A DNA stretch of 64,000 bases, taken from contig CP089274.1 of assembly GCA_023920165.1 (NCBI GenBank), positions 3,596,001-3,660,000 of the forward strand, in the 5' to 3' direction. The position numbers and the translations under genes are program-made. The notes beneath the pieces are model-generated. The model made no database searches. It was not told where the DNA came from and was given only the letters and a program-made list of their open reading frames with translations. Below, in pieces: positions 1 to 64,000 of this stretch (the first letter of the stretch is position 1; each line of letters starts with the position of its first letter). This DNA comes from Curvularia clavata. Taxonomy: Eukaryota.

Positions 1-517
1 GAGACGGAGTTGTCGCTGGCGGGAGACTCAGAGTGATCGTGGGTGGGCAAAATCTAAGCGAAGCTAGAGTTGCAGGGATTGGTGTGCACGGACCACACAA
101 CCGCTCCCTGACCAGCTGTGCATCTTGACCTTGACATATCATCACCGCATAATTTTATATTGTTTCTCAATGATACAAGTAAAAATATGTTTTGAAACAC
201 ATGCTATTTCCGAAAGTGCTCTTAGGCCGCCTTCTCAAATTTCGAACAGCACTCTCACGACGGTGCCAAGAGCTATGAATATTTAAGGTTTCTCGCTCAA
301 GGCACTCTAGGATATCAATTATGATGTCTCCATGAAATACTTAATATTAGACTGCTCGTCGCCGAGCTTGAGACTTGTGGACATTTGCAAAGGGGTTACA
401 GATACTCCATGCTGAAAATTCCACACACAAGTCATTGGCCAGCCAACCAAAGTTAAGTACTTTGATACTACTATCCCATCAGTTCAATTAAGTAAAACTC
501 ATTACTCATGACGCTGT

Positions 518-1565
518 TTACGCTTTTCTATCTGACGCTTCGCCGGTACCCTCCTTCCAGTACTCAGAAAGCCACTCATATGGCTCCTCTGGGACATACT
601 GATTCAGTATCTTCCCTTCAAACTCGGTGATGCGGTCGCGTGTCAGATTGTACAGCGCATACTTTTCATCGGGACCAGTCCCAACAGTATAAGGCACTGT
701 CTGGACATTATTGCCAATCTCCTTGTCTACGTAGCGCTCAACATCAGACACTTGCGAGTCCCTGATGCGGTATTCGTCGCCATAATTGGGGTTGATCTAT
801 ACCATCGTCAAGTTAGATTATTAGTAAAAAGGAGCTTTCGACTTACTATACCCATCCTTGTACCTTGCACAGCAATGACGTTCTGAATGGTGACATTGCG
901 TTTTGCCTGGTTGAGGCAGTTGCCACACGATTGATAAAAGGTACCAAAGTTCTCTGCGTAGAAGCCCGTAATATTTACCTTTCCTCCAAGAGAGTTGTCT
1001 TGGAAGATCTTGTCGGTTGCGTTGCGTGCACCTCCGCCAATGACTCGAAGCTGTGTGTTTAGGCCCTTTGATGTCAAAGCATCTTCGCAGACGTCTTCCC
1101 ACCAGACTGTTGCGACACAAGTTAGCAAGTTATTCAAGTTCTGGATTGTGCGTGGAGTTCACCGTTCTCGACCCAGGCATCACCAAGAGCATGTATACCC
1201 TCGCTCTGGTGTTTTCCAATAACCACGTTCCTGATGGTAGCACCAGGAAGCAAGTTGAATACAGCGTCTGCATCAGTTCCCTCGGCTTGCTCACTACAAC
1301 TGCCCTCCACACGCTCATATCGCTTCATTTTCCCGTCAAAGACTTGCCCCGGGAGAATGTACATGGCCTCAGTGAGTACAATAGTTTCCGTAGGAACAGG
1401 GAAATTTGTGACTGGAAATGGGAAGCGGGGAGGAGGTCGTGCTCCGAGATCACCTTGAGTTGAGTCTGCACCGCCTTGGGGTCCATCGCCGTTCTGGCGA
1501 GGGATGACTGCTGCCGTGGAAAGCGCAGGTAGAAGAGGGAGGATGGCTGAAGTAGGGAACTTCAT
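518..1565 (-). CDS. Secreted pectate lyase family 3 (PL3)-like protein, 3 exons (1565-1163, 1106-847, 796-518)
   Basis: Signal peptide MKFPTSAILPLLPALSTAA. PL3 motifs FDGKMKRYER, AVFNLLPGATIRNVVIG, ENVWWEDVCEDALT, DKIFQ and SCGNC. GT-AG introns 1162-1107 and 846-797 with CTAAC branch points join the ORF fragments in frame. Confidence 0.9.
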
Positions 1566-1808
1566 CTTCGATGTTTGTAACTGAGGAGAAACGTAAAACA
1601 AGCTATCAATATCGCTAGTTCGACTTCACGTGGAGTTGGCAGCAGTGCAGGAAAAGGGATATTCCATCTCCCACGCAACATATCCAGCTTTTATACCCTT
1701 CTCTTTTTTCCAACACCCCCAGTAAGCCATCTTTCCAGCCAGACCCATCACAGATACTTTCCATCCACAAACTCGTATTCCAACTCGCCTCAAGCCCTTT
1801 TCGGTATA

Positions 1809-2189
1809 CTATATCGCTGCAACCAAGACCACAGCCTCCCCTTCCCCATACCTTTCCCCAGCGCCACAACCTCCCAAGCCAGCGGAGGAACTCGCATCAA
1901 TGTCGTTTCCGTGAATGATGGTGCTGGGCTGGGTCTTGTAATGTGCTTGGCGTATGTCGAAGCGAATGTACTCCAAGACGTGGAGGCGTGATGCCAAGTC
2001 GATGACTCGCAGGAGTTCCGCCCGGTGGTATTTTTCTCCACGAATCATCTTGGGTGCTTGGCGGGTTGCTTGTGCTACAACCTTGAATTCGTTCGTTGTA
2101 CCCCGCGTATTCTGAGGAGGTATTTTCTGGGCAAGAGGTCCTTGCATTTTGGGTTTGATGTGGGTGGACGGTGATGGGTTTGAGGTCAT
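1809..2189 (-). CDS. Hypothetical 126-aa ORF
   Basis: ATG-initiated ORF between two genes, with no recognisable motif. Confidence 0.25.
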   Translation of the reverse strand: MTSNPSPSTHIKPKMQGPLAQKIPPQNTRGTTNEFKVVAQATRQAPKMIRGEKYHRAELLRVIDLASRLHVLEYIRFDIRQAHYKTQPSTIIHGNDIDASSSAGLGGCGAGERYGEGEAVVLVAAI

Positions 2190-2389
2190 GTGATCGTTGT
2201 TGTAATTTCAGTACTTCAAGTTCAAGCGAGGGCAATGGAACACGTTCAGTGACACAAAAACAAAACAAATAAAGCAAAAGGAGTTAAGATAACGCAGCGT
2301 ATGTTATTGATCTTAAGTCATATCGCCTCGCATAGCCCGCAGCAAAGTCTTCTCCTCCATCAATCCATCGCAACAGCCTCCGACCTATG

Positions 2390-3527
2390 TCACTCCCACA
2401 GCTCACTCATTTCCTTCAGACTCATCTTCAGACTCTCCCATCCATCTCCCTTAACCCTCCTCAATAGCTCCTCCGCCCTCTGGTTTGGCACCCTCATCCT
2501 ATCCTCGCCCAGCCCCTCAATATCCTCCGGAAACTTTCTCTCTGGGTACATCTTCCGCCAAATTCCCATGACCTTATTATAGCTCCACGGCTCTGCAAAC
2601 GCAAACAGGCGCTCAGATTCCACGTCGCTGTAGATCAAGGCTGCAACGTGTATGAGTGCGCAGTCGACAGTGTTGACGTACCATTGGGGTCCAGCGAATC
2701 CTTTGAACATTTCGGTGTTTTGGCCCGTCCAAGCTATGTGGGCCCATTGGATGGTGGAGGGGAGACCTTGGTGTTGGGGTAAGAGGACAGCGCCGAAGTT
2801 GACGTTGGGTAGCTTTGCACTGTCAGTGCGATCTAGATATTACGATTTGTATAAATGTGACTTACGACAGAGTTGAAAACGAAGCCTGGCTTGTTCTCGT
2901 CCACCCACTTTGCCGCCGCTTTTTCAGACGCAGTCTTCATGGCGCCGTAAACACGCAAACCGCCTTTGTTTGGATTGTTAGGGTCTAGAACCTTGAGTGC
3001 TTCTTCGTTGTAGGTGCTCTCTTCGAGTGAGATTTCCTCGTTGGGACGAGGGAAGATAGCAGCGATGGAGGAGGAAGTAAATACGAAGCGTTTACACGAG
3101 GGAATTTTGGAGCAGGCTTTGAGGGCGTTGATGACACCGTTGTTGGCGATGGAGACGGCGAGGTCGAGGTTGGAGTTCTCGCTAATGGGTGCGGCGACGT
3201 GGATGAAGCCATCGATACCTGATATTAAAGCTACGTTAGTTGTTTTCTTTTCCTATTTTGGGTTTGGGATGATTTGGATGTACCCTGCATGAAGTCGTCG
3301 TAACACCCTTCGATAGTCATATCAGGAACATTAACCAGCTCAAAATTGACATTCTTGTGCTTTTCACTGAAGTACTCGGTCAAGTACTTGTGTTTTTCAG
3401 CATTCCTCACTGCGCCTCGTACATGGTATCCCCTCTTTAGCAATTGATCGACGACATGGCTTCCGATCAACCCATTGACTCCCGTCACGAAGACAGTAGC
3501 CCCAACTTCGAGTGCAAGAGAAGGCAT
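2390..3527 (-). CDS. NAD(P)-dependent epimerase/dehydratase, aldehyde reductase II-like extended SDR, 3 exons
   Basis: Rossmann motif VTGVNGLIGSH, FIHVAAP, FVFTSSS, catalytic YGAMK (YxxxK) and LPNVNFG. Introns 3283-3219 and 2865-2813. Confidence 0.9.
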
Positions 3528-4572
3528 TGCAGGGTCGAAATCTATCAGTTGTAATAAAGGGGGCGGGGTGGGTGACGTAAGCAAAAAGGGGTAGTATGGT
3601 AAAGTGTGCTACAGTTTCCTGAGAAAAGCTCAATATATGCTGCTTGAACAGTGAAGAAGTAAAAAGATGATATTACTGAGACAGGATGCTAGCGAGGCTA
3701 CAGAAGAGATTAAATACACCTGGACAAAGAGGAATTCAAGGCTGCCAGAGCTAACTCTGTTCGGCAAAGCGGCTTCACCCGCATGCTGCAGCATGGTGTG
3801 CTGACGCATGAGGTTCACTCTTACGGCTCTCGTTTTATCCTATCAGTGATTTTTGCCGAATGCGTCGTTTCGGCTTGAACACTGAAGTCAGCAGGTCGGG
3901 GCAGAACAGTTGTGACGATGCGTCTTCGTTATAAATCCAGCTATTACAAATCAAGTCGAACGATTTAATCACTGAGTGGTATTCGCGAAATGAGAGACCG
4001 TTCATCATTGTATAAGCTCTGTAATGTTTCAATCTAAGAATTTCTTGATTATGGAGTCATTGGCTTTTGTTTGGGTTCACGCGTGTGAAGTGTGCGGAAC
4101 ACGTAGCCGAAACTTGAAATCTCAACTTCTTCCAATAACACATTTCTTAGAACACGAGTTCGCATATTCAAGTTTCGGCGGTACATTAGCACGAATCATT
4201 CCAAAGAATAGCATGTTGAGCATTTATCGGTGTATTTGATGAGACTTAAAATGCTGTGAAGTGAATGAAACTTATGTTCCGTGGAGATGCCCCCACACAC
4301 ATTTAAGGCATTTTAGTGACGTATGATACCTGTGGGTATATTAACTCAGCCGAGTAAAATCATTAAACTGGCATCCAACAAGACCCCTAGTGCTCTCGAG
4401 TAAAAATTGCAATTCAAGAAGTTTTCATGTTTTATTGTCAGTAGCTAAGACTGAAAACTGATGGATAGACTGACGCGACCAAGAGGGCTAATATCGTGTT
4501 CGTAAACCAAAAAACGATGCCTATGACTTGCAGAACATAATTCCACGACAATTGCTGCAATGGCCATAATAT

Positions 4573-6016
4573 TTATAACTTTCCCCTACTCTTGGCCGTC
4601 TCTTCCTGAAGCACCAACCCAACAGGCCCACCACGGCTTCCATCACCAGCCCACTGTTCCTCAGGGATGCGCTCAGCAGGCCAGTCCCAGCGCCCCTTGA
4701 AATCATCGGGCGTTCGGCCTTGGATACATTCTACGATGCTATCACCAATAACAGGCAGAAACTTGAAGCCGTGGCCACTGCCGCCACTGGCTACAAACAG
4801 ACCGCTGTACTTTGGGTGATAGGAGATCAAGAAGTCGCCATCCCTTGTATCCGTGTACCAGCAAATCTTGGATTTGGTGAATGGTCGGGAGGGTGATGCA
4901 AGTGTTGGGTGTATCGCCTTAAGGAAATCTCGACATTGGCGTTGGCCCTCAATTGGCACTGCTTGGTTTGGATCGTCGACACCTGTGTAGGGCAATGACA
5001 CGGTAATCGTCTCGTTTGGATCATCCGACTCGGGATGCGGGATGGTCGTGGGGTTGATATAGCCATGGCCGTGGCGCGCCACCTTGAGCAGCCCCTTGGA
5101 AGGCGGGATCATGAAAAGGCCGTGTGAGAGGTTCAAGATAGTCGGCTTGGTGGCCATTTTCGCCTCCTCCTCCTTAGATATCGGCATGTAGCAGAGGGCC
5201 TGCCCGGTAGCTTTGCAGATGCCTCGTAAATCTATGAGCGAAGCTGTCCATGCTCCCGCTGCCAGTATTGTCAGGTCGGCCTTCAATTCGCTTGAATCGC
5301 TGAGCCGGACACCAGATACTGTGTTTGTTTTGTGGTCGATCAACAGCTTCTTCACCTGGTTCGTGACAAACTTGACTCGGTTCAAACTCTCGACCTTTTC
5401 CCGGAGCCAGATCATGGCACCCTCGGCGTCTGCCCAGCCAGAACTCCAGTTGACATAGCCTGTGGAGCCATTGCCCCATGGATCCTTGCCTTCAAGTCCA
5501 CATGCCTTTTGGATGTCTTCGGCCGAACTGAGGACCTCAACCTTGTCTGTTCCTATCGCCCGGACGTTTGACAGTGACTCAGACACGTACTTTTGCTCTG
5601 GCCCCCAGGCAGTCACACATAGCCCGACCTCGTGGTAGTGTTCAGGTGCGAAATCGGTTCGCCAGCGGTTTTGCGCAATAGTTGCGAGGCGGGTATAGCG
5701 GGCGGCAGCGTAATCGGGGCGGATGATGCGCGAGGTATCAATCTAATCGTGCTTGTCTGAGCTTGTTGCTTTGGTGGAAACTGCGTTTTGCGACGACCGA
5801 GAAAAGGTTGCTCCATAGAGTTTAGGGAGGCTGAATTATCGCTCTACTTACACTCGATCCATCAGGAGTGGGGAAGGGCTGTCTGTCCACTACAGTGATT
5901 GAGGTGTTTTTGTACTGTGGGTTCCGACATAGAGAGTAGGCAGTAGAAAGTCCGAATGCACCGCTTCCGACAATTAGAATCGATGAAGGTATCTCAGAAA
6001 CAGTTGAGGACGCCAT
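4573..6016 (-). CDS. FAD-dependent oxidoreductase of the sarcosine/L-pipecolate/fructosyl-amino-acid oxidase family, 2 exons
   Basis: IVGSGAFGLSTA (GxGxxG), DTSRIIRPDY, CWYTDT and GGSGHGFKFLPVIG. Intron 5851-5743. Confidence 0.9.
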
Positions 6017-6344
6017 TTCGCGCAAATCTCAAGGAAATTGCTTACAAGAATCAAGCAAGGCCACGAAGGAGAAGACAGCAAAGAAAAAGGGCGCAACCGA
6101 AAAACTGAGCATATAGTCGTGGAGCTTCCGAGCAACAGCCGCCAGTCGGCCGATATCGTCGATGGACTGGCGGCGGGTATGGTCGGATTTGTATGGGTCA
6201 GACCCTGGGGACTTGCAGGGCGCTCGGACCTACCCGACAGATCGGATCAAAAGATTTGAGGCTCCAAAGCAAACAACTGCTAGCATCACCCATTGACAAT
6301 CAACAACACCTGCTGAACACTCCGCTGCTGTCTGGCCATACGCC

Positions 6345-7448
6345 ATGGCGAAGCTCCCCAAACCTCCCAAGTCGTTTCCGACAAGATCCACAATACCGAC
6401 GAAGCCCGCCGCACCACTGCCCAGGCGAATACCGCGAGCGCAACCGACCCCCGAGCAATTGCTGCGAGTGCCCGAGAACCAGACACCTGAACAAGCATTG
6501 AAGCGAGTATGGTCAGCGCGCCCAAGGCTGTCTGATCTCCAGCGGCTGTCGGATGAGGAATTGAGGTCAGCACAGCACCAGGCCAAGCTGCGGAGATGGC
6601 GACAATGGCCCATGTTCGGCATTGGCATGATAGCATTTGGAATGGGCACATATGCAACCATGCTCTGGACGTCACTGACTCATGACGCCGATTTGAAAGA
6701 CTTGCCAGCGGATCTCTCTGATCGATTTGACAAGGAGGCTGAGGGATACGACGAGAAAGTGGATACATCGGAAACGCTCCTCATGTTGACTCGGAAGCGC
6801 AAGAAGCTCACTGCCATGGCCAAGGGACACGTGTTGGAAGTTGCTGTGGGTACAGGCAGGAACATACCATACTACAAGACGAAGCAATGCGCAACCGTAA
6901 CGCTGCTCGACTCGAGTGGGCCGATGCTCGAGGTCGCGCGGCGGAAATGGAATGACACGCACAAGGAGTACTTTAGCCGCGTCTTCTTCAAGCACCAGTC
7001 AGCGATTGATCCGATAACGCCCCCGTATGGCGCGCAGGATGGATACGACACGGTGTTGCAGACTATGGGGCTGTGTTCGACACCGGAGCCGGTCAAGCTG
7101 CTACAAAACCTCGAGGCGTGCACCAACGAGGACGGACAGATACTGCTTCTGGAGCATGGCAAATCGCACTACGAATGGCTCAACAGGATGCTAGACAAGA
7201 CAGCTCCCGCACACGCCGACGAGCATGGGTGCTGGTGGAACAAGGACATTGGCAAGATTGTCGAGGAGAGCGGGCTAGAGGTTGTGGAGATGAAGCGCTA
7301 CAACTTTGGCACGACGTGGTGGCTTCAATTGAAGCCGAGAAAAGGAATACGGCAGAGGCGGGGCGAGACAAGCGTGGAAGAGCAGGCGGGCACTGGACAG
7401 GTAGCGGGCGCCATTGCACAAAAGCCGTGGTGGTGGTTGTGGAGTTGA
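6345..7448 (+). CDS. OMS1: Mitochondrial SAM-dependent methyltransferase, OMS1-like
   Basis: Basic N-terminus, one TM segment, SAM motif I VLEVAVGTGRN, DTVLQTMGLCS, LLLEHG and GCWWNKDI. Confidence 0.8.
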   Translation: MAKLPKPPKSFPTRSTIPTKPAAPLPRRIPRAQPTPEQLLRVPENQTPEQALKRVWSARPRLSDLQRLSDEELRSAQHQAKLRRWRQWPMFGIGMIAFGMGTYATMLWTSLTHDADLKDLPADLSDRFDKEAEGYDEKVDTSETLLMLTRKRKKLTAMAKGHVLEVAVGTGRNIPYYKTKQCATVTLLDSSGPMLEVARRKWNDTHKEYFSRVFFKHQSAIDPITPPYGAQDGYDTVLQTMGLCSTPEPVKLLQNLEACTNEDGQILLLEHGKSHYEWLNRMLDKTAPAHADEHGCWWNKDIGKIVEESGLEVVEMKRYNFGTTWWLQLKPRKGIRQRRGETSVEEQAGTGQVAGAIAQKPWWWLWS

Positions 7449-9446
7449 ATAAGTGACCATGTTATCATTACAAGGACCCCGCAGTATTGGGGCTGGTGGG
7501 GACATGGCACTATCAGATACAAGACAGGCACAATTTGGACTGTGTGGGGACGCAGGCGAGGCTGGCCATGGATACAGGTTTGTTTTGTTCAAGGTGACGC
7601 AAAGTTTGGCGTCGCCGTGGTGAGGAGAGGGGCACTACCAGATGGGGTAATGCCAGGACCAGCCTTCGTCACTTGGGGACCCAAGAGCAGGTGAAGCGAG
7701 ATCTGCAGTCGGGATCATGGGCAATGCACACAGGATCGCGTCACTCTTGACGGAGCGCATGGCGGCTCACCCAAACTTTGACATGTCTTTCCCATCAGCC
7801 CAGGCCATGTGGTTTGGGTGCTGGAAGCGCGGGGCAGGACGGCGGGCGGCGAGATGAGCGAGGGCGAGCACGCAACAGTTATCTGACTCGGCGGGCTGGC
7901 TGCGCGGGCAAAGAAGCAAACAAACATGCGTCCTCACCGTCTTTCACGACTTGCCAACTGCCTCATCCAGCCCGCACTTCGTCTGGGGAAGGCGAATAGC
8001 GCATCCGCCCACCTGTACTGCCCGCAGCCCAAGTGCGGCGCCAGACCTTCCAGTTCCCCACAAATGGTGACGCTGCGCTGCACATGCAAGGCGCTCTTGG
8101 CGGCAGGCGCCTAGCCCAATACGGCAAGCACATGTCCATGGCCCATGTTCCATCATCCGAAGCCATGGCAACTCGCGTGCCCACCAAGGCTTTTTGTGCG
8201 CACCACATGCTTGCACCGAGAAGCCCTTCTTCTGTCTGCCGCCCCAGCGTGCTCCCCGAACCAGGCGGGCGAGCGACTCCAAAATGCCGGGCCTCGTACG
8301 AGGCGTGCTGCCTCTTTGTCTTGCCACGGCTAGCCGCAGCGGTTCAGCTGTTCGCATTGGGGGGTTGCCGAGGACTGGCCGCATGCCCACCAGCGAAAAG
8401 TTCCGTCAGAGAAAAAATCGCAAAAAGTGTGCTCACCGCCCTGGGGGATCCCGGCGGCATCGTTGAGGCTAAATCCACTTTTGCAGCTAGACGAAACCTC
8501 TGGACAGGGATGCGGCCTCTCTGCAACTGGATGATATGCACGCAGCATCAGATCATGGCAGAGCATCCAACCACTCGCGACGTGGCCGTTGCAGGCAATG
8601 GGCAAGCGCAGCAATCGAGGCGGTCAGCTGCCGGGACAGCTGTGACGACCCGCCCGTATGTATGCAGCCAGGCAGCGAAGGAAGAGGGCCTTGGAGACGG
8701 ACAAGTCTTTGGAGACGACGACTGCCCCCCCGTCGCGGAGGTTTATCGGCTACGACGCACTCGCACCAGCATGGCTTAGCACGATCCACTTATCTCATGC
8801 CCGGCGCGAGATGTGAAGAGATCCAAGCTTGACACAACAAGAGGGGCAAATTCGCGAATGAGCCGTCTTGGATTGGCTGTACGAGACGTTGGAACAGGCA
8901 TCCAGCCGGTGAAAGCCACGCCTGGAGGGCAGCCGGCGACTACTGTGCTTTTGGAGCATGCTGCCGCGTGGTACATGCGGGCGGCCACGGCATCTTGATA
9001 GGAGCGTAACGCTCTAGCCCCTGGCCAACAAAGCAAAAACGGCCTCTAAAAGTAGTATGCTGTCATAACCAGCCTGAGCATCCCTGGGTACATTCACCCT
9101 ACCACCGTGCACGGGCGCCTGCCGGAGCCTAGTCGCTCCTTCTTCACCCAGTTGCTCCACCACGCCTCCGACCTTTCCCTCGCAACATTCCCCTCCTTCT
9201 CACTGCCCTCGAACTCCCTCAGGGACCACTTGTCCATTGTACACCCGCGTCGCCTCGTCCTTGTCCCGTCCTTTGCCTACTTGCTTGTCGTGCTGCACTT
9301 GGCTGTGTAGCATCTTCCGTGTCGTCCAGAGGCCAACTCATTCGCCATCCCGCCGCCTTACGTAGTCGCTGCTCTCTTCAGGAGGCAACTTGCGTAGCTG
9401 CCACCACTCCTCGGCTTTCATCACTACTGCCTCATCCTCTTCCTCT

Positions 9447-9467
9447 CCACCACCACCACCACCACCA
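9447..9467 (+). repeat. (CAC)n microsatellite in the GDS1-like leader
   Basis: About 7 tandem CAC units. A similar run follows the stop codon at about 11076-11096. Confidence 0.8.
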
Positions 9468-9802
9468 ACAACCACCTTCTATCCCCCTCACTCTCACTCT
9501 CACGCACACACAACAATCGGGCGCCTTTTCTTTGACGCCACCCCTGCAGTGCAGAAAGAGCGTCGTACCCAGCCTTGCATATTCGGCAGCAGCGCTTGGT
9601 GGCATAGGCTGCAGCGCATTCGTACCGGACCAATCCACATCCCTGAGCATTCTCGCAGTACCCAAACACTTTTTTTGGCTGCACACCCATTACCACCACC
9701 CACCCTTAATAATATACCCTTCTTCCCTTGCAAAGGCTACCCTTTGTCTCCCTCTCTTATCCCTTGCGCGAAACCTGCTTGCGACCAAGTCGCTGCGATA
9801 AG

Positions 9803-11061
9803 ATGCCCTACAACACTCGCCGCAAGTCCCTGTCGCTGCCGTCGCTCGGCATCCAGCTCCCTGGGGCGCCCCGAACCACGCGCTCACCGCCTTCGACAAA
9901 CGACAGCCAGCACGTCGCAAAAAAACAGAAGCGCTCACATTCCGGCTCTCTCTCATCGGCGCCCGCATCCCCTCCACGACCATCGGCGTTGCGTCTCGAC
10001 GAGCACCGACCCAAAAGCTCAGGCCGCGTCGCCGACACCCCGCCACCGTCACCAGGCGGCGAGTCGGGCATCGCAAAGATCGACACCCAAGGTATCGATG
10101 ACGAGATTGTTGTCGGTGTCATTGAACAGCTCGAAAAGACTGGCAACCGTCCTCATCTGCTCAAGGAGCTTGCGCTGGTCCTGTCGCCCATCATCCCCAT
10201 TGTCGAAAGGTACGTACCTCCCCTCAATGCTTAGCCCATAATTCCTTATGCTGACATGTGCTTAGCTCGGCCAACCCAGCAGCCATCATTTCGTCTCGCC
10301 TAGCCACCTATCTCAAGCGCAATTGGACCGCCCTGTCGAGATGTCCTCTCGACAAGAAGCTTGTGGGCACACACCCAAAACGTGTCTACTACTTTCTGTC
10401 CACCCGTCCACACCAGCCGATCCCTGCCGACGGTAGTGCCCTGGTCACGCCGCGCATTGTAACCCCGTCACTGTCGTCTGCTACATCGGAAGAAGAAGAG
10501 GACATGGATGCCAGGTCGCGAGACCGCATGTCACCGTCTCCCGAACTCGACCTCTCCGACTACGACAGCAACGCCAGCGACCCCTTCTCCAACCAGGCCC
10601 ACCCTCCTACGACTGCGAACATCTCACACAACCGCCGTGCCCAGTCGCCTCCGTTAGAAAAGGACGAGCGCGAATTCACTCAGACTGCGTCATTCCTCCA
10701 ACAACGCCGGAGGAGCCAAGAAGCGGAGCGTGCACGATCTGCCAGCGCATCTGCCGAGCCGACGCAAAGCAACGACGTCAAGATGGAAGAAATCGCCGTC
10801 TCTGTCGAGGAGTCACTCGAGAGCGCTGCCCGCAAAGATTCGGAAACAGCGGCAGCCCTTTTTGGCCAGATGGACCAAGTGAGCTTCAACGCTGGCCTCT
10901 CGCCCAGCAGCCCTGCGCTCAAGCCTTCACTCCACATCGACATGCCACCACCCTCGCTCAAGCGCAAAGAGATAAAACTCGAGTTTGACGACGACTGGGT
11001 CATGCGGAGCCCGGAGCTCATTGATCTGGACGAGCTTGATGATCTTTTTGGCGGTTACTAG
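9803..11061 (+). CDS. GDS1: GDS1-like protein (winged-helix-type domain), 2 exons
   Basis: MPYNTRRKSLSLPSLGI, DDEIVVGVIEQLEKTGNRPHLLKELA, SANPAAIISSRL and HPKRVYYFL. Intron 10210-10265. Confidence 0.7.
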
Positions 11062-12698
11062 ACTACTCCTGTTATCACCACCACCACCACCACCACTCAA
11101 CTCTGCACCTTCTCTGCAGATGATGTTTACGATTCTCTTGGGGCATGTTCTCTCATCTATTTTCACTGTATCTCTTGTATTTTCTCACCTCATTGTCGCT
11201 TTCTTACAGCGTATGTCCTAGATGGATTCGTTCTGCCGCTCGGGCTGCATTCATATTACACTCTAGGGATGTTGGTATATTGTCGATCGCACGGAGTTCT
11301 TGAGATATGGGGTGTCTAGGAAGGAATTCTGTACGATACGTGTAGAGTGTATTTGTTGCGATGGGCGCTGAGGCGCTTTGCTGATGCGCTGGATTGTTAC
11401 TTGGCGCACGAATTTTGGATCAAAGGGGGTATTGACGAACATCCAGCACTTGTCACCGCCGATCCGGCGTGACGCAGCAAATGGATGGAAAAGGAACCCG
11501 ACTGCTATAGAAAAAGCTCTTGAAATTGAAAAACAGTTAATATCCTTGATGACAAGAAGTTTGCCTGTTGTCTAGATCAAAACAGCTTGCGTTGCTCGCC
11601 ATGTTGTGATTGTGATTGTGCATGGGATTGTTGTCGCCAAATCGCTGGGTGACGGGGTTTCCTTACAAACACGTACCGCTTGCTCACCGCCCGACTTGTA
11701 TGATTTCTGCACCTAAGACTACAGTACACCTGGCATTGGTCCCATGGAAAAATTGGGCCCTCACCGGCTGGTCTGCTTGCGCCCAATGCACCGCTCGATC
11801 TGACCCAGACCGTCCTAGTGTCAGAACGGACGGGAGCTTGTGATTGGCAACGCCCGATGGACAAGTTGCGGTCGAGGGCGATGTGCTGGAGGCCGCCTCA
11901 CTTTCAACCAACAGCACAACACCAGAGGGTCCGACGGTGAACGCAAATTCTCTGCATACTCGTCAATGTGAAATTGCAAAAAAAACGCTTTGGACTCTTC
12001 TCCAACTTGTGCAATCGCCTGTTCGCAGAAAAAGAGGCTGGGTAAGCGAGTCCAATGACTTGGGCACCCCAGCCTACAGCAAAGCTTTGAGCCGGCGCCC
12101 AACCTCACGACGTAACAGTGCGCTGTGCGCGGCGCGACACGTCCGCCTCCATCGTCTTTCACATATCGACTCCCCAAGTCCCCCCTCGTTCCGCGCACCT
12201 TTTGTGCCCTGCATCAAAGTGCTTGCTGCAGGCTCCCAGGGCCGCTTGAGGTTCTGGTTCCGGACTGTCTCGCTTACTTCGCGCCGAACCAATCTTGACA
12301 GTTGGGAAACGAACAGGCTGGGCGTTCACCGCACCGTCATCCGGTCCCATCATTCGAGGTTGGTGGCTATAGGGTGAAACGTCTTTTCCTCAGACTCTTG
12401 CAGACAGCTCACGTGGCATACTCGAATTGGACCCTGGAAACAGTCACAAAGATCGCTGCCGCTGCTGCTGCTGCTGTCCCGCAGAAAAGCCAACACATAG
12501 CATCCTCGATCATCGACACCCGGCCATACAAGCACGCGATCACCCGCAGTGCCTGTCAGCAAAACCCGCCGCGGCCGCAGGAGGCACAGTCATCTTAGCA
12601 TAGTCGACTCTCCTGGGACTTTACCTGCGCCTGCTCCTCGACAAAGACTCCCTTTTTCAAAAGCACACCTGCAGAGGACCCGCAACCTAAGGAAGAAA

Positions 12699-14645
12699 AT
12701 GTCGGTAGCCATGTCTCGAGCCAGAAGCAGAAGCCGGGCGCCCAGCACCAGAGCGCCCCTAACAGCAGCACCGATTGTCGTGGATATACCACGAAGCGGT
12801 GCAAAGTCGCCCCTCATTGTCGATGTGCCCGTTACCCCTAGAGTTAGAAGTAGGAGCCGAGGTAGAGTTGAGCCAGCCGTGGATGCGCCTGGATTGAGTG
12901 GTGGTAGAGGAATGTTCAAGAGGCTTATTGTAGCTTGTGACGGCACGTGGCTAAACTCGGACGACGGAACCAAGAATGGCACGCTTTCAATTCCAAGCAA
13001 CATTACCCGGATTTCCAGGGCCATCAAAGCAGTCAGTCAGGATGGAATTCAGCAAATTGTAAACTACCAGCAAGGTCTTGGCACCGAGGGCGGAAAGATT
13101 TCTCGTTTTGTTGGAGGCGCCACGGGCAAAGGACTTGCAGAAGATGTTCGGGAGGCCTACTCTTTTCTTGCCAACAACTACCACCCTGGAGATGAGATTT
13201 TCCTACTTGGATTTTCTAGAGGCGCCTTCACTGCCCGTAGTATCGGTGGATTGATTGGAGAAATTGGTCTTCTTACCAAGAAGGGTCTGAATACTTTACC
13301 AGAAGTATATGAGGATGTCCAAAACCGACGAAATGAAGACTACCGGCCAAAGCATGAGGACATTCCATTTCCACGGAAACCAAGCGCAGGTGATCCACGA
13401 TACGCGGAAGAGCTGGAGCGTCGAGGTTTGACCAGACTGGATATTCCAATCAAGTGCATCGCCGTGTGGGATACAGTCGGAAGCCTCGGAATTCCCAGAA
13501 TTGGCATACTGCAACGTGCCGGTATACAGACGAAACAATCGAGAGCAACGACGTTTTATGACACCAAGCTTTCCAACTGCGTAGAAAATGCATTCCAAGC
13601 GCTGGCCCTGGACGAGAACCGATCGTCATTTGCACCAGCTATTTGGGAGAAGCCAGAGGGTAACCGCACAACGCTCCGCCAAGTATGGTTTCCAGGCGCG
13701 CATGCCAATGTAGGAGGTGGTTATGACGACATGCAGATTGCCAACATCAGCCTTGCATGGATGATGAGCCAGTTGGAGCCATTTTTGGACATGCGAGGTG
13801 AATACCTGTTCGAACAGGATGATCTCAACGAGAAGTACTATAAGAAAGAGGAGGGTGCCATCAGACCGTGGAGTTTTGGCAAAATCTACAGTGAGCTCAA
13901 GGGGGCTTTTGCGCTGGGTGGAAGTTCTGTAAGTTTGATTTCATCTCATATTATAAGTTTTGGGCTGACACAGATACAAAAGCTACGTAAGCCTGGCCAG
14001 TACACCGCAGTGGACCCGTATACGGGTCGCGCGACGGACCGCCCTCTGCGGCAAACGAATGAGTACATTCATCCGTCGGTCCGCACGCGGTTCCGCCTAG
14101 AAGGCCCTGGAGTACAGGACCGAGGTGTGTACGAAGCGCGGGCACTTACCGACAGCTACAAGCTCGTGGTAGACTACGGCAACAACTCCCGCGGCGACGC
14201 TGAAGTCTTCTGGAAAATCAAATGGAGAGACGCAAACGCCGTCAAGGTTCTCCCCGAAGCCCCCCTTTGGCGGCTAGAACGTGAACTCGCGCGCCGGGAT
14301 CCTGCCACATACGACTACATCAAGAAGCCGCCTGCGACGAGCTCGACCAAGAGCAAGCGGCGTGCGCCCCGGCCCATGTCAGCCGACTTTTCAAACTCCA
14401 AAGTAGGTGGATTGAACAGCCCTGTCTCGCCCCGCAAGAGTCGTAGAGATACGTTCTCGCCTCGATCGACATTCCCGGTTGACGACAAGCCCCCAGCAAG
14501 AAGAAGCAGTACGAAAATGGACCGCGCGAGGAGTCGCAGCAGGGCCAGGAGTGTGGAATTTGCAAGTGACCGGGAAACGGATATTAGGGAGAGTATGCCG
14601 CATCGTCGGGACAAGGACAAGGCGTGGTGGGAAGGGAAAAGGTGA
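12699..14645 (+). CDS. DUF2235 / Tle1-like alpha/beta hydrolase
   Basis: KRLIVACDGTW, nucleophile motif GFSRG, VWDTVGSLG, ALALDENR and QVWFPGAHANVGGG. Probable in-frame 54-nt intron 13929-13982. Confidence 0.88.
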   Translation: MSVAMSRARSRSRAPSTRAPLTAAPIVVDIPRSGAKSPLIVDVPVTPRVRSRSRGRVEPAVDAPGLSGGRGMFKRLIVACDGTWLNSDDGTKNGTLSIPSNITRISRAIKAVSQDGIQQIVNYQQGLGTEGGKISRFVGGATGKGLAEDVREAYSFLANNYHPGDEIFLLGFSRGAFTARSIGGLIGEIGLLTKKGLNTLPEVYEDVQNRRNEDYRPKHEDIPFPRKPSAGDPRYAEELERRGLTRLDIPIKCIAVWDTVGSLGIPRIGILQRAGIQTKQSRATTFYDTKLSNCVENAFQALALDENRSSFAPAIWEKPEGNRTTLRQVWFPGAHANVGGGYDDMQIANISLAWMMSQLEPFLDMRGEYLFEQDDLNEKYYKKEEGAIRPWSFGKIYSELKGAFALGGSSVSLISSHIISFGLTQIQKLRKPGQYTAVDPYTGRATDRPLRQTNEYIHPSVRTRFRLEGPGVQDRGVYEARALTDSYKLVVDYGNNSRGDAEVFWKIKWRDANAVKVLPEAPLWRLERELARRDPATYDYIKKPPATSSTKSKRRAPRPMSADFSNSKVGGLNSPVSPRKSRRDTFSPRSTFPVDDKPPARRSSTKMDRARSRSRARSVEFASDRETDIRESMPHRRDKDKAWWEGKR

Positions 14646-16067
14646 GTGAGGGATGGATCTATGAGATGGATATTTTCCGATGTCTGGGTTTTTTTTTTGT
14701 GCACGGGAAAAAGTGTGGGCCAAAGTTGCTCTAGCATTCTTCTTTTATATTCTGTATGTAGACGGGTTGGACATAAGCGGTATACCCTTTTAGATAATGA
14801 GATTTTAACATGTATATTTTTGTGGATAGCATAGCATGACAGACGGCTGAATGCTGAATAGGATGGTGAGAAAGCAAGTGATTAGTGAATTGAGGTCATC
14901 ATTTGATAGTAAAAACACATCTCATCTAAATACAGATGAGAGCTTGCCGTCATCTTTGTCCAACACTGAATTGGTGTGTCACACTAAGGAATACGAGCCA
15001 TGGGCTGAAGAGCTGTATTTGCACGACTTGGGGCTCTGGGCTTATCACGGACTTTTATCAGTCACGTTATCACTTCCACAACGGGGATCTTGGCGATTCG
15101 CTCTGCACCCATGGGGATCTTCTGAAGAAGAGAGGTGGTGATGTTAGGGGGTAAAAGGCGCGCGGGCCTGAAGGGAACTAAGCCCGATGTGCTCAGGGGA
15201 TCCCAGTCTTTCTCGTGACCAACGGTTTCAGCAGGTAAAGTGCTGCATTTACGAAAAAAAATAAGCCAGGCTGCCTATTGGAACACAGCATGGGGAGATG
15301 ACGATGTGATGAATGCGGGCTTGCTGAGAGGCTATGCGCAGGTCTAAATGGGCATCGTTGGGGTAACCCTAAAAATGCTTTTCGTGATGGGTGTGCTCTT
15401 GGACGAGCGCCACACAGACACTGTCGCTGCAAACGCTTTGCCCTGGGACGGCGTCGACGAGCACCATGTCGACGACAGCAATGCCAGGTTGATGTTTGTG
15501 CAGGCTTGGTCTCGAGATGCAATACGACAGCGCATGAGCGATGACCTCGGACCACGAATCTGTTGCGGAGCTAGAATGTTATATTTAGCGTGGCAGCCCA
15601 CGTTAGCGTAGCGTCGGCGCCCCCCCTTTGGTCCAATTCGCCTCCGCCGCCGCCGCGTGCTGATACCTTACTGCTGCTGGTGCAAAGACCATCCACGCCC
15701 GCCTCTCCTTTCACCAGCCTCGAATCTCTACCTTCTTTCTCTTCCTCTTTTCCCCCCCTCCCGCTCTCCCGCCCTCACCCTCGTTCTTCCCCCACGCGCG
15801 TCCTTGACACTAGCCTCCCGCTTGCAATCCTTCGCCAGAGTCGCTCGTTTTATCCGACGAAGGAGTTTGTACTGTGTGTCCTACGGCTTGCGTAATCTTG
15901 GGGTCGCGCTTGCATTCGCCCTCGTTATTTGACACTCCAACGCCCACCACATCCCGGCCTTCCTCGCCATTTCGCTCGCTCGATTCTTTACGCGAGCTCT
16001 TTCCGGCTTCCAAGCGTGAAGAAGCCGTGTAATAATCACCTGTAGCCTTTTGGACCATAATTTCATC

Positions 16068-17100
16068 ATGAGACCAGCTCGGATTCTCGCGGCCGTCGTG
16101 GCCATGTCGTCTGTTACGCATGCCATTTCGGATGCTTTTGACAACATCCACGGCATGGTTGCAGCAAAGGAGGCGCTTATGGGACGACAGAATGACAGTA
16201 TGTTCTAAGCCTGTGGATTCCAATGGTTCAGGACAGGGACACTAACGGAGGCGTGCTACAGACAACAACAATAACAACAACAATGACAACAACAAGTCAG
16301 ACACCCCGATAAGCACATCTGCTCCCAAGCCAACTGGTGACAACAACAACGACAACAACAACAATAATGACAATAACAACAACAACGACGATAACAAGAG
16401 TGGTGACAACAACAGCGACAAGACATCATCCCAAGCCAAGCAGACTGGTACACCCACGGGCAAGGAATCAGGCAGCAAGACAACCAAGAAGCCATCAAAG
16501 TCGACAAGCTTTGATCCCCGCCTGCCAGCCGGTGGCATCACCATGGTCACGCCCGACGCCCTTGCCGGATCACAATTCTACAAGGTCGGTGACTGGATAA
16601 CATTCGCTTGGAACTACACTTCTCTCTCGGTGACTCCCACCGCCATCGACGTCATGGCCTCTTGCACTGCCAACCAAGCCACCTACACCATTGCCGTCAA
16701 CATGTCTGCCTCGGAAACCAAGGTCCTCTGGAACACGGGAGAGACGCCACAGGGCCAGGCACCTTTCCTGACCGAGAACTACAAGCTCCTGATCTACGAC
16801 TCCAACCTGACTGCTACGGCTGCACCCCGCGCTGGTTACTTGGGTGCCTTCAGCGGGTTCACGTTTGGAATGTATTTGCCGCAGCCGTATACGTCGCTTC
16901 AGGGTGAGTGGTTTTTTGTCTTATTCTAGGCCGAAAGACAGGATGATGAAAGCTAACGAAAAATAGACGGATGGACCTGCCCCAACTGCAACTCTGCTCT
17001 CTCTCATCTCGAACGAATGACGCTTACAACCATGCTCTTCACCTGCGGAACCACAGTCGGCTCGCTGCTCTACTTTACCTACCAATTCGGCCTATGGTGA
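16068..17100 (+). CDS. Conserved-type fungal secreted/membrane-anchored protein with Asn/Asp-rich linker, 3 exons
   Basis: Signal peptide MRPARILAAVVAMSSVTHA, N/D tract, DPRLPAGGITMVTP...YKVGDWITFAWNYTSL domain, TCPNC and a hydrophobic C-terminus. Introns 16198-16261 and 16904-16966. Confidence 0.85.
16262..16420 (+). repeat. Coding (AAC/GAC)n trinucleotide-rich repeat
   Basis: Imperfect AAC runs encoding NNNNNNDNN. Confidence 0.85.
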
Positions 17101-18178
17101 TGAATCAAATGCGACTTCGACCTTGCTTCGACTCCATCCATCCCCCGACGACACTCACTTCCTAGAGACGCCCAAAACGCATTCCTTGGTCCCCCTCTCG
17201 GCTTACGATAACGGCATTTACCTTCCTTTTTCACGCCTGTCGATATTCATACATATGCAGTTGCCCTTATTCGCTCCTTTTAGAATTGGTTGTTGTTTCT
17301 TCGCGCAAAAAGAAAAAATGGGGGCAAAGGGGGTGTTCGAAACGGCCGGTCTTTTATCTGTCTCTCTCTCTCCCTCTCACTCACTCTTTGCCTGATCTGA
17401 TCGAAGTAGCCACACTCCTCATGGTTTTTGGTTGTTTGGTTTTTGCGGGTGAGCAGAAGGGGAAAGGGATTTTATCTAGCATTTGGCGCTGTCAGGCGTT
17501 TTTGTGACTTTGTTTGATTTTTGACATTTTTCTAGCAGATATGTAGGGCATGGACTTAGGCATGGAGAAGAAGAAGAAGGATGGAGGAAAGAGGTGAATT
17601 TGTGTTGTCTTGATCTCTCTCGGACTATATATATATCCATTATAGTGTAATATTTTTGCCTGTAAAAGGGACAGAAGAAAGTTGGGTGTTGTAGATGCCA
17701 GAGAATGAGCAGAGAGATGAAGAGAGTGAATGAATGCCCTGCTTGAGGCTAATTGTTTTTCAAATATTACGTTCGAAACAGTGACTGTGTACGTGAAGGG
17801 GGATTTGCTCTAAGTGTGTTCCTTCTATCTCTATCGCTTGGTCTCGATTGTAAGTATGATGACGTCTGTCAGCTTACGCTTGCATGCATGCAAGGTACCG
17901 TCATCCCATTCCATTCCATCAGCATTCAACCAATTAGAAGAAAAGGAACCCCTCAAGAATATCTATATGAGAAGAGATGCTGGATTAAGTAGAAAAACTG
18001 CAAATGGTATCTTCCCTATTCCTCCCATATTTTACCCTAAACCTGTCCAGGTAAACAGGTGTTTGCCATAAAATATTCGTAAAAAAGCAAACGAAGAAAA
18101 AAGTATAATAAAGGAGCAGTTGCATCCCAGAGGGTATAATGCTCGTGTACGACCGTTCACATATCCCGCTCAACACCA

Positions 18179-21100
18179 CTAACTACGGCTGGCGCCATTA
18201 GCAGGCCGAGTCCTCCACTCATCCTTCAACACCCACCTTCCCCTCTGCGCACTACCGCTCTTTTCCAGCGTCGCAATCAACTTGAGCATCTCTTTGAACT
18301 CTTCGTTGCGGCCCGGCTGCGCACGACAGTAGTGATCAAAGTGATCGACCAGCATGCGACTCGGGACAGCGCCGCCGTGGGTAAGCATAAAGTCGCGAAT
18401 CATTTCGAGCATGCGACGGCCGCGGAAGGTCTGTGGTGTTGTGGGAGCAGAAGCAGCATTAGTGGTAGTGCCGTCCGGTGTAGTGCTGGGCACAGGTCGA
18501 CCTTGACGTGCGGCCAGGTTGTTGAGGATAGAGGTTGAAGACGGTAGGCCGCCGCGGCCTCCGCCTCGACCACCGCGACCACCGCGTGCAGACAGCCCGC
18601 TTCGGGGTAGCTCAGGACGTCCTGCTTGGCCAAATTGTCCAGTCCATGTTGGTGTCCCTGCAGGAATGTTTCTCGCTTCCTCCATGCTTTTCTTCAGCTG
18701 CTCGGCTGCTATGGCGGCTTGTCGCTTGGCTTCGCGTTGAATGTAGGCGGGATCGGCTTGCACTTTGCGTCTGCGCCCGCCGGCGGTCGAGTTCATGATG
18801 GCGTCGTGCTCGAGGACTGAGTGGACGCCAGTCTTGGCGAAGATGGTGGACATGAGGCGGGAATCTGCTGGAGGCTTATTGTCGCCTGTACCATCCTCAT
18901 TTGTCGCGGAAATCTCCTCAGAGTCCGAGACAGGAGCTTTGAAAGCTTCAGAGCGCGATATACCTTTTACGGCTGCGAGATCCTCGGCCGCTGTAGCGTC
19001 CTCCTTCTCCGCTCCCGCCGTTTTGCCATCTTCTTCAAACTTGACTTCTGAGCCACGGAACAGGTTCCCAGTTTCTGTCTCTACATTCTCAGCACCCAGT
19101 GTGAACAAGTCATGCAGGTCACTCATTTGGAACGTCTGTCGCTGCTTGGGATCCTTCAGCACTTTGTTTGTTAAGAACTGCTTGAAGATCTGGCGATGGT
19201 AGATCTTTTCCTCAATAGTACCAGCAGACATGAGGCGGTAGATCTCGACTTCTCGCTTCTGCCCGAGACGCCACGATCGCTCACGCGCCTGGATGTCAGT
19301 CGATGGGTTCCAGTCTGGGTCGAAGATGATGACGCGGTTAGCACCCGTAAGATTGACGCCGAGGCCGCCAACTTTTGTGGTGAGCAAGAAGACATGGAGG
19401 TTAGGGTCCTTGTTGAACTCGTCCACCATATTCTGCCGATCCTTGATAGGCGTTTCGCCATCCATTCGCCGCCAGTTGATGTCCGGAAGCTGGCTGATGA
19501 ACTTTTGCAAAATATCGAGCATGATGCGATGCTGTGCGAATAGCAAAGTCTTGTGTCCACCCTTCTTCCACAGTGATAGTAGCTCCTTGACGACCTGCAT
19601 CTTTCCCGATTTGTTGGCATTACCATAGTCATACCCAGGCTTCTTCGATAAAGTTTTGTGCTCTGTGAGGTCGGGATGATTGCATATCTTGCGGAGATAA
19701 TCAACACCATAGAGCATCTGTCGCTTGCCACTAGCAATCGACTTCATATCTTCTGATGCTAGAAAAGACTCGTAAGCCTGTCGCTGCTGTCGTGTCAGCT
19801 TACAGAACAACACTTGTTCCTTCTTCTGTGGTAGGTCGGTCGCTACATCGGCCTTGAAGCGTTGGAGCAAGTATGGGCTGACTGCATCCTTTAAAGTCTC
19901 AGCGCATCGCACTGCGGTCTCAAACTCCAGGTTTGATGCATTTGCGTATCCACCACGTTTGATCGGAAACTCGAACTGGTTTCGAAAGTTGACAAGCGTA
20001 CCAAGCCGCATGGGAAACACAAAATCGAACAGTGACCACAGCTCCGTGAGGTTGTTCTGCATTGGCGTTCCCGAGAGGATGATGCGGTTTGGTGTGCGAA
20101 GTTCTTTGCAGTGAATCGTGATGGCAGTATTAGGATTCCGAATTTTGTGTCCCTCATCTAAGATGGCACATTCCCATTCGGTTGGAATCAAAAATTCAGC
20201 GTACGTCTGTAATCCTGAATAAGTTGTGACGAGCACGTGTCCATCGCGTTTGACCTTCTCGAGTATCTTTTTGGCAGCCTTGCCGGCGCCAGTCAGGGTT
20301 TTGTCGTAGTCACCGTAGTTCCGAAGCTCCATCTCTCGCTCTATGCGGTCTTCGCGTCGAGTATCTAGCATACCACTGCCCGATGTGTGTAGAATAGAAA
20401 CCCGCAGAGCCGGCCACCAGCGGTGGAATTCGTTTACCCACTGCTTCATCACGGTTGCTGGACATACCACGATGACAGGCTTGGTGAGCAGCTTCGAATA
20501 GTGCAGACCAGCAACGAAGCTGATAGCCTGTATTGTCTTTCCCAATCCCATTTCATCTCCGATGATACCGCCGACGTTCTGAGAGTATAACTCCCACAAC
20601 CATTGCACACCCGTCTTCTGGTAATCGAACAACGCTGGGTAGATGTCACCAGGAATTCGAAATCCGCCATCAAACTCGGTATCAGGTTCGGTCGGATGAG
20701 GCTGGTAACACTCTTCTTCTCCATCTTCATCTGTAGTTGTCTCATCGCTGTTTGCTTTGGCCTTCCTCCTTGCAGCCGCGCGACTCTTTGACCAAGACTC
20801 TACGCGCTTCCGGTAAACTCGCTCGTTGCCGTCGTCAACGCCTGCAAGATCCTCGACGGCTGATTCTTCAGCGGATGCAGATTTGGCCTTCTTCGAATTT
20901 TTGCCCTTGGCTTTGCGTTTGCGACCAGTGGTCTCCTCAGCATATGAATCATCTTCAGCCGTGCCTTCCAAGTCCTCGTCGGACTCATCGAGCGCCGCAA
21001 GCTGGCGATCCGTCATACCAGGCTCGAAGGCATCGTCAGAGTCCGCATCGGTGAAGCCATGGTCTGCGCCGGACTCACTAGCAGGAGTGGCCTTCCTTCG

Positions 21101-21853
21101 CTTCCTTGGTCTCGTTGGAGGACGCGGACTGGGAGCTTCTGAACTGGTCTCAACGTCCTCAAAGCCAGGCTTCATCAAATTGCGATGCGACACTGGCCCT
21201 TTGGCTGCCTCTACCACCATGTCCTCAACCTCGGCATCCAACATGACCTCCCCCAGGGTCCCTGAGCCCGGTTGATTCTGCGCCAACTTGGAAAACGGTG
21301 TGATTTTTCCTGTGCGAATGAGCCACTCGCGTTGAGTCTCATTGGGCAGAGGCCCATTTGAACCCTCTCCTGCTAGGTCATCGACGCCAGGTTCCTTGTG
21401 ACGATCGTTGATGCGTTGTTGTATGCCATCCATCTCCTTGTCCAAGTCGTCGATCTTCTGCCGATACGCCGCTATCTCGCCACGAAGTTTTGCTTTCTGT
21501 GTATCGAGGGCTGGCAGGGCCAGGCGGTTCTTGAGCTTCTGTATAGCAGCCTCCGCTCTCTTTGCTTCACCTTCCAGTTTTTCTATGCGCTTTTGATCCC
21601 GAGCATCGGCTTGCTCCATGAGCATCTGGTCTGCCTGCCGGCCAATATCCCGTTCCAAGTCATCCTGTGCTCGAGTGCCAGTTGTCAGAAATTTGAGCCT
21701 CGCCGCTTCGTCCATGTCCGAGGTTATGTCTTCGTCTGGAACCTGGATGGTGTCCTCTGCTGTTTCTTTGCGTGCTGTGTCGTCGCCTGAAGTGGCGGTA
21801 ATGGGAACGGCGGGCGCCATAGCTGACGCATCTTGTTCGGAGGGTGGCGACAT
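18179..21853 (-). CDS. RAD26: Transcription-coupled repair SNF2 ATPase Rad26/Rhp26/CSB
   Basis: Intronless 1224 aa. LFDYQKTGVQWLWELY, DEMGLGKT, LDEGHKIRNP, DWNPSTDIQARERSWRLGQ and a C-terminal GRWVLK. Confidence 0.96.
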   Translation of the reverse strand: MSPPSEQDASAMAPAVPITATSGDDTARKETAEDTIQVPDEDITSDMDEAARLKFLTTGTRAQDDLERDIGRQADQMLMEQADARDQKRIEKLEGEAKRAEAAIQKLKNRLALPALDTQKAKLRGEIAAYRQKIDDLDKEMDGIQQRINDRHKEPGVDDLAGEGSNGPLPNETQREWLIRTGKITPFSKLAQNQPGSGTLGEVMLDAEVEDMVVEAAKGPVSHRNLMKPGFEDVETSSEAPSPRPPTRPRKRRKATPASESGADHGFTDADSDDAFEPGMTDRQLAALDESDEDLEGTAEDDSYAEETTGRKRKAKGKNSKKAKSASAEESAVEDLAGVDDGNERVYRKRVESWSKSRAAARRKAKANSDETTTDEDGEEECYQPHPTEPDTEFDGGFRIPGDIYPALFDYQKTGVQWLWELYSQNVGGIIGDEMGLGKTIQAISFVAGLHYSKLLTKPVIVVCPATVMKQWVNEFHRWWPALRVSILHTSGSGMLDTRREDRIEREMELRNYGDYDKTLTGAGKAAKKILEKVKRDGHVLVTTYSGLQTYAEFLIPTEWECAILDEGHKIRNPNTAITIHCKELRTPNRIILSGTPMQNNLTELWSLFDFVFPMRLGTLVNFRNQFEFPIKRGGYANASNLEFETAVRCAETLKDAVSPYLLQRFKADVATDLPQKKEQVLFCKLTRQQRQAYESFLASEDMKSIASGKRQMLYGVDYLRKICNHPDLTEHKTLSKKPGYDYGNANKSGKMQVVKELLSLWKKGGHKTLLFAQHRIMLDILQKFISQLPDINWRRMDGETPIKDRQNMVDEFNKDPNLHVFLLTTKVGGLGVNLTGANRVIIFDPDWNPSTDIQARERSWRLGQKREVEIYRLMSAGTIEEKIYHRQIFKQFLTNKVLKDPKQRQTFQMSDLHDLFTLGAENVETETGNLFRGSEVKFEEDGKTAGAEKEDATAAEDLAAVKGISRSEAFKAPVSDSEEISATNEDGTGDNKPPADSRLMSTIFAKTGVHSVLEHDAIMNSTAGGRRRKVQADPAYIQREAKRQAAIAAEQLKKSMEEARNIPAGTPTWTGQFGQAGRPELPRSGLSARGGRGGRGGGRGGLPSSTSILNNLAARQGRPVPSTTPDGTTTNAASAPTTPQTFRGRRMLEMIRDFMLTHGGAVPSRMLVDHFDHYCRAQPGRNEEFKEMLKLIATLEKSGSAQRGRWVLKDEWRTRPANGASRS

Positions 21854-23226
21854 TTCGGGGGCGCACTTTCACACAAGGCACAGAGGCTCCAGCGGCTTAT
21901 CGAGGAGTTGGATGTGGGAAGGATGTGAAGGCTGAGTAGTGAAGTCCTCGTCAAACGCCACGGTTAGATTGATGGTAGGGCAGGTGTGCTCAAGGCAACC
22001 ACGGGGAGGGAATGAGGAAGTAAGTAAGCCAGAAAAGGCTATGGCATAGGCGGAGGCATCGCAGGAAGAAACTGAGGTTAAAATCAGTGTTCTAGATAAT
22101 CTTACAGCAGAGCGTGCTGCGCGATGGAGTTGTGAACATGACGAATACTTTTGCTTGTAGCGATGATATCACTTGACTTCGGGACGCGCTAGGCCGGCGA
22201 CCGCGGCTAATTCCCGCATTACCCTGGCCCTTCGACGCGTCTAGAAGCACTTGCAGGCGTTGGCTAGACTCGAATACAAGCATTGTCATCTTAGCCAAAC
22301 CCGAAGGTTCCACTGGCTGATTCTCAGCGTGCAAGTGGCACGCTTCCACCATCCCTTGCATGTGCGGCATGCCATGTGCGCGTCATGTTGTACAGAGCTC
22401 GGCGTAGAAGACCCCCGATAGGTTGTTGAATATATCAAATCAATATCGTGTATCCTCAGCCTTACATATGCATGCTGTAGCGATGGCGCCTACTTGAAAC
22501 AGGCCGGCTTGTTTGCCTTTCACACAGCGACTCCTATCCCCAGCTCCAACTGCAGCTCAGCGTCATCAGGTACACAGTAAGACGCAGGGATTCCCTATAA
22601 GAATTGGAGCCATCTGTACTTGTAACCGAGACCCATCGCACATGTGGTGGCGGGAAGTGTTGAGTCTCACACGTGGCCTAGGCTTCAATACTTCTATGAA
22701 CTCTTGACTATCCCAGCCACCATCGTCGCTTAGACAATGCTAACGTGGTGCGGTTGCGGGGAAGGGATGTATCTTCCAGGATCCTCGCTGTTCGTCCCGT
22801 TCCCAGCGCTCCTTTCATAGGGAATTCCGCCCGCGTGTGGTGGTTGAAACGGTTCAGGACTCCAGCGAAAGCGATAGCGACGGTGGTGACAATTGGCGCT
22901 AGATCGCTGAGCTAAGCCTACTATGGCAATCCCAGGTGAATACACAAGCTCTCAGGTGGTACCGAGCCGCTGTGTACCCGGTGCCGGTAAAACTACTTCT
23001 GAACGCTGACCATTGTGTTGAGATGCCGCCCGCGGCATTGTAGCGTTGGTGAATGCCGGCTTATACGCCATGTCATGTATACGGCTGACAATGAAGCGTT
23101 CCCCACGGACGTTGACAGGACCTTAGCCAGGATTTCACTTTGATGTTGAGATATGTAAAAGACTTATCCACAATCAACTTGTGTAGCTCTATGTTATAGT
23201 CGTCGCTGCATTCACACTACTTAGAT

Positions 23227-24619
23227 ATGGCTCCTCATGGACGGCTAGCTGTTGTACTGAGCTTCGCACTCACCCCTGCCTCGACTATAGTGGTGGCTCT
23301 AAGGCAAGTCCATTTCTAATGGGAGCAGCGACTCAAGCTATTCCAACAAGTTCCAAATCGACCTCCACCTTTTGTCTGACCATCTCAGGTTCTACACCAG
23401 GTACTTTATCGTTGGGAAGCTTGCTGCTTCCGATTGGATCATGCTCCTGGCAGTTGTCAGCTCACCCATTCCCCAGGTAGAGACCTAGACTGATAGTTTT
23501 ACAGATCGCCACATGGTACTGTGCACCTTCTCCAACTCGACCCGATACTCAAATTGACACGCATCTTCTGTTTGACAGGTCATCTGCAATAGAAACTTGG
23601 CATCAAATCCGATATATGGACAAAAGTGAAGCCCATGTGAGCCATCAGTGACGACCAGGCGGCTCAAGACTGACATGTCGAAGGTCAACGACCCGGAAAC
23701 GCATGCTGCATTTGTGGTCAAAGTACTGCTGTGGTTTTGGATAGGCCAACTGAACTGGGTTATTGACCTCTGTCTGATTAAGACATCAATTCTGCTCTGT
23801 ACGTCATTTCCTCTGTAGATTACACCTTGTAGGTTTCGAAGTTGAATATCCAACGTGCATCCAGCTAAGAAGTCAATAACAGTCTACAATGACATCTCTG
23901 CATCGCACAAACACTTCCGCTACAGCATCCGCGTTTTACTCGCTATCAATATCGTCGGTGGTGTTGCCATGGCTCTTGCCTCAATCTTTATGTGCTGTCC
24001 GGTTGCCGATGCCTGGGCGCTTCAAGTTGCGACAAAAGGTTTTACTGGTACACTAGGCGGGCATTGTTACAACCAAGTAGCTATGTGGCTCTTCAACGGA
24101 GGCTATAACCTTGTCACTGATGTGATCATCTGGTGTCTGCCCATGGTACTTTTCCTACATCTTGGTCAAATACCTCTAGGCCGGCGTCTTGGAATCATTT
24201 CCATCTTCTCCATGGGTATCGTGGCCGTTGTGGCGTCGGCTGTTCGACTTCGCTTCATGATGCTCTGGTCTTCTAGTTTGAGACAGCGAGACCTGAATGC
24301 GGCGAAAATCCTCTTATTGAATCAGGTGGAACAACATGCGGGTCTTATTGCAGGCTCGATACCGTTTTTGCGGCCGCTTGTTCGTCAAGTGCTGGGCAGG
24401 TTGAGGAGCAGAGAGCAGGCCAGCGAAACCCCAGAAGAGCATTTGGTTGGAGAATGTAAACCGAATGCCATTCCGAACGTGCTTCGAAGGCCCATCATTC
24501 CCTCCACAAGCTCGGGCGAGTCGAGCAGCCATGAGTTCAGACGGCCTGAGTGGGATCTGGAAGCGATTGAGCCTGTTCATTTGTATACGCATGGTTGGGA
24601 ATCGGGACCCGCCCCTTGA
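23227..24619 (+). CDS. PTH11-like rhodopsin-domain integral membrane protein, no CFEM domain, 6 exons
   Basis: VVALRFYTR, SDWIM, IKTSILLFY, TDVIIWCLP and GLIAGSIPFLRPL. Introns 23304-23388 (GC-AG), 23456-23504, 23516-23578, 23637-23683 and 23799-23882. Confidence 0.85.
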
Positions 24620-25269
24620 CCGCGAGTACATAGTATAACGAAGTACAAGTACAGTCCTCAGCAATATAGTCACGTGGTCATCGTACACAGGACGCTGTGA
24701 TTTGCGAGGCGGACCGCGTCATGGTCTCGCCATCAACACTGCCGCAGACATTGTCAACGTTGCCAACGGGCAGTGCGACGCCACAGAAGCAGGTCAGGTG
24801 AGTTTATCAGCATGTGGTGGGCTCACCGTGACACGATGTACAGTGCAGCCGGACGACATACATAGGGGTAGTTGGATCATTGCGGGCTGCCGGGAATCTC
24901 CAAGCCGATACCAAAAGAATCTCCTCATCCATCACAAGGCGGTCAGCCACAACGGGCATGGCGGGTCGGCTGTGATTGGTGGGCAGTGGCGCTAGTCCCT
25001 GGCTACTAACGCGTTGACCTCTCGGAACAGCAGTGAACCTGGGTGGCAAAAGTGGTACGAATGGCGATCAGGGCGCCGCCAATCTGCAATTTAATCCGCC
25101 TCCTTTGCCGTTACTTCAATTGTACCTCATCGCGCTCCGCCAATCGCTCATTCATCATTGCTGCCGCTTGCAGTCATTCCACCCTTTGTTTCTTTTTTTT
25201 TTCGTGTCCTGAAAAACAAAAGAGAGTTTCACACGCCGACCGCCCCCTTCCGCACTGCGAGCCGGCAAA

Positions 25270-26292
25270 ATGTACGTCTCCAAAGCCATTCACAACCGAC
25301 GACAACAACACAGATGCTTACCTCTGTTAGGAACAACGCAACCTCCATCCTGACGCCCATGGCGCAGGACACATACTGGGGTTCTTTTGAGGAGATCTCC
25401 AAGTACAATGTCCAACTCAACTATCTCGAGAGGATGTGGATGACTTGGTACGCGTGGATGGGCAACGACGTTCTGGCAACGGGCATCATGTCTTTTGTGA
25501 TCCACGAGTCGCTTTACTTCGGACGCTCGCTCCCCTGGATCATCATTGACTGCATTCCCTGGTTCAACCGCTACAAGATCCAGCAGGTGCGTTTTGACAG
25601 CACAAAGCTTCCAATGACTGACCAAAGCTAACTCCTCCTAGAACAAGATCCCCACCGCTTGGGAGCAGACTCAATGCGCCCTCCTCGTCCTCCTCTCCCA
25701 CTTCACTGTCGAACTTCCTCAGATCTGGCTGTTCCACCCTATGTGCCAGTACTTCGGCCTCGAGACCTCTGTTCCTTTCCCTAGCGTCTACAAGATGGCC
25801 TACCAGATCGCCATCTTCTTCGTCTTTGAGGATGCATGGCACTACTGGATGCACCGTGCTATGCACACAAGCTCTTTCCTCTACAAGAACGTTCACAAGA
25901 TCCACCACCAGTACTCTGCTCCCTTCGGTCTCGCCGCTGAGTATGCTTCGCCTATTGAAGTCATGGTTCTGGGTTTCGGTTCTGTCGGTGTCCCCATTGT
26001 CTGGTGTGCCATCACCAAGGACCTTCACATCCTGACCATGTACGTCTGGATTGTTCTACGTCTGTTCCAAGCCATCGACGCCCACAGCGGCTACGAGTTC
26101 CCCTGGAGCCTGCACCACTTCTTGCCTTTCTGGGCCGGCGCTGAGCACCACGACGTTCACCACGAGAAGTTCATTGGCAACTACGCTAGCAGCTTCAGGT
26201 GGTGGGACTTTGTCCTTGACACCGAGGCTGGTGCTGAGGCCTCCAAGAGGCGCAGGGAGCGGAAGATGGCCAAGTCCAGGAAGGCCCAGTAA
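25270..26292 (+). CDS. ERG25: C-4 methylsterol oxidase
   Basis: Histidine boxes HYWMHR, HKIHH and HHDVHH, plus [12 protein letters not shown] and [10 protein letters not shown]. Introns 25272-25330 (inferred, splits the ATG) and 25587-25641. An alternative start is ATG 25359. Confidence 0.95.
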
Positions 26293-26806
26293 ACGAGCAT
26301 ATGACATTTCTCATGTGTATGAAGAGGCGCTGGTTTCGGCTGGCTCACATACTGGCCAATCTTGATGTGGTTCGGGCACGAAAATGGCGTTTTTGGTAAA
26401 GGAAAAACGCAGCTATGCATTTTGACGGCGGCGATTAGATTACAGACCTGGATAATAGCATGAGTGTTGGCTGTAAATAGGAGCTGGGTCTTCATAGAAT
26501 ATTTACCTAATAATTGATACGGTCGTTATGTTTATACTTTCGTTGAATTTTTCTCTTCAGATGTGAGCCTGGTTTTAAGAATCAGATGCCGGAATTAAAG
26601 GTGAAGCCGTGCGTGGGAGCTCCGATTGATGAACATTGCATACAAAACTGGTGTGAACAACGAACGCCCCTGGTGATAGCGCGGGTTGGTCTTGGCGCGG
26701 CCAGCCATGGCGCGTCGACATTCCGAGCTTCATCAACTTTCTTTGGTCCTCTCGTAGCCGCGCAATCACCACCATCGCCCAGACTCTATACTAATTCGTC
26801 GACAAA

Positions 26807-28218
26807 ATGAGTTCTGGACGTCCAGTCGTCCATCAGGACTACATTGCAAAAATCCGATATTCGAATGCGCTTCCTCCTCCACCATGCCCGCCCAAGCTGC
26901 TGGACATCCCCAATACCGGCCTTTCGAGCGGACAATACACCTCGGCGGGCTTTGCGTCAAGGCTGGCGCGAGAGCAGTCGCTGAATATTGAGGCGGATGC
27001 GGAGTTGGGTATGCCGATCGATCTGGTTGGTATTCCCAAAGTATTCGATGGAGACGAGTCTGGTAAGTGCAAGTCTGCAGCGCAAATGTCGCACAGCAAC
27101 TGACGCGTCATGTAGCTATTCAGGCCATGCCTCACCCACCGCCGCTCAGTGCGGTAGACAAGGCGCTCATGCGACCGCCCAATGCGCTTGGCAAATCAAC
27201 GACCAATGCGACGGGTGCTACCTTCTTGCGACGAACGGAATACGTTACTGCAAGCACCACTGGTGGTTCGAAATTCGAGTCTAGTAACTCGTCCAACACC
27301 ATGCGCTTGCGCAGGAAGCGGAAACAGGTGGAAACATCACTGGACGATCCTACAAACATCGCACGACACATATTGAAGGGCTTCAACATTGCTTATCCAG
27401 CAGATGCGTACAACGGACAGGACAACGCAGAGAACATTAGGGCAGCGGAATCGACACCTGAAGAGCGATTGGCATGGAACAAGCCCAAGCATCCCAGGAA
27501 CCCCAACCTCAAGCTGCTCGACTCTTACCCGTTGCTACCAGACTGGGACGCTACGCCCGACACTGGTGGGTACATGGTCTTCAAATTCACTGCACCGCCC
27601 ATCAATAATCCCCTCGATCCTTCATACGACCCACGACTCGATGTTGCTCTTCTCCGTCCTGCTGGCCAGACCATTCAAGACCAAGAAAAGTACATGGAAG
27701 ATCTTCAAGCGCACAAGCTCGACCCAACTGTCCCGCCGCCTATTGCACGTTATCAATTCGAGTTCTTCTTGCCTTCAGACAAGAGCAAAGTCCGTGGTAT
27801 TAAACGCAACTTCACAACCCACGACCCCACAAACGAGGACGACATCGATTTCGACATTGCCGAAGACGACGAGGGCCAACCGCGCAAGTGTTTCAAGTAC
27901 GACAACGTCCGTACCTACGAGACTTCGCAACAAGTCGGTGACCCCAGTGATACTTATGGCGATGTGGTCGCGCTTGCATTACACGATCCTGAGAAGCACG
28001 AAAATGAGTTGCTGAGAGACACAAAGCTGCAGAAGGCGGCATACTTCTACCCCATTACACAAAGGACTAGCTTAAGGCCCAGACGGCCAGGCCGTGTCGA
28101 TATGACAGAAGAGCAGCCAAAGGTCGACATCATCGAGGCAGCGGGCAAAGACCCAGACTCATCTGAAAGGCGGGAAATCTACAGGAAGAGGGCTGAAGGC
28201 ATTGACGTAACAGAGTAA
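26807..28218 (+). CDS. PAF1: RNA polymerase II-associated factor Paf1, 2 exons
   Basis: HQDYIAKIRYSNALPPPPCPPKLL, DAELGMPIDL, FLRRTEY, YPLLPD and AAYFYPI. Intron 27063-27115. Confidence 0.93.
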
Positions 28219-28860
28219 ATGTTTTTGACTCCTTTTTCGCCTCTCGAAAAAGGTCGCGTCTTTTTATTCAAGTATGCTACTCTCGAACTATCAAATGCTT
28301 AAGCTTATTGTAATGTGGGGACTTATCATCAGCGACGGCGTTAAAGCATGGGGATGGACATAGTACCAGATTATCTTTGCGATATGCAAAAAGTGGGACT
28401 TGGCTCATCAATTTCAAGGGTGACAGATTGGGGCAGAAGTATATGAGCAAGAAAATTATGCATTGGTTGGTTACTTTCTCCTATACTCAAGGCGGTATGG
28501 ATATGCAAGTGAGGAATGCTTCTCAAAACTGTGTCCTTTTTAAGTTTTTGAAATACTCCATCCAAGACTTAGTCTATCACAAGGAACGCTCAAAAAAGAT
28601 AAGCACAATGCCTGCAACGCAACGCTGTAAAAACCGAATATTGTCAACCCGTAAACAGCAAAGACCTAAACACTAACGCGATAACTCCCGACAATCCTGC
28701 CATAAAATCTCTGCACCCCGTTAAGTACCGGTAAATCCCTCGTTAATTATGCGTTATTCAAATTTCGGCTTGATACTGTAAGCAAGTTAGCGAAGTGTTT
28801 CTTTCCACAGAATAGCAAGATTGATAGGGACATACCCACATCGCGGTCTCCAATCTACTG

Positions 28861-29037
28861 TCATTGTATCCCTGGTTTTCCAACACTCTTCACATAGTAG
28901 ACGAGTGTGATGAATGCAATAACAAAGAGACCAAATTGGCTGGCTGCATTCAGGCCAGCCCAATCTTGGCCCCTGGCGCCCGAGCAGTGGTGAATGGGGA
29001 GGATTGGCTTTGGATTGTGTCCGAACCAAGAAGACAT
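28861..29037 (-). CDS. Small single-TM micro-protein, paralog A (58 aa; 66 aa if started at a spliced ATG at 29127)
   Basis: GCCACCATG context and an upstream intron 29125-29060 (GTATGT...GCTAAT...TACAG). The C-terminal helix is nearly identical to that of the ORF at 30490-30750. Confidence 0.7.
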   Translation of the reverse strand: MSSWFGHNPKPILPIHHCSGARGQDWAGLNAASQFGLFVIAFITLVYYVKSVGKPGIQ

Positions 29038-29489
29038 GGTGGCGACAACAAGACTCGACCTGTACGTATGTATTAGCACATGTCACTAAAACACTGAGTG
29101 GTATCAGGGCAGTAGAAATACATACATGAAGAAAATTTGACCTGCAAGAACGTTCAAGCGTATGCCAGTGAAGATGCAGTGAAGTTCAGTGAGATGTTTT
29201 GATGTAGAGTGCTGTGCCTGTCTTTGATCACAAGCATTACCCTTATGTAGTTCTCCCGTCCCGAATAGGGTGGGTGGGCGGAAGGGTCAAAGTTTGGGAC
29301 ACTAAAGTTACTGTTTCATGATACATCACCCGCTATAATTCGCTCAGCGTCCCTGGCGCTATGCCGATTATCGCTTTCGCCACCCGCGACTACTACTACC
29401 CAGACTAGTCTAGGCGACAGCAACTCTAAGAGCTACTTCCTACACCCATTTACATTTCGAAGGATTCTTATAAGTGGTATTTCTCAAAG

Positions 29490-29885
29490 TTATACAGTGA
29501 CTTTATCAACTTTCAGGTAGTAGTAGTAACACAAATCTGGTCCAGAAATTGACAAAAGCTGTCCAGTAGTGAAGCGACATGATGCCGCCGACTTCGCAAG
29601 GCAGAGAACGTAGCACTGCTTCCGCACGTGAAGTATCATGTGGCTATGCCAACCATCTTCAGTCCCTGAGCCACCGCGTCGTCGGTCCCTTCGCTTAACG
29701 GCGACGTGACTTGCTCTGATTGGGCGCGGAAGTACTATTCCAACGGAAACAACAATTCCATACTCCAAAACGCGTAACATTCTTGTTCTTGGCAGTCCTG
29801 TTCTTCGCTTAGAACTTGGAGTGAAGGGGTCCTCGGCTCTGGTTGCGGGTTTGACCATTTTGCCCCTGATCAAGCGTCCAATCAT
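29490..29885 (-). CDS. Hypothetical Arg-rich 131-aa ORF between the two micro-protein paralogs
   Basis: ACCAACATG context and a short hydrophobic stretch (YGIVVSVGIVL). No family recognised. Confidence 0.3.
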   Translation of the reverse strand: MIGRLIRGKMVKPATRAEDPFTPSSKRRTGLPRTRMLRVLEYGIVVSVGIVLPRPIRASHVAVKRRDRRRGGSGTEDGWHSHMILHVRKQCYVLCLAKSAASCRFTTGQLLSISGPDLCYYYYLKVDKVTV

Positions 29886-30489
29886 GTTGGTAACGATGAT
29901 GCACTGACATTTGTAGAGGTAGGCGGTGTAGTTACTTTTTTTAGATGGCTTACAATGGATGGACTTCAAAGTAGGTATTTGAGATATTGTTTCCGGCTAG
30001 ATAGCTTTTGCTCGACAGGACTCCGAATAGACTAAGTTGGCAGTATTTTAGCCTGAGGTCGTATTTTTATTGGTACTGAAGGTAGCTGATCTCGGTATGG
30101 AACCGCTGCTCTCTGGAAATTCAAGCTTGGGTTTGTTTGCCACAGCCTTTTTACATCAAGAACTCTCGTTTCAGACTGAACATGAGCAGGAAATTATGTA
30201 TTGGCTCATCACTCTCATACATGGGTAGTATAAATACAGTAATAAGCGATGCTCACTTGAAACCCTGCATTATTTTCCTGCTTGACCTCTTATCCCATGA
30301 AGACCAAAAACATATCCGAACACTTGGTATTTGTACGCCGGTTGGTGTCAGCAGCTGTTTTGAAAGCTGCCTTTTGTTCAAACTCTGACCTAGCGTTGTT
30401 GACTTAGCTAAGGTTTCTCCTTGTTGTAGTCAGGATCTTGATGTACCTCCATCGCAGTCTCTCATCTAAAGCGACTGTGGCCTACACGT

Positions 30490-30750
30490 CTAGATACTCT
30501 TCGCATAATAGACGAGGGTGATAAAAGCAAGAACAAAGAGGCCGAACTGACTTCCTGCGCTTAAGCAAAGTAACCAAAATGTTCTGATGCGGTTGTGCAT
30601 GATGGCGGTGGCCTTGCGATTAAGTCGCCATCCAGAATAACCCGGAAGCCGATGATGGTACTTGGCTGGTGGTGGTATTTGGTTGTGAGTGGGTAGGATA
30701 GTGGGTTTGGTGGCTTTTTGGTTGCGCTTACTTCTGCGTAGGGCGAGCAT
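30490..30750 (-). CDS. Small single-TM micro-protein, paralog B (86 aa)
   Basis: TATAAAAA at 30914-30907, 5'-UTR intron 30806-30758 (GTACGT...ACTAAT...CACAG), CTCACCATG start context and C-terminus AGSQFGLFVLAFITLVYYAKSI. Confidence 0.72.
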   Translation of the reverse strand: MLALRRSKRNQKATKPTILPTHNQIPPPAKYHHRLPGYSGWRLNRKATAIMHNRIRTFWLLCLSAGSQFGLFVLAFITLVYYAKSI

Positions 30751-32306
30751 GGTGAGGCTGTGAAACTGTATTAGTACACAGCGCCATGGGCAGTAGGAGT
30801 ACGTACGTGGGAACAATTGAGACGGAAGAACTTCAAGTATGTGCTAACGAAATATACGGAGATGTTCCCTTGCAAAGTGCTGCCAAGCGTTCCACGGAGC
30901 GAATACTTTTTATATTAACATGAACAAGACAGCGTATAGTGAAGACACAAGACCTGATGTCGTGGGAATCTTGTAGATTTGTTTGATCGATCTGGTTGGG
31001 ATTGGGGGTCTTTAAATATGGAGGGGCCAGCCCAGTACACTACCATTGAGCATCCCGCAAAGCAAGGATGGTGATTGTTGTGGAGCCCGAGTGGCCTAGG
31101 GACCGGGGCGGACATTCTTGCAGCAGGAGGGCCCAGGGACATGGCCCTCGCATGCAGCCAAGAAAATGTTTGGCGGTTGTTGGGTGGTGGTTTTAGTGCA
31201 GAGCTGACGGGCAGGGCACCGTAGTTCTAGCATTGAATGAGGTTAGCTCCCGAATGGCTAATGCGCCCTCCATGCTGGCTATTCTCGCTGTAGGGTTCTT
31301 ATTCGCTTCATCAACATGCATGTTCTTCTTTACTGTGCAGCATTTCACGTCAGCTTTTTGACGCGGTGTTGGCAGTAAGAGACTCTATACCATAGATATA
31401 CGAATCTCTCAGCCTGGTAGCGATGCGGAACGCCCACAGCAGTCCGGGGCACTCCAAACGCCAGGCGGCGATGCAGGACCGAGAGCAGTATTTCATTTTC
31501 AAGTTCATTTTGTGTCGAAGGCTTGCCTGTGGTGATTGACCAATCAAAAGTGTCTTAAAATAACGACAGGCCGCCCCTCAGCCCACCAGAACTGCGGGCA
31601 TGCGAGCTGCGTCAGAAGACCAGCTGGTTTCACTCCCAAGCCACCACGCTTTTAGTCTCTCTTGCCGAGGTGTACATATAAGTGACCACCATTCTTCTCT
31701 GCGTCACGTGCTATCTTATCTAAAGGCTTAGATCAACCCAACGATGTTATTGCCTTAGGCTAAACCAATGGTGCCTATCGCCACTTTAGAAACCAAGGGA
31801 CTCCTGGTCGACTGGTAAACCGAGAAATTCAAAACGGCGAAAGAAGAGCTATCCACAGAACGATTTAGTTACAATGATCCTTCAATACTTGTAGATACAT
31901 ACATATATAGTAATGGTTTTAAGTACTAGATTAGTTTAGATCTCCTGTTCATACGCAAAAGTAGTGGTTTTGTGATTTTGGATCGGTGTTAAGAGCCACC
32001 ATTTTCCGTTTTTACTGATCGATCCGAGAAGAGATAGGTATTTTTGTGCTTCATTGAGAAATAAAGTTACCCTCGCAGTCATTGTAGTGTTTGCAAGTGA
32101 TGTGTGCTTTTTTACGTCATGTATAACTAAAGACTGCTTACTAGTCTTCTGCTCTAACTGAAAGGCCAAGGGCCAGAGATGATAACTATGGAATGCGGTT
32201 TGATTTGCTAGTATTGTTCAACAATGCGCCGAGGAATAAATATGGGCAGTGAATAACCCCTCAATCTTTCTGATGGTTTATCTTAAACTATAGCCCCAGC
32301 GGTACA

Positions 32307-32901
32307 TTGTTGCTGTGGTAATGCAATTTCCCTGCCGGTTGAAGCCCACGGCCTATTCATCGATTACAACCATGAAGGGAGCTACTCTCATCTCACCGTA
32401 TATGATCAGGTTCATGGAGCCAATCGGTCAATCGAAATAGGCAATGATTGATGTTAGGGACTTTGCAATAGAATATGAGGCGCTCAAAATCTATCGAGGT
32501 CATCATGTAACCCATTACGAGCAATAATGGAAACGCCTCAGAACGCTGTACTAGATTTGGACTGGAGGGACAAAGAACATAACATCGACGCCGCTCCCCC
32601 AGGGAATATACGTGTTCACTTTGAGGCTCTCCAATATTTCCGCCCTGTTCTCATCAAATCCTTTTTTTGGTTTGGTTGGGCTGTCACAGAGCAGAACTTT
32701 GAAGCTGTTGTACTTCTGCGTTCTTTTGATGAAAAACAAGGTCGCAACTTTCAAGAAATGTGCCAATTTGGCGGCGAGAAAGGAATAATGATCCTCTGTC
32801 GTACGAAAGAATGACCATTGTTTGTGGAGCAGATGAAGGGCTGGGGTACGCGGACATTTCGAGACTGTAGCGCTAATGCGGTGTTTTATTTCCGCAACTA
32901 A
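32307..32901 (+). pseudogene. Possible decayed gene of unknown family
   Basis: Protein-like open segments (GNAISLPVEAHGLFIDYNHEGSY...; METPQ...CRTKE*PLFVEQMKGWG...) broken by stops and frame changes. Confidence 0.25.
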
Positions 32902-33604
32902 CAGGGCTGATGTGTATCAGGGCACTTTCCTTCCACTGTCTTCAACTACCACTTTCCTACCCCCACCCTGCTGCTTTGCCAACGCCTTGACCGTATGCGA
33001 CCTCTTGAACCATAACACATGCGGCTATACTCGAACAGGATATGACTAAAGCGTCATTAACAGGGGTCTTTGCGACTGGCCTGGAGACAGCCCTAATGAT
33101 TCTCTGGAAGAACTGAGTTAAGCAATCGCTTCGTGAAGGCAGACACAGTATAATGCGCTAGCAAATTCTCAATAAACTGAACATATCACGATTCAAGACA
33201 AGTCATGTACCTGCATGTCTGCCGTTTACGGACGATCGACCGTTGGTTTCGAGATCCCAAGGCCCTTGCGTCATTGCTTACAGTTACCAAACCCCCCCTT
33301 TTCGGGATCGAAGCAATTTCGTGCCGAAATTGGCCCGCCCCGGCAACCCACCTGATGCGACCACATGCTTTGTAGTCAGGGCAGGGTTTTGGGAAAACTT
33401 GTTCTCGTCTCTTTCTTTTGTCTTTGGGATGCGCAAAACGACTGTTGTCCCTGCCAAATCTAACACAAGGTCGATTGGAGATCCCGTGGCTGGAGACGTT
33501 GCTACTGCCAAAGCAGCGCTTAATACCCATTGTTATTGTTTTGCATAACACACTCTTTTTACCACTCGGATCCCCGGAATCGCGACAAACACTACGACTG
33601 AAGC

Positions 33605-34639
33605 ATGACTTCCCACCAGAATACTCGCGCTGTATCCCAAAAGCATATCTTAGCACCATCTTTCCCCTTCACAGCACCGAAGCTCTATCAAAGTGATGAA
33701 GTACCATCCTGGTATGCCCACAACAACTACATCCAAACCGCCTACCGCCCCGTCACAAAATCCACTCGCCTCTGCATCCAAAGCCTCGCCTATCTCCATA
33801 ATGAAACTATCAACATCTACTCGCACCTCATTCCCGCACTACTCAGTCTCCTGGGCAGTCACTCTTTCAGCCTCAACTTCGCAGAGCGGTTTCCCCATGC
33901 GTCATGGAAGGATGAACTCATGTTCCGCATCTTCTTGACTACCTGTGTCATCTGCTTCGGCATGTCGGCTGCGTACCACACGCTGCTGTGCCATTCGCAG
34001 CTGTTTGCGAAGCTCTGGGTTCGCCTCGACTATGTGGGTATCGTGGTACAGATCGTGGGGTCCTTTGTGCCGGGCATCTACTTTGCGTTTTACTGTGAGC
34101 CAAATCTGCAGAAGCTTTATTGGACTATGGTACGTTTTGTAAATTTAAGGTGATGATATTGAATGCTAACTACTACTGTTTTCTGTTCAGATTGTCACTC
34201 TTGGGGCATTGGCGGCAACTATTGTCTTGAACCCAGGCCTTCAAGAACCAAAGTGGAAGACGTTACGGTTGTCAGTGTTTGTGGCCATGGGGCTTTCGGC
34301 CTTTGCGCCGATTGTTCATGCCAGCAGCATCTTTCCATACGGCCAGTTGGATCAGCAGTCGGGCTTACGTTATTATTTCTTGGAAGGAATCTTGATATTG
34401 ATTGGCGTCGGGTTCTATGCCGTAAGCTCTTACACTCCTACCACACATCTTCTGATTGCTCATGTTAACATGTATCGCAGGCACATTTTCCCGAATCCTG
34501 GAAACCCAAACGGTATGACATTTGCGGTGCATCACACCAGATCTTCCACGTTGCCGTTGTTCTAGGCGCGGTAGCTCATTATTATGGTATCATGAGCGCT
34601 TTTGAGTGGAACTATGAAAACCAGCGCTGCAAATGGTGA
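33605..34639 (+). CDS. PAQR / haemolysin-III family membrane protein (IZH-like), 3 exons
   Basis: [37 protein letters not shown] and [21 protein letters not shown]. Introns 34130-34190 and 34422-34480. Confidence 0.92.
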
Positions 34640-35191
34640 TTACGTCTTGTTGAATCCACCCACGAGGACGATACCAGGCAGACTACTAATCTTTTGCATA
34701 CACAGCGTAGTCTTGTGCTGATACGAAGCAACTAGTAATGTTTATTTCCTTAATGTCTTGAATACGACTTTGAACTAACGAGAAGGGTTCACATTATTCC
34801 TTCTTACCTCTCTGTTGTTCTCAGCGCTTTAAGTCAGTACCAGTTGGCTGCGCAAAGAAGAACTTTTTCCGTCAAGCTCTCGATACTATTTAATTATAAA
34901 ATGTACATGATAGTTAGTATGATAATCTAGTGATCATTAACGCAAGGCTTTTCATGTTCATCACGTCCCGCACCGTTCGATGGTCGTTCACACCAACATT
35001 TTTTTCCTACTAGGCCCACGCCCCACCTGTGAAAAAAAAAACTCTAGCTTCCCGCACTTCACCCACCCACCCAAGTCCAATCTCGACAGAACGGATACAG
35101 GCCTATCCTATCATACATTCGAACCTCTTCATTCACGCTGAATACAAGACCAAATCAATTTCACGATTAGTCATCGAAGTACCAAAACATT

Positions 35192-35290
35192 GGTGAGATG
35201 GCCGAGTTGGTTATGGCGCCAGGTTAAGGTTATCTTAACATCATATTCCTGGTCACGAAAGTGGCGTGGGTTCGAGTCCCACTCTCATCA
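35192..35290 (+). tRNA. tRNA-Leu(AAG) with a 17-nt intron (35230-35246)
   Basis: Acceptor stem GGTGAGA/TCTCATC, A box TGGCCGAGTTGG, anticodon stem CCAGG/CCTGG with AAG at 35226-35228, long variable arm and B box GGTTCGAGTCC. Confidence 0.95.
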
Positions 35291-35324
35291 GCATTCGTCT
35301 GGCTTCGCCAGATACTCCAGGTTC

Positions 35325-35332
35325 TTTTTTTT
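35325..35332 (+). terminator. Pol III oligo-T terminator
   Basis: T run about 35 nt downstream of the tRNA. Confidence 0.75.
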
Positions 35333-35560
35333 CCTCTTGCAGTCTTTTTGCTTCGTCATGTTCTGCGGTTGACGGCGGAGGTGTTGATGACGTGAAAACT
35401 TGACAACGAGGTGCTCAGTAGTTGGTAGTATTTTTTATATCCATGTCATTTCGATATCTGTAGTGGGGGAAGTCCGATGTTCCTTGCTGCCGACATATAT
35501 CAGTCGTACCAGGCATGGAGACGCGGTAACGAAGAGCCGTACCGTTCAAGCAGTGACCCA

Positions 35561-37423
35561 TCACAACTCCAGCGTTCCAATCCTGCTTCCTGCGTTAGAC
35601 CTATCCCCCCAAACTCCCTCGCCTACTCTCCTCCTAACCATAGTAAGCACATCCTGTCTACTGCCATCCTCTTCGAGCTTCCTTCCCAGCGTCTTCAAGA
35701 CTTCGAATTTTGCACTTGCCACTATGTAAGCCGCATTCTCAGCGTCGCCACGGCCACCGACAAGGTTGGAGAAGGTGGTAGCTGGCTTCAACAGTGAGGG
35801 GAATATTCCACCACTGATGGTGGGATCGAGAATGAGATCGAGACCAGATTTTGGAAAGTTGTTGAGGCGGGCATATGTTGGGTCGTCGGCGGGAACATCT
35901 GGTACGGGCTCTGTTGACCATGTAGAGGTTATCAAGGCGCCAACGAGCGTCAGTGCTGCCAATGCGTTCTCCTTCATGGCGATCGTCTCCATGTGAGTCG
36001 TAATGTCAGTGAACATACTCGGCTTCTTGCTCCAGAAAAGAGCCGTCAACAGACGTGCGTATACTGCTTCCGTCTGTGTGCGTTTGCTATCAGAGCCGAT
36101 GGTTTCAACCCGTGGGAAAGTGATTTCTTCCTTTGGCGGGCCGTGGAAGATGGCAGCCAGTGTTTTCAAAGCATCTTGGTTTGTCCTGGTGATTGGCATA
36201 TCAACAATTACGCAATCGTCCCAAGCTGGCCCGGAAGCTCTTCTGGGTATCAGTGTCGACCTCGGCATTGCGGCGATGATGTTCAGATTACTTGCTTCGC
36301 ACTTGCGGATATTGCGGTGGACATAGTTTCGAATGATCGGCATCTCTTCGCTGTTCTCAAAATTCTCAGGGTAGCACGAGGCGTAATCGCTGATATACTG
36401 CGCAGTCCGGCTGCTTAAGAAAGAATGGTCGAGGCTGGGATTTTCTGAGGTGTGAAAGTCGACAAGGTCTTTGTGAATACCTTCCTTCTTGAGAAAGTCT
36501 AAAGAGAGACTCGAGTCGTAATGAGAAAGGTGAGGTCTTGTCTTGACTTTGGTGAGGAGTGCGCTGTAAAACTGAAGTAGCGACATATGCATGAGCATAT
36601 CATCTTCCTTGTCGACCATCTTTAGTGCGGCGTAGTGGAGTAAGCCTTGGTCTTCCCTCAAGCCGACGTCTCGTTCCACATCGAGACCATAAGAAGAGAC
36701 CACGGCATTCCAATCCATGGCAGCAACGCGTGGTAGCCATGATAGTAGCCTGGCCTGGGAGATAGTCTTGTCGTGCTTGCTCAGCCACGGAAGAGGTGGG
36801 GCAGAGAGCACTTTCAATGACGTGTAGTGGTAGTAAAGCGAGCTGATGTCGCGGTCGCTGAAAAGCCGTCGCCATATAGGCCCAGTGCCATATGTGTGCA
36901 ATGATGAATTGCCGTCTATGGCCACAGGCTCATTCTTAGACACCTCCAGTAGTGAGGTGAGGAGATCTTCAGCCTGCGTTGCAACTCCCTCGTCCTGAGT
37001 GCATAGCCACAGGCGGACTATGGCTGATATGACTGTTGGACGGTTGGCAAGTGCTTGGGCGTCTGTACTGCTTGCAGTGGCCTTCTCAAGCAATGTGAGA
37101 AGGAGACTGTGAAATGGAGCAGCTTGTAGATCCAAGCCGATTTCGAAGTCGATGTCTTTGATGTCTTCGAACCGGTATGGCCCAATCAACTTGACGACGA
37201 AATGGACAAGTGGTGACGGATCCTGCTGGAGTTTGGGTAGCAAGGCAGCGATTTGCAGAAAAAGTGGTCTTGTCTCCTTCCAAACGTGACTTCTATATTC
37301 AGGCGTGTTTATAGAGAGCTCACACTGCTCGAGTAGGTCTGTGTCCAATGAACAGGTAGGGTCTTGGTCAACCTTTTGCAGGTGATCCGAGAGCTCGCCG
37401 AATGCTGCTGTGGATGCTGCCAT
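35561..37423 (-). CDS. ARM/HEAT-like protein, probable proteasome base assembly chaperone Hsm3-like
   Basis: Intronless 620-aa Leu-rich helical ORF with IWRRLFSDRD, TISQARLLSWLP and a C-terminal RIGTLEL. The CDS is clear; the family is from recollection only. Confidence 0.6.
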   Translation of the reverse strand: MAASTAAFGELSDHLQKVDQDPTCSLDTDLLEQCELSINTPEYRSHVWKETRPLFLQIAALLPKLQQDPSPLVHFVVKLIGPYRFEDIKDIDFEIGLDLQAAPFHSLLLTLLEKATASSTDAQALANRPTVISAIVRLWLCTQDEGVATQAEDLLTSLLEVSKNEPVAIDGNSSLHTYGTGPIWRRLFSDRDISSLYYHYTSLKVLSAPPLPWLSKHDKTISQARLLSWLPRVAAMDWNAVVSSYGLDVERDVGLREDQGLLHYAALKMVDKEDDMLMHMSLLQFYSALLTKVKTRPHLSHYDSSLSLDFLKKEGIHKDLVDFHTSENPSLDHSFLSSRTAQYISDYASCYPENFENSEEMPIIRNYVHRNIRKCEASNLNIIAAMPRSTLIPRRASGPAWDDCVIVDMPITRTNQDALKTLAAIFHGPPKEEITFPRVETIGSDSKRTQTEAVYARLLTALFWSKKPSMFTDITTHMETIAMKENALAALTLVGALITSTWSTEPVPDVPADDPTYARLNNFPKSGLDLILDPTISGGIFPSLLKPATTFSNLVGGRGDAENAAYIVASAKFEVLKTLGRKLEEDGSRQDVLTMVRRRVGEGVWGDRSNAGSRIGTLEL

Positions 37424-37840
37424 GGCTGAGCTCTGGGTGAGGGGATGGAGTAGGAGGATGCCAGCTGTGATGTCGACGCACCCAGAGGGTTATGACATGT
37501 CTAGTCTAGAACGTGGCAGGTAAGCAGGGTGAAAAGGAAGGTTCTAGCTTGTGCTCATGTGATTGCGCGTATGGAGTCGAGTGCACGCGTTCCCTGTAGC
37601 CTCGATAACTGGGGGCGTAGGGTGGCGGGGCATGTAAGTAAGCTTGCAGGTGGGACCCCACTCTCAGCCCTAGGGAACGGAACGTACCTAACTAGCACGT
37701 CGCGGCTCGAGCTGCACCGAAATAATTTCTGACTCGGCAACTTGCTCCAATCCTTATCTCGACGACACCGCACCCACTCATAACCGCGACGTAAGCATCA
37801 CGCAGCCCCGGCGCATATTATAAAAGACTGCTAGTAAAGG

Positions 37841-38823
37841 ATGCCACCTGCAGCAAGAGGAGGACGGGGCGGCGCGCGGGGTGGGCGCGGAGGAGGGGCT
37901 TTCAATCCCGCGCGAGGAACAGTAACCATTGCCGGCACAGAGCTCAACTGGGATCTGACTGGCCTCGACATTCAGAGAGGGCCTGCCGAGCGCTTTCCTG
38001 TGAGATTTTCCTGTCCAAGTGTTGCGCGCTATTGCCCGTCTGCGCAACCCAAAAGAGCACCACGAGCTTGGCGCATCGCATAGAGCACGCCTTTTGAACT
38101 CCCGCTGAGACATGAACAGGATGCTCCTCCTCCACAAGCGCCTCCACCAACCGACGATGAGCTGGGTATAGTCCGGCACCACCTCGCCGTGCGCGACCGC
38201 ATACACGAAGGCCCATTCTACACCATCCTCAATGACGGCATGAAGAACGGTCTCAAGAGGAAAGCCAACGAACCTGCGCCCACCGAGGCCTCCCTCTTCG
38301 ACCCTTTTACCGGAAATCAGACATACTCTGCAAAGTACCTCAAAGTGCGGAGGAGACTACCCAAGTTGGATGCCCGGCCATATGGTGAGTCGCTTGCGTA
38401 GATAGCCACACTTACCGGAGGATGAACCCTAACAAAACCACAGTCGTCGATCTCTTTCCCGCTGAGCTACGACCGACACTAGACGGAACACGCGCCGACG
38501 GTAACACAAGCAAGAAGCGCAGGACCCTGGGCGTTAGCAAGGTCAACGCCGAGTCCCAAATCGAGCGACTCATCAAGTCCGAGCAACTGCGCACCAACGA
38601 AGCCGAAGCCCGTGCCGAAGAAGAAGGCGACGAAGAAGGCGACGAGGAAGAAGAAGACGCCGATGAGGACAAGCCCGACGCTGTCGACGAGGAAGATAAT
38701 TGGTCTGCTGCGTCTACGGACTCGGAAGAGTCAGATGACGATTATAATGCTGAGCAGTACTTTGACAACGGCGAGGATGACGACATTGACGATGCTGATC
38801 CTTACGAAAACACGTACGAATAG
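37841..38823 (+). CDS. RPC31: RNA polymerase III subunit Rpc31, 3 exons
   Basis: RGG-rich N-terminus, HEGPFYT, TYSAKY, LFPAEL and an acidic tail with DDYNAEQYFDNGEDD. Introns 38000-38119 and 38385-38443. Confidence 0.88.
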
Positions 38824-39245
38824 TCGTCGTAGCGTGTTTTCAGGGCATATTGTATACGAATATGGTCGTATATACGCTTTCTCATTGAACATAGGCGTCT
38901 GCGAAAAGGCATAAGCACATGGCGTATGGATCATCATTTACTACATTCAAGCATGACTAGGCGTTTCAATCAATCTTAGATACCCAAATCTCTATTTCAT
39001 CAAGGACATGGCGCCATACTGCTGCTTCCAATGACCATGTGTGTAATCTGGATTTGATATCGTATTCAATTTATCGCTGCGTGCCATCTAGCACTATTCA
39101 TCCATCTCCTCATCGATAAATCAAATACAGATACACAATAAACACACCTGCCAACGCCAAACTAGTGCTAAAAAACGAGGGTATGTGCAATCAAAGTCGC
39201 TAAATCAAGAACCAAGCAGAAACGAATCAAAGCCTCAAAGCCTAT

Positions 39246-39265
39246 ACACACACACACACACACAC
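39246..39265 (+). repeat. (CA)10 microsatellite
   Basis: Tandem AC run in the 3' UTR region of the F-BAR gene. Confidence 0.9.
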
Positions 39266-39303
39266 TCCCTCTCTTGCTTTCCTCATGCATCCAACAAGCC
39301 CGT

Positions 39304-42300
39304 CTAGCACGGCTGCAAATAGTTCGACGGCACAAGCCCTGGTCGACCTTGCTTTCCCACCGCCTCGGCCTCCCACCATCCATCATCCTGCAGACGGAGG
39401 ACAGCCAGAATATCTCCCTTCTGGAATCCTAATTCCTCTGGAATCTGCGCTGCGTACGAGTACATGGCACGAGCTGTTGTTATCATTAGCCTTTGTAATT
39501 TTTTTTTCTCGACAAGAATCATGTATAAGGGGAAGGAGTAAACTTACAGTAGTTCAAAATCAATCTACCTTGACTGTTATAATTCTTCGGCTCAGCCAGA
39601 CTTTTGCTGCGGACTCGGGACTCTGCGCGAACAGAAGAGCCAGAGCCGCCGTTGAAGCCAAATTCGCTGCCGCCCATGTAGGAACTCTGGGGGCGGGCGG
39701 TGGTGCTGGGTCGACCTCGTACACTGCCTCCGTACTGGCTTCCTCCGTAAACGCTACCTTCGCCACGCTCGCTACCTGCAGTGGAAAGAGCAAGCGCCAT
39801 CTCGCTTCCTCGTGAGCTGCCTGGCCGTTCAGTCGACTGACGGAATGCAGGGTTGGGGCTGGCGGCTCGAGAGGATGCAGCTGCGCGAGATTGCGGACGA
39901 GACTGCGATTGGGCAAAAGCAGGCTGAGGGGGTTGTTGAAGAGGAGATGGAGCAGCTTGGGCAGGCTGCTGAGGCGGCTGCTGAGGAGGAGGTTGCTGCT
40001 GAACAGGCTTTTGCTGTGGGGGTTGCTGCTGAGGAGGCTTCTGTTGGACCGGCTGCTGCACGGGTTTCTGCTGCGGAGGCTGTTGTTGCAGAGGCTTGGT
40101 TGCGGCAGCACTTTGTATATTGACAGTTGGTGATGCACCACGTGTAGACGTGTACGTGTTACGTCCGACAGGTGTACCGTAAGCCTGAGCTGAAGCAGTA
40201 GTCGTCTGTGCTCGCGGCCTTCCTCCAGCGTTGGATGGAGCATAGGGATTTGGCGACGCTGTTCGACTGTATGAAGCTGCAGGAGAAGCTGGTGCCGGTG
40301 GTTGCTGCTGCTGTGGTGGTTGCTGTTGCTGTTGTCTCGATGCGGGCCGTGGTACTTGCTGCTGCTGCCTCGATGCAGGTCGCGGCACTTGTTGAGTAGT
40401 TGTTTGTTGACGTTGTGGACGCTGAGATGCCTGTGATGGTGGTCTTTGCGTAGGCTGTGCGGGAGCCGTCTGCTGTCGTTGCACGGGCTGGAAGGTTGTC
40501 GGCGACTGGGGCGGTTGTTGTTGAGTGGTACGGTAGGAATTTTGAGCTGGAGTTGACTTTGCAGTGTTCAGAGTTGGCCGAGGACTGGCAGGTGCTGGTG
40601 AGGCAGTTCGTGCAGTAGTAGAAGCCGCCGCAGCAGTATTAATCCGAGGAGCCTCTTGCTTTGTTGGGCTTCGACTAGGAGTGCGAGCGGCATCACCGCC
40701 ATTGAACATATTGACCTTTTGGTTCACATACATCTGTGTAGTCTTCTGCATCGCACGAGATGTATGAGCTGGCTTAGGGGCGCCCAAACGTGACATGGGC
40801 GGTTGATCGTACGAAGGCGGAGGCGTACCACGCTTTGCCGCGGTGATACTTGCATTGGCAAGAGGAGTGGGTGCACTGCCAGCCAGCTTTGAACCAACGG
40901 CAGGGGTAGCAGAAGGTGCGGGAGTGGCAAGACCGTGATAGCGATCCGCAGTCTGGCGCATAGCGGCCTGTTTACGCTCTTCGGGCTGACGGACTGAAGC
41001 CTGTTTGGTGACGCCCCTCAACTCTTCCAGAGCTTGTGCAATAGGATCGAGCTCTTCTTGTGCCCCGGATTCCTCTTCTGCCTTCTTCTTGTCAGGTGAA
41101 GCCACATCAAACACATTGTTACCGACATTGAGCTGGAAGTTTGCCCGAGGATCAGCTGGCTCTGGGCCAGGGGAGGGTGGCTTGCTCTCGATAGCCCTGG
41201 TGGGTCTGATAGCGAAGCTCTTGGTAGGGCTGGTGCTTTCCTCTGTGTTCCTTCGGGCGGGAGGCGTCCATGTCTTTCGGGGACTGGTCGATAGAGCTGG
41301 AGGCTCAATCTCGTGCTTGCTCTTCCTCCTTGCGAAGGGACTGTTGAAGAAACCCCTTTTCTTGGCAACAGAGCCCTCTTCAATCGGACTAGACTCAGCA
41401 AATGATGATTGCGGCATCGGCTTGCCAGGAGAACAAGAGCCACTAGGCGGCTCTACACTGGAGAAGGAGTTGGGGTTTGAACAGTCACTCTGCGAATCCC
41501 TGCTGGCAGGACGAACAGGACTTGGAATGGAACTTCGATCAGATGGTGCACCGATGCGGCAGAACTGTGTCATCCCATCTGCTGGGTAGTCATTGTGGGG
41601 TACCTGGCTTTGCTGATACTGCTGGCGTGCCTGCTCTTGTGCCTGAACAAGTCGAGGATCTGGCTGCACTCCCCGTCCCGTGTGTTGAGGCTGAATTGGC
41701 TGTGGAGACTCCACAGCTTGTCTTGGTGGTTCTGCGCGTTGACGCAGAGGCTCAATTTGTTGCCGCTTAGGTGGTTCCGAGTACTGCGGTTTTGGCGGTT
41801 CTACATATTGGGGCTTAGGCGGCTCCGTATATTGGGGCTTGGGCGGTTCTGTGTACTGAGGCTCGGGTGGTTCTGTGTACTGCTGCCTCGGCGGCTCGAC
41901 ATATTGTGGCCTTGGCGATTCAGTATATTGCCTTAGCGGCTGCACATGTGGGTTTGATTGTTCAATGTATTGTCTTTGCTGTTCCAAGTATTGACCTGGT
42001 TGCTCCACATGGTGCCGTGGCTGTTCAGCGCGCTGTCGTGATTGCTCTCCACGCTGGCGTGGCGATTCAGCGTATTGGCGCAGAGGTTCAACGTATTGTT
42101 GGGGTTCCTCGAGTTGTGGTGGCTCAACCGGCTGCCGGGATATATCCATCGACTGACGGGACCTGTCTACTGACTGACGAGATCTGTCCACTGAGTGGCG
42201 AGACCTTTCGGTTGACTGGCGAGGCATATCTATTGACTGACGAGCCCTGTCAGTTGACTGACGGGGTCTGTCTATGGACTGGCGGCGGCCATCTGCGGGC

Positions 42301-43438
42301 TGAAGGGGCAAAGCGTCTAGCTCATCAGGTGCGATTGGACGTGTGTCCTTTTGGAGACCCATCTCTCGAGCCAATGGGTTGTTTGGATCATGGTGGGACT
42401 CAAAGTTTGAAGGCGCTGGCGACGACGCGCGATACGCCGGGTTCAACGTCCTTGCAAACTGTGCGACCGAATAATTCTCGTCCTCAGAGGCTTGTGACGA
42501 AGTTTCTGCGTCTCCTCTGCAGAAATTGATAAACTTGGGCGCATCTGGGATCTCCTGACCGGTTCCAGAGTCTTTGATGAAGCCGATGATATCCTTCTCT
42601 ACATCGCAGTCCTCCAGCGACAAGCGTATCTTCTCGCACGAAGCATCGTCGCTGACGCATACAGTCGAGGCGATGTTGGTAAAGTTCCACAGGCTGCTCT
42701 TGGTGTAGTCGATGCGTTCTTCTTCAAGGTCCTGGAACTTGTCGCATGCGGCTTTCCAGTCCCGGTTCCAGCGGCCGGTAGTCTCTTCAAGCACCTTGAC
42801 CGCCGCCTCGTAGTCGGCGCTTGTTGTGGTAAGGTTGCTCTGCGTCTTCTCCAGCTTTGCTTTGTTCTTGCGCTCCTCCTGTCCCATGACCATGTGCGCC
42901 TGCGCTAGGAAGCCCTTGATCTTGAGACAGTCTTGCTCGTACCGGTCGCGTGCCTTGTTCATAGTCGCCGTCTGCTGCATCTTTAGTTTCAGCAACTTCT
43001 CAATGCCATTCTGCACAATCTTTCTCCGCTCCTTCATTCCTCCGGCAAAAGCCGCGAGGGGCTCTTCTAGCTCGGTCTTCATCTGCTGCGCTACGTTCTG
43101 GTGTGCTTTTCCCATGGACTCGACTTCGGCTCGGATGACGTCGCACGACATTCGAAGTGTGCCGCTCTCACAGGACCCGAGGGGCTTCCGTGAAAGATTG
43201 AGGAGTTTGCGTGCATAGTCTTCTTCGATTGCTGCTCGTGCGGCGTAAAAGTGTTTGAGTTCGTCGTTTGTGACTTTTGCTGCGTGCATGCGGTCGAGCA
43301 TAGGACCGACGCCCGCGTCATCTTTGCCCCAGAAGTTGTTGGCGACTAGCAATGTTAGCTGGTGATTGCTGCAGACTGTACTTTGGTACACATACACGAG
43401 AGGGAAACCGAGGGCGGTTCCGTCGCCATTGCACCCAT
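39304..43438 (-). CDS. HOF1: F-BAR + SH3 cytokinesis protein (S. pombe Cdc15/Imp2, S. cerevisiae Hof1-like), 3 exons
   Basis: SFANNFWGKDDAGV, ARAAIEEDYARKL, FQDLEEERI and SH3 RAMYSYAAQIPEELGFQKGD...DDGWW...GLVPSNYL. Introns 43395-43346 and 39547-39474. Confidence 0.9.
41760..42290 (-). repeat. Coding tandem repeats in the F-BAR gene: about 24-nt (QYTEPPKP) and 21-nt (RQS[TIV]DR[SPA]) units
   Basis: Visible in the translation and in the DNA as recurring ctgtgtact/attgggg and gactgacga/gactggcg units. Confidence 0.85.
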
Positions 43439-44584
43439 TGTGGAGGTGTTTACAGCTCCAGCCGGAGGAGGGGATTGCGACGACTAGCAGGCAATACAAG
43501 GAAATGAATGCTTGCAAGAATACTTTTGAAAAATGACAGGCAGTCCAAACATGCGGGCAATGGAAACTGTGCCGGATGTTGGGGATGTGGGCCGGGGTGC
43601 GTTGGCGGTGTACCCTATGTTGACCCTGGAGAGAATCACCATGGCGACGCGAGGGGTAGCGCCAAAGCTGACCAGCCAACCCCAAGTAGAGACCAAGACT
43701 ACAGGTTACTAGCTGAGGACTACAAACGCCCCTGATTGTTGTTTTTGACAAATTATCAGCACAGTCTGGTCTCTGCAGGTCCCCGGGGCTGCTGTCCTGT
43801 CTGCTACTCTCTCTATGCACCCGTTTGTATCCATGCCTTTGTTGCCTTTGCTACCTCAGTACCACGGCGCGGGGCCAGCGGGCGGGCGGGCAGTTTACAT
43901 GTGTTAGCCTGGACGTATTGACCATCTGTTGCCGGCCGCAAAAAGTAACGCTTGAGGCGTGCGTGAGCAATGTGTCGTCACTATAGTATGGGTCGACTGT
44001 CTTGTGCATTGGGTGCACAGGGTGCCCTACAGCCCGCATGCTGCTCAGTGTAGGCGGATTGCATCATAGGCACCGAGCACGTGCTGGAGATTGAACGGTA
44101 TCCAGGCACGGCAGTGTCCGGGATTGCATTTGGCCGCATATGGGCTTTGCGATGTGCAGATTGAGTCGTGGCAGGGAAGCGTCGTCGACTTGGCTGAGCG
44201 AGTGTGGGGTATACTCTGAGTAGGTATACAGACTGCCACAAGAGGGCCGGCTGAGCGTGGCAGAGGCCAGCCCACCATGAGGGGACCCAATTGAATGGCA
44301 GCCCCAGGCGCAACGCATCTAACAATTGTGCTGCGGGCTCGCCATAATAGCGCAGCGGCAGACTCTCAGTCGCGACTGTGCCCAAGTCAGGTCCAACGTG
44401 GCCCGCTGCGAAGGTCGCTGGTCTGCGACAACGTGCCAAGCCCGCTTCGCTCTTCGTGCATGGCCGACTGAACGTCTGGTTATCACACCTGCACCCAAAA
44501 CCTCACAATCCCATCTCCACCCCACTCACCCCCTCCCCCTCGCTCTCCCAGCCGCCACGCGCTGCCCATGGAAAGCCTCCTTCG

Positions 44585-47500
44585 ATGAGCCAGCAACACC
44601 CCTGGGGCGCCCCAAGACAATCCCAGACGACTCGCCTCGCGCCCATCTCGACTGCCTCTGCCCACGAGCAGCACCGCAACACCACCACCACCACTACCCC
44701 CTCGCCCAACCATCCCGCCCCGAATCAATCGCCCGCCACTGCTCACTTCCCCTCCCTGCCGTCCGCGTCCTCGCGCCTCGTCAGCAGCCGCAAGTCGTCA
44801 GCAGCCTCGTCGACGTCGTCGCCCTTCTCGCCCGCAGGACAGCAGCTCCCCGCCAGCCAGCTGCTGTCCTCCCGTGGGTCCAGGACCATAGCGCCCCAAG
44901 CTGCATCGCACCTGGCTTCCTCCGCCGCAGCCGCTACTCAGGGCGCCAGTGCACAGTCAAACAGCGGCGGAGGAGCATCCAAGCTGGTCCGCGCCTCGCC
45001 CTCGCTCTCCGTCTCCAGCACCACCGGCTCCCCCAGCACCTCGGCCCACTCGTCTGCCGCCTCGTCCCAGAACCTCTCCCGCATCGTCATCGCACAAATC
45101 TTCCTCCTGCTTAGTCAATTCGGCCCCGTAAAGGACGACAAGGACCGCGCTAAGTGGGACACGCAAACCGAGCAGATCAGGAAGGTTCGTCGTCGCTCGC
45201 TCTACGCCCGCCCCATCACCGCCCTGCTTTACTGACGCGCCCCCAGCTCGTTGACACAAACGGCATGGAGGTCTTTACAAAGTATTTCCGCCGTGTGCTG
45301 CAGAACAATGCAGCCACCATCTTCGGCTCCGGCGCCCGCAACGCCGATGCCAATGGCAGCTACCAGATTCTCCTCACAGAGGTACACAAGATACGGAAGG
45401 ATCCTGACCAGGCAGACAAGATAGCAGAGTCCATCAGCACCACAGAGGGTGACTTGTTCCGTGACTTTGATCTTGCAACCTTCATATCCCATTTCAAACT
45501 CGACTCGATCGCAAAAGCAATGCTCGCGCTCGCATGCAGAAAGACAGATTTGCGGCCCAAAGGTGCGTCTCCCTTTCTCTTCCCCATTGAACAAAGGCAT
45601 TGACTTACTTTCTTTCTAGCGGACGCGGTGCTTTCCACCTTAGGCGATGACTTACTCATGTCCATTGCGCAGCCCATTCAACCAGAGGATATGAGCCACG
45701 AGTATCTCGCCGCCCTTGTCGAGCGTCTACTACAAGACCCACCACCAGGCTGGGATGAGGAGAAGAAGATGAGCTTAGCATATGCCGTCCAGATGCGGTA
45801 TCAGCAGATACACCAACAGATACCGGGCATCGTCGAGTCAAAGTTGATACTCGTCGAGCTCACCGATGGGGCGCGTAACCCTCTTGTCAAGCTCGTCAAA
45901 CAGGCAGGACCCCAAGGCACGGCAACAGTCGAGGCATGCAAAGAAGTACTTGCGTCAGCCGAGACACGCGACATCAGTTACCAGCAAGTAGCGGCAGTCT
46001 TGCTATACCTTGCCCTTTCGACCGGATACAATGCGAAGAACTTTGTGGCTGCCCTCCGCGAACATCGGACAGGGCAGCGGATAGACTGGCAAGATGTGGT
46101 CCTCGCCTTTGATCGAGACCATCTGCGCATTGAACGACATCAGTTCCTGGCCATCTACAACGCCTTGCTCCCGGTAGCCCAAGAGAACGAGAAGTTCGAC
46201 ATACAGGCATTGTGGGGAGGTCAATGGCAGCATGACTTGACGCAGCTGTACTTTGTGGTCGCTTTTCTGTCATCCACAAGACAGGAGCTGGATGTTACTC
46301 AAATTCCCAGGCTTCGCACGTCGTACTCAATGAAGACATTCGAAGGCGCTTCAGAGGATGCCAGGGCCTTTGCCGAGGAGGCTGTCAGGCATCCGTTTGT
46401 CTCGCTCGACGCAACTGCAGCTCTCTTCAACATGATTTTCCAGACCTCAGAGACGTACCACACGGCCCAGCTGATGGGCATACCCGACTTGGTGATAAAC
46501 CCTCACACAGCCGAGTTCCTGGTAGCAGCAGCGGCGGTTCCCAAACCCTGGGGTGCATTGCAAGAACAGGCACTCAAGCAATTGTTTGATCCCTACTTTC
46601 ACAAGAAGCTGCCCATCTACAACTTTGTCCTCTACGGCCTGTGGCAGCAGGATATCCAATGGCTCGTGGACCGCTTTGTTGATGCATACAATGCCGATTC
46701 CATGACCCTGACCCTGATTCTGGAGCATGCGGAGACAAATAACTGGTTAGAACCATTGATCCGCAGCAATACTGACATCAGCTTGGACTTGGCGGCACAA
46801 GCACACGCACGTGGGAAATTCGAACTCGAACCCTGGCTACAGCAGACATTCGATCAAGCTGGGCCGCTTTTCCGCCGCATTCTAACCAACTTTCTTAGTG
46901 CGAGAGCTGGGGAAGAGATGCAGCGCCTACGAGACGACCATCAACCCCTTAACCTACCATTAGCAGTAAAGACGGTGTACCCACTCCTTTGGTTCCTTGC
47001 GGAATGCGGCCTTCCTGAGCAGGAACTCCTGCCCTTGCAACGAAACTGTATCCAGGCATACCCTCGCCTGATCAACTACGGCGAGGGTGTAGACGATGTG
47101 ATAGATGCCAACGGTCAAAACGGCAACGCACTCCCCGAAGAGGCCGACAAGAAGATGCAAGAGCATTTCAAGAACATGTACAGTGGTGACAGCGATGTCA
47201 GAGATATCATCTCTGCTCTCAAAAAGTACAAAGAATCTCGCGACCCTGCGGATCAGGACCTGTTTGCTTGTATGATCCATGGCCTGTTCGACGAATACAA
47301 CTGTTTCGGGGAATACCCGCTTGAAGCATTGGCAACAACTGCGGTACTTTTTGGCGGCATCATCAACTTCAATCTTCTGTCCCGAATTGCACTTCAGGTT
47401 GGACTAGCAATGGTCCTAGAGGCGGTACAGGAATTCCGGCCCGAGGACAGCATGTACAAGTTCGGTCTTCAGGCTCTCATTCACTTTTCGAATCGACTTT

Positions 47501-50500
47501 CCGAATGGCCCAACTATTGCGATCAGCTCCTCATTGTTCCCGGTCTCCAAGGCACAGAGATCTATGCCAAGGCTGAGGAGGTAGTCGGTCAGCAAGTTGG
47601 TGAAGTCAACGGCGAGGGCCACAACGGCATGGGTATGACTAATGGCAACGGTGTCGATGAGAACTCTCACCAAGAGCCGGCTGTGCCCAAGTTCAGCTGT
47701 CTCTACGTCGATCCTCCGCTCCGCCCTGAACTGTACGAGGATCCAGATGAGGAGGTTCAAGACAAGGTTTTGTTCGTATTGAACAATGTGTCCGAGCGCA
47801 ATCTGCGCGACAAGATCAACGACCTGACCGAAGCTGTCGAGGAGAGACACCATCAATGGTTCGCCAACTACCTTGTCGAAGAGCGTGCCAAGATGCAGCC
47901 CAACTTCCAACAGCTGTACCTTGATATGCTTGACCTGTTCAACGACAAGATGCTCTGGGCTGAGGTTCTCCGCGAGACATATGCAAGTGTCGTCCGCATG
48001 CTCAACACCGACTCTACACTGGGGTCTACCGAACGTGGCCACTTGAAGAACCTAGGCTCATGGCTTGGATCCTTGACCATCGCTCGTGACCAGCCAATCA
48101 AATTCCGGAACATTTCATTCAAGGACCTGTTGCACGAGGGCTACGACTCAGACCGCCTCTTGCTGGTGATTCCATTCACGTGCAAAGTCCTAGTGCAAGC
48201 CGCGAAGTCGACGATATTCAAGCCTCCCAATCCATGGTTGATGGAGATGCTAGGTGTTCTTATGGAATTGTATCACTTTGCTGATCTGAAGCTCAACCAA
48301 AAGTTCGAGATCGAAGTCCTCTGCAAGGGCTTGGAGCTCGACCACAAGGATATTGAGCCGACCAACAGCATCCGAGGACGACCACCAGTTGATGAGGAAT
48401 ACCTTGGGTCCATGGTAGCAGATGGCATGGAACCTTTTGGTGACCTCTCCATCATGAGTCTGAACCGTGGTGCCCGAGGTCCTAACGAGCGCTTTTCTTC
48501 TGCAGCTATGACTGCCGCCCTGCCCGACTTCACCAACCAGCTTCAATACCCACCTTCTGGAAACAGTGTGGTTCCTCCGGCAACACTTAAGAAAATATTC
48601 CTTACTGCAGTCAATCAGGCTATTCAGGAAATCATCGCCCCTGTGGTGGAACGCTCCGTCACCATTGCAGCCATCTCGACATCGCAGTTGATCAACAAAG
48701 ATTTCGCTATGGAACCCGACGAGGAAAAGCTTCGCAGCGCAGCACACACTGTGGTCAAGGCTCTTTCCGGCTCTCTAGCTCTTGTTACCTGCAAAGAGCC
48801 TCTGCGTATGAGCATCCAGAACAACATCCGCCTCACGGCCAGAGATCTCCCTGAGCAGGGATTGCCTGAGGGACATATCATCATGTTTGTCAATGATAAC
48901 CTTGACCTGGTCTGCAACACTGTTGAACAGGCGGCTGAAATGTCATCTCTCGCCGAGATCGACATGCAAATCGAGGAAGCTGTCCGTATACGCCGCATGT
49001 TCCGTAGCTCTCGTCCGAACGAGCCCTTCAAGGATGCAAACATCAGTCCATGGGCGTTCTATATTCCTGAGCCTTACAGGCAAATGCCAGGTGGGCTGAA
49101 CAGGGAGCAGTTGGCCATTTATGAGGACTTTGGCAGACAGTCGCGGGGCGCCCCGCACGTTAACAACACGTCTCAAGATGGCGGGCGACAGCTTCCAGAT
49201 GTCCTTCAGGACCAGTTCGCGGCAGTGCCCAACCTCCCAACTCCGGGTGCTGCACCGGCCGAGCCACGACAACCAGCGCAGCAACAACCTAGACTGCAGA
49301 ATCTTCAAACACCCCATGCAGCCCCGACTCAGCAACAGCCTAACGGCTACATGGACGCTCCTGGTCTCGAACGGGGACAGCGTGGCGTAGAGGATCTGCT
49401 CATTGAGTTGACCCGCGTCATCAAGGAGGCACCAGAGGAACGTATAACAGACCTCCAGCCTGGCACCAGCAATGTCCACCAGGTTTTCGATCAGCTCATC
49501 TCAAGCATCGAGTTCGCTGGTCCTAACAAAGAGACATGGGCATTCCGTATCGCTGGTCAAGTCACAAACCACCTCTTTTCGGATTCGTTGAGCCGCTTAG
49601 AGGTCGAGGTCATGGCTCACCTCCTGAGCCATCTATGTCAATTGTCTGTCCAGACCTCACGACAAGTACTGATGTGGCTGGCTACTCTTCACGATGACGA
49701 CCGTATCTTCAAGGCTACAGTCATGGTAGCTCTCATGGAAGTCAACCTGATGGATATGCACCGCCTGAACACGACCATTGCCAAGGCCATCCAAGAAAGG
49801 CGTGTCGCTGCAGTAGAGATGCTGTCAAGCCTGATGGATGAGCTTTTGCTCAATGAGCACCCAAGCGCTTTCCGTGCTGACTTTGCCATGTCTATTGATG
49901 CTCTCACTACTTGGTTGGCAGAGGACTCTAGCTTCGAACTCGGAAAGCGTGTCATTGCCAACCTGCAGGCGGTACCCAACGAGCAGTCACCGACCCCACC
50001 AGCATCAGGCCATAAAGATCAGCTGGAGTATGTCTTCGACGAGTGGGTGCATCTCCAGATGGAAAACATGCCAAAGAAAACTGTTGGTGCTTTCATCTAC
50101 CAGCTCCACCAGCAGAAAGTGTTGGAGACTCAGGAATCTTCAGTTGCATTCATTCGCACCTGCATCGATGCTTCTGTCATCGCGTATGAACAGGAGCACT
50201 CGGCCCCGTATGGTAGTGGTAACGAAGACATTGCGACTGTCAAAATCGATGCCCTCGGCCGACTCATTGTCGACCTTCTCATCTACCAAGGTGAGCAGGA
50301 GGGTGCTACCAAAAAGAACAAGGCAAGATACTTGGATCAGATGCTCGTCGTTGTGGTGCTCGTCCTCTGTAACCACCACAACACCCGAGAAGACGCCTTT
50401 AACCAGAAAGTGTTCTTCAGACTGTTCTCGACAATCCTTTTCCATCTCAACGACGCCGTGAAGGAAGAGTCGCTGGCAGAACAAAAGGCCGATATCTTCC

Positions 50501-51646
50501 TTGCCGTCGCTAAAGCTCTTTTGATCGTTCAACCCTCCAACATTCAACGTTTTGCCTTCTCGTGGCTTGCATTGGTGGCACATCGTATCTTTGTGCCTGC
50601 CATGTTGGAAGATGGTCAAGAGGACAAACGTTGGGATATTTACGCCCAGCTGATCGAGACGCTTTTGATCTTTACTGGAAAGCTCATCAAGCCTACTGGA
50701 GAAACTATCATGACTCAACAGTTCTACCGTGGTGTTCTGCGAGTCTTGTTGGTCATCCACCATGATTTCCCCGAGTTTTTGGTCGAGAACCATTTCAGAT
50801 TCTGCAACAGCATTCCAATGCACTGCACACAGCTCCGGAATCTGATTGTCAGCGCGTATCCCTCTACTATCCTCGAGATGCCAGATCCTTTTACCGCAGG
50901 GTTGAAGGCAGACCGCCTTGAGCACGACCTTCAGGCTCCCGTCATCCGCACCGATATTGCGCAAATACTTTCAGATGCAGGCATCAAGGGTGCCATTGAC
51001 AGCCTTCTGAAGAGCTCCGAGCTAAAGAGCCAGGACGTCGACAAGGTTTGCCGCGCGGTTTACTACGCGGAGCCCAAGCCTGCAGCTTTCGAGCTCGTCC
51101 AGACGACAGCCAACCCAACGCTGATACATGCGATCACACTCTATGTTGGCATTTCAACCCTCGGTACTGGAACAGCCACTGCGCCCATATTCGACGCAGA
51201 GAGTCCCGCTACCAAAGTTATCGAGAAGCTTGCTAAGGAGTTCCACCCCGAAGCCAGGTTCCACTTCATCAGCTCCATTGCGAACCAGCTGCGTTTCCCA
51301 AACACGCATACTCATTTTTATAGCTACGCGCTTCTGCATCTCTTCGGACCTCCAAATGACGATTCGCTGGCGTTGGAGATTCAAGAGATTATTACCCGTG
51401 TGTTGTTGGAGCGTCTGTTGGTTCACCGTCCTCATCCCTGGGGTCTCATCATCACACTGCTGGAAATCTTGAAGAACCGCACATATGCATTCTGGGAACT
51501 GCCATTCGTGAAGGCAGCGCCTGAGGTACGTAGGCTCGTTACAGCTTGTCTATCAAATCATACTAACTTCTTGTCCGTTGAAGGTTGAACGGCTTCTCAA
51601 TGCTCTCTTCACACACGCTCAACAGAGCCCACGTCCAATAGCTTAG
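44585..51646 (+). CDS. NOT1: CCR4-NOT scaffold Not1, 4 exons
   Basis: LFACMIHGLFDEY, ERAKMQPNFQQLY, HDFPEFL, QLRNLI, IANQLRFPNTHT and LLERLLVHRPHPWGL. Introns 45185-45246, 45563-45619 and 51526-51583. Confidence 0.97.
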
Positions 51647-52712
51647 TCGGCTAGTGGTCGAAAGTCGACGTTCACTCCAAGAGTGCATTTAAGAGGCACA
51701 AACAATCTTCCGCCATTGCATTTACCAGCGCACTCTGGTCACCGACAATATTTGGATCATGTTTCAGCACCAGTCTTCATTTCTCTATCCTCATAATATA
51801 TTTCCTACCTAACCATGTGGCATTTCTCGGCTGCTTACGGGATCACGACTCCATTGGGCTGGCTGGCAAACAATGGGTAATAACGATTCCACCAACACGG
51901 ATACGGAGATGACCATGTGGAAGGATGACGTTCGGGGTTTCCGCTATCATTTTTCTGTCTTGGTCATGGTACAAAAAAGCACGGAGTTCTTCGGGGTCGA
52001 GTCGGGTGTTTGTGTTCGTCGCGGAGATGCTTTAGTAGTCATGTCTTCTGCGCATTCTTGTAGAATAGCATTTGCTCGGCGAAACTTTCAACGGAGGGGA
52101 TATACTGGGTGGAGGCGAAAATGCGCATGCAGTCAAATGCACGTACTGTAGGATATCATCATGAACGGTGTTTATGCTTTTCTAGTGTCAAGTTTTGTCA
52201 TGAGGCGCGTGATGCCATGATTTGGAAACATTTAGGGGCTTGCAGCTAAGCGGCCCATGGTTCTAGATAACGTACTTGAAGACCAGCTAAGGACCCCTCA
52301 ATACTTTAACTCTCACTAATACTCGTACCGATAAGCCTATCGAGAAGGCAACCAGAGGTGGATTGGCGATAGCACAGAACACCTTACAGTTGCGATTACA
52401 AGAAACGAATATAAACAAAACAGAACTTATAGCATTCAAGCCACAGTCTCTATTAAAAGTATCTTGGATACTGAAAAAAGAAAACATTCCCCTCACACTA
52501 TCCCTGACGATCACGATTGTGTCTCAGTTCGACTCGCTTTCAGAAAACCTTTTTTTTGGAAACACCTTGAGCGATAGATGCATTTTCTCTCCCATAACTC
52601 CGTGATTAATGCATTATAATCGTTCTAACTCAACTTTTCTTATCTCTTCTTCTTCTTCTGCCGTCTCCGAGCCGTCCCGCAAACCAACCCCACATCAGGC
52701 TGACTACTATTA

Positions 52713-52991
52713 CTACCCCAAGTTCCTAGCATAATATCTCGGTCTGGGTGTCCTTCGTGGTCTTTGTGGCGGCTGCTGCTCGACGAGCGAGCTATCGTCA
52801 CGTTGTATCCTGAGCATCTCGCGCACTTTGCCGTCGAACGTGACGATGATTTGGAACGGAACTTGCGGCTCGTTGGGTGACGAGGGCGAGTTGAAGTACG
52901 AGCTTCCGGTCGAGGACGCGGGTGAGATGGGTGTGCTGGGTGTTGAGCACCGAGACGAAGGGGACTGTGTGGCGTCTGGGAGGGCGTCCAT
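52713..52991 (-). CDS. Small Ser/Pro-rich hypothetical protein (92 aa)
   Basis: CCCACCATGG start context, coding-like codon usage and a short ordered segment VPFQIIVTFDGKVREMLRI. Confidence 0.55.
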   Translation of the reverse strand: MDALPDATQSPSSRCSTPSTPISPASSTGSSYFNSPSSPNEPQVPFQIIVTFDGKVREMLRIQRDDSSLVEQQPPQRPRRTPRPRYYARNLG

Positions 52992-55180
52992 GGTGGGTTG
53001 TTTTGTATGCTGATCGGGGTCCTTGAATGTATGGGGGTGGGAGTGGCCCGGGCCGAGAGAATGATTACAGCGAGTGGGTAAGATACGAGAAACTCGGTAG
53101 TGACGGTGAATAGATGTAGTAAATGATGGGCCGTGCCAAAAGATGTAGATACACACTCTTTCTACTAGAGGTTCAAAAACAGTTAGCACAGAGGAAGTTC
53201 TAGATTTGATGTCTTGGGGTTCGGTCCGCCCGGTTCTCGCTGGCTATATTGCGTTTAACGTTCGGCCGAATGCGGAGTGTTGGCGTTTGGCGTATGTTTG
53301 CACTAGAGAACAAAAACCAAGTCGTTAGGGGATTGGATGTGCTTACCCAAAAAGGACGCGTGCGACTCGAACCAGTATACGCCGGCTCTACCGGAATAGG
53401 TATCAAGTGTTACGTAGCAAAGTGACGACGCAGCATTGTTTTCCTTTATCAGCAGGTTACGTACCTTTATCTAATGTTCAAGAAGCAAGAAAGAAAAAAA
53501 GTATCAATCCTTTTCTTCCCCCCACTCGCACACCGAAGATGTCGCGGAAAAGATGTGTGGTGTATGATGTTTCTTTTATCGTTCGATCGGAAGCCTTTGT
53601 CGTTTCTTGATGCCTCGAAAAAACAAACTCAAGTATTGAGAGGCTGTGGATACAGGGCAGAACATGATCATAGCAGCCCCCTTCTTTCCCCCTATTCTAT
53701 GTATTGTAGAATCTTTCGCAATCGATCGCCCTTGTCCAAAGCTGACGCGGATTTTTGCTCTCTACGAACATCTCACATCGTCATCTCGGATAACCCCCAC
53801 CGGGTGGGACCGTCGTTGGTGGTTAGGCCAGCCGGGGCCTTCCGCTGCGCCACATGTGCATTGCGTTGTCCCAGCTTGCTCTCTCATAGGCCTGAATCAG
53901 TGACTATTAGCTAAACACCTGAGTATTCAATAGCAAAAGAACCGAAAAAGGTGTTGCATGTACTGTCATAGAAATGCTAAATGCGGTGTGAGAGAAGAAC
54001 ATCTCAGCTATGTTTTGGCACCCCGGCTTGGCTGTTTGTAAACACAAACACAAACATTGGGGTTTGGGAAAGGCGTTTTTTTCGGGGGGTCAAGAAGATT
54101 TCATTGCCACTCTTGGGCTGTGCGGAATGGAATGTGCGTGTTCGGAGCGGGGCCAAGATGAACCACTACCATGCACACCCCCTGTACATTTGAGGGATGA
54201 AACAGACTTATTGTACGCTGGGCCAGGTTGCGGACTTTGAGTGGTTTCTGCTTTATTGTCGCGAAGGTAACAGACTTTGACTCCTGTGTTGATGCGTTCG
54301 CACGAGAAGGCGTTGTCACATGATGTCCTTGATATTCTCTATGGTCTTCTTATACTTCACTCGTCCCGACATGACGATCCATTCTTTATTCACGGACCGG
54401 TTGCAATGGTCATTTTGTCGCAACTCTACCCCGATTACTCTCACGCTAGAAATCGTCACGCCCTGCTAGCATGAGCCTCTGTTAGATCGCTCGCCCAAAG
54501 GTTGCCTGACGGTTAAGTAATAGGCTATTGGCTCGCTGTCGTTGTTAGGCACACCATCAAGCCTCCCAAGGCGCAGTACAACCCATCATCGCCACCGACT
54601 CGTCCACGCTAGGTGTACTACACACCTTACTCGCCAGTACGGAGTACCTTCATCTTGAGATTGTCTCTTCACAGCCTTGTGCTGGTAGCCTCGTATTAAC
54701 CGTATGGCTGTAGTAGTGCATCGCTAAGGTTGCCCTGCATGTTGACCCGCCATTCAGAGCAACAAGCTTGATCCAACCGGACATTCGGCTTCGCATATGA
54801 CGCTTAGAACCAGATTTTATCGCATTCAGGGCAACCGTGGATGAATATCAGAAGCAGGCTAGTTGGCCAAGGCTGAACTTGTCTTGACCGGCTACTCGTC
54901 TCGAGTGAAGTAGGATTCATGACGTTTGATGCTGTTATGCATGATGTTGGTGGAATGGCTGTGATTAAAGGCTGTGTGGTTAAATATACAAGGGCGATAC
55001 TCCTCGGGGTGCCTTGGGTGCCTTGAACTTGACTTGTCACACAGATTCGATTGTAGCTCGTTGATCGTTCCAGCGTCGCGCATTGCGCAACACATTTCTC
55101 ATATCTACGAAGTCCAAAACATCGTGTAAGAACCGCGGATAACGTAAGGGATCAACGACTATTCAAGCGGACCCACGAAG

Positions 55181-55692
55181 ATGGAAAGAAGGAGCATGCA
55201 AGAGCGACGATTAGAACCCCATTGTCACCACCAAGGTACGCGTTGCCCACGATCCCCGCGACCCTCACCTTCTAAGTCCTCCTAGGAAGACATTCCATCG
55301 GCGATTTTGCCAAAGGCCTCAATCAACAACTCGGACGCCACACATCCTCGAGACGAAAGAGTGCAGAACCACACCAACCTCTACCAAACCAATCACGCGC
55401 CCTATCACCATTAGAGATCGAGCAGCTGCCCCAACAAGCCTTTGTTTCTGCGTATCTCAGATCCTCATACCATGGAGAAAACGTAGATCACCAAGGGAGA
55501 CTTTCCTCGTCACCTGAATCCTACTACACGCCTTCGTCATCGCAGCATCACCCGCCAAGCGAGATCAGGAGAATAAGTGGCAATTTCAACGCACCGACCG
55601 AAATTGAGGTCGAGCGGCAAAGGAGCCAAAGTAGAAGGTCACGGGGTATGGGGAAGATCAAGGATGCGGTCAAGGATCTGATCCGGGTGTAG
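55181..55692 (+). CDS. Hypothetical 153-aa protein, 2 exons (55181-55235, 55286-55692), absent from the ORF track
   Basis: Intron 55236-55285 (GTACGC...CCTAG) joins the ATG exon to a 407-nt stop-free exon. Confidence 0.6.
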
Positions 55693-56508
55693 GATTGGGA
55701 TTGTTGGCGTTCGGTGGTTGTTTACTCCCACCTGCTCTTACTTCTGCACACCATGTCATCTTGAAATCGTCATGGCGCACACGACCTCGAGTCACATTCC
55801 GCGCACTATGGGCGTCGAGGACTTTTTAGATACCCAGCTTTGCCTCATAGCTATCTGTTTCAGCTTACGATCCACATGGTCGCTTTTCCAAGTCTTTGTT
55901 GTGCGACACGGCTCGGGTGATCGTGATATGTGACATCATCAGCCCCATTCATCACCCACGCCACACCTCCCTCGCTTCGATACGCCTCCGCAACAACCCA
56001 TGCATTCTAGCGTCACCTCGCCAACGACTCCACAATTTGTTGAATGCTCCGTTGCTGTTTGCAACCCTTTCCCGCGGACCACAAGCCTGCTCTCCGCTGA
56101 GACAATCAAGTCCTAGGCTGGTCTTTCAAGCGCTGCACCGATCACACCCTGATTGGTTACCTATCATTGCCTCTTGTGGAACTCCATAGGCCAAGCATAG
56201 CTGGCTTTTTGCGATACAGGAATGACGTCGAGGGGTGTGGTATGACTAGCAGGCCTGCTCCGCGTCTGTGCCATCCATATCGTATTTGCTGGATGGGTAT
56301 GTAGGCAACCGTTTAAAGTGTCTGCGATGGGCATCGCAAAATTGCATTCCTTAGGCGCATCGGTAATGAATTCTTGTGCGCAGCCCTGATAAACAGGCTG
56401 TATATTTCTTTGACGAACTCTACTTGTTTTGACATACTCTATTTACGACCTTTACCATCCACACATTACCAAACTACCGCGCCACATTCCGTTTCGTCTC
56501 AACTACTG

Positions 56509-56964
56509 ATGGACCACTACCCTACAGTCCGAGTCAACGAACGCGAAACTCCCAACTCAAGAATATCATCACGTCACGACTCTGTATCCTCCATCGGCAA
56601 AGGCACCACTGTGACTCGGGGCTCTCCAACCAAACGCACAATGGACTCTACCGAGCAACAATCATATTCTTATCACTCTTTTCCCTCACCATCGACACAC
56701 TCGCCGGATTCCTCATCATCACGCTCCAACTCCACCACCTCAAACGACTCCAACTTTCGGCGCATCGAAGAGCAGTATTCGCGGTATACGAATGCGCCGC
56801 CCCCGTACAGCGAAAAGCAGTACGAGGGGAAGACAGACGATGAGAAGACGAGCATGCGCATGAAGGATTATACAAAGGAGCTATCGAGGATCATGACGCG
56901 GCAGTTGGTAAGGGGGATAAAGATTAGTGAGAGGGAGAAGGCGAAGACACAGGCGAACAAGTGA
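56509..56964 (+). CDS. Ser-rich hypothetical protein with a PPPY motif (151 aa)
   Basis: ATG at 56509, APPPYSE and a C-terminal helix DYTKELSRIMTRQLVRGI. Confidence 0.7.
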   Translation: MDHYPTVRVNERETPNSRISSRHDSVSSIGKGTTVTRGSPTKRTMDSTEQQSYSYHSFPSPSTHSPDSSSSRSNSTTSNDSNFRRIEEQYSRYTNAPPPYSEKQYEGKTDDEKTSMRMKDYTKELSRIMTRQLVRGIKISEREKAKTQANK

Positions 56965-57669
56965 GATGCTGCGATATTGGCAGTGGAGAAGGCGATTACT
57001 TTCAGCATAGGCTGGTCCTGATATGGGTTTTTTAACGACTGGCGATGCATTTATAGGTAGTTGTTCCGTGATCAGGAATCGAAATGAGGGTTTTTTCTTT
57101 CTGCCACGATAATGTTTCAGAAGATATGAGAATGTGTCCGCTGTTGTTCCGGTCTGTTCTTTTTTGATTCTTCAGTATTATGGTAAGTGATTTTTTTTTC
57201 ATCCAAGTGTATCTGCTCTGCGAGTTTTAATGAAAGTAGCAAGTACTGGTTTTGCATAGTAAATACTTGGACAGTTCTGCTTTTGTTTCCTTGGGGAAAG
57301 AGTATGGACGGCAACAACTAGTCTACTGTGCACTCTGCTGCCTCTCGCAAACGATATTATATTACACAAAAGATTCGTGGAACCTGAGTATGTCTATGAG
57401 TAAAGCTTATAGATACACCGGTACCAATCATGATAGAGTAAAATACCAAAACAGGGCTTACTCAGCGTTACCGGAGATAACTAGTTGGCGGAGATACTAG
57501 ACCTCCAGCTTTCCCTCCGCATACGACGCCATGACGTGACAGCCACTCTCTACGACGCCGCGTAGTAGCAATAAATATTTGACCCATCATGTCCGCAAAA
57601 GGCGTTTCTTGCAGTTGGTTCTAGGCCAAGCCGCTCGTTACACAGCCACGCCATTGCACCCTAGCCGAC

Positions 57670-58887
57670 ATGGGATCCCTCAACAAGCCAGAGCGTACGC
57701 GCAGACCGAGACGCAACCAAGCCTTCCATCCTGCGCACATGCCTGTAAGGCACAATTCAGGGCTGCAGACTGTGCCCAGTCATGTTACTGGCCCGTTTCC
57801 TTTCCTGAATCCCACACGAGCGCATTATCATGTTGAGACACATCCTGGTGTCCGATTCAAATGGACTTCACGGAACGACCGCAAGGGCCGACACGCAATA
57901 GCTGTTGACCGAAGCCATGACACCACCACGACTAAGCATGCTATACCGCCGCCAACCTCTTCTCCTCGCACGATTGCTCGCAATGTGTGGAAGATGCTCA
58001 CGTACTACCCAGTATGGGACGTATCTTTCGATGTTGCATTTACCTTTACCATCGGCAGTGTCCTCTGGATTTTCAACGCTTTCTTTGTATTCCTGCCCTT
58101 GGTCCAGCCAGACACAGAGTTCAAGAATGAAGTGCTGTATGGCGGAGGCATAACCGCCTTCATAGGAGCAACAGTGTTTGAAATTGGATCAGTCTTGTTG
58201 CTAGCAGAGGCTGTAAATGAGGGGAGGTCGGGCTGCTTCGGATGGGCTGTAGAACAAGCCTTGTCGCATGAAGAAGCTGAGGGTATTGTGGTATTGCGGC
58301 CATCGAAATCTCATTGTGTCCATTCTCACAACAAACCACAATCTCGCAGAAGAGATCACGCGAACGAAGCGAAGCACGAGCTGCAATCAGACCGGCGCAA
58401 GTGGGTTTGGTGGCCGTCGAATGAAGAGCTGCGGACTCATTACATTCACAACTTGGGCTTTCTAGCATCACTCGCCCAGTTCCTCGGCGCGACTATCTTT
58501 TGGGTAGCTGGCTTTACAGCCTTGCCTGGTATCTACAACCACATGTCGCAGCCCATTACCATCGTCTTTTATTGGACACCGCAGGTTGTAGGTGGCCTAG
58601 GTTTCATAATTTCCGGCTTCCTCTTCATGATCGAGACACAATCGAAATGGTGGAAGCCAGCGCCTCGGACACTTGGTTGGTGGATAGGAGCTTTGAATCT
58701 GATTGGCGGCGTGGGATTCACACTATGTCCGGCTTTTGGGTATGACAGCAGTAGCTGGGCGCAGTACCAGGCCTGTCTCAGTACTTTTTGGGGCAGTTGG
58801 GCGTTCCTGATCGGTAGTACACTGCAGTGGTATGAGAGTCTTGAGAAGTTTCCGGTGGAGGTTGATAGGTCTTCGAGAAAGAGATGA
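57670..58887 (+). CDS. Multi-pass integral membrane protein of unknown function
   Basis: 405 aa with about 6 hydrophobic segments (FTIGSVLWIFNAFF, AFIGATVFEIGS, QFLGATIFW, WIGALNLIGGVGF, FWGSWAFLIGS). Confidence 0.85.
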   Translation: MGSLNKPERTRRPRRNQAFHPAHMPVRHNSGLQTVPSHVTGPFPFLNPTRAHYHVETHPGVRFKWTSRNDRKGRHAIAVDRSHDTTTTKHAIPPPTSSPRTIARNVWKMLTYYPVWDVSFDVAFTFTIGSVLWIFNAFFVFLPLVQPDTEFKNEVLYGGGITAFIGATVFEIGSVLLLAEAVNEGRSGCFGWAVEQALSHEEAEGIVVLRPSKSHCVHSHNKPQSRRRDHANEAKHELQSDRRKWVWWPSNEELRTHYIHNLGFLASLAQFLGATIFWVAGFTALPGIYNHMSQPITIVFYWTPQVVGGLGFIISGFLFMIETQSKWWKPAPRTLGWWIGALNLIGGVGFTLCPAFGYDSSSWAQYQACLSTFWGSWAFLIGSTLQWYESLEKFPVEVDRSSRKR

Positions 58888-60024
58888 CTGTATACATGTG
58901 CAAGAGCTAGTATGGTGGTAAAGCCCCTATCGTCAGTGCTTGGAAACTGATGTCATACACGATCTTTGAAATTGACTTTTCGTTGCATCTCGGTCAATTT
59001 GCGCCTTCTACGTCCTATATCGAATCTCTTGCAAGTCCGAATTCCTGAATCATAGTTCCAACCCTGGGTCATGTGATCGTCTCCCACTTGCCGCTCAAAT
59101 GCTTCGTTAATTTGCGTTCGGTGATCTTCACTTCTGTCAATTGCGTTACTACACTGAATGGGAGCGCGTCACTCTATGCAAATAATTACAAAGAAACTGC
59201 AAAAGTAACGGCTATCAGGTGTCTAAAGACGTTGCGACACGATCCGGGTTTCAGTATGACTAAGTCTCGTGAACGTACCCTGAAACGATCCGTCATGTTT
59301 GACTGTGTACACAATGACGACATTGTGGCTTTGGGTAGATTTACTGTACCTACAAGCAATACTAGTTGGGTCCTCCTAGTGGGTCTCATTTCGTAGGAAT
59401 CGCTCTCTTCGCACATGTCGTCGTATGTTGACATTCCTAGATCTTACTTGTCTGTCATAGAAATCAGATTCTTCTGGGAAGAAATGTACAACCATTGTGA
59501 GTAGAATCTGCGTATGCTCAAAGTAGAAGGAAAGAAAGAGCCCCACTGGTTTCATGCAATCGCTCTCGCGTTCTCCGTCAGTAACACAGGGGTCCTACAT
59601 ATAATACCACCTGCTCTAGTTCCATCTGCTCAACGACTTCCTCTGCTAGCGATAGATACTTCCACTTCCATCTCTCATGGCACCTCCCAGATCGTGCAGC
59701 ATTGGCTGCTGCCAGTGCGATTCGCTTCCTTTCTCCCATCGGACCCAGGATACATTCCCGTTTTATTCGAACTGTGTACCATCTGGCTTTACTTCGTATT
59801 GTATCCATCGTTGCTCAAGACCTACATTGATACCAACGCTTAGTATTCATACGCCTATACTATCGTGTCAAACGAATCAAACCGTCGTCAGCATCACGCT
59901 CACCGTTGCCATCCACCTGGGGTGTTCATTCACTGGAGCGGGCGTTTGCATCCCCTCGCTTGGGTGGAAAATATTTTTGTTTGTCATACAGGCAGCAACC
60001 TGCCTGTCTTCGTACATTAGCCAA

Positions 60025-61329
60025 ATGGGTCATCGTTTTAGGAACCTGTCGCTACGCCTTGGCCGCCAACTCTCTCGAGCGCCCTCCCATGCCATGTCCC
60101 CCCAAGCTCAACGTGCATACCTCTCCGGTGCCGCCCTTGAGCCAGGTACACCCGGCACCATCACCATCACCGTAGGCACCACAGAACCGCGCCCATCATG
60201 GACGATACCGAAAACCCTGCTTGCCGAGCGCTCCCACGTTTTCAAATCACTCTTCAATGAAGACACAAAAGTATCTGATAAGCACTTACCAGCTATCACA
60301 CCCAACGCCTTCGCCAACTTCGCAGACTACATTCGCTCGAGCATCTACTCGACCAACACACAAGTCACAGGTTACAATGACATACACGCCCACGTCGACG
60401 CGTGCATTCTTGGTGCCCAACTCGGTGCGGATGAGTACCGCAAAGCAGCACTACGCAGTTTACATGCCCTCTTTACACCGGGAGCACACGCTTCTAACTG
60501 GAACGCCTCGAGATCCATTGTTGGCGCCAAAGAAATGCAGTACGTGTGTGAGCACACCAGCGCCGCAACCCTCGTTTTTGCACCGTGCGTCACGGACATA
60601 GCGGCAATGATGAGGGGGCTACGTTACCTTTGCTACGACGCGCTCGCCTCGCACTGGACACAGCGGAATGTCATTTTCTTCAGTTCGTCGCGCTCTTCGA
60701 AGCTTGGATGGGGACTCTGGCGTGGCGTCAGTGGAGCGTCATCATCTTCGTCGAAGCAAATACCGCCGCTGCCGCCGCCGAGATCCACGTGGAGTGATTT
60801 GTTCGAGCGCTTTCCTGAGTTCAGGGAGAGGATAGTCAAGACAAGTGATGTCGCAGGGTTAGCGAGGGCCAGGCTATTGAAGGATGTGAAGGAGTATTAT
60901 CTTGTCTTCAGGGATGAGGACAGTGATACGAGTGGTCTTACGAGTGACAGCGGCAGTGACGATGACAGCGACAGTGAGGGCTGTAGGAAGCTGAGAAAGA
61001 TGTTCAAGTCCCGGGAGGGGAAAAGTGATGCCGCTCCGGAAAAGAGACAGAAGTTGACGCTTAAACTGAAGGGACTGGGGGGTACCCGTGAGGGTGGTGT
61101 GAGGATGGAGGAGCAGGAGAGCAGGCAGACTCCTGAGGCGGATACAAGGCCCCAGCATATTGAGAATATCGATACGCAGACGCAAGAGATGGGCACACAG
61201 ACAGATGAGATAGAGGAGGACATGACACCGCAGTACATTGAGGATATCGATGCGGATGGAGATGAAGGGGAATTGCCAGTTATCTATAGGGTTGATGCAC
61301 ATGAGGGGGATAGGGTAATGCCGGAGTGA
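60025..61329 (+). CDS. BTB/POZ-like domain protein with an acidic tail
   Basis: ITITVG...WTIPKTLLAERSHVFKSLF...LPAITPNAFANFADYIRS fits the fungal BTB pattern. Start at 60025 or 60094. Confidence 0.72.
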   Translation: MGHRFRNLSLRLGRQLSRAPSHAMSPQAQRAYLSGAALEPGTPGTITITVGTTEPRPSWTIPKTLLAERSHVFKSLFNEDTKVSDKHLPAITPNAFANFADYIRSSIYSTNTQVTGYNDIHAHVDACILGAQLGADEYRKAALRSLHALFTPGAHASNWNASRSIVGAKEMQYVCEHTSAATLVFAPCVTDIAAMMRGLRYLCYDALASHWTQRNVIFFSSSRSSKLGWGLWRGVSGASSSSSKQIPPLPPPRSTWSDLFERFPEFRERIVKTSDVAGLARARLLKDVKEYYLVFRDEDSDTSGLTSDSGSDDDSDSEGCRKLRKMFKSREGKSDAAPEKRQKLTLKLKGLGGTREGGVRMEEQESRQTPEADTRPQHIENIDTQTQEMGTQTDEIEEDMTPQYIEDIDADGDEGELPVIYRVDAHEGDRVMPE

Positions 61330-64000
61330 GGTATTGACTGGGAATTTGTAGATGGACTTGTAAGATAGCACTCGGATTGCTTCAGTAATGCTCGTAGCAA
61401 CAGTCATGCACGAAGTACGTTGTATACTTGGTAGTTTGTCATTCGTAGTGGATCTGTTGTCTTTCTTGACTTTGTAATTTTTAGTTCTCAATTAGCTGTG
61501 TTTACAAAACTATATTTCTCTCTTCAAAGTCAAAAAAAATGAGTTGGATACAACATCAAGCACTCACTCCTCCTTCCCTTCCCTATCTAGCACCCCCTCT
61601 CCTAACGCACACTCTTCTTCCACTCCACTACATGCGCACCGCCGACCCCACGCGAAACCTGCCCCGACCGCGTTCCAGACTCATAACCTACACTTGCTGG
61701 TTAAACTAACGAGCTCTCGCTTCTTGCTCTAGCCTCGCATCCTCCCATGCAAGCTAACAGCGAAAGATGTCGGCCACACGCAGCAAAACTGGCAAAAAAG
61801 CGCTGCCGATGCAGAAGGAATCTTGGTCCAGATCTTGCTTGCTTTCGGGATATCTGCGGTGGGCTTGAATGTCGCAGGTGTCGCGACCTAGACGAAGGAG
61901 GAGAAGAATTCTCCGAGCTGCATGGGGGGCTGGCTACGAAGTGAAGACTTGCACTTTCCTCCCAGTCTTTTTTCCTTTGGTTAGAGAGTGAGGGAGAAAT
62001 GGAGAGAGAGTGTGTGTGCTCATTTCATCGCCTTAATTCCTTTTGTTCGCCACAAAAATACAATATTCCTCCTCACAAGCGAAAAAAAAAGATAGACTCT
62101 TAAGACTACACGTAGATCAAAGCAGCTCACTGTATGTAGCAGTAGCATTTTCACAGAACGAGAGATGCTCGATCCAGACTTTTCTCCTCTGCGCATATGG
62201 GCCGATATCTTACTTTTTCCCAGACTAGATGTGGGCTAGTTGGTGTAGTGGTGGCGGAGAGGGGGGACTAGGGCTAGGGCTATGCAAAAAGCACAATTAG
62301 TACACCTAGCTTTGGTGTGGCTAGCTGTTCGCTTCTGCCGACTGGATAGGTATAGAAGGTACGTACGATAACGGCGGCGGTTTTGTGTCACATCCGGGTA
62401 TAAAACATCGTACGAGATATCGGGGCTAAGGTCGAGAGAGCGCGCGCGCACGCCCATGTGGAGATCCAGATCATTGAATGGCAACACTTGATTTGGGCTT
62501 GCAGCTCAGCTTCCGATTTGCAGCAGTGTACGGGCCGAAATATTCTTCTTTCGCTACAGATGCAAGAGGTGAGAGGTCTAGCGAAAAACATTCACGCTGG
62601 TTGTTGATTCCACGACCATATTTTTGTCTTTGCCGATCCGCAAGGAGACGTCTCTTTTATGTGGATCATTATGTTTCTCGTTTTCTCACCGGATGGCATG
62701 GCTCGCGCGTCCATGTACCTGCAGCCATCTTGCACTTGGGATATGTCGGTTGGTGATAAAATCTCTGGTAATGGATTCGGAAGGGAGAAAGCAGTGCGCT
62801 TAACGCGTCAAGTTTCATTGGGGAAGCTAACCAAGAATACGAGCGGGCGTGAACAAGACAACTGTAGCGTTCCACAAGCTGGCCATGAAGCGAACGGTGG
62901 TGGCCGACGCTTGCTCATGCCCAATGCCCCGTGCTTAGAGTTGGATCATGCAGCCTTGCGTAGAGTACCAGATTCATGGGCCCTCTTGTCGTTGTCATCG
63001 TCTGAACAAAGCAAAAAGGTGGCCACGGTCGCTTTGTGCTATTAGACCGGAGAGCGTTTCCTCTCGGAATGAGCAAAAAGGGAGCACAGTCTCAGCTGTC
63101 ACGCCATTGGAAGGCCGCACCGCACGTGATAAAACAGAGCAAGGGAGAGCCTTACTCAATGAGCAACGAAGTGCATGTACACACCTCGGAATGTTGACAG
63201 CCCTACGCTCATTCTCGATTGCACGCAAAGAAACCAGGTACAGGGTCATAGCCTACAGCTTGCTGCTCGCTGTCGAATCATCACATGTGTTGCTCAGTCC
63301 GATAATACATGGACTGGGGGCCACTTGGTGTCTCGAATAGACAAGAAAAACCGTAGGAGCCAATACATGTCGTCGTACGTATGATGAGAGCGTGTAGCAA
63401 ACCAAGGAACGCAGTGGCACACCCTACACTGACACAAAATCATGGCCTTATTCTGCAGTAAGCCACACAGAGATAAGACTCGTACTACCCGAGCTGTGTC
63501 GTCAATTTTACTTTTGCAGAAAGAGCAAATCTCCTAGCAGGGGGGCCGGAGCCGAACACATGCTGACAGTTGGCAGTATGCTGTGCTACGTGTGGGGGAA
63601 TATGTGCTGATACTGAATAACGATGTTAGTCTGTAGTGGAAGGTTACTGGGATGTGGCTGAGTAAATTGAGTGGCGAGGTGGGTGGTTGCCCGGCTGTGT
63701 AACCACCACGCACCACTGAAGGTGTTTTGCGCAGCAAACAAAACGTAAGCCTCCCGATACAAGTAAAGCACGGAGAAACCTGTGGCCGTGTATAGCCGCG
63801 TACGACTGCAGCAGAGCAAAGCAAAAGTATTGCGGTACAGTGCATGAAACAAGTCTTCCGTTTAATGGGTCGTCAATAGGATAGTGTATGTTGTAACGGT
63901 TGAGTGCGGCCATGTCAATGCCTACTCAAGGCATTCCTGTATTGTGTCGGGAGACGACACTGGACGGCCCTAAATCAAACTGTTTGCTAGCCACAGTATC

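Follow-up and report, generated by a model that had tools for sequence, protein, structure and literature searches.

Between PAF1 and an IZH/PAQR gene of the fungus Curvularia clavata lie two short minus-strand open reading frames, here called A (58 aa) and B (86 aa), which are invisible to annotation and which raise the question of whether proteins of this size are genuinely encoded here and, if so, what a short chain ending in one hydrophobic helix might do. The window analyzed is a stretch of 64,000 nucleotides of contig CP089274.1. X1, X2 and X9 denote runs guessed to be RNA and derived from other strains or from sister species, their similarity being mostly 90-99%; their contigs give neither strand nor expression level, and the minus strand of the transcripts was inferred from CT..AC joints. 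P0058 is an unnamed allele of B.

27127..28218, plus: PAF1, left synteny anchor (Pfam Paf1, E=1.4e-29)
28200..28775, minus: probable 3' exon of A (X1 and X2 contigs, 2.3 kb); the contig continues into convergent PAF1 at its 3' end, which does not prove a single transcript
28776..28835, minus: second intron of A, 60 nt within the 3'UTR, GT..AG (60-nt skip in X1)
28861..29037, minus: predicted CDS of A, 58 aa, single exon (open reading frame; low strain divergence)
28885..28947, minus: conserved helix block of A with an apolar stretch of 15 residues, 28891-28935 (A/B alignment)
28990..29001, minus: LPIH motif of A, of the LP[TVM][HY] type found in the syntenic family (motif scan)
29060..29125, minus: A intron 1, 66 nt, GT..AG (66-nt CT..AC joint in X2; retained in X1 contig)
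29126..29199, minus: A exon 1, 5' leader; the transcript begins at 29199 or further upstream (a piece of an X2 contig, 29124-29199, continues across the joint into exon 2; leader similarity to B)
29467..29996, plus: spliced RNA of low depth from the A-B interval, with an intron at 29517-29566 (one X2 contig joint, depth 3.9)
30390..30446, minus: second intron of B, 57 nt within the 3'UTR, GT..AG (57-nt CT..AC joint in X1 and X9)
30490..30750, minus: predicted CDS of B, 86 aa, single exon, basic N-terminus (open reading frame; allele P0058)
30496..30558, minus: conserved helix block of B with an apolar stretch of 15 residues, 30502-30546 (A/B alignment)
30685..30696, minus: LPTH motif of B, retained in P0058 and the commonest form in the syntenic family
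30758..30806, minus: B intron 1, 49 nt, GT..AG (joint in X1, X2 and X9)
30807..31120, minus: B exon 1, 5' leader (X2 contig piece 30807-31120)
33605..34639, plus: IZH/PAQR (HlyIII) gene, right synteny anchor (Pfam HlyIII, E=8e-28)

Two spliced small-protein genes between PAF1 and IZH

A and B are confirmed as real, spliced and selected small-protein genes within a variable interval, as a sequence-only reading of the window had proposed when it called them easily missed: splicing and selection were both seen, and in relatives the gene sets vary between haplotypes. The shared C-terminal helix and the N-terminal ILP[IT]H motifs are present in both reading frames where that reading had placed them; the ends had been set too early, at a terminal KS, beyond which A extends for 7 residues and B for 1. 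The 63-nt helix blocks are 81% identical and lie 1611 nt apart.

Both 5' junctions that had been predicted, 29125-29060 in A and 30806-30758 in B, occur as spliced joints in the runs listed above, and a further run, X13, covers the two of them unspliced. Removal of intron 1 of A brings an ATG into frame across the junction, which is predicted to add 8 N-terminal residues. The proposed similarity of the leaders, intron positions and 3' flanks was borne out, the alignments of leader plus donor and of 3' flank each scoring above 500 of 500 shuffles. The conserved 3' flank is located immediately before a second intron (28835-28776 in A; 30446-30390 in B), so that a 3'UTR intron common to both genes is added to the original description; its donor stands 55 nt past the helix-closing Lys codon in A, and likewise in B. 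In A the aligner had set this intron at 28780-28839; since the strains differ at 28838-28839, it was moved to match GT..AG. An internal intron in B starting from GTAAGC at 30731 was rejected, being absent in the 3 runs that span that site.

Purifying selection on the helix had been suggested, and 9 of the 12 base differences between A and B indeed fall at third codon positions (binomial P=0.004). This amounts to about 9 synonymous changes in 14.5 sites against 3 non-synonymous ones in 48.5 (omega ~0.05; Fisher P=3e-5), and the other two frames of the block give synonymous/non-synonymous codon counts of 0/11 and 2/10. An alternative frame open across exon 2 of A was discarded, as B has a stop there and the substitutions are non-synonymous. 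Against X1, the CDS of A carries a single difference, synonymous, in 177 nt, compared with 22 in 580 nt of flank (P=0.024); P0058 differs from B by 9 substitutions and 1 deleted residue, all within residues 18-55, with residues 1-17 and 56-86 unchanged. Besides splicing and an omega far below 1, gene status is consistent with the lack of a transposon match, neither transposon domains by Pfam nor dispersed copies in own-genome searches (lower bounds) being found.

The products are predicted to be real single-pass membrane micro-proteins. The AlphaFold2 model of B is helical over residues 51-86 (pLDDT 85-95) and of low confidence at the N-terminus. B contains 14 K/R and zero D/E, and its tail after the helix is 3 residues long with a net charge of +1; that of A has 9 residues, two Lys and a net charge of +2. 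No signal peptide was recognized in either by inspection.

Protein collections yielded no relative of A and, for B, only P0058. Word-based searches returned nothing for A, and P0058 only for the A/B/P0058 alignment; a full HMMER search of 1.84 billion representatives gave four matches, namely P0058, the one real one, two repeat proteins that were rejected, and a protein of 2512 aa with 8 matching stretches. A metagenome scan with A/B patterns confirmed 0 of 60 candidates, and the PDB sequence search returned only sensory rhodopsin II (E 6.7-8). Within the own genome, queries with A, B, their DNA, a member from locus L009 and protein P0053 recovered only the window copies (lower bounds); L032, considered as a further copy, is an unrelated long ORF, and a third A/B-like copy between A and B, suggested by a leader-profile match only (E=0.14), is unproven. 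No alternative haplotype of A or B was detected for the window's own lineage in 4 runs aligned. HET, NLR, PNP_UDP, patatin and CHAT domains were not found at the locus, and Rfam matched a tRNA only. The plus-strand RNA between the genes contains no ORF >43 aa, and no overlap of it with the mRNA of A or B was seen.

A tandem array in related fungi and its candidate roles

In relatives, Alternaria by nearest named proteins, the PAF1-IZH interval holds a tandem array of unannotated genes whose members combine an LP[TVM][HY] motif, a 5'UTR intron and a C-terminal helix. Two to seven minus-strand members each were found at 14 of the 15 close PAF1 loci examined, a survey that left out nine distant loci (L022-L030), one that was too short (L016) and one with another gene order (L017). 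Of 46 members, 20 show the 5'UTR-intron pattern, against 1.4% of controls, and a stripe of small residues runs along the helix in 36 of the 46. Eleven distinct haplotypes carry different sets of subfamilies; four were reproduced at 99.8-100% in independent assemblies and seven occur in one assembly. No published description of the array was found in the literature, and an Atlas search with a family member gave nothing >0.78.

Selection on the array is purifying throughout, not positive, and is strongest on the helix (omega 0.14 vs 0.30-0.45 elsewhere). Between nearest array homologues dS is mostly 0.3-1.5, against 0.07-0.39 for PAF1 of the same pairs, figures to be read with the caveat that the contigs could be separate species and that hidden paralogy inflates array dS. 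Median dS climbs towards the array, from 0.16-0.17 in ERG25 through 0.18, 0.22, 0.29 and 0.34 in successive PAF1 quarters, and stays high downstream (IZH 0.46-0.69), so that the divergence peak is seen on one side only, in a comparison confined to the locus. The closest pair of loci switches from segment to segment, as would be expected in a recombining population.

The reading preferred here, with a probability of roughly 0.35, is that A, B and the array act in a polymorphic self/non-self or poison-antidote system as determinants whose specificity resides in the helix. The N-terminal part, with its LP[TVIM][HY] motif, is loosely constrained, and the strongly constrained C-terminal helix would carry the specificity. 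A strain would tolerate its own set, perhaps because its helices pair and the LPx[HY] motif directs their removal. A member without a match that enters by hyphal fusion or through a cross would disturb a membrane. Indirect support for the putative cell-death or incompatibility role, which the sequence-only reading had thought conceivable, comes from the haplotype structure of the syntenic array and not from the toxin likeness. It is more doubtful that the array represents a hitherto undescribed kind of self/non-self or killer locus of fungi, in which single-helix micro-proteins act as executioners, each helix type with its own specificity and the helix of A and B converged on a bacterial type I toxin.

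Partial precedents are available on both sides. Balanced polymorphism is reported for het loci (PMC11138114), and fungal het/vic loci such as Aspergillus fumigatus hetA-E likewise display divergent co-existing haplotypes and raised flank divergence, a likeness that concerns the relatives' array and not A/B. Their products as given in that source are, however, large domain proteins (PNP_UDP, NB-ARC, CHAT, patatin, NACHT; PMC11138114) rather than tandem single-helix micro-proteins, and the array is known from sequence only. The wtf drivers of Schizosaccharomyces are a fast-turnover family of membrane proteins that carry an (L/P)PxY-like motif in their N-terminal part; their poison is described in PMC10721834 as removed in a PY-motif-dependent way. 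Gene A may also share possible N-terminal isoforms with them. In contrast to A and B, wtf products cross the membrane several times and depend on true PY motifs according to the same source (PMC10721834), and no sequence similarity between them was found. A and B have His where the PY motif has Tyr, which speaks against a conflict role, as do the missing HET, NLR, PNP_UDP, patatin and CHAT domains, the purifying rather than positive selection, the one-sided dS peak and the lack of an alternative haplotype among the 4 runs for the window's own lineage.

The main rival, possible though not favored, is that these proteins are ordinary membrane adaptors or regulatory subunits comparable to Rcr1/Rcr2 or Commissureless, whose helix would bind a transporter or enzyme while LPx[HY] recruits Rsp5 or another cytosolic partner, with birth-and-death turnover and no conflict role. 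Short single-pass proteins with PPxY/LPxY motifs that set surface levels of membrane proteins are described in PMC5578492, and the family looks suited to such a function: LP[TVMSI][HY] is found in 45 of 46 members, a true [LP]PxY in 13 and an RxxTxP site in 31, under the uniformly purifying selection described above. Neither PxY nor RxxTxP occurs in A or B, however, and 11 co-existing, deeply diverged gene sets are not predicted by an adaptor role. Rcr1/Rcr2, Commissureless and PRRG4 are alike in being short single-pass proteins with a Pro-centered linear motif; they differ in that the motif of A, B and the array precedes a C-terminal helix, is mostly LPxH and belongs to a hypervariable tandem array.

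Should the array control compatibility, a minimal membrane-peptide executioner would be added to fungal regulated cell death, and Pleosporales would gain a candidate incompatibility locus that can be mapped directly. Otherwise there is still a new selected micro-protein family, and a clear example of a sub-threshold toxin match that fails at residues known to matter. In both cases A and B lead to a compact multi-haplotype micro-protein array in common plant-associated fungi.

Relation of A and B to the array

Probably, A and B are diverged members of this unannotated Pleosporales array, on strong positional and weak sequence evidence. They match it in place and strand, have an intron just before the ATG, and carry an LP[TVMSI][HY] motif and a terminal helix closed by Lys, a combination found in A and B only among 311 window ORFs of 40-170 aa (0.19 expected; the motif had been broadened so as to include A). 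Locus, strand and 5'UTR intron are shared with the metagenome array members; for named Alternaria hypothetical proteins (OAG16262.1, KAF7681150.1; A. rosae BKA58DRAFT_405864) the likeness is one of sequence, namely an LP[TVM][HY]-type motif, a Lys-closed C-terminal helix and no curated Pfam family. The Alternaria members differ in their longer, Val/Ile/Gly-rich helices ending at the stop, in the RxxTxP motif and in their 2-7 copies.

A profile of the A/B helix and 3' DNA, run with nhmmer on 26 loci, placed 10 of 10 matches on member C-termini (7 independent, E 0.036-5.5), and 16 of the top 23 other matches of B are family members, which make up 94 of 1428 targets. Alignment of A/B with the family by hhalign gave P=0.003 and a probability of 10%. 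With the family HMM, B scored 7.8 bits, a value reached by 1 of 1000 shuffles, and came fifth among 1334 window segments, behind four unrelated ones; the score of A was 1.9 bits, reached by 7 of 1000 shuffles. A tblastn search gave nothing significant.

That A and B instead form a pair confined to their lineage and without relation to the Alternaria array, lying in the same unstable interval with a role that is minor or foreign to either idea, is considered unlikely. It would account for the weak protein scores, the long branch of A/B in the tree, the failure of the family DNA profile to detect A and B in the window and of the leader profile to detect the family, and the different character of the helix, which has 15 apolar residues vs a median uncharged run of 23 in members, a hydrophobicity of 1.84-1.89 vs 2.33-3.27, and no small-residue (Gly/Ala) stripe. 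Against it stand the joint occurrence of locus, strand, motif, intron position and terminal helix and the restriction of the nhmmer matches to member C-termini.

Likeness to bacterial type I toxins

The sequence-only reading had compared the helix with holin-like toxin peptides (Hol_Tox). A local match is real, since the same 13-15 residues were indicated by three profile libraries; family membership and shared origin were not supported. Pfam Hol_Tox (PF16935) gave 18.8 bits for A (E=0.0015) and 15.4 for B (E=0.018), under a curated cut-off of 23.3, PepG1 (NF041589) 14.8 bits against a cut-off of 70 (E=0.016), and phrog_3488 E=0.007. The match spans positions 12-26 of 34 in the Hol_Tox model and 25-37 of 47 in PepG1, not the whole peptide of 31-47 residues. 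In its own genome Hol_Tox matches A best, at 18.6 bits, and a sugar-transporter-like helix (identified by eye) scores 17.9; the top Atlas match is a Hol_Tox cluster (0.87), taken as a lead only.

The matching 13-mer of A (residues 34-46) is identical to the helix of SprG1, a Staphylococcus aureus prophage type I toxin, at 10 of 13 residues, with none outside the 13-mer, and that of B at 9 of 13; the best of 5,993 other hydrophobic fungal 13-mers reaches 7, although the toxin was picked for its match and 10/13 is thus a best-of-many figure. A stand-alone membrane-depolarising peptide, SprG1/PepG1-like by convergence and checked by low expression, intron retention or antisense RNA, would be in line with this identity, with the profile rankings and with the two Lys after the helix of A. 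For SprG1-31, PMC10579593 reports that both shared Phe are replaceable by Ala without loss of toxicity, that the last nine, charged residues are required and that added N-terminal charge abolishes toxicity. The required tail is not shared by A or B, their charge is not confined to the C-terminal segment, and the N-terminus of B is strongly basic. SprG1/PepG1 has one helix and a Lys after it in common with A/B, which differ in that 33-67 residues precede the helix, in being encoded by spliced fungal genes and in that no cis antisense antitoxin was seen. No antisense RNA overlapping the mRNA of A or B was observed in the contigs, which are strandless and cannot exclude one (the 3' end of A overlaps PAF1), and the lack of a signal peptide also argues against this role, which is judged improbable. 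Because the match covers residues dispensable for toxicity, the essential charged tail is missing and unrelated helices score equally by chance, the likeness is probably due to convergence rather than descent.

True Hol_Tox/PepG1 homology through acquisition from a Gram-positive bacterium or phage, to which the agreement of the three libraries and 27 of 39 identical bases across the 13 codons might point, is highly improbable given that every score lies below cut-off, that no bacterial sequence is among the four matches from 1.84 billion representatives, that 50,697 phage records gave no match either, that the sugar-transporter-like helix scores nearly as high as A, that A and B have two introns and fungal synteny, and that 0 of 46 syntenic fungal relatives match Hol_Tox at E<=0.1. 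Seven of those 46 relatives match MotA_ExbB, at best with E=1.7e-5.

Two transcribed micro-protein genes beside PAF1

In a gene-dense stretch of the 32.4-Mb, 8-contig genome, the interval containing genes A and B is flanked by two anchors assigned by Pfam search:

27127-28218, PAF1, anchor on one side
28861-29037, minus strand, gene A, ORF of 58 aa
30490-30750, minus strand, gene B, ORF of 86 aa
33605-34639, IZH/HlyIII gene, anchor on the other side

The sequence-only reading had proposed tandem paralogues sharing a helix under purifying selection, with similarity reaching into non-coding DNA, and the analysis bore this out. A 63-nt helix block is 81% identical, and the leader and 3' flank similarities each exceed 500 of 500 shuffles. 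Nine of the 12 differences in the block fall on third codon positions, with about 9 synonymous changes per 14.5 sites and 3 non-synonymous per 48.5 (omega about 0.05; Fisher P=3e-5), a pattern absent from its other reading frames. One membrane-type helix is predicted per protein, and own-genome searches found no further copies.

Splicing was assessed on contigs from 4 of 14 listed runs, three of them (X1, X2 and X9) probably RNA, all from other strains or sister species that differ from the window. The predicted intron pair at a shared place was skipped exactly (junctions 29125-29060 and 30806-30758): the A intron (29060-29125) is spliced in an X2 contig and retained in X1, and the B intron (30758-30806) is spliced in X1, X2 and X9; run X13 covers both places without splicing. 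The earlier reading overlooked a second pair in the 3'UTRs, 28776-28835 in A (spliced in X1) and 30390-30446 in B (X1 and X9); read on the minus strand, both have GT..AG borders, and each lies 55 nt from the helix-closing Lys codon. A and B are real genes, presumably translated, as judged from sequence and transcripts. The CDS of A differs from X1 at 1 of 177 bases (silent) and the flank at 22 of 580 (P=0.024). P0058, an allele of B and the sole true relative among 1.84 billion representatives, carries 9 substitutions and 1 deleted residue, all within residues 18-55, the last 31 residues being unchanged. Both comparisons indicate a constrained helix and a spacer that is loose yet in frame.

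Splicing of 29060-29125 builds an in-frame ATG at the junction (29127), which would give a 66-aa A; since the intron is retained in one run's contig and spliced in another, two N-termini are possible. Both genes have an in-frame TAG beyond their own stops (28855-28857 in A, 30466-30468 in B), ten codons past a shared KS, perhaps the ancestral stop; the helix-to-3'UTR-donor distance is equal, with no indel between. In two runs a single contig carries both the A 3' region and the 3' terminus of PAF1 (28200-28775), and their transcripts are likely convergent and overlapping. Low-depth plus-strand spliced RNA with no sizeable ORF (29467-29996) is antisense to a 168-aa minus-strand ORF (29490-29996) with a hydrophobic stretch and no Pfam match; a weak leader-profile match (E=0.14) spanning 29861-29918 may be what is left of a third copy. 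Beside the IZH gene, 35192-35290 matches an Rfam tRNA (48.7 bits), uncalled by ARAGORN and, from its 99 nt, probably intron-containing.

A hypervariable array in related fungi

A metagenome PAF1 scan yielded 26 loci (17 at 85-90% identity), most of which keep the PAF1-interval-IZH order. Of the 15 screened, 14 carry between PAF1 and IZH 2-7 small genes on the minus strand, the fifteenth being a partial copy of locus L018. LP[TVMSI][HY] occurs in 45 of 46 aligned members, RxxTxP in 31 and true [LP]PxY in 13; 43 end in K/R directly after the hydrophobic helix, and 20 show an intron pattern just 5' of the ATG, compared with 1.4% of controls. Among named proteins, those closest to the members are hypothetical ones from Alternaria rosae, A. 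alternata, A. tenuissima and A. burnsii, so the loci are probably Alternaria; the window fungus belongs to a lineage farther away (dS about 2-3 in PAF1). Searches of open-licence PMC/bioRxiv literature turned up no account of the family or locus, and six member locus tags or accessions gave 0 matches there; subscription papers or supplements may tabulate the genes' expression. A term search for 'holin', 'small protein' and 'Alternaria' in a review on regulated cell death in fungi (PMC12881547) gave no match. This array is the more interesting object.

Eleven haplotypes carry unlike subfamily sets; seven come from one assembly and four recur in another at 99.8-100%. Inside subfamilies the strongest constraint falls on the helix (omega 0.14 vs 0.30-0.45 elsewhere). 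Most nearest array homologues have dS of 0.3-1.5 against 0.07-0.39 for PAF1, and subfamily g3 (0.07-0.21) shows no excess, the comparison being confined to genes of the locus. Median dS rises from ERG25 (0.16-0.17) along PAF1 (0.18, 0.22, 0.29, 0.34); in IZH (L006-L014, L020) dS is 0.46-0.69, above both, and the diverged block may be centred nearer IZH or past it. The closest locus pair changes by segment: L009-L010 is near 0 in ERG25, and L008-L009 is 0 in the PAF1 5' half, their arrays nevertheless being unlike. These data fit old haplotypes maintained in a recombining population, as described for het loci in part of PMC11138114, although dS stays high through IZH rather than falling; species mixtures among contigs or hidden paralogy are possible sources of the raised dS. 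In the window's own lineage no second haplotype was seen in 4 runs.

By eye, section-Alternaria-type proteins P0049-P0057 join similar N-terminal halves to unlike helix types, which suggests shuffling by unequal crossing-over or conversion. One subfamily (L010:9700-9981, L014:8037-8318, L020:6108-6389) carries NPFDD, which fits the NPFxD signal for endocytosis in fungi; in others, DPNPY/DPDPY stands at about the same position. L018, a more distant haplotype, has in its interval two array genes and two further ORFs (L018:1596-2477 and L018:7254-8288), one of 294 aa with no confident domain and one NAD-dependent epimerase-like (E=2e-8). Inside the L020 array, a 121-aa minus-strand ORF (L020:2070-2432) has a C-terminal helix, no LPx[HY] and no Pfam match; a similar stretch lies at L018:3926-4285.

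Relation of A and B to the array and possible roles

We put at roughly 0.8 the probability that A and B belong to the array, of which they are probably a remnant in the window's lineage. They share its interval, strand and motif, have their intron at the corresponding place and likewise end in a helix. Among 311 small window ORFs, A and B are alone in combining motif and helix, the motif having been widened so that A fits. In nhmmer, a profile of A/B helix and 3' DNA gave 10 matches in the 26 loci, each weak and 7 independent, and all 10 fall on member C-termini. hhalign gave P=0.003, and array members, 94 of the 1428 targets ranked, supply 16 of the top 23 other matches of B and 6 of 23 for A.

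As to role, self/non-self recognition or poison-antidote killing is the leading but tentative proposal. The N-terminus would be cytosolic (less clearly so in A than in B and the array), pairing would be helix-specific, and LPx[HY] could act as a trafficking handle, as in wtf antidotes (PMC10721834, in part). A membrane adaptor outside conflict, by analogy with part of PMC5578492, is somewhat less probable. That A and B are an orphan pair unrelated to the array is unlikely in view of the shared features, although tblastn found no significant match in the array, the family HMM scores 7.8 bits for B and 1.9 for A, the array DNA profile detects neither, and, set beside array helices, theirs are shorter and less hydrophobic and lack the stripe.

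Likeness to bacterial type I toxins

The earlier suggestion that the helix resembles Hol_Tox stood as a local match of 13-15 residues; family membership is not supported. Hol_Tox is the sole Pfam match, below its cut-off of 23.3 bits (A 18.8, E=0.0015; B 15.4); NCBIfam gave PepG1 at 14.8 bits against 70, PHROGs a holin family of 44 positions, and a Hol_Tox cluster came up in the Atlas at 0.87. As all rest on the same residues, they are one observation. An unrelated helix in the same genome reaches 17.9 bits on Hol_Tox against 18.6 for A, comparable fungal helices match unrelated families (E=1.7e-5, 0.0013, 0.0022), and neither the 1.84 billion representatives nor a phage record search gave a bacterial match. 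By sequence comparison, A and B lie outside the Hol_Tox family. Acquisition by horizontal transfer is highly improbable given these null searches and the 0 of 46 array members matching Hol_Tox at E<=0.1.

A stand-alone convergent toxin is doubtful, slightly more so than the orphan pair. Identity to a SprG1 13-mer is 10/13 for A and 9/13 for B, and none of the 5,993 remaining hydrophobic fungal 13-mers exceeds 7/13, but 10/13 is a best-of-many figure, the toxin having been chosen because it matched; outside the 13-mer A shows no identity. In SprG1-31, according to sections of PMC10579593, the two shared Phe are dispensable for toxicity, the last nine charged residues are needed and charge at the N-terminus abolishes it, whereas the tail has only two Lys in A and one in B, and B is strongly basic upstream of the helix. 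Phage loci retrieved by a motif made from the Hol_Tox-matching stretch encode a 44-residue peptide that agrees with SprG1-44 as described in part of PMC8309996.
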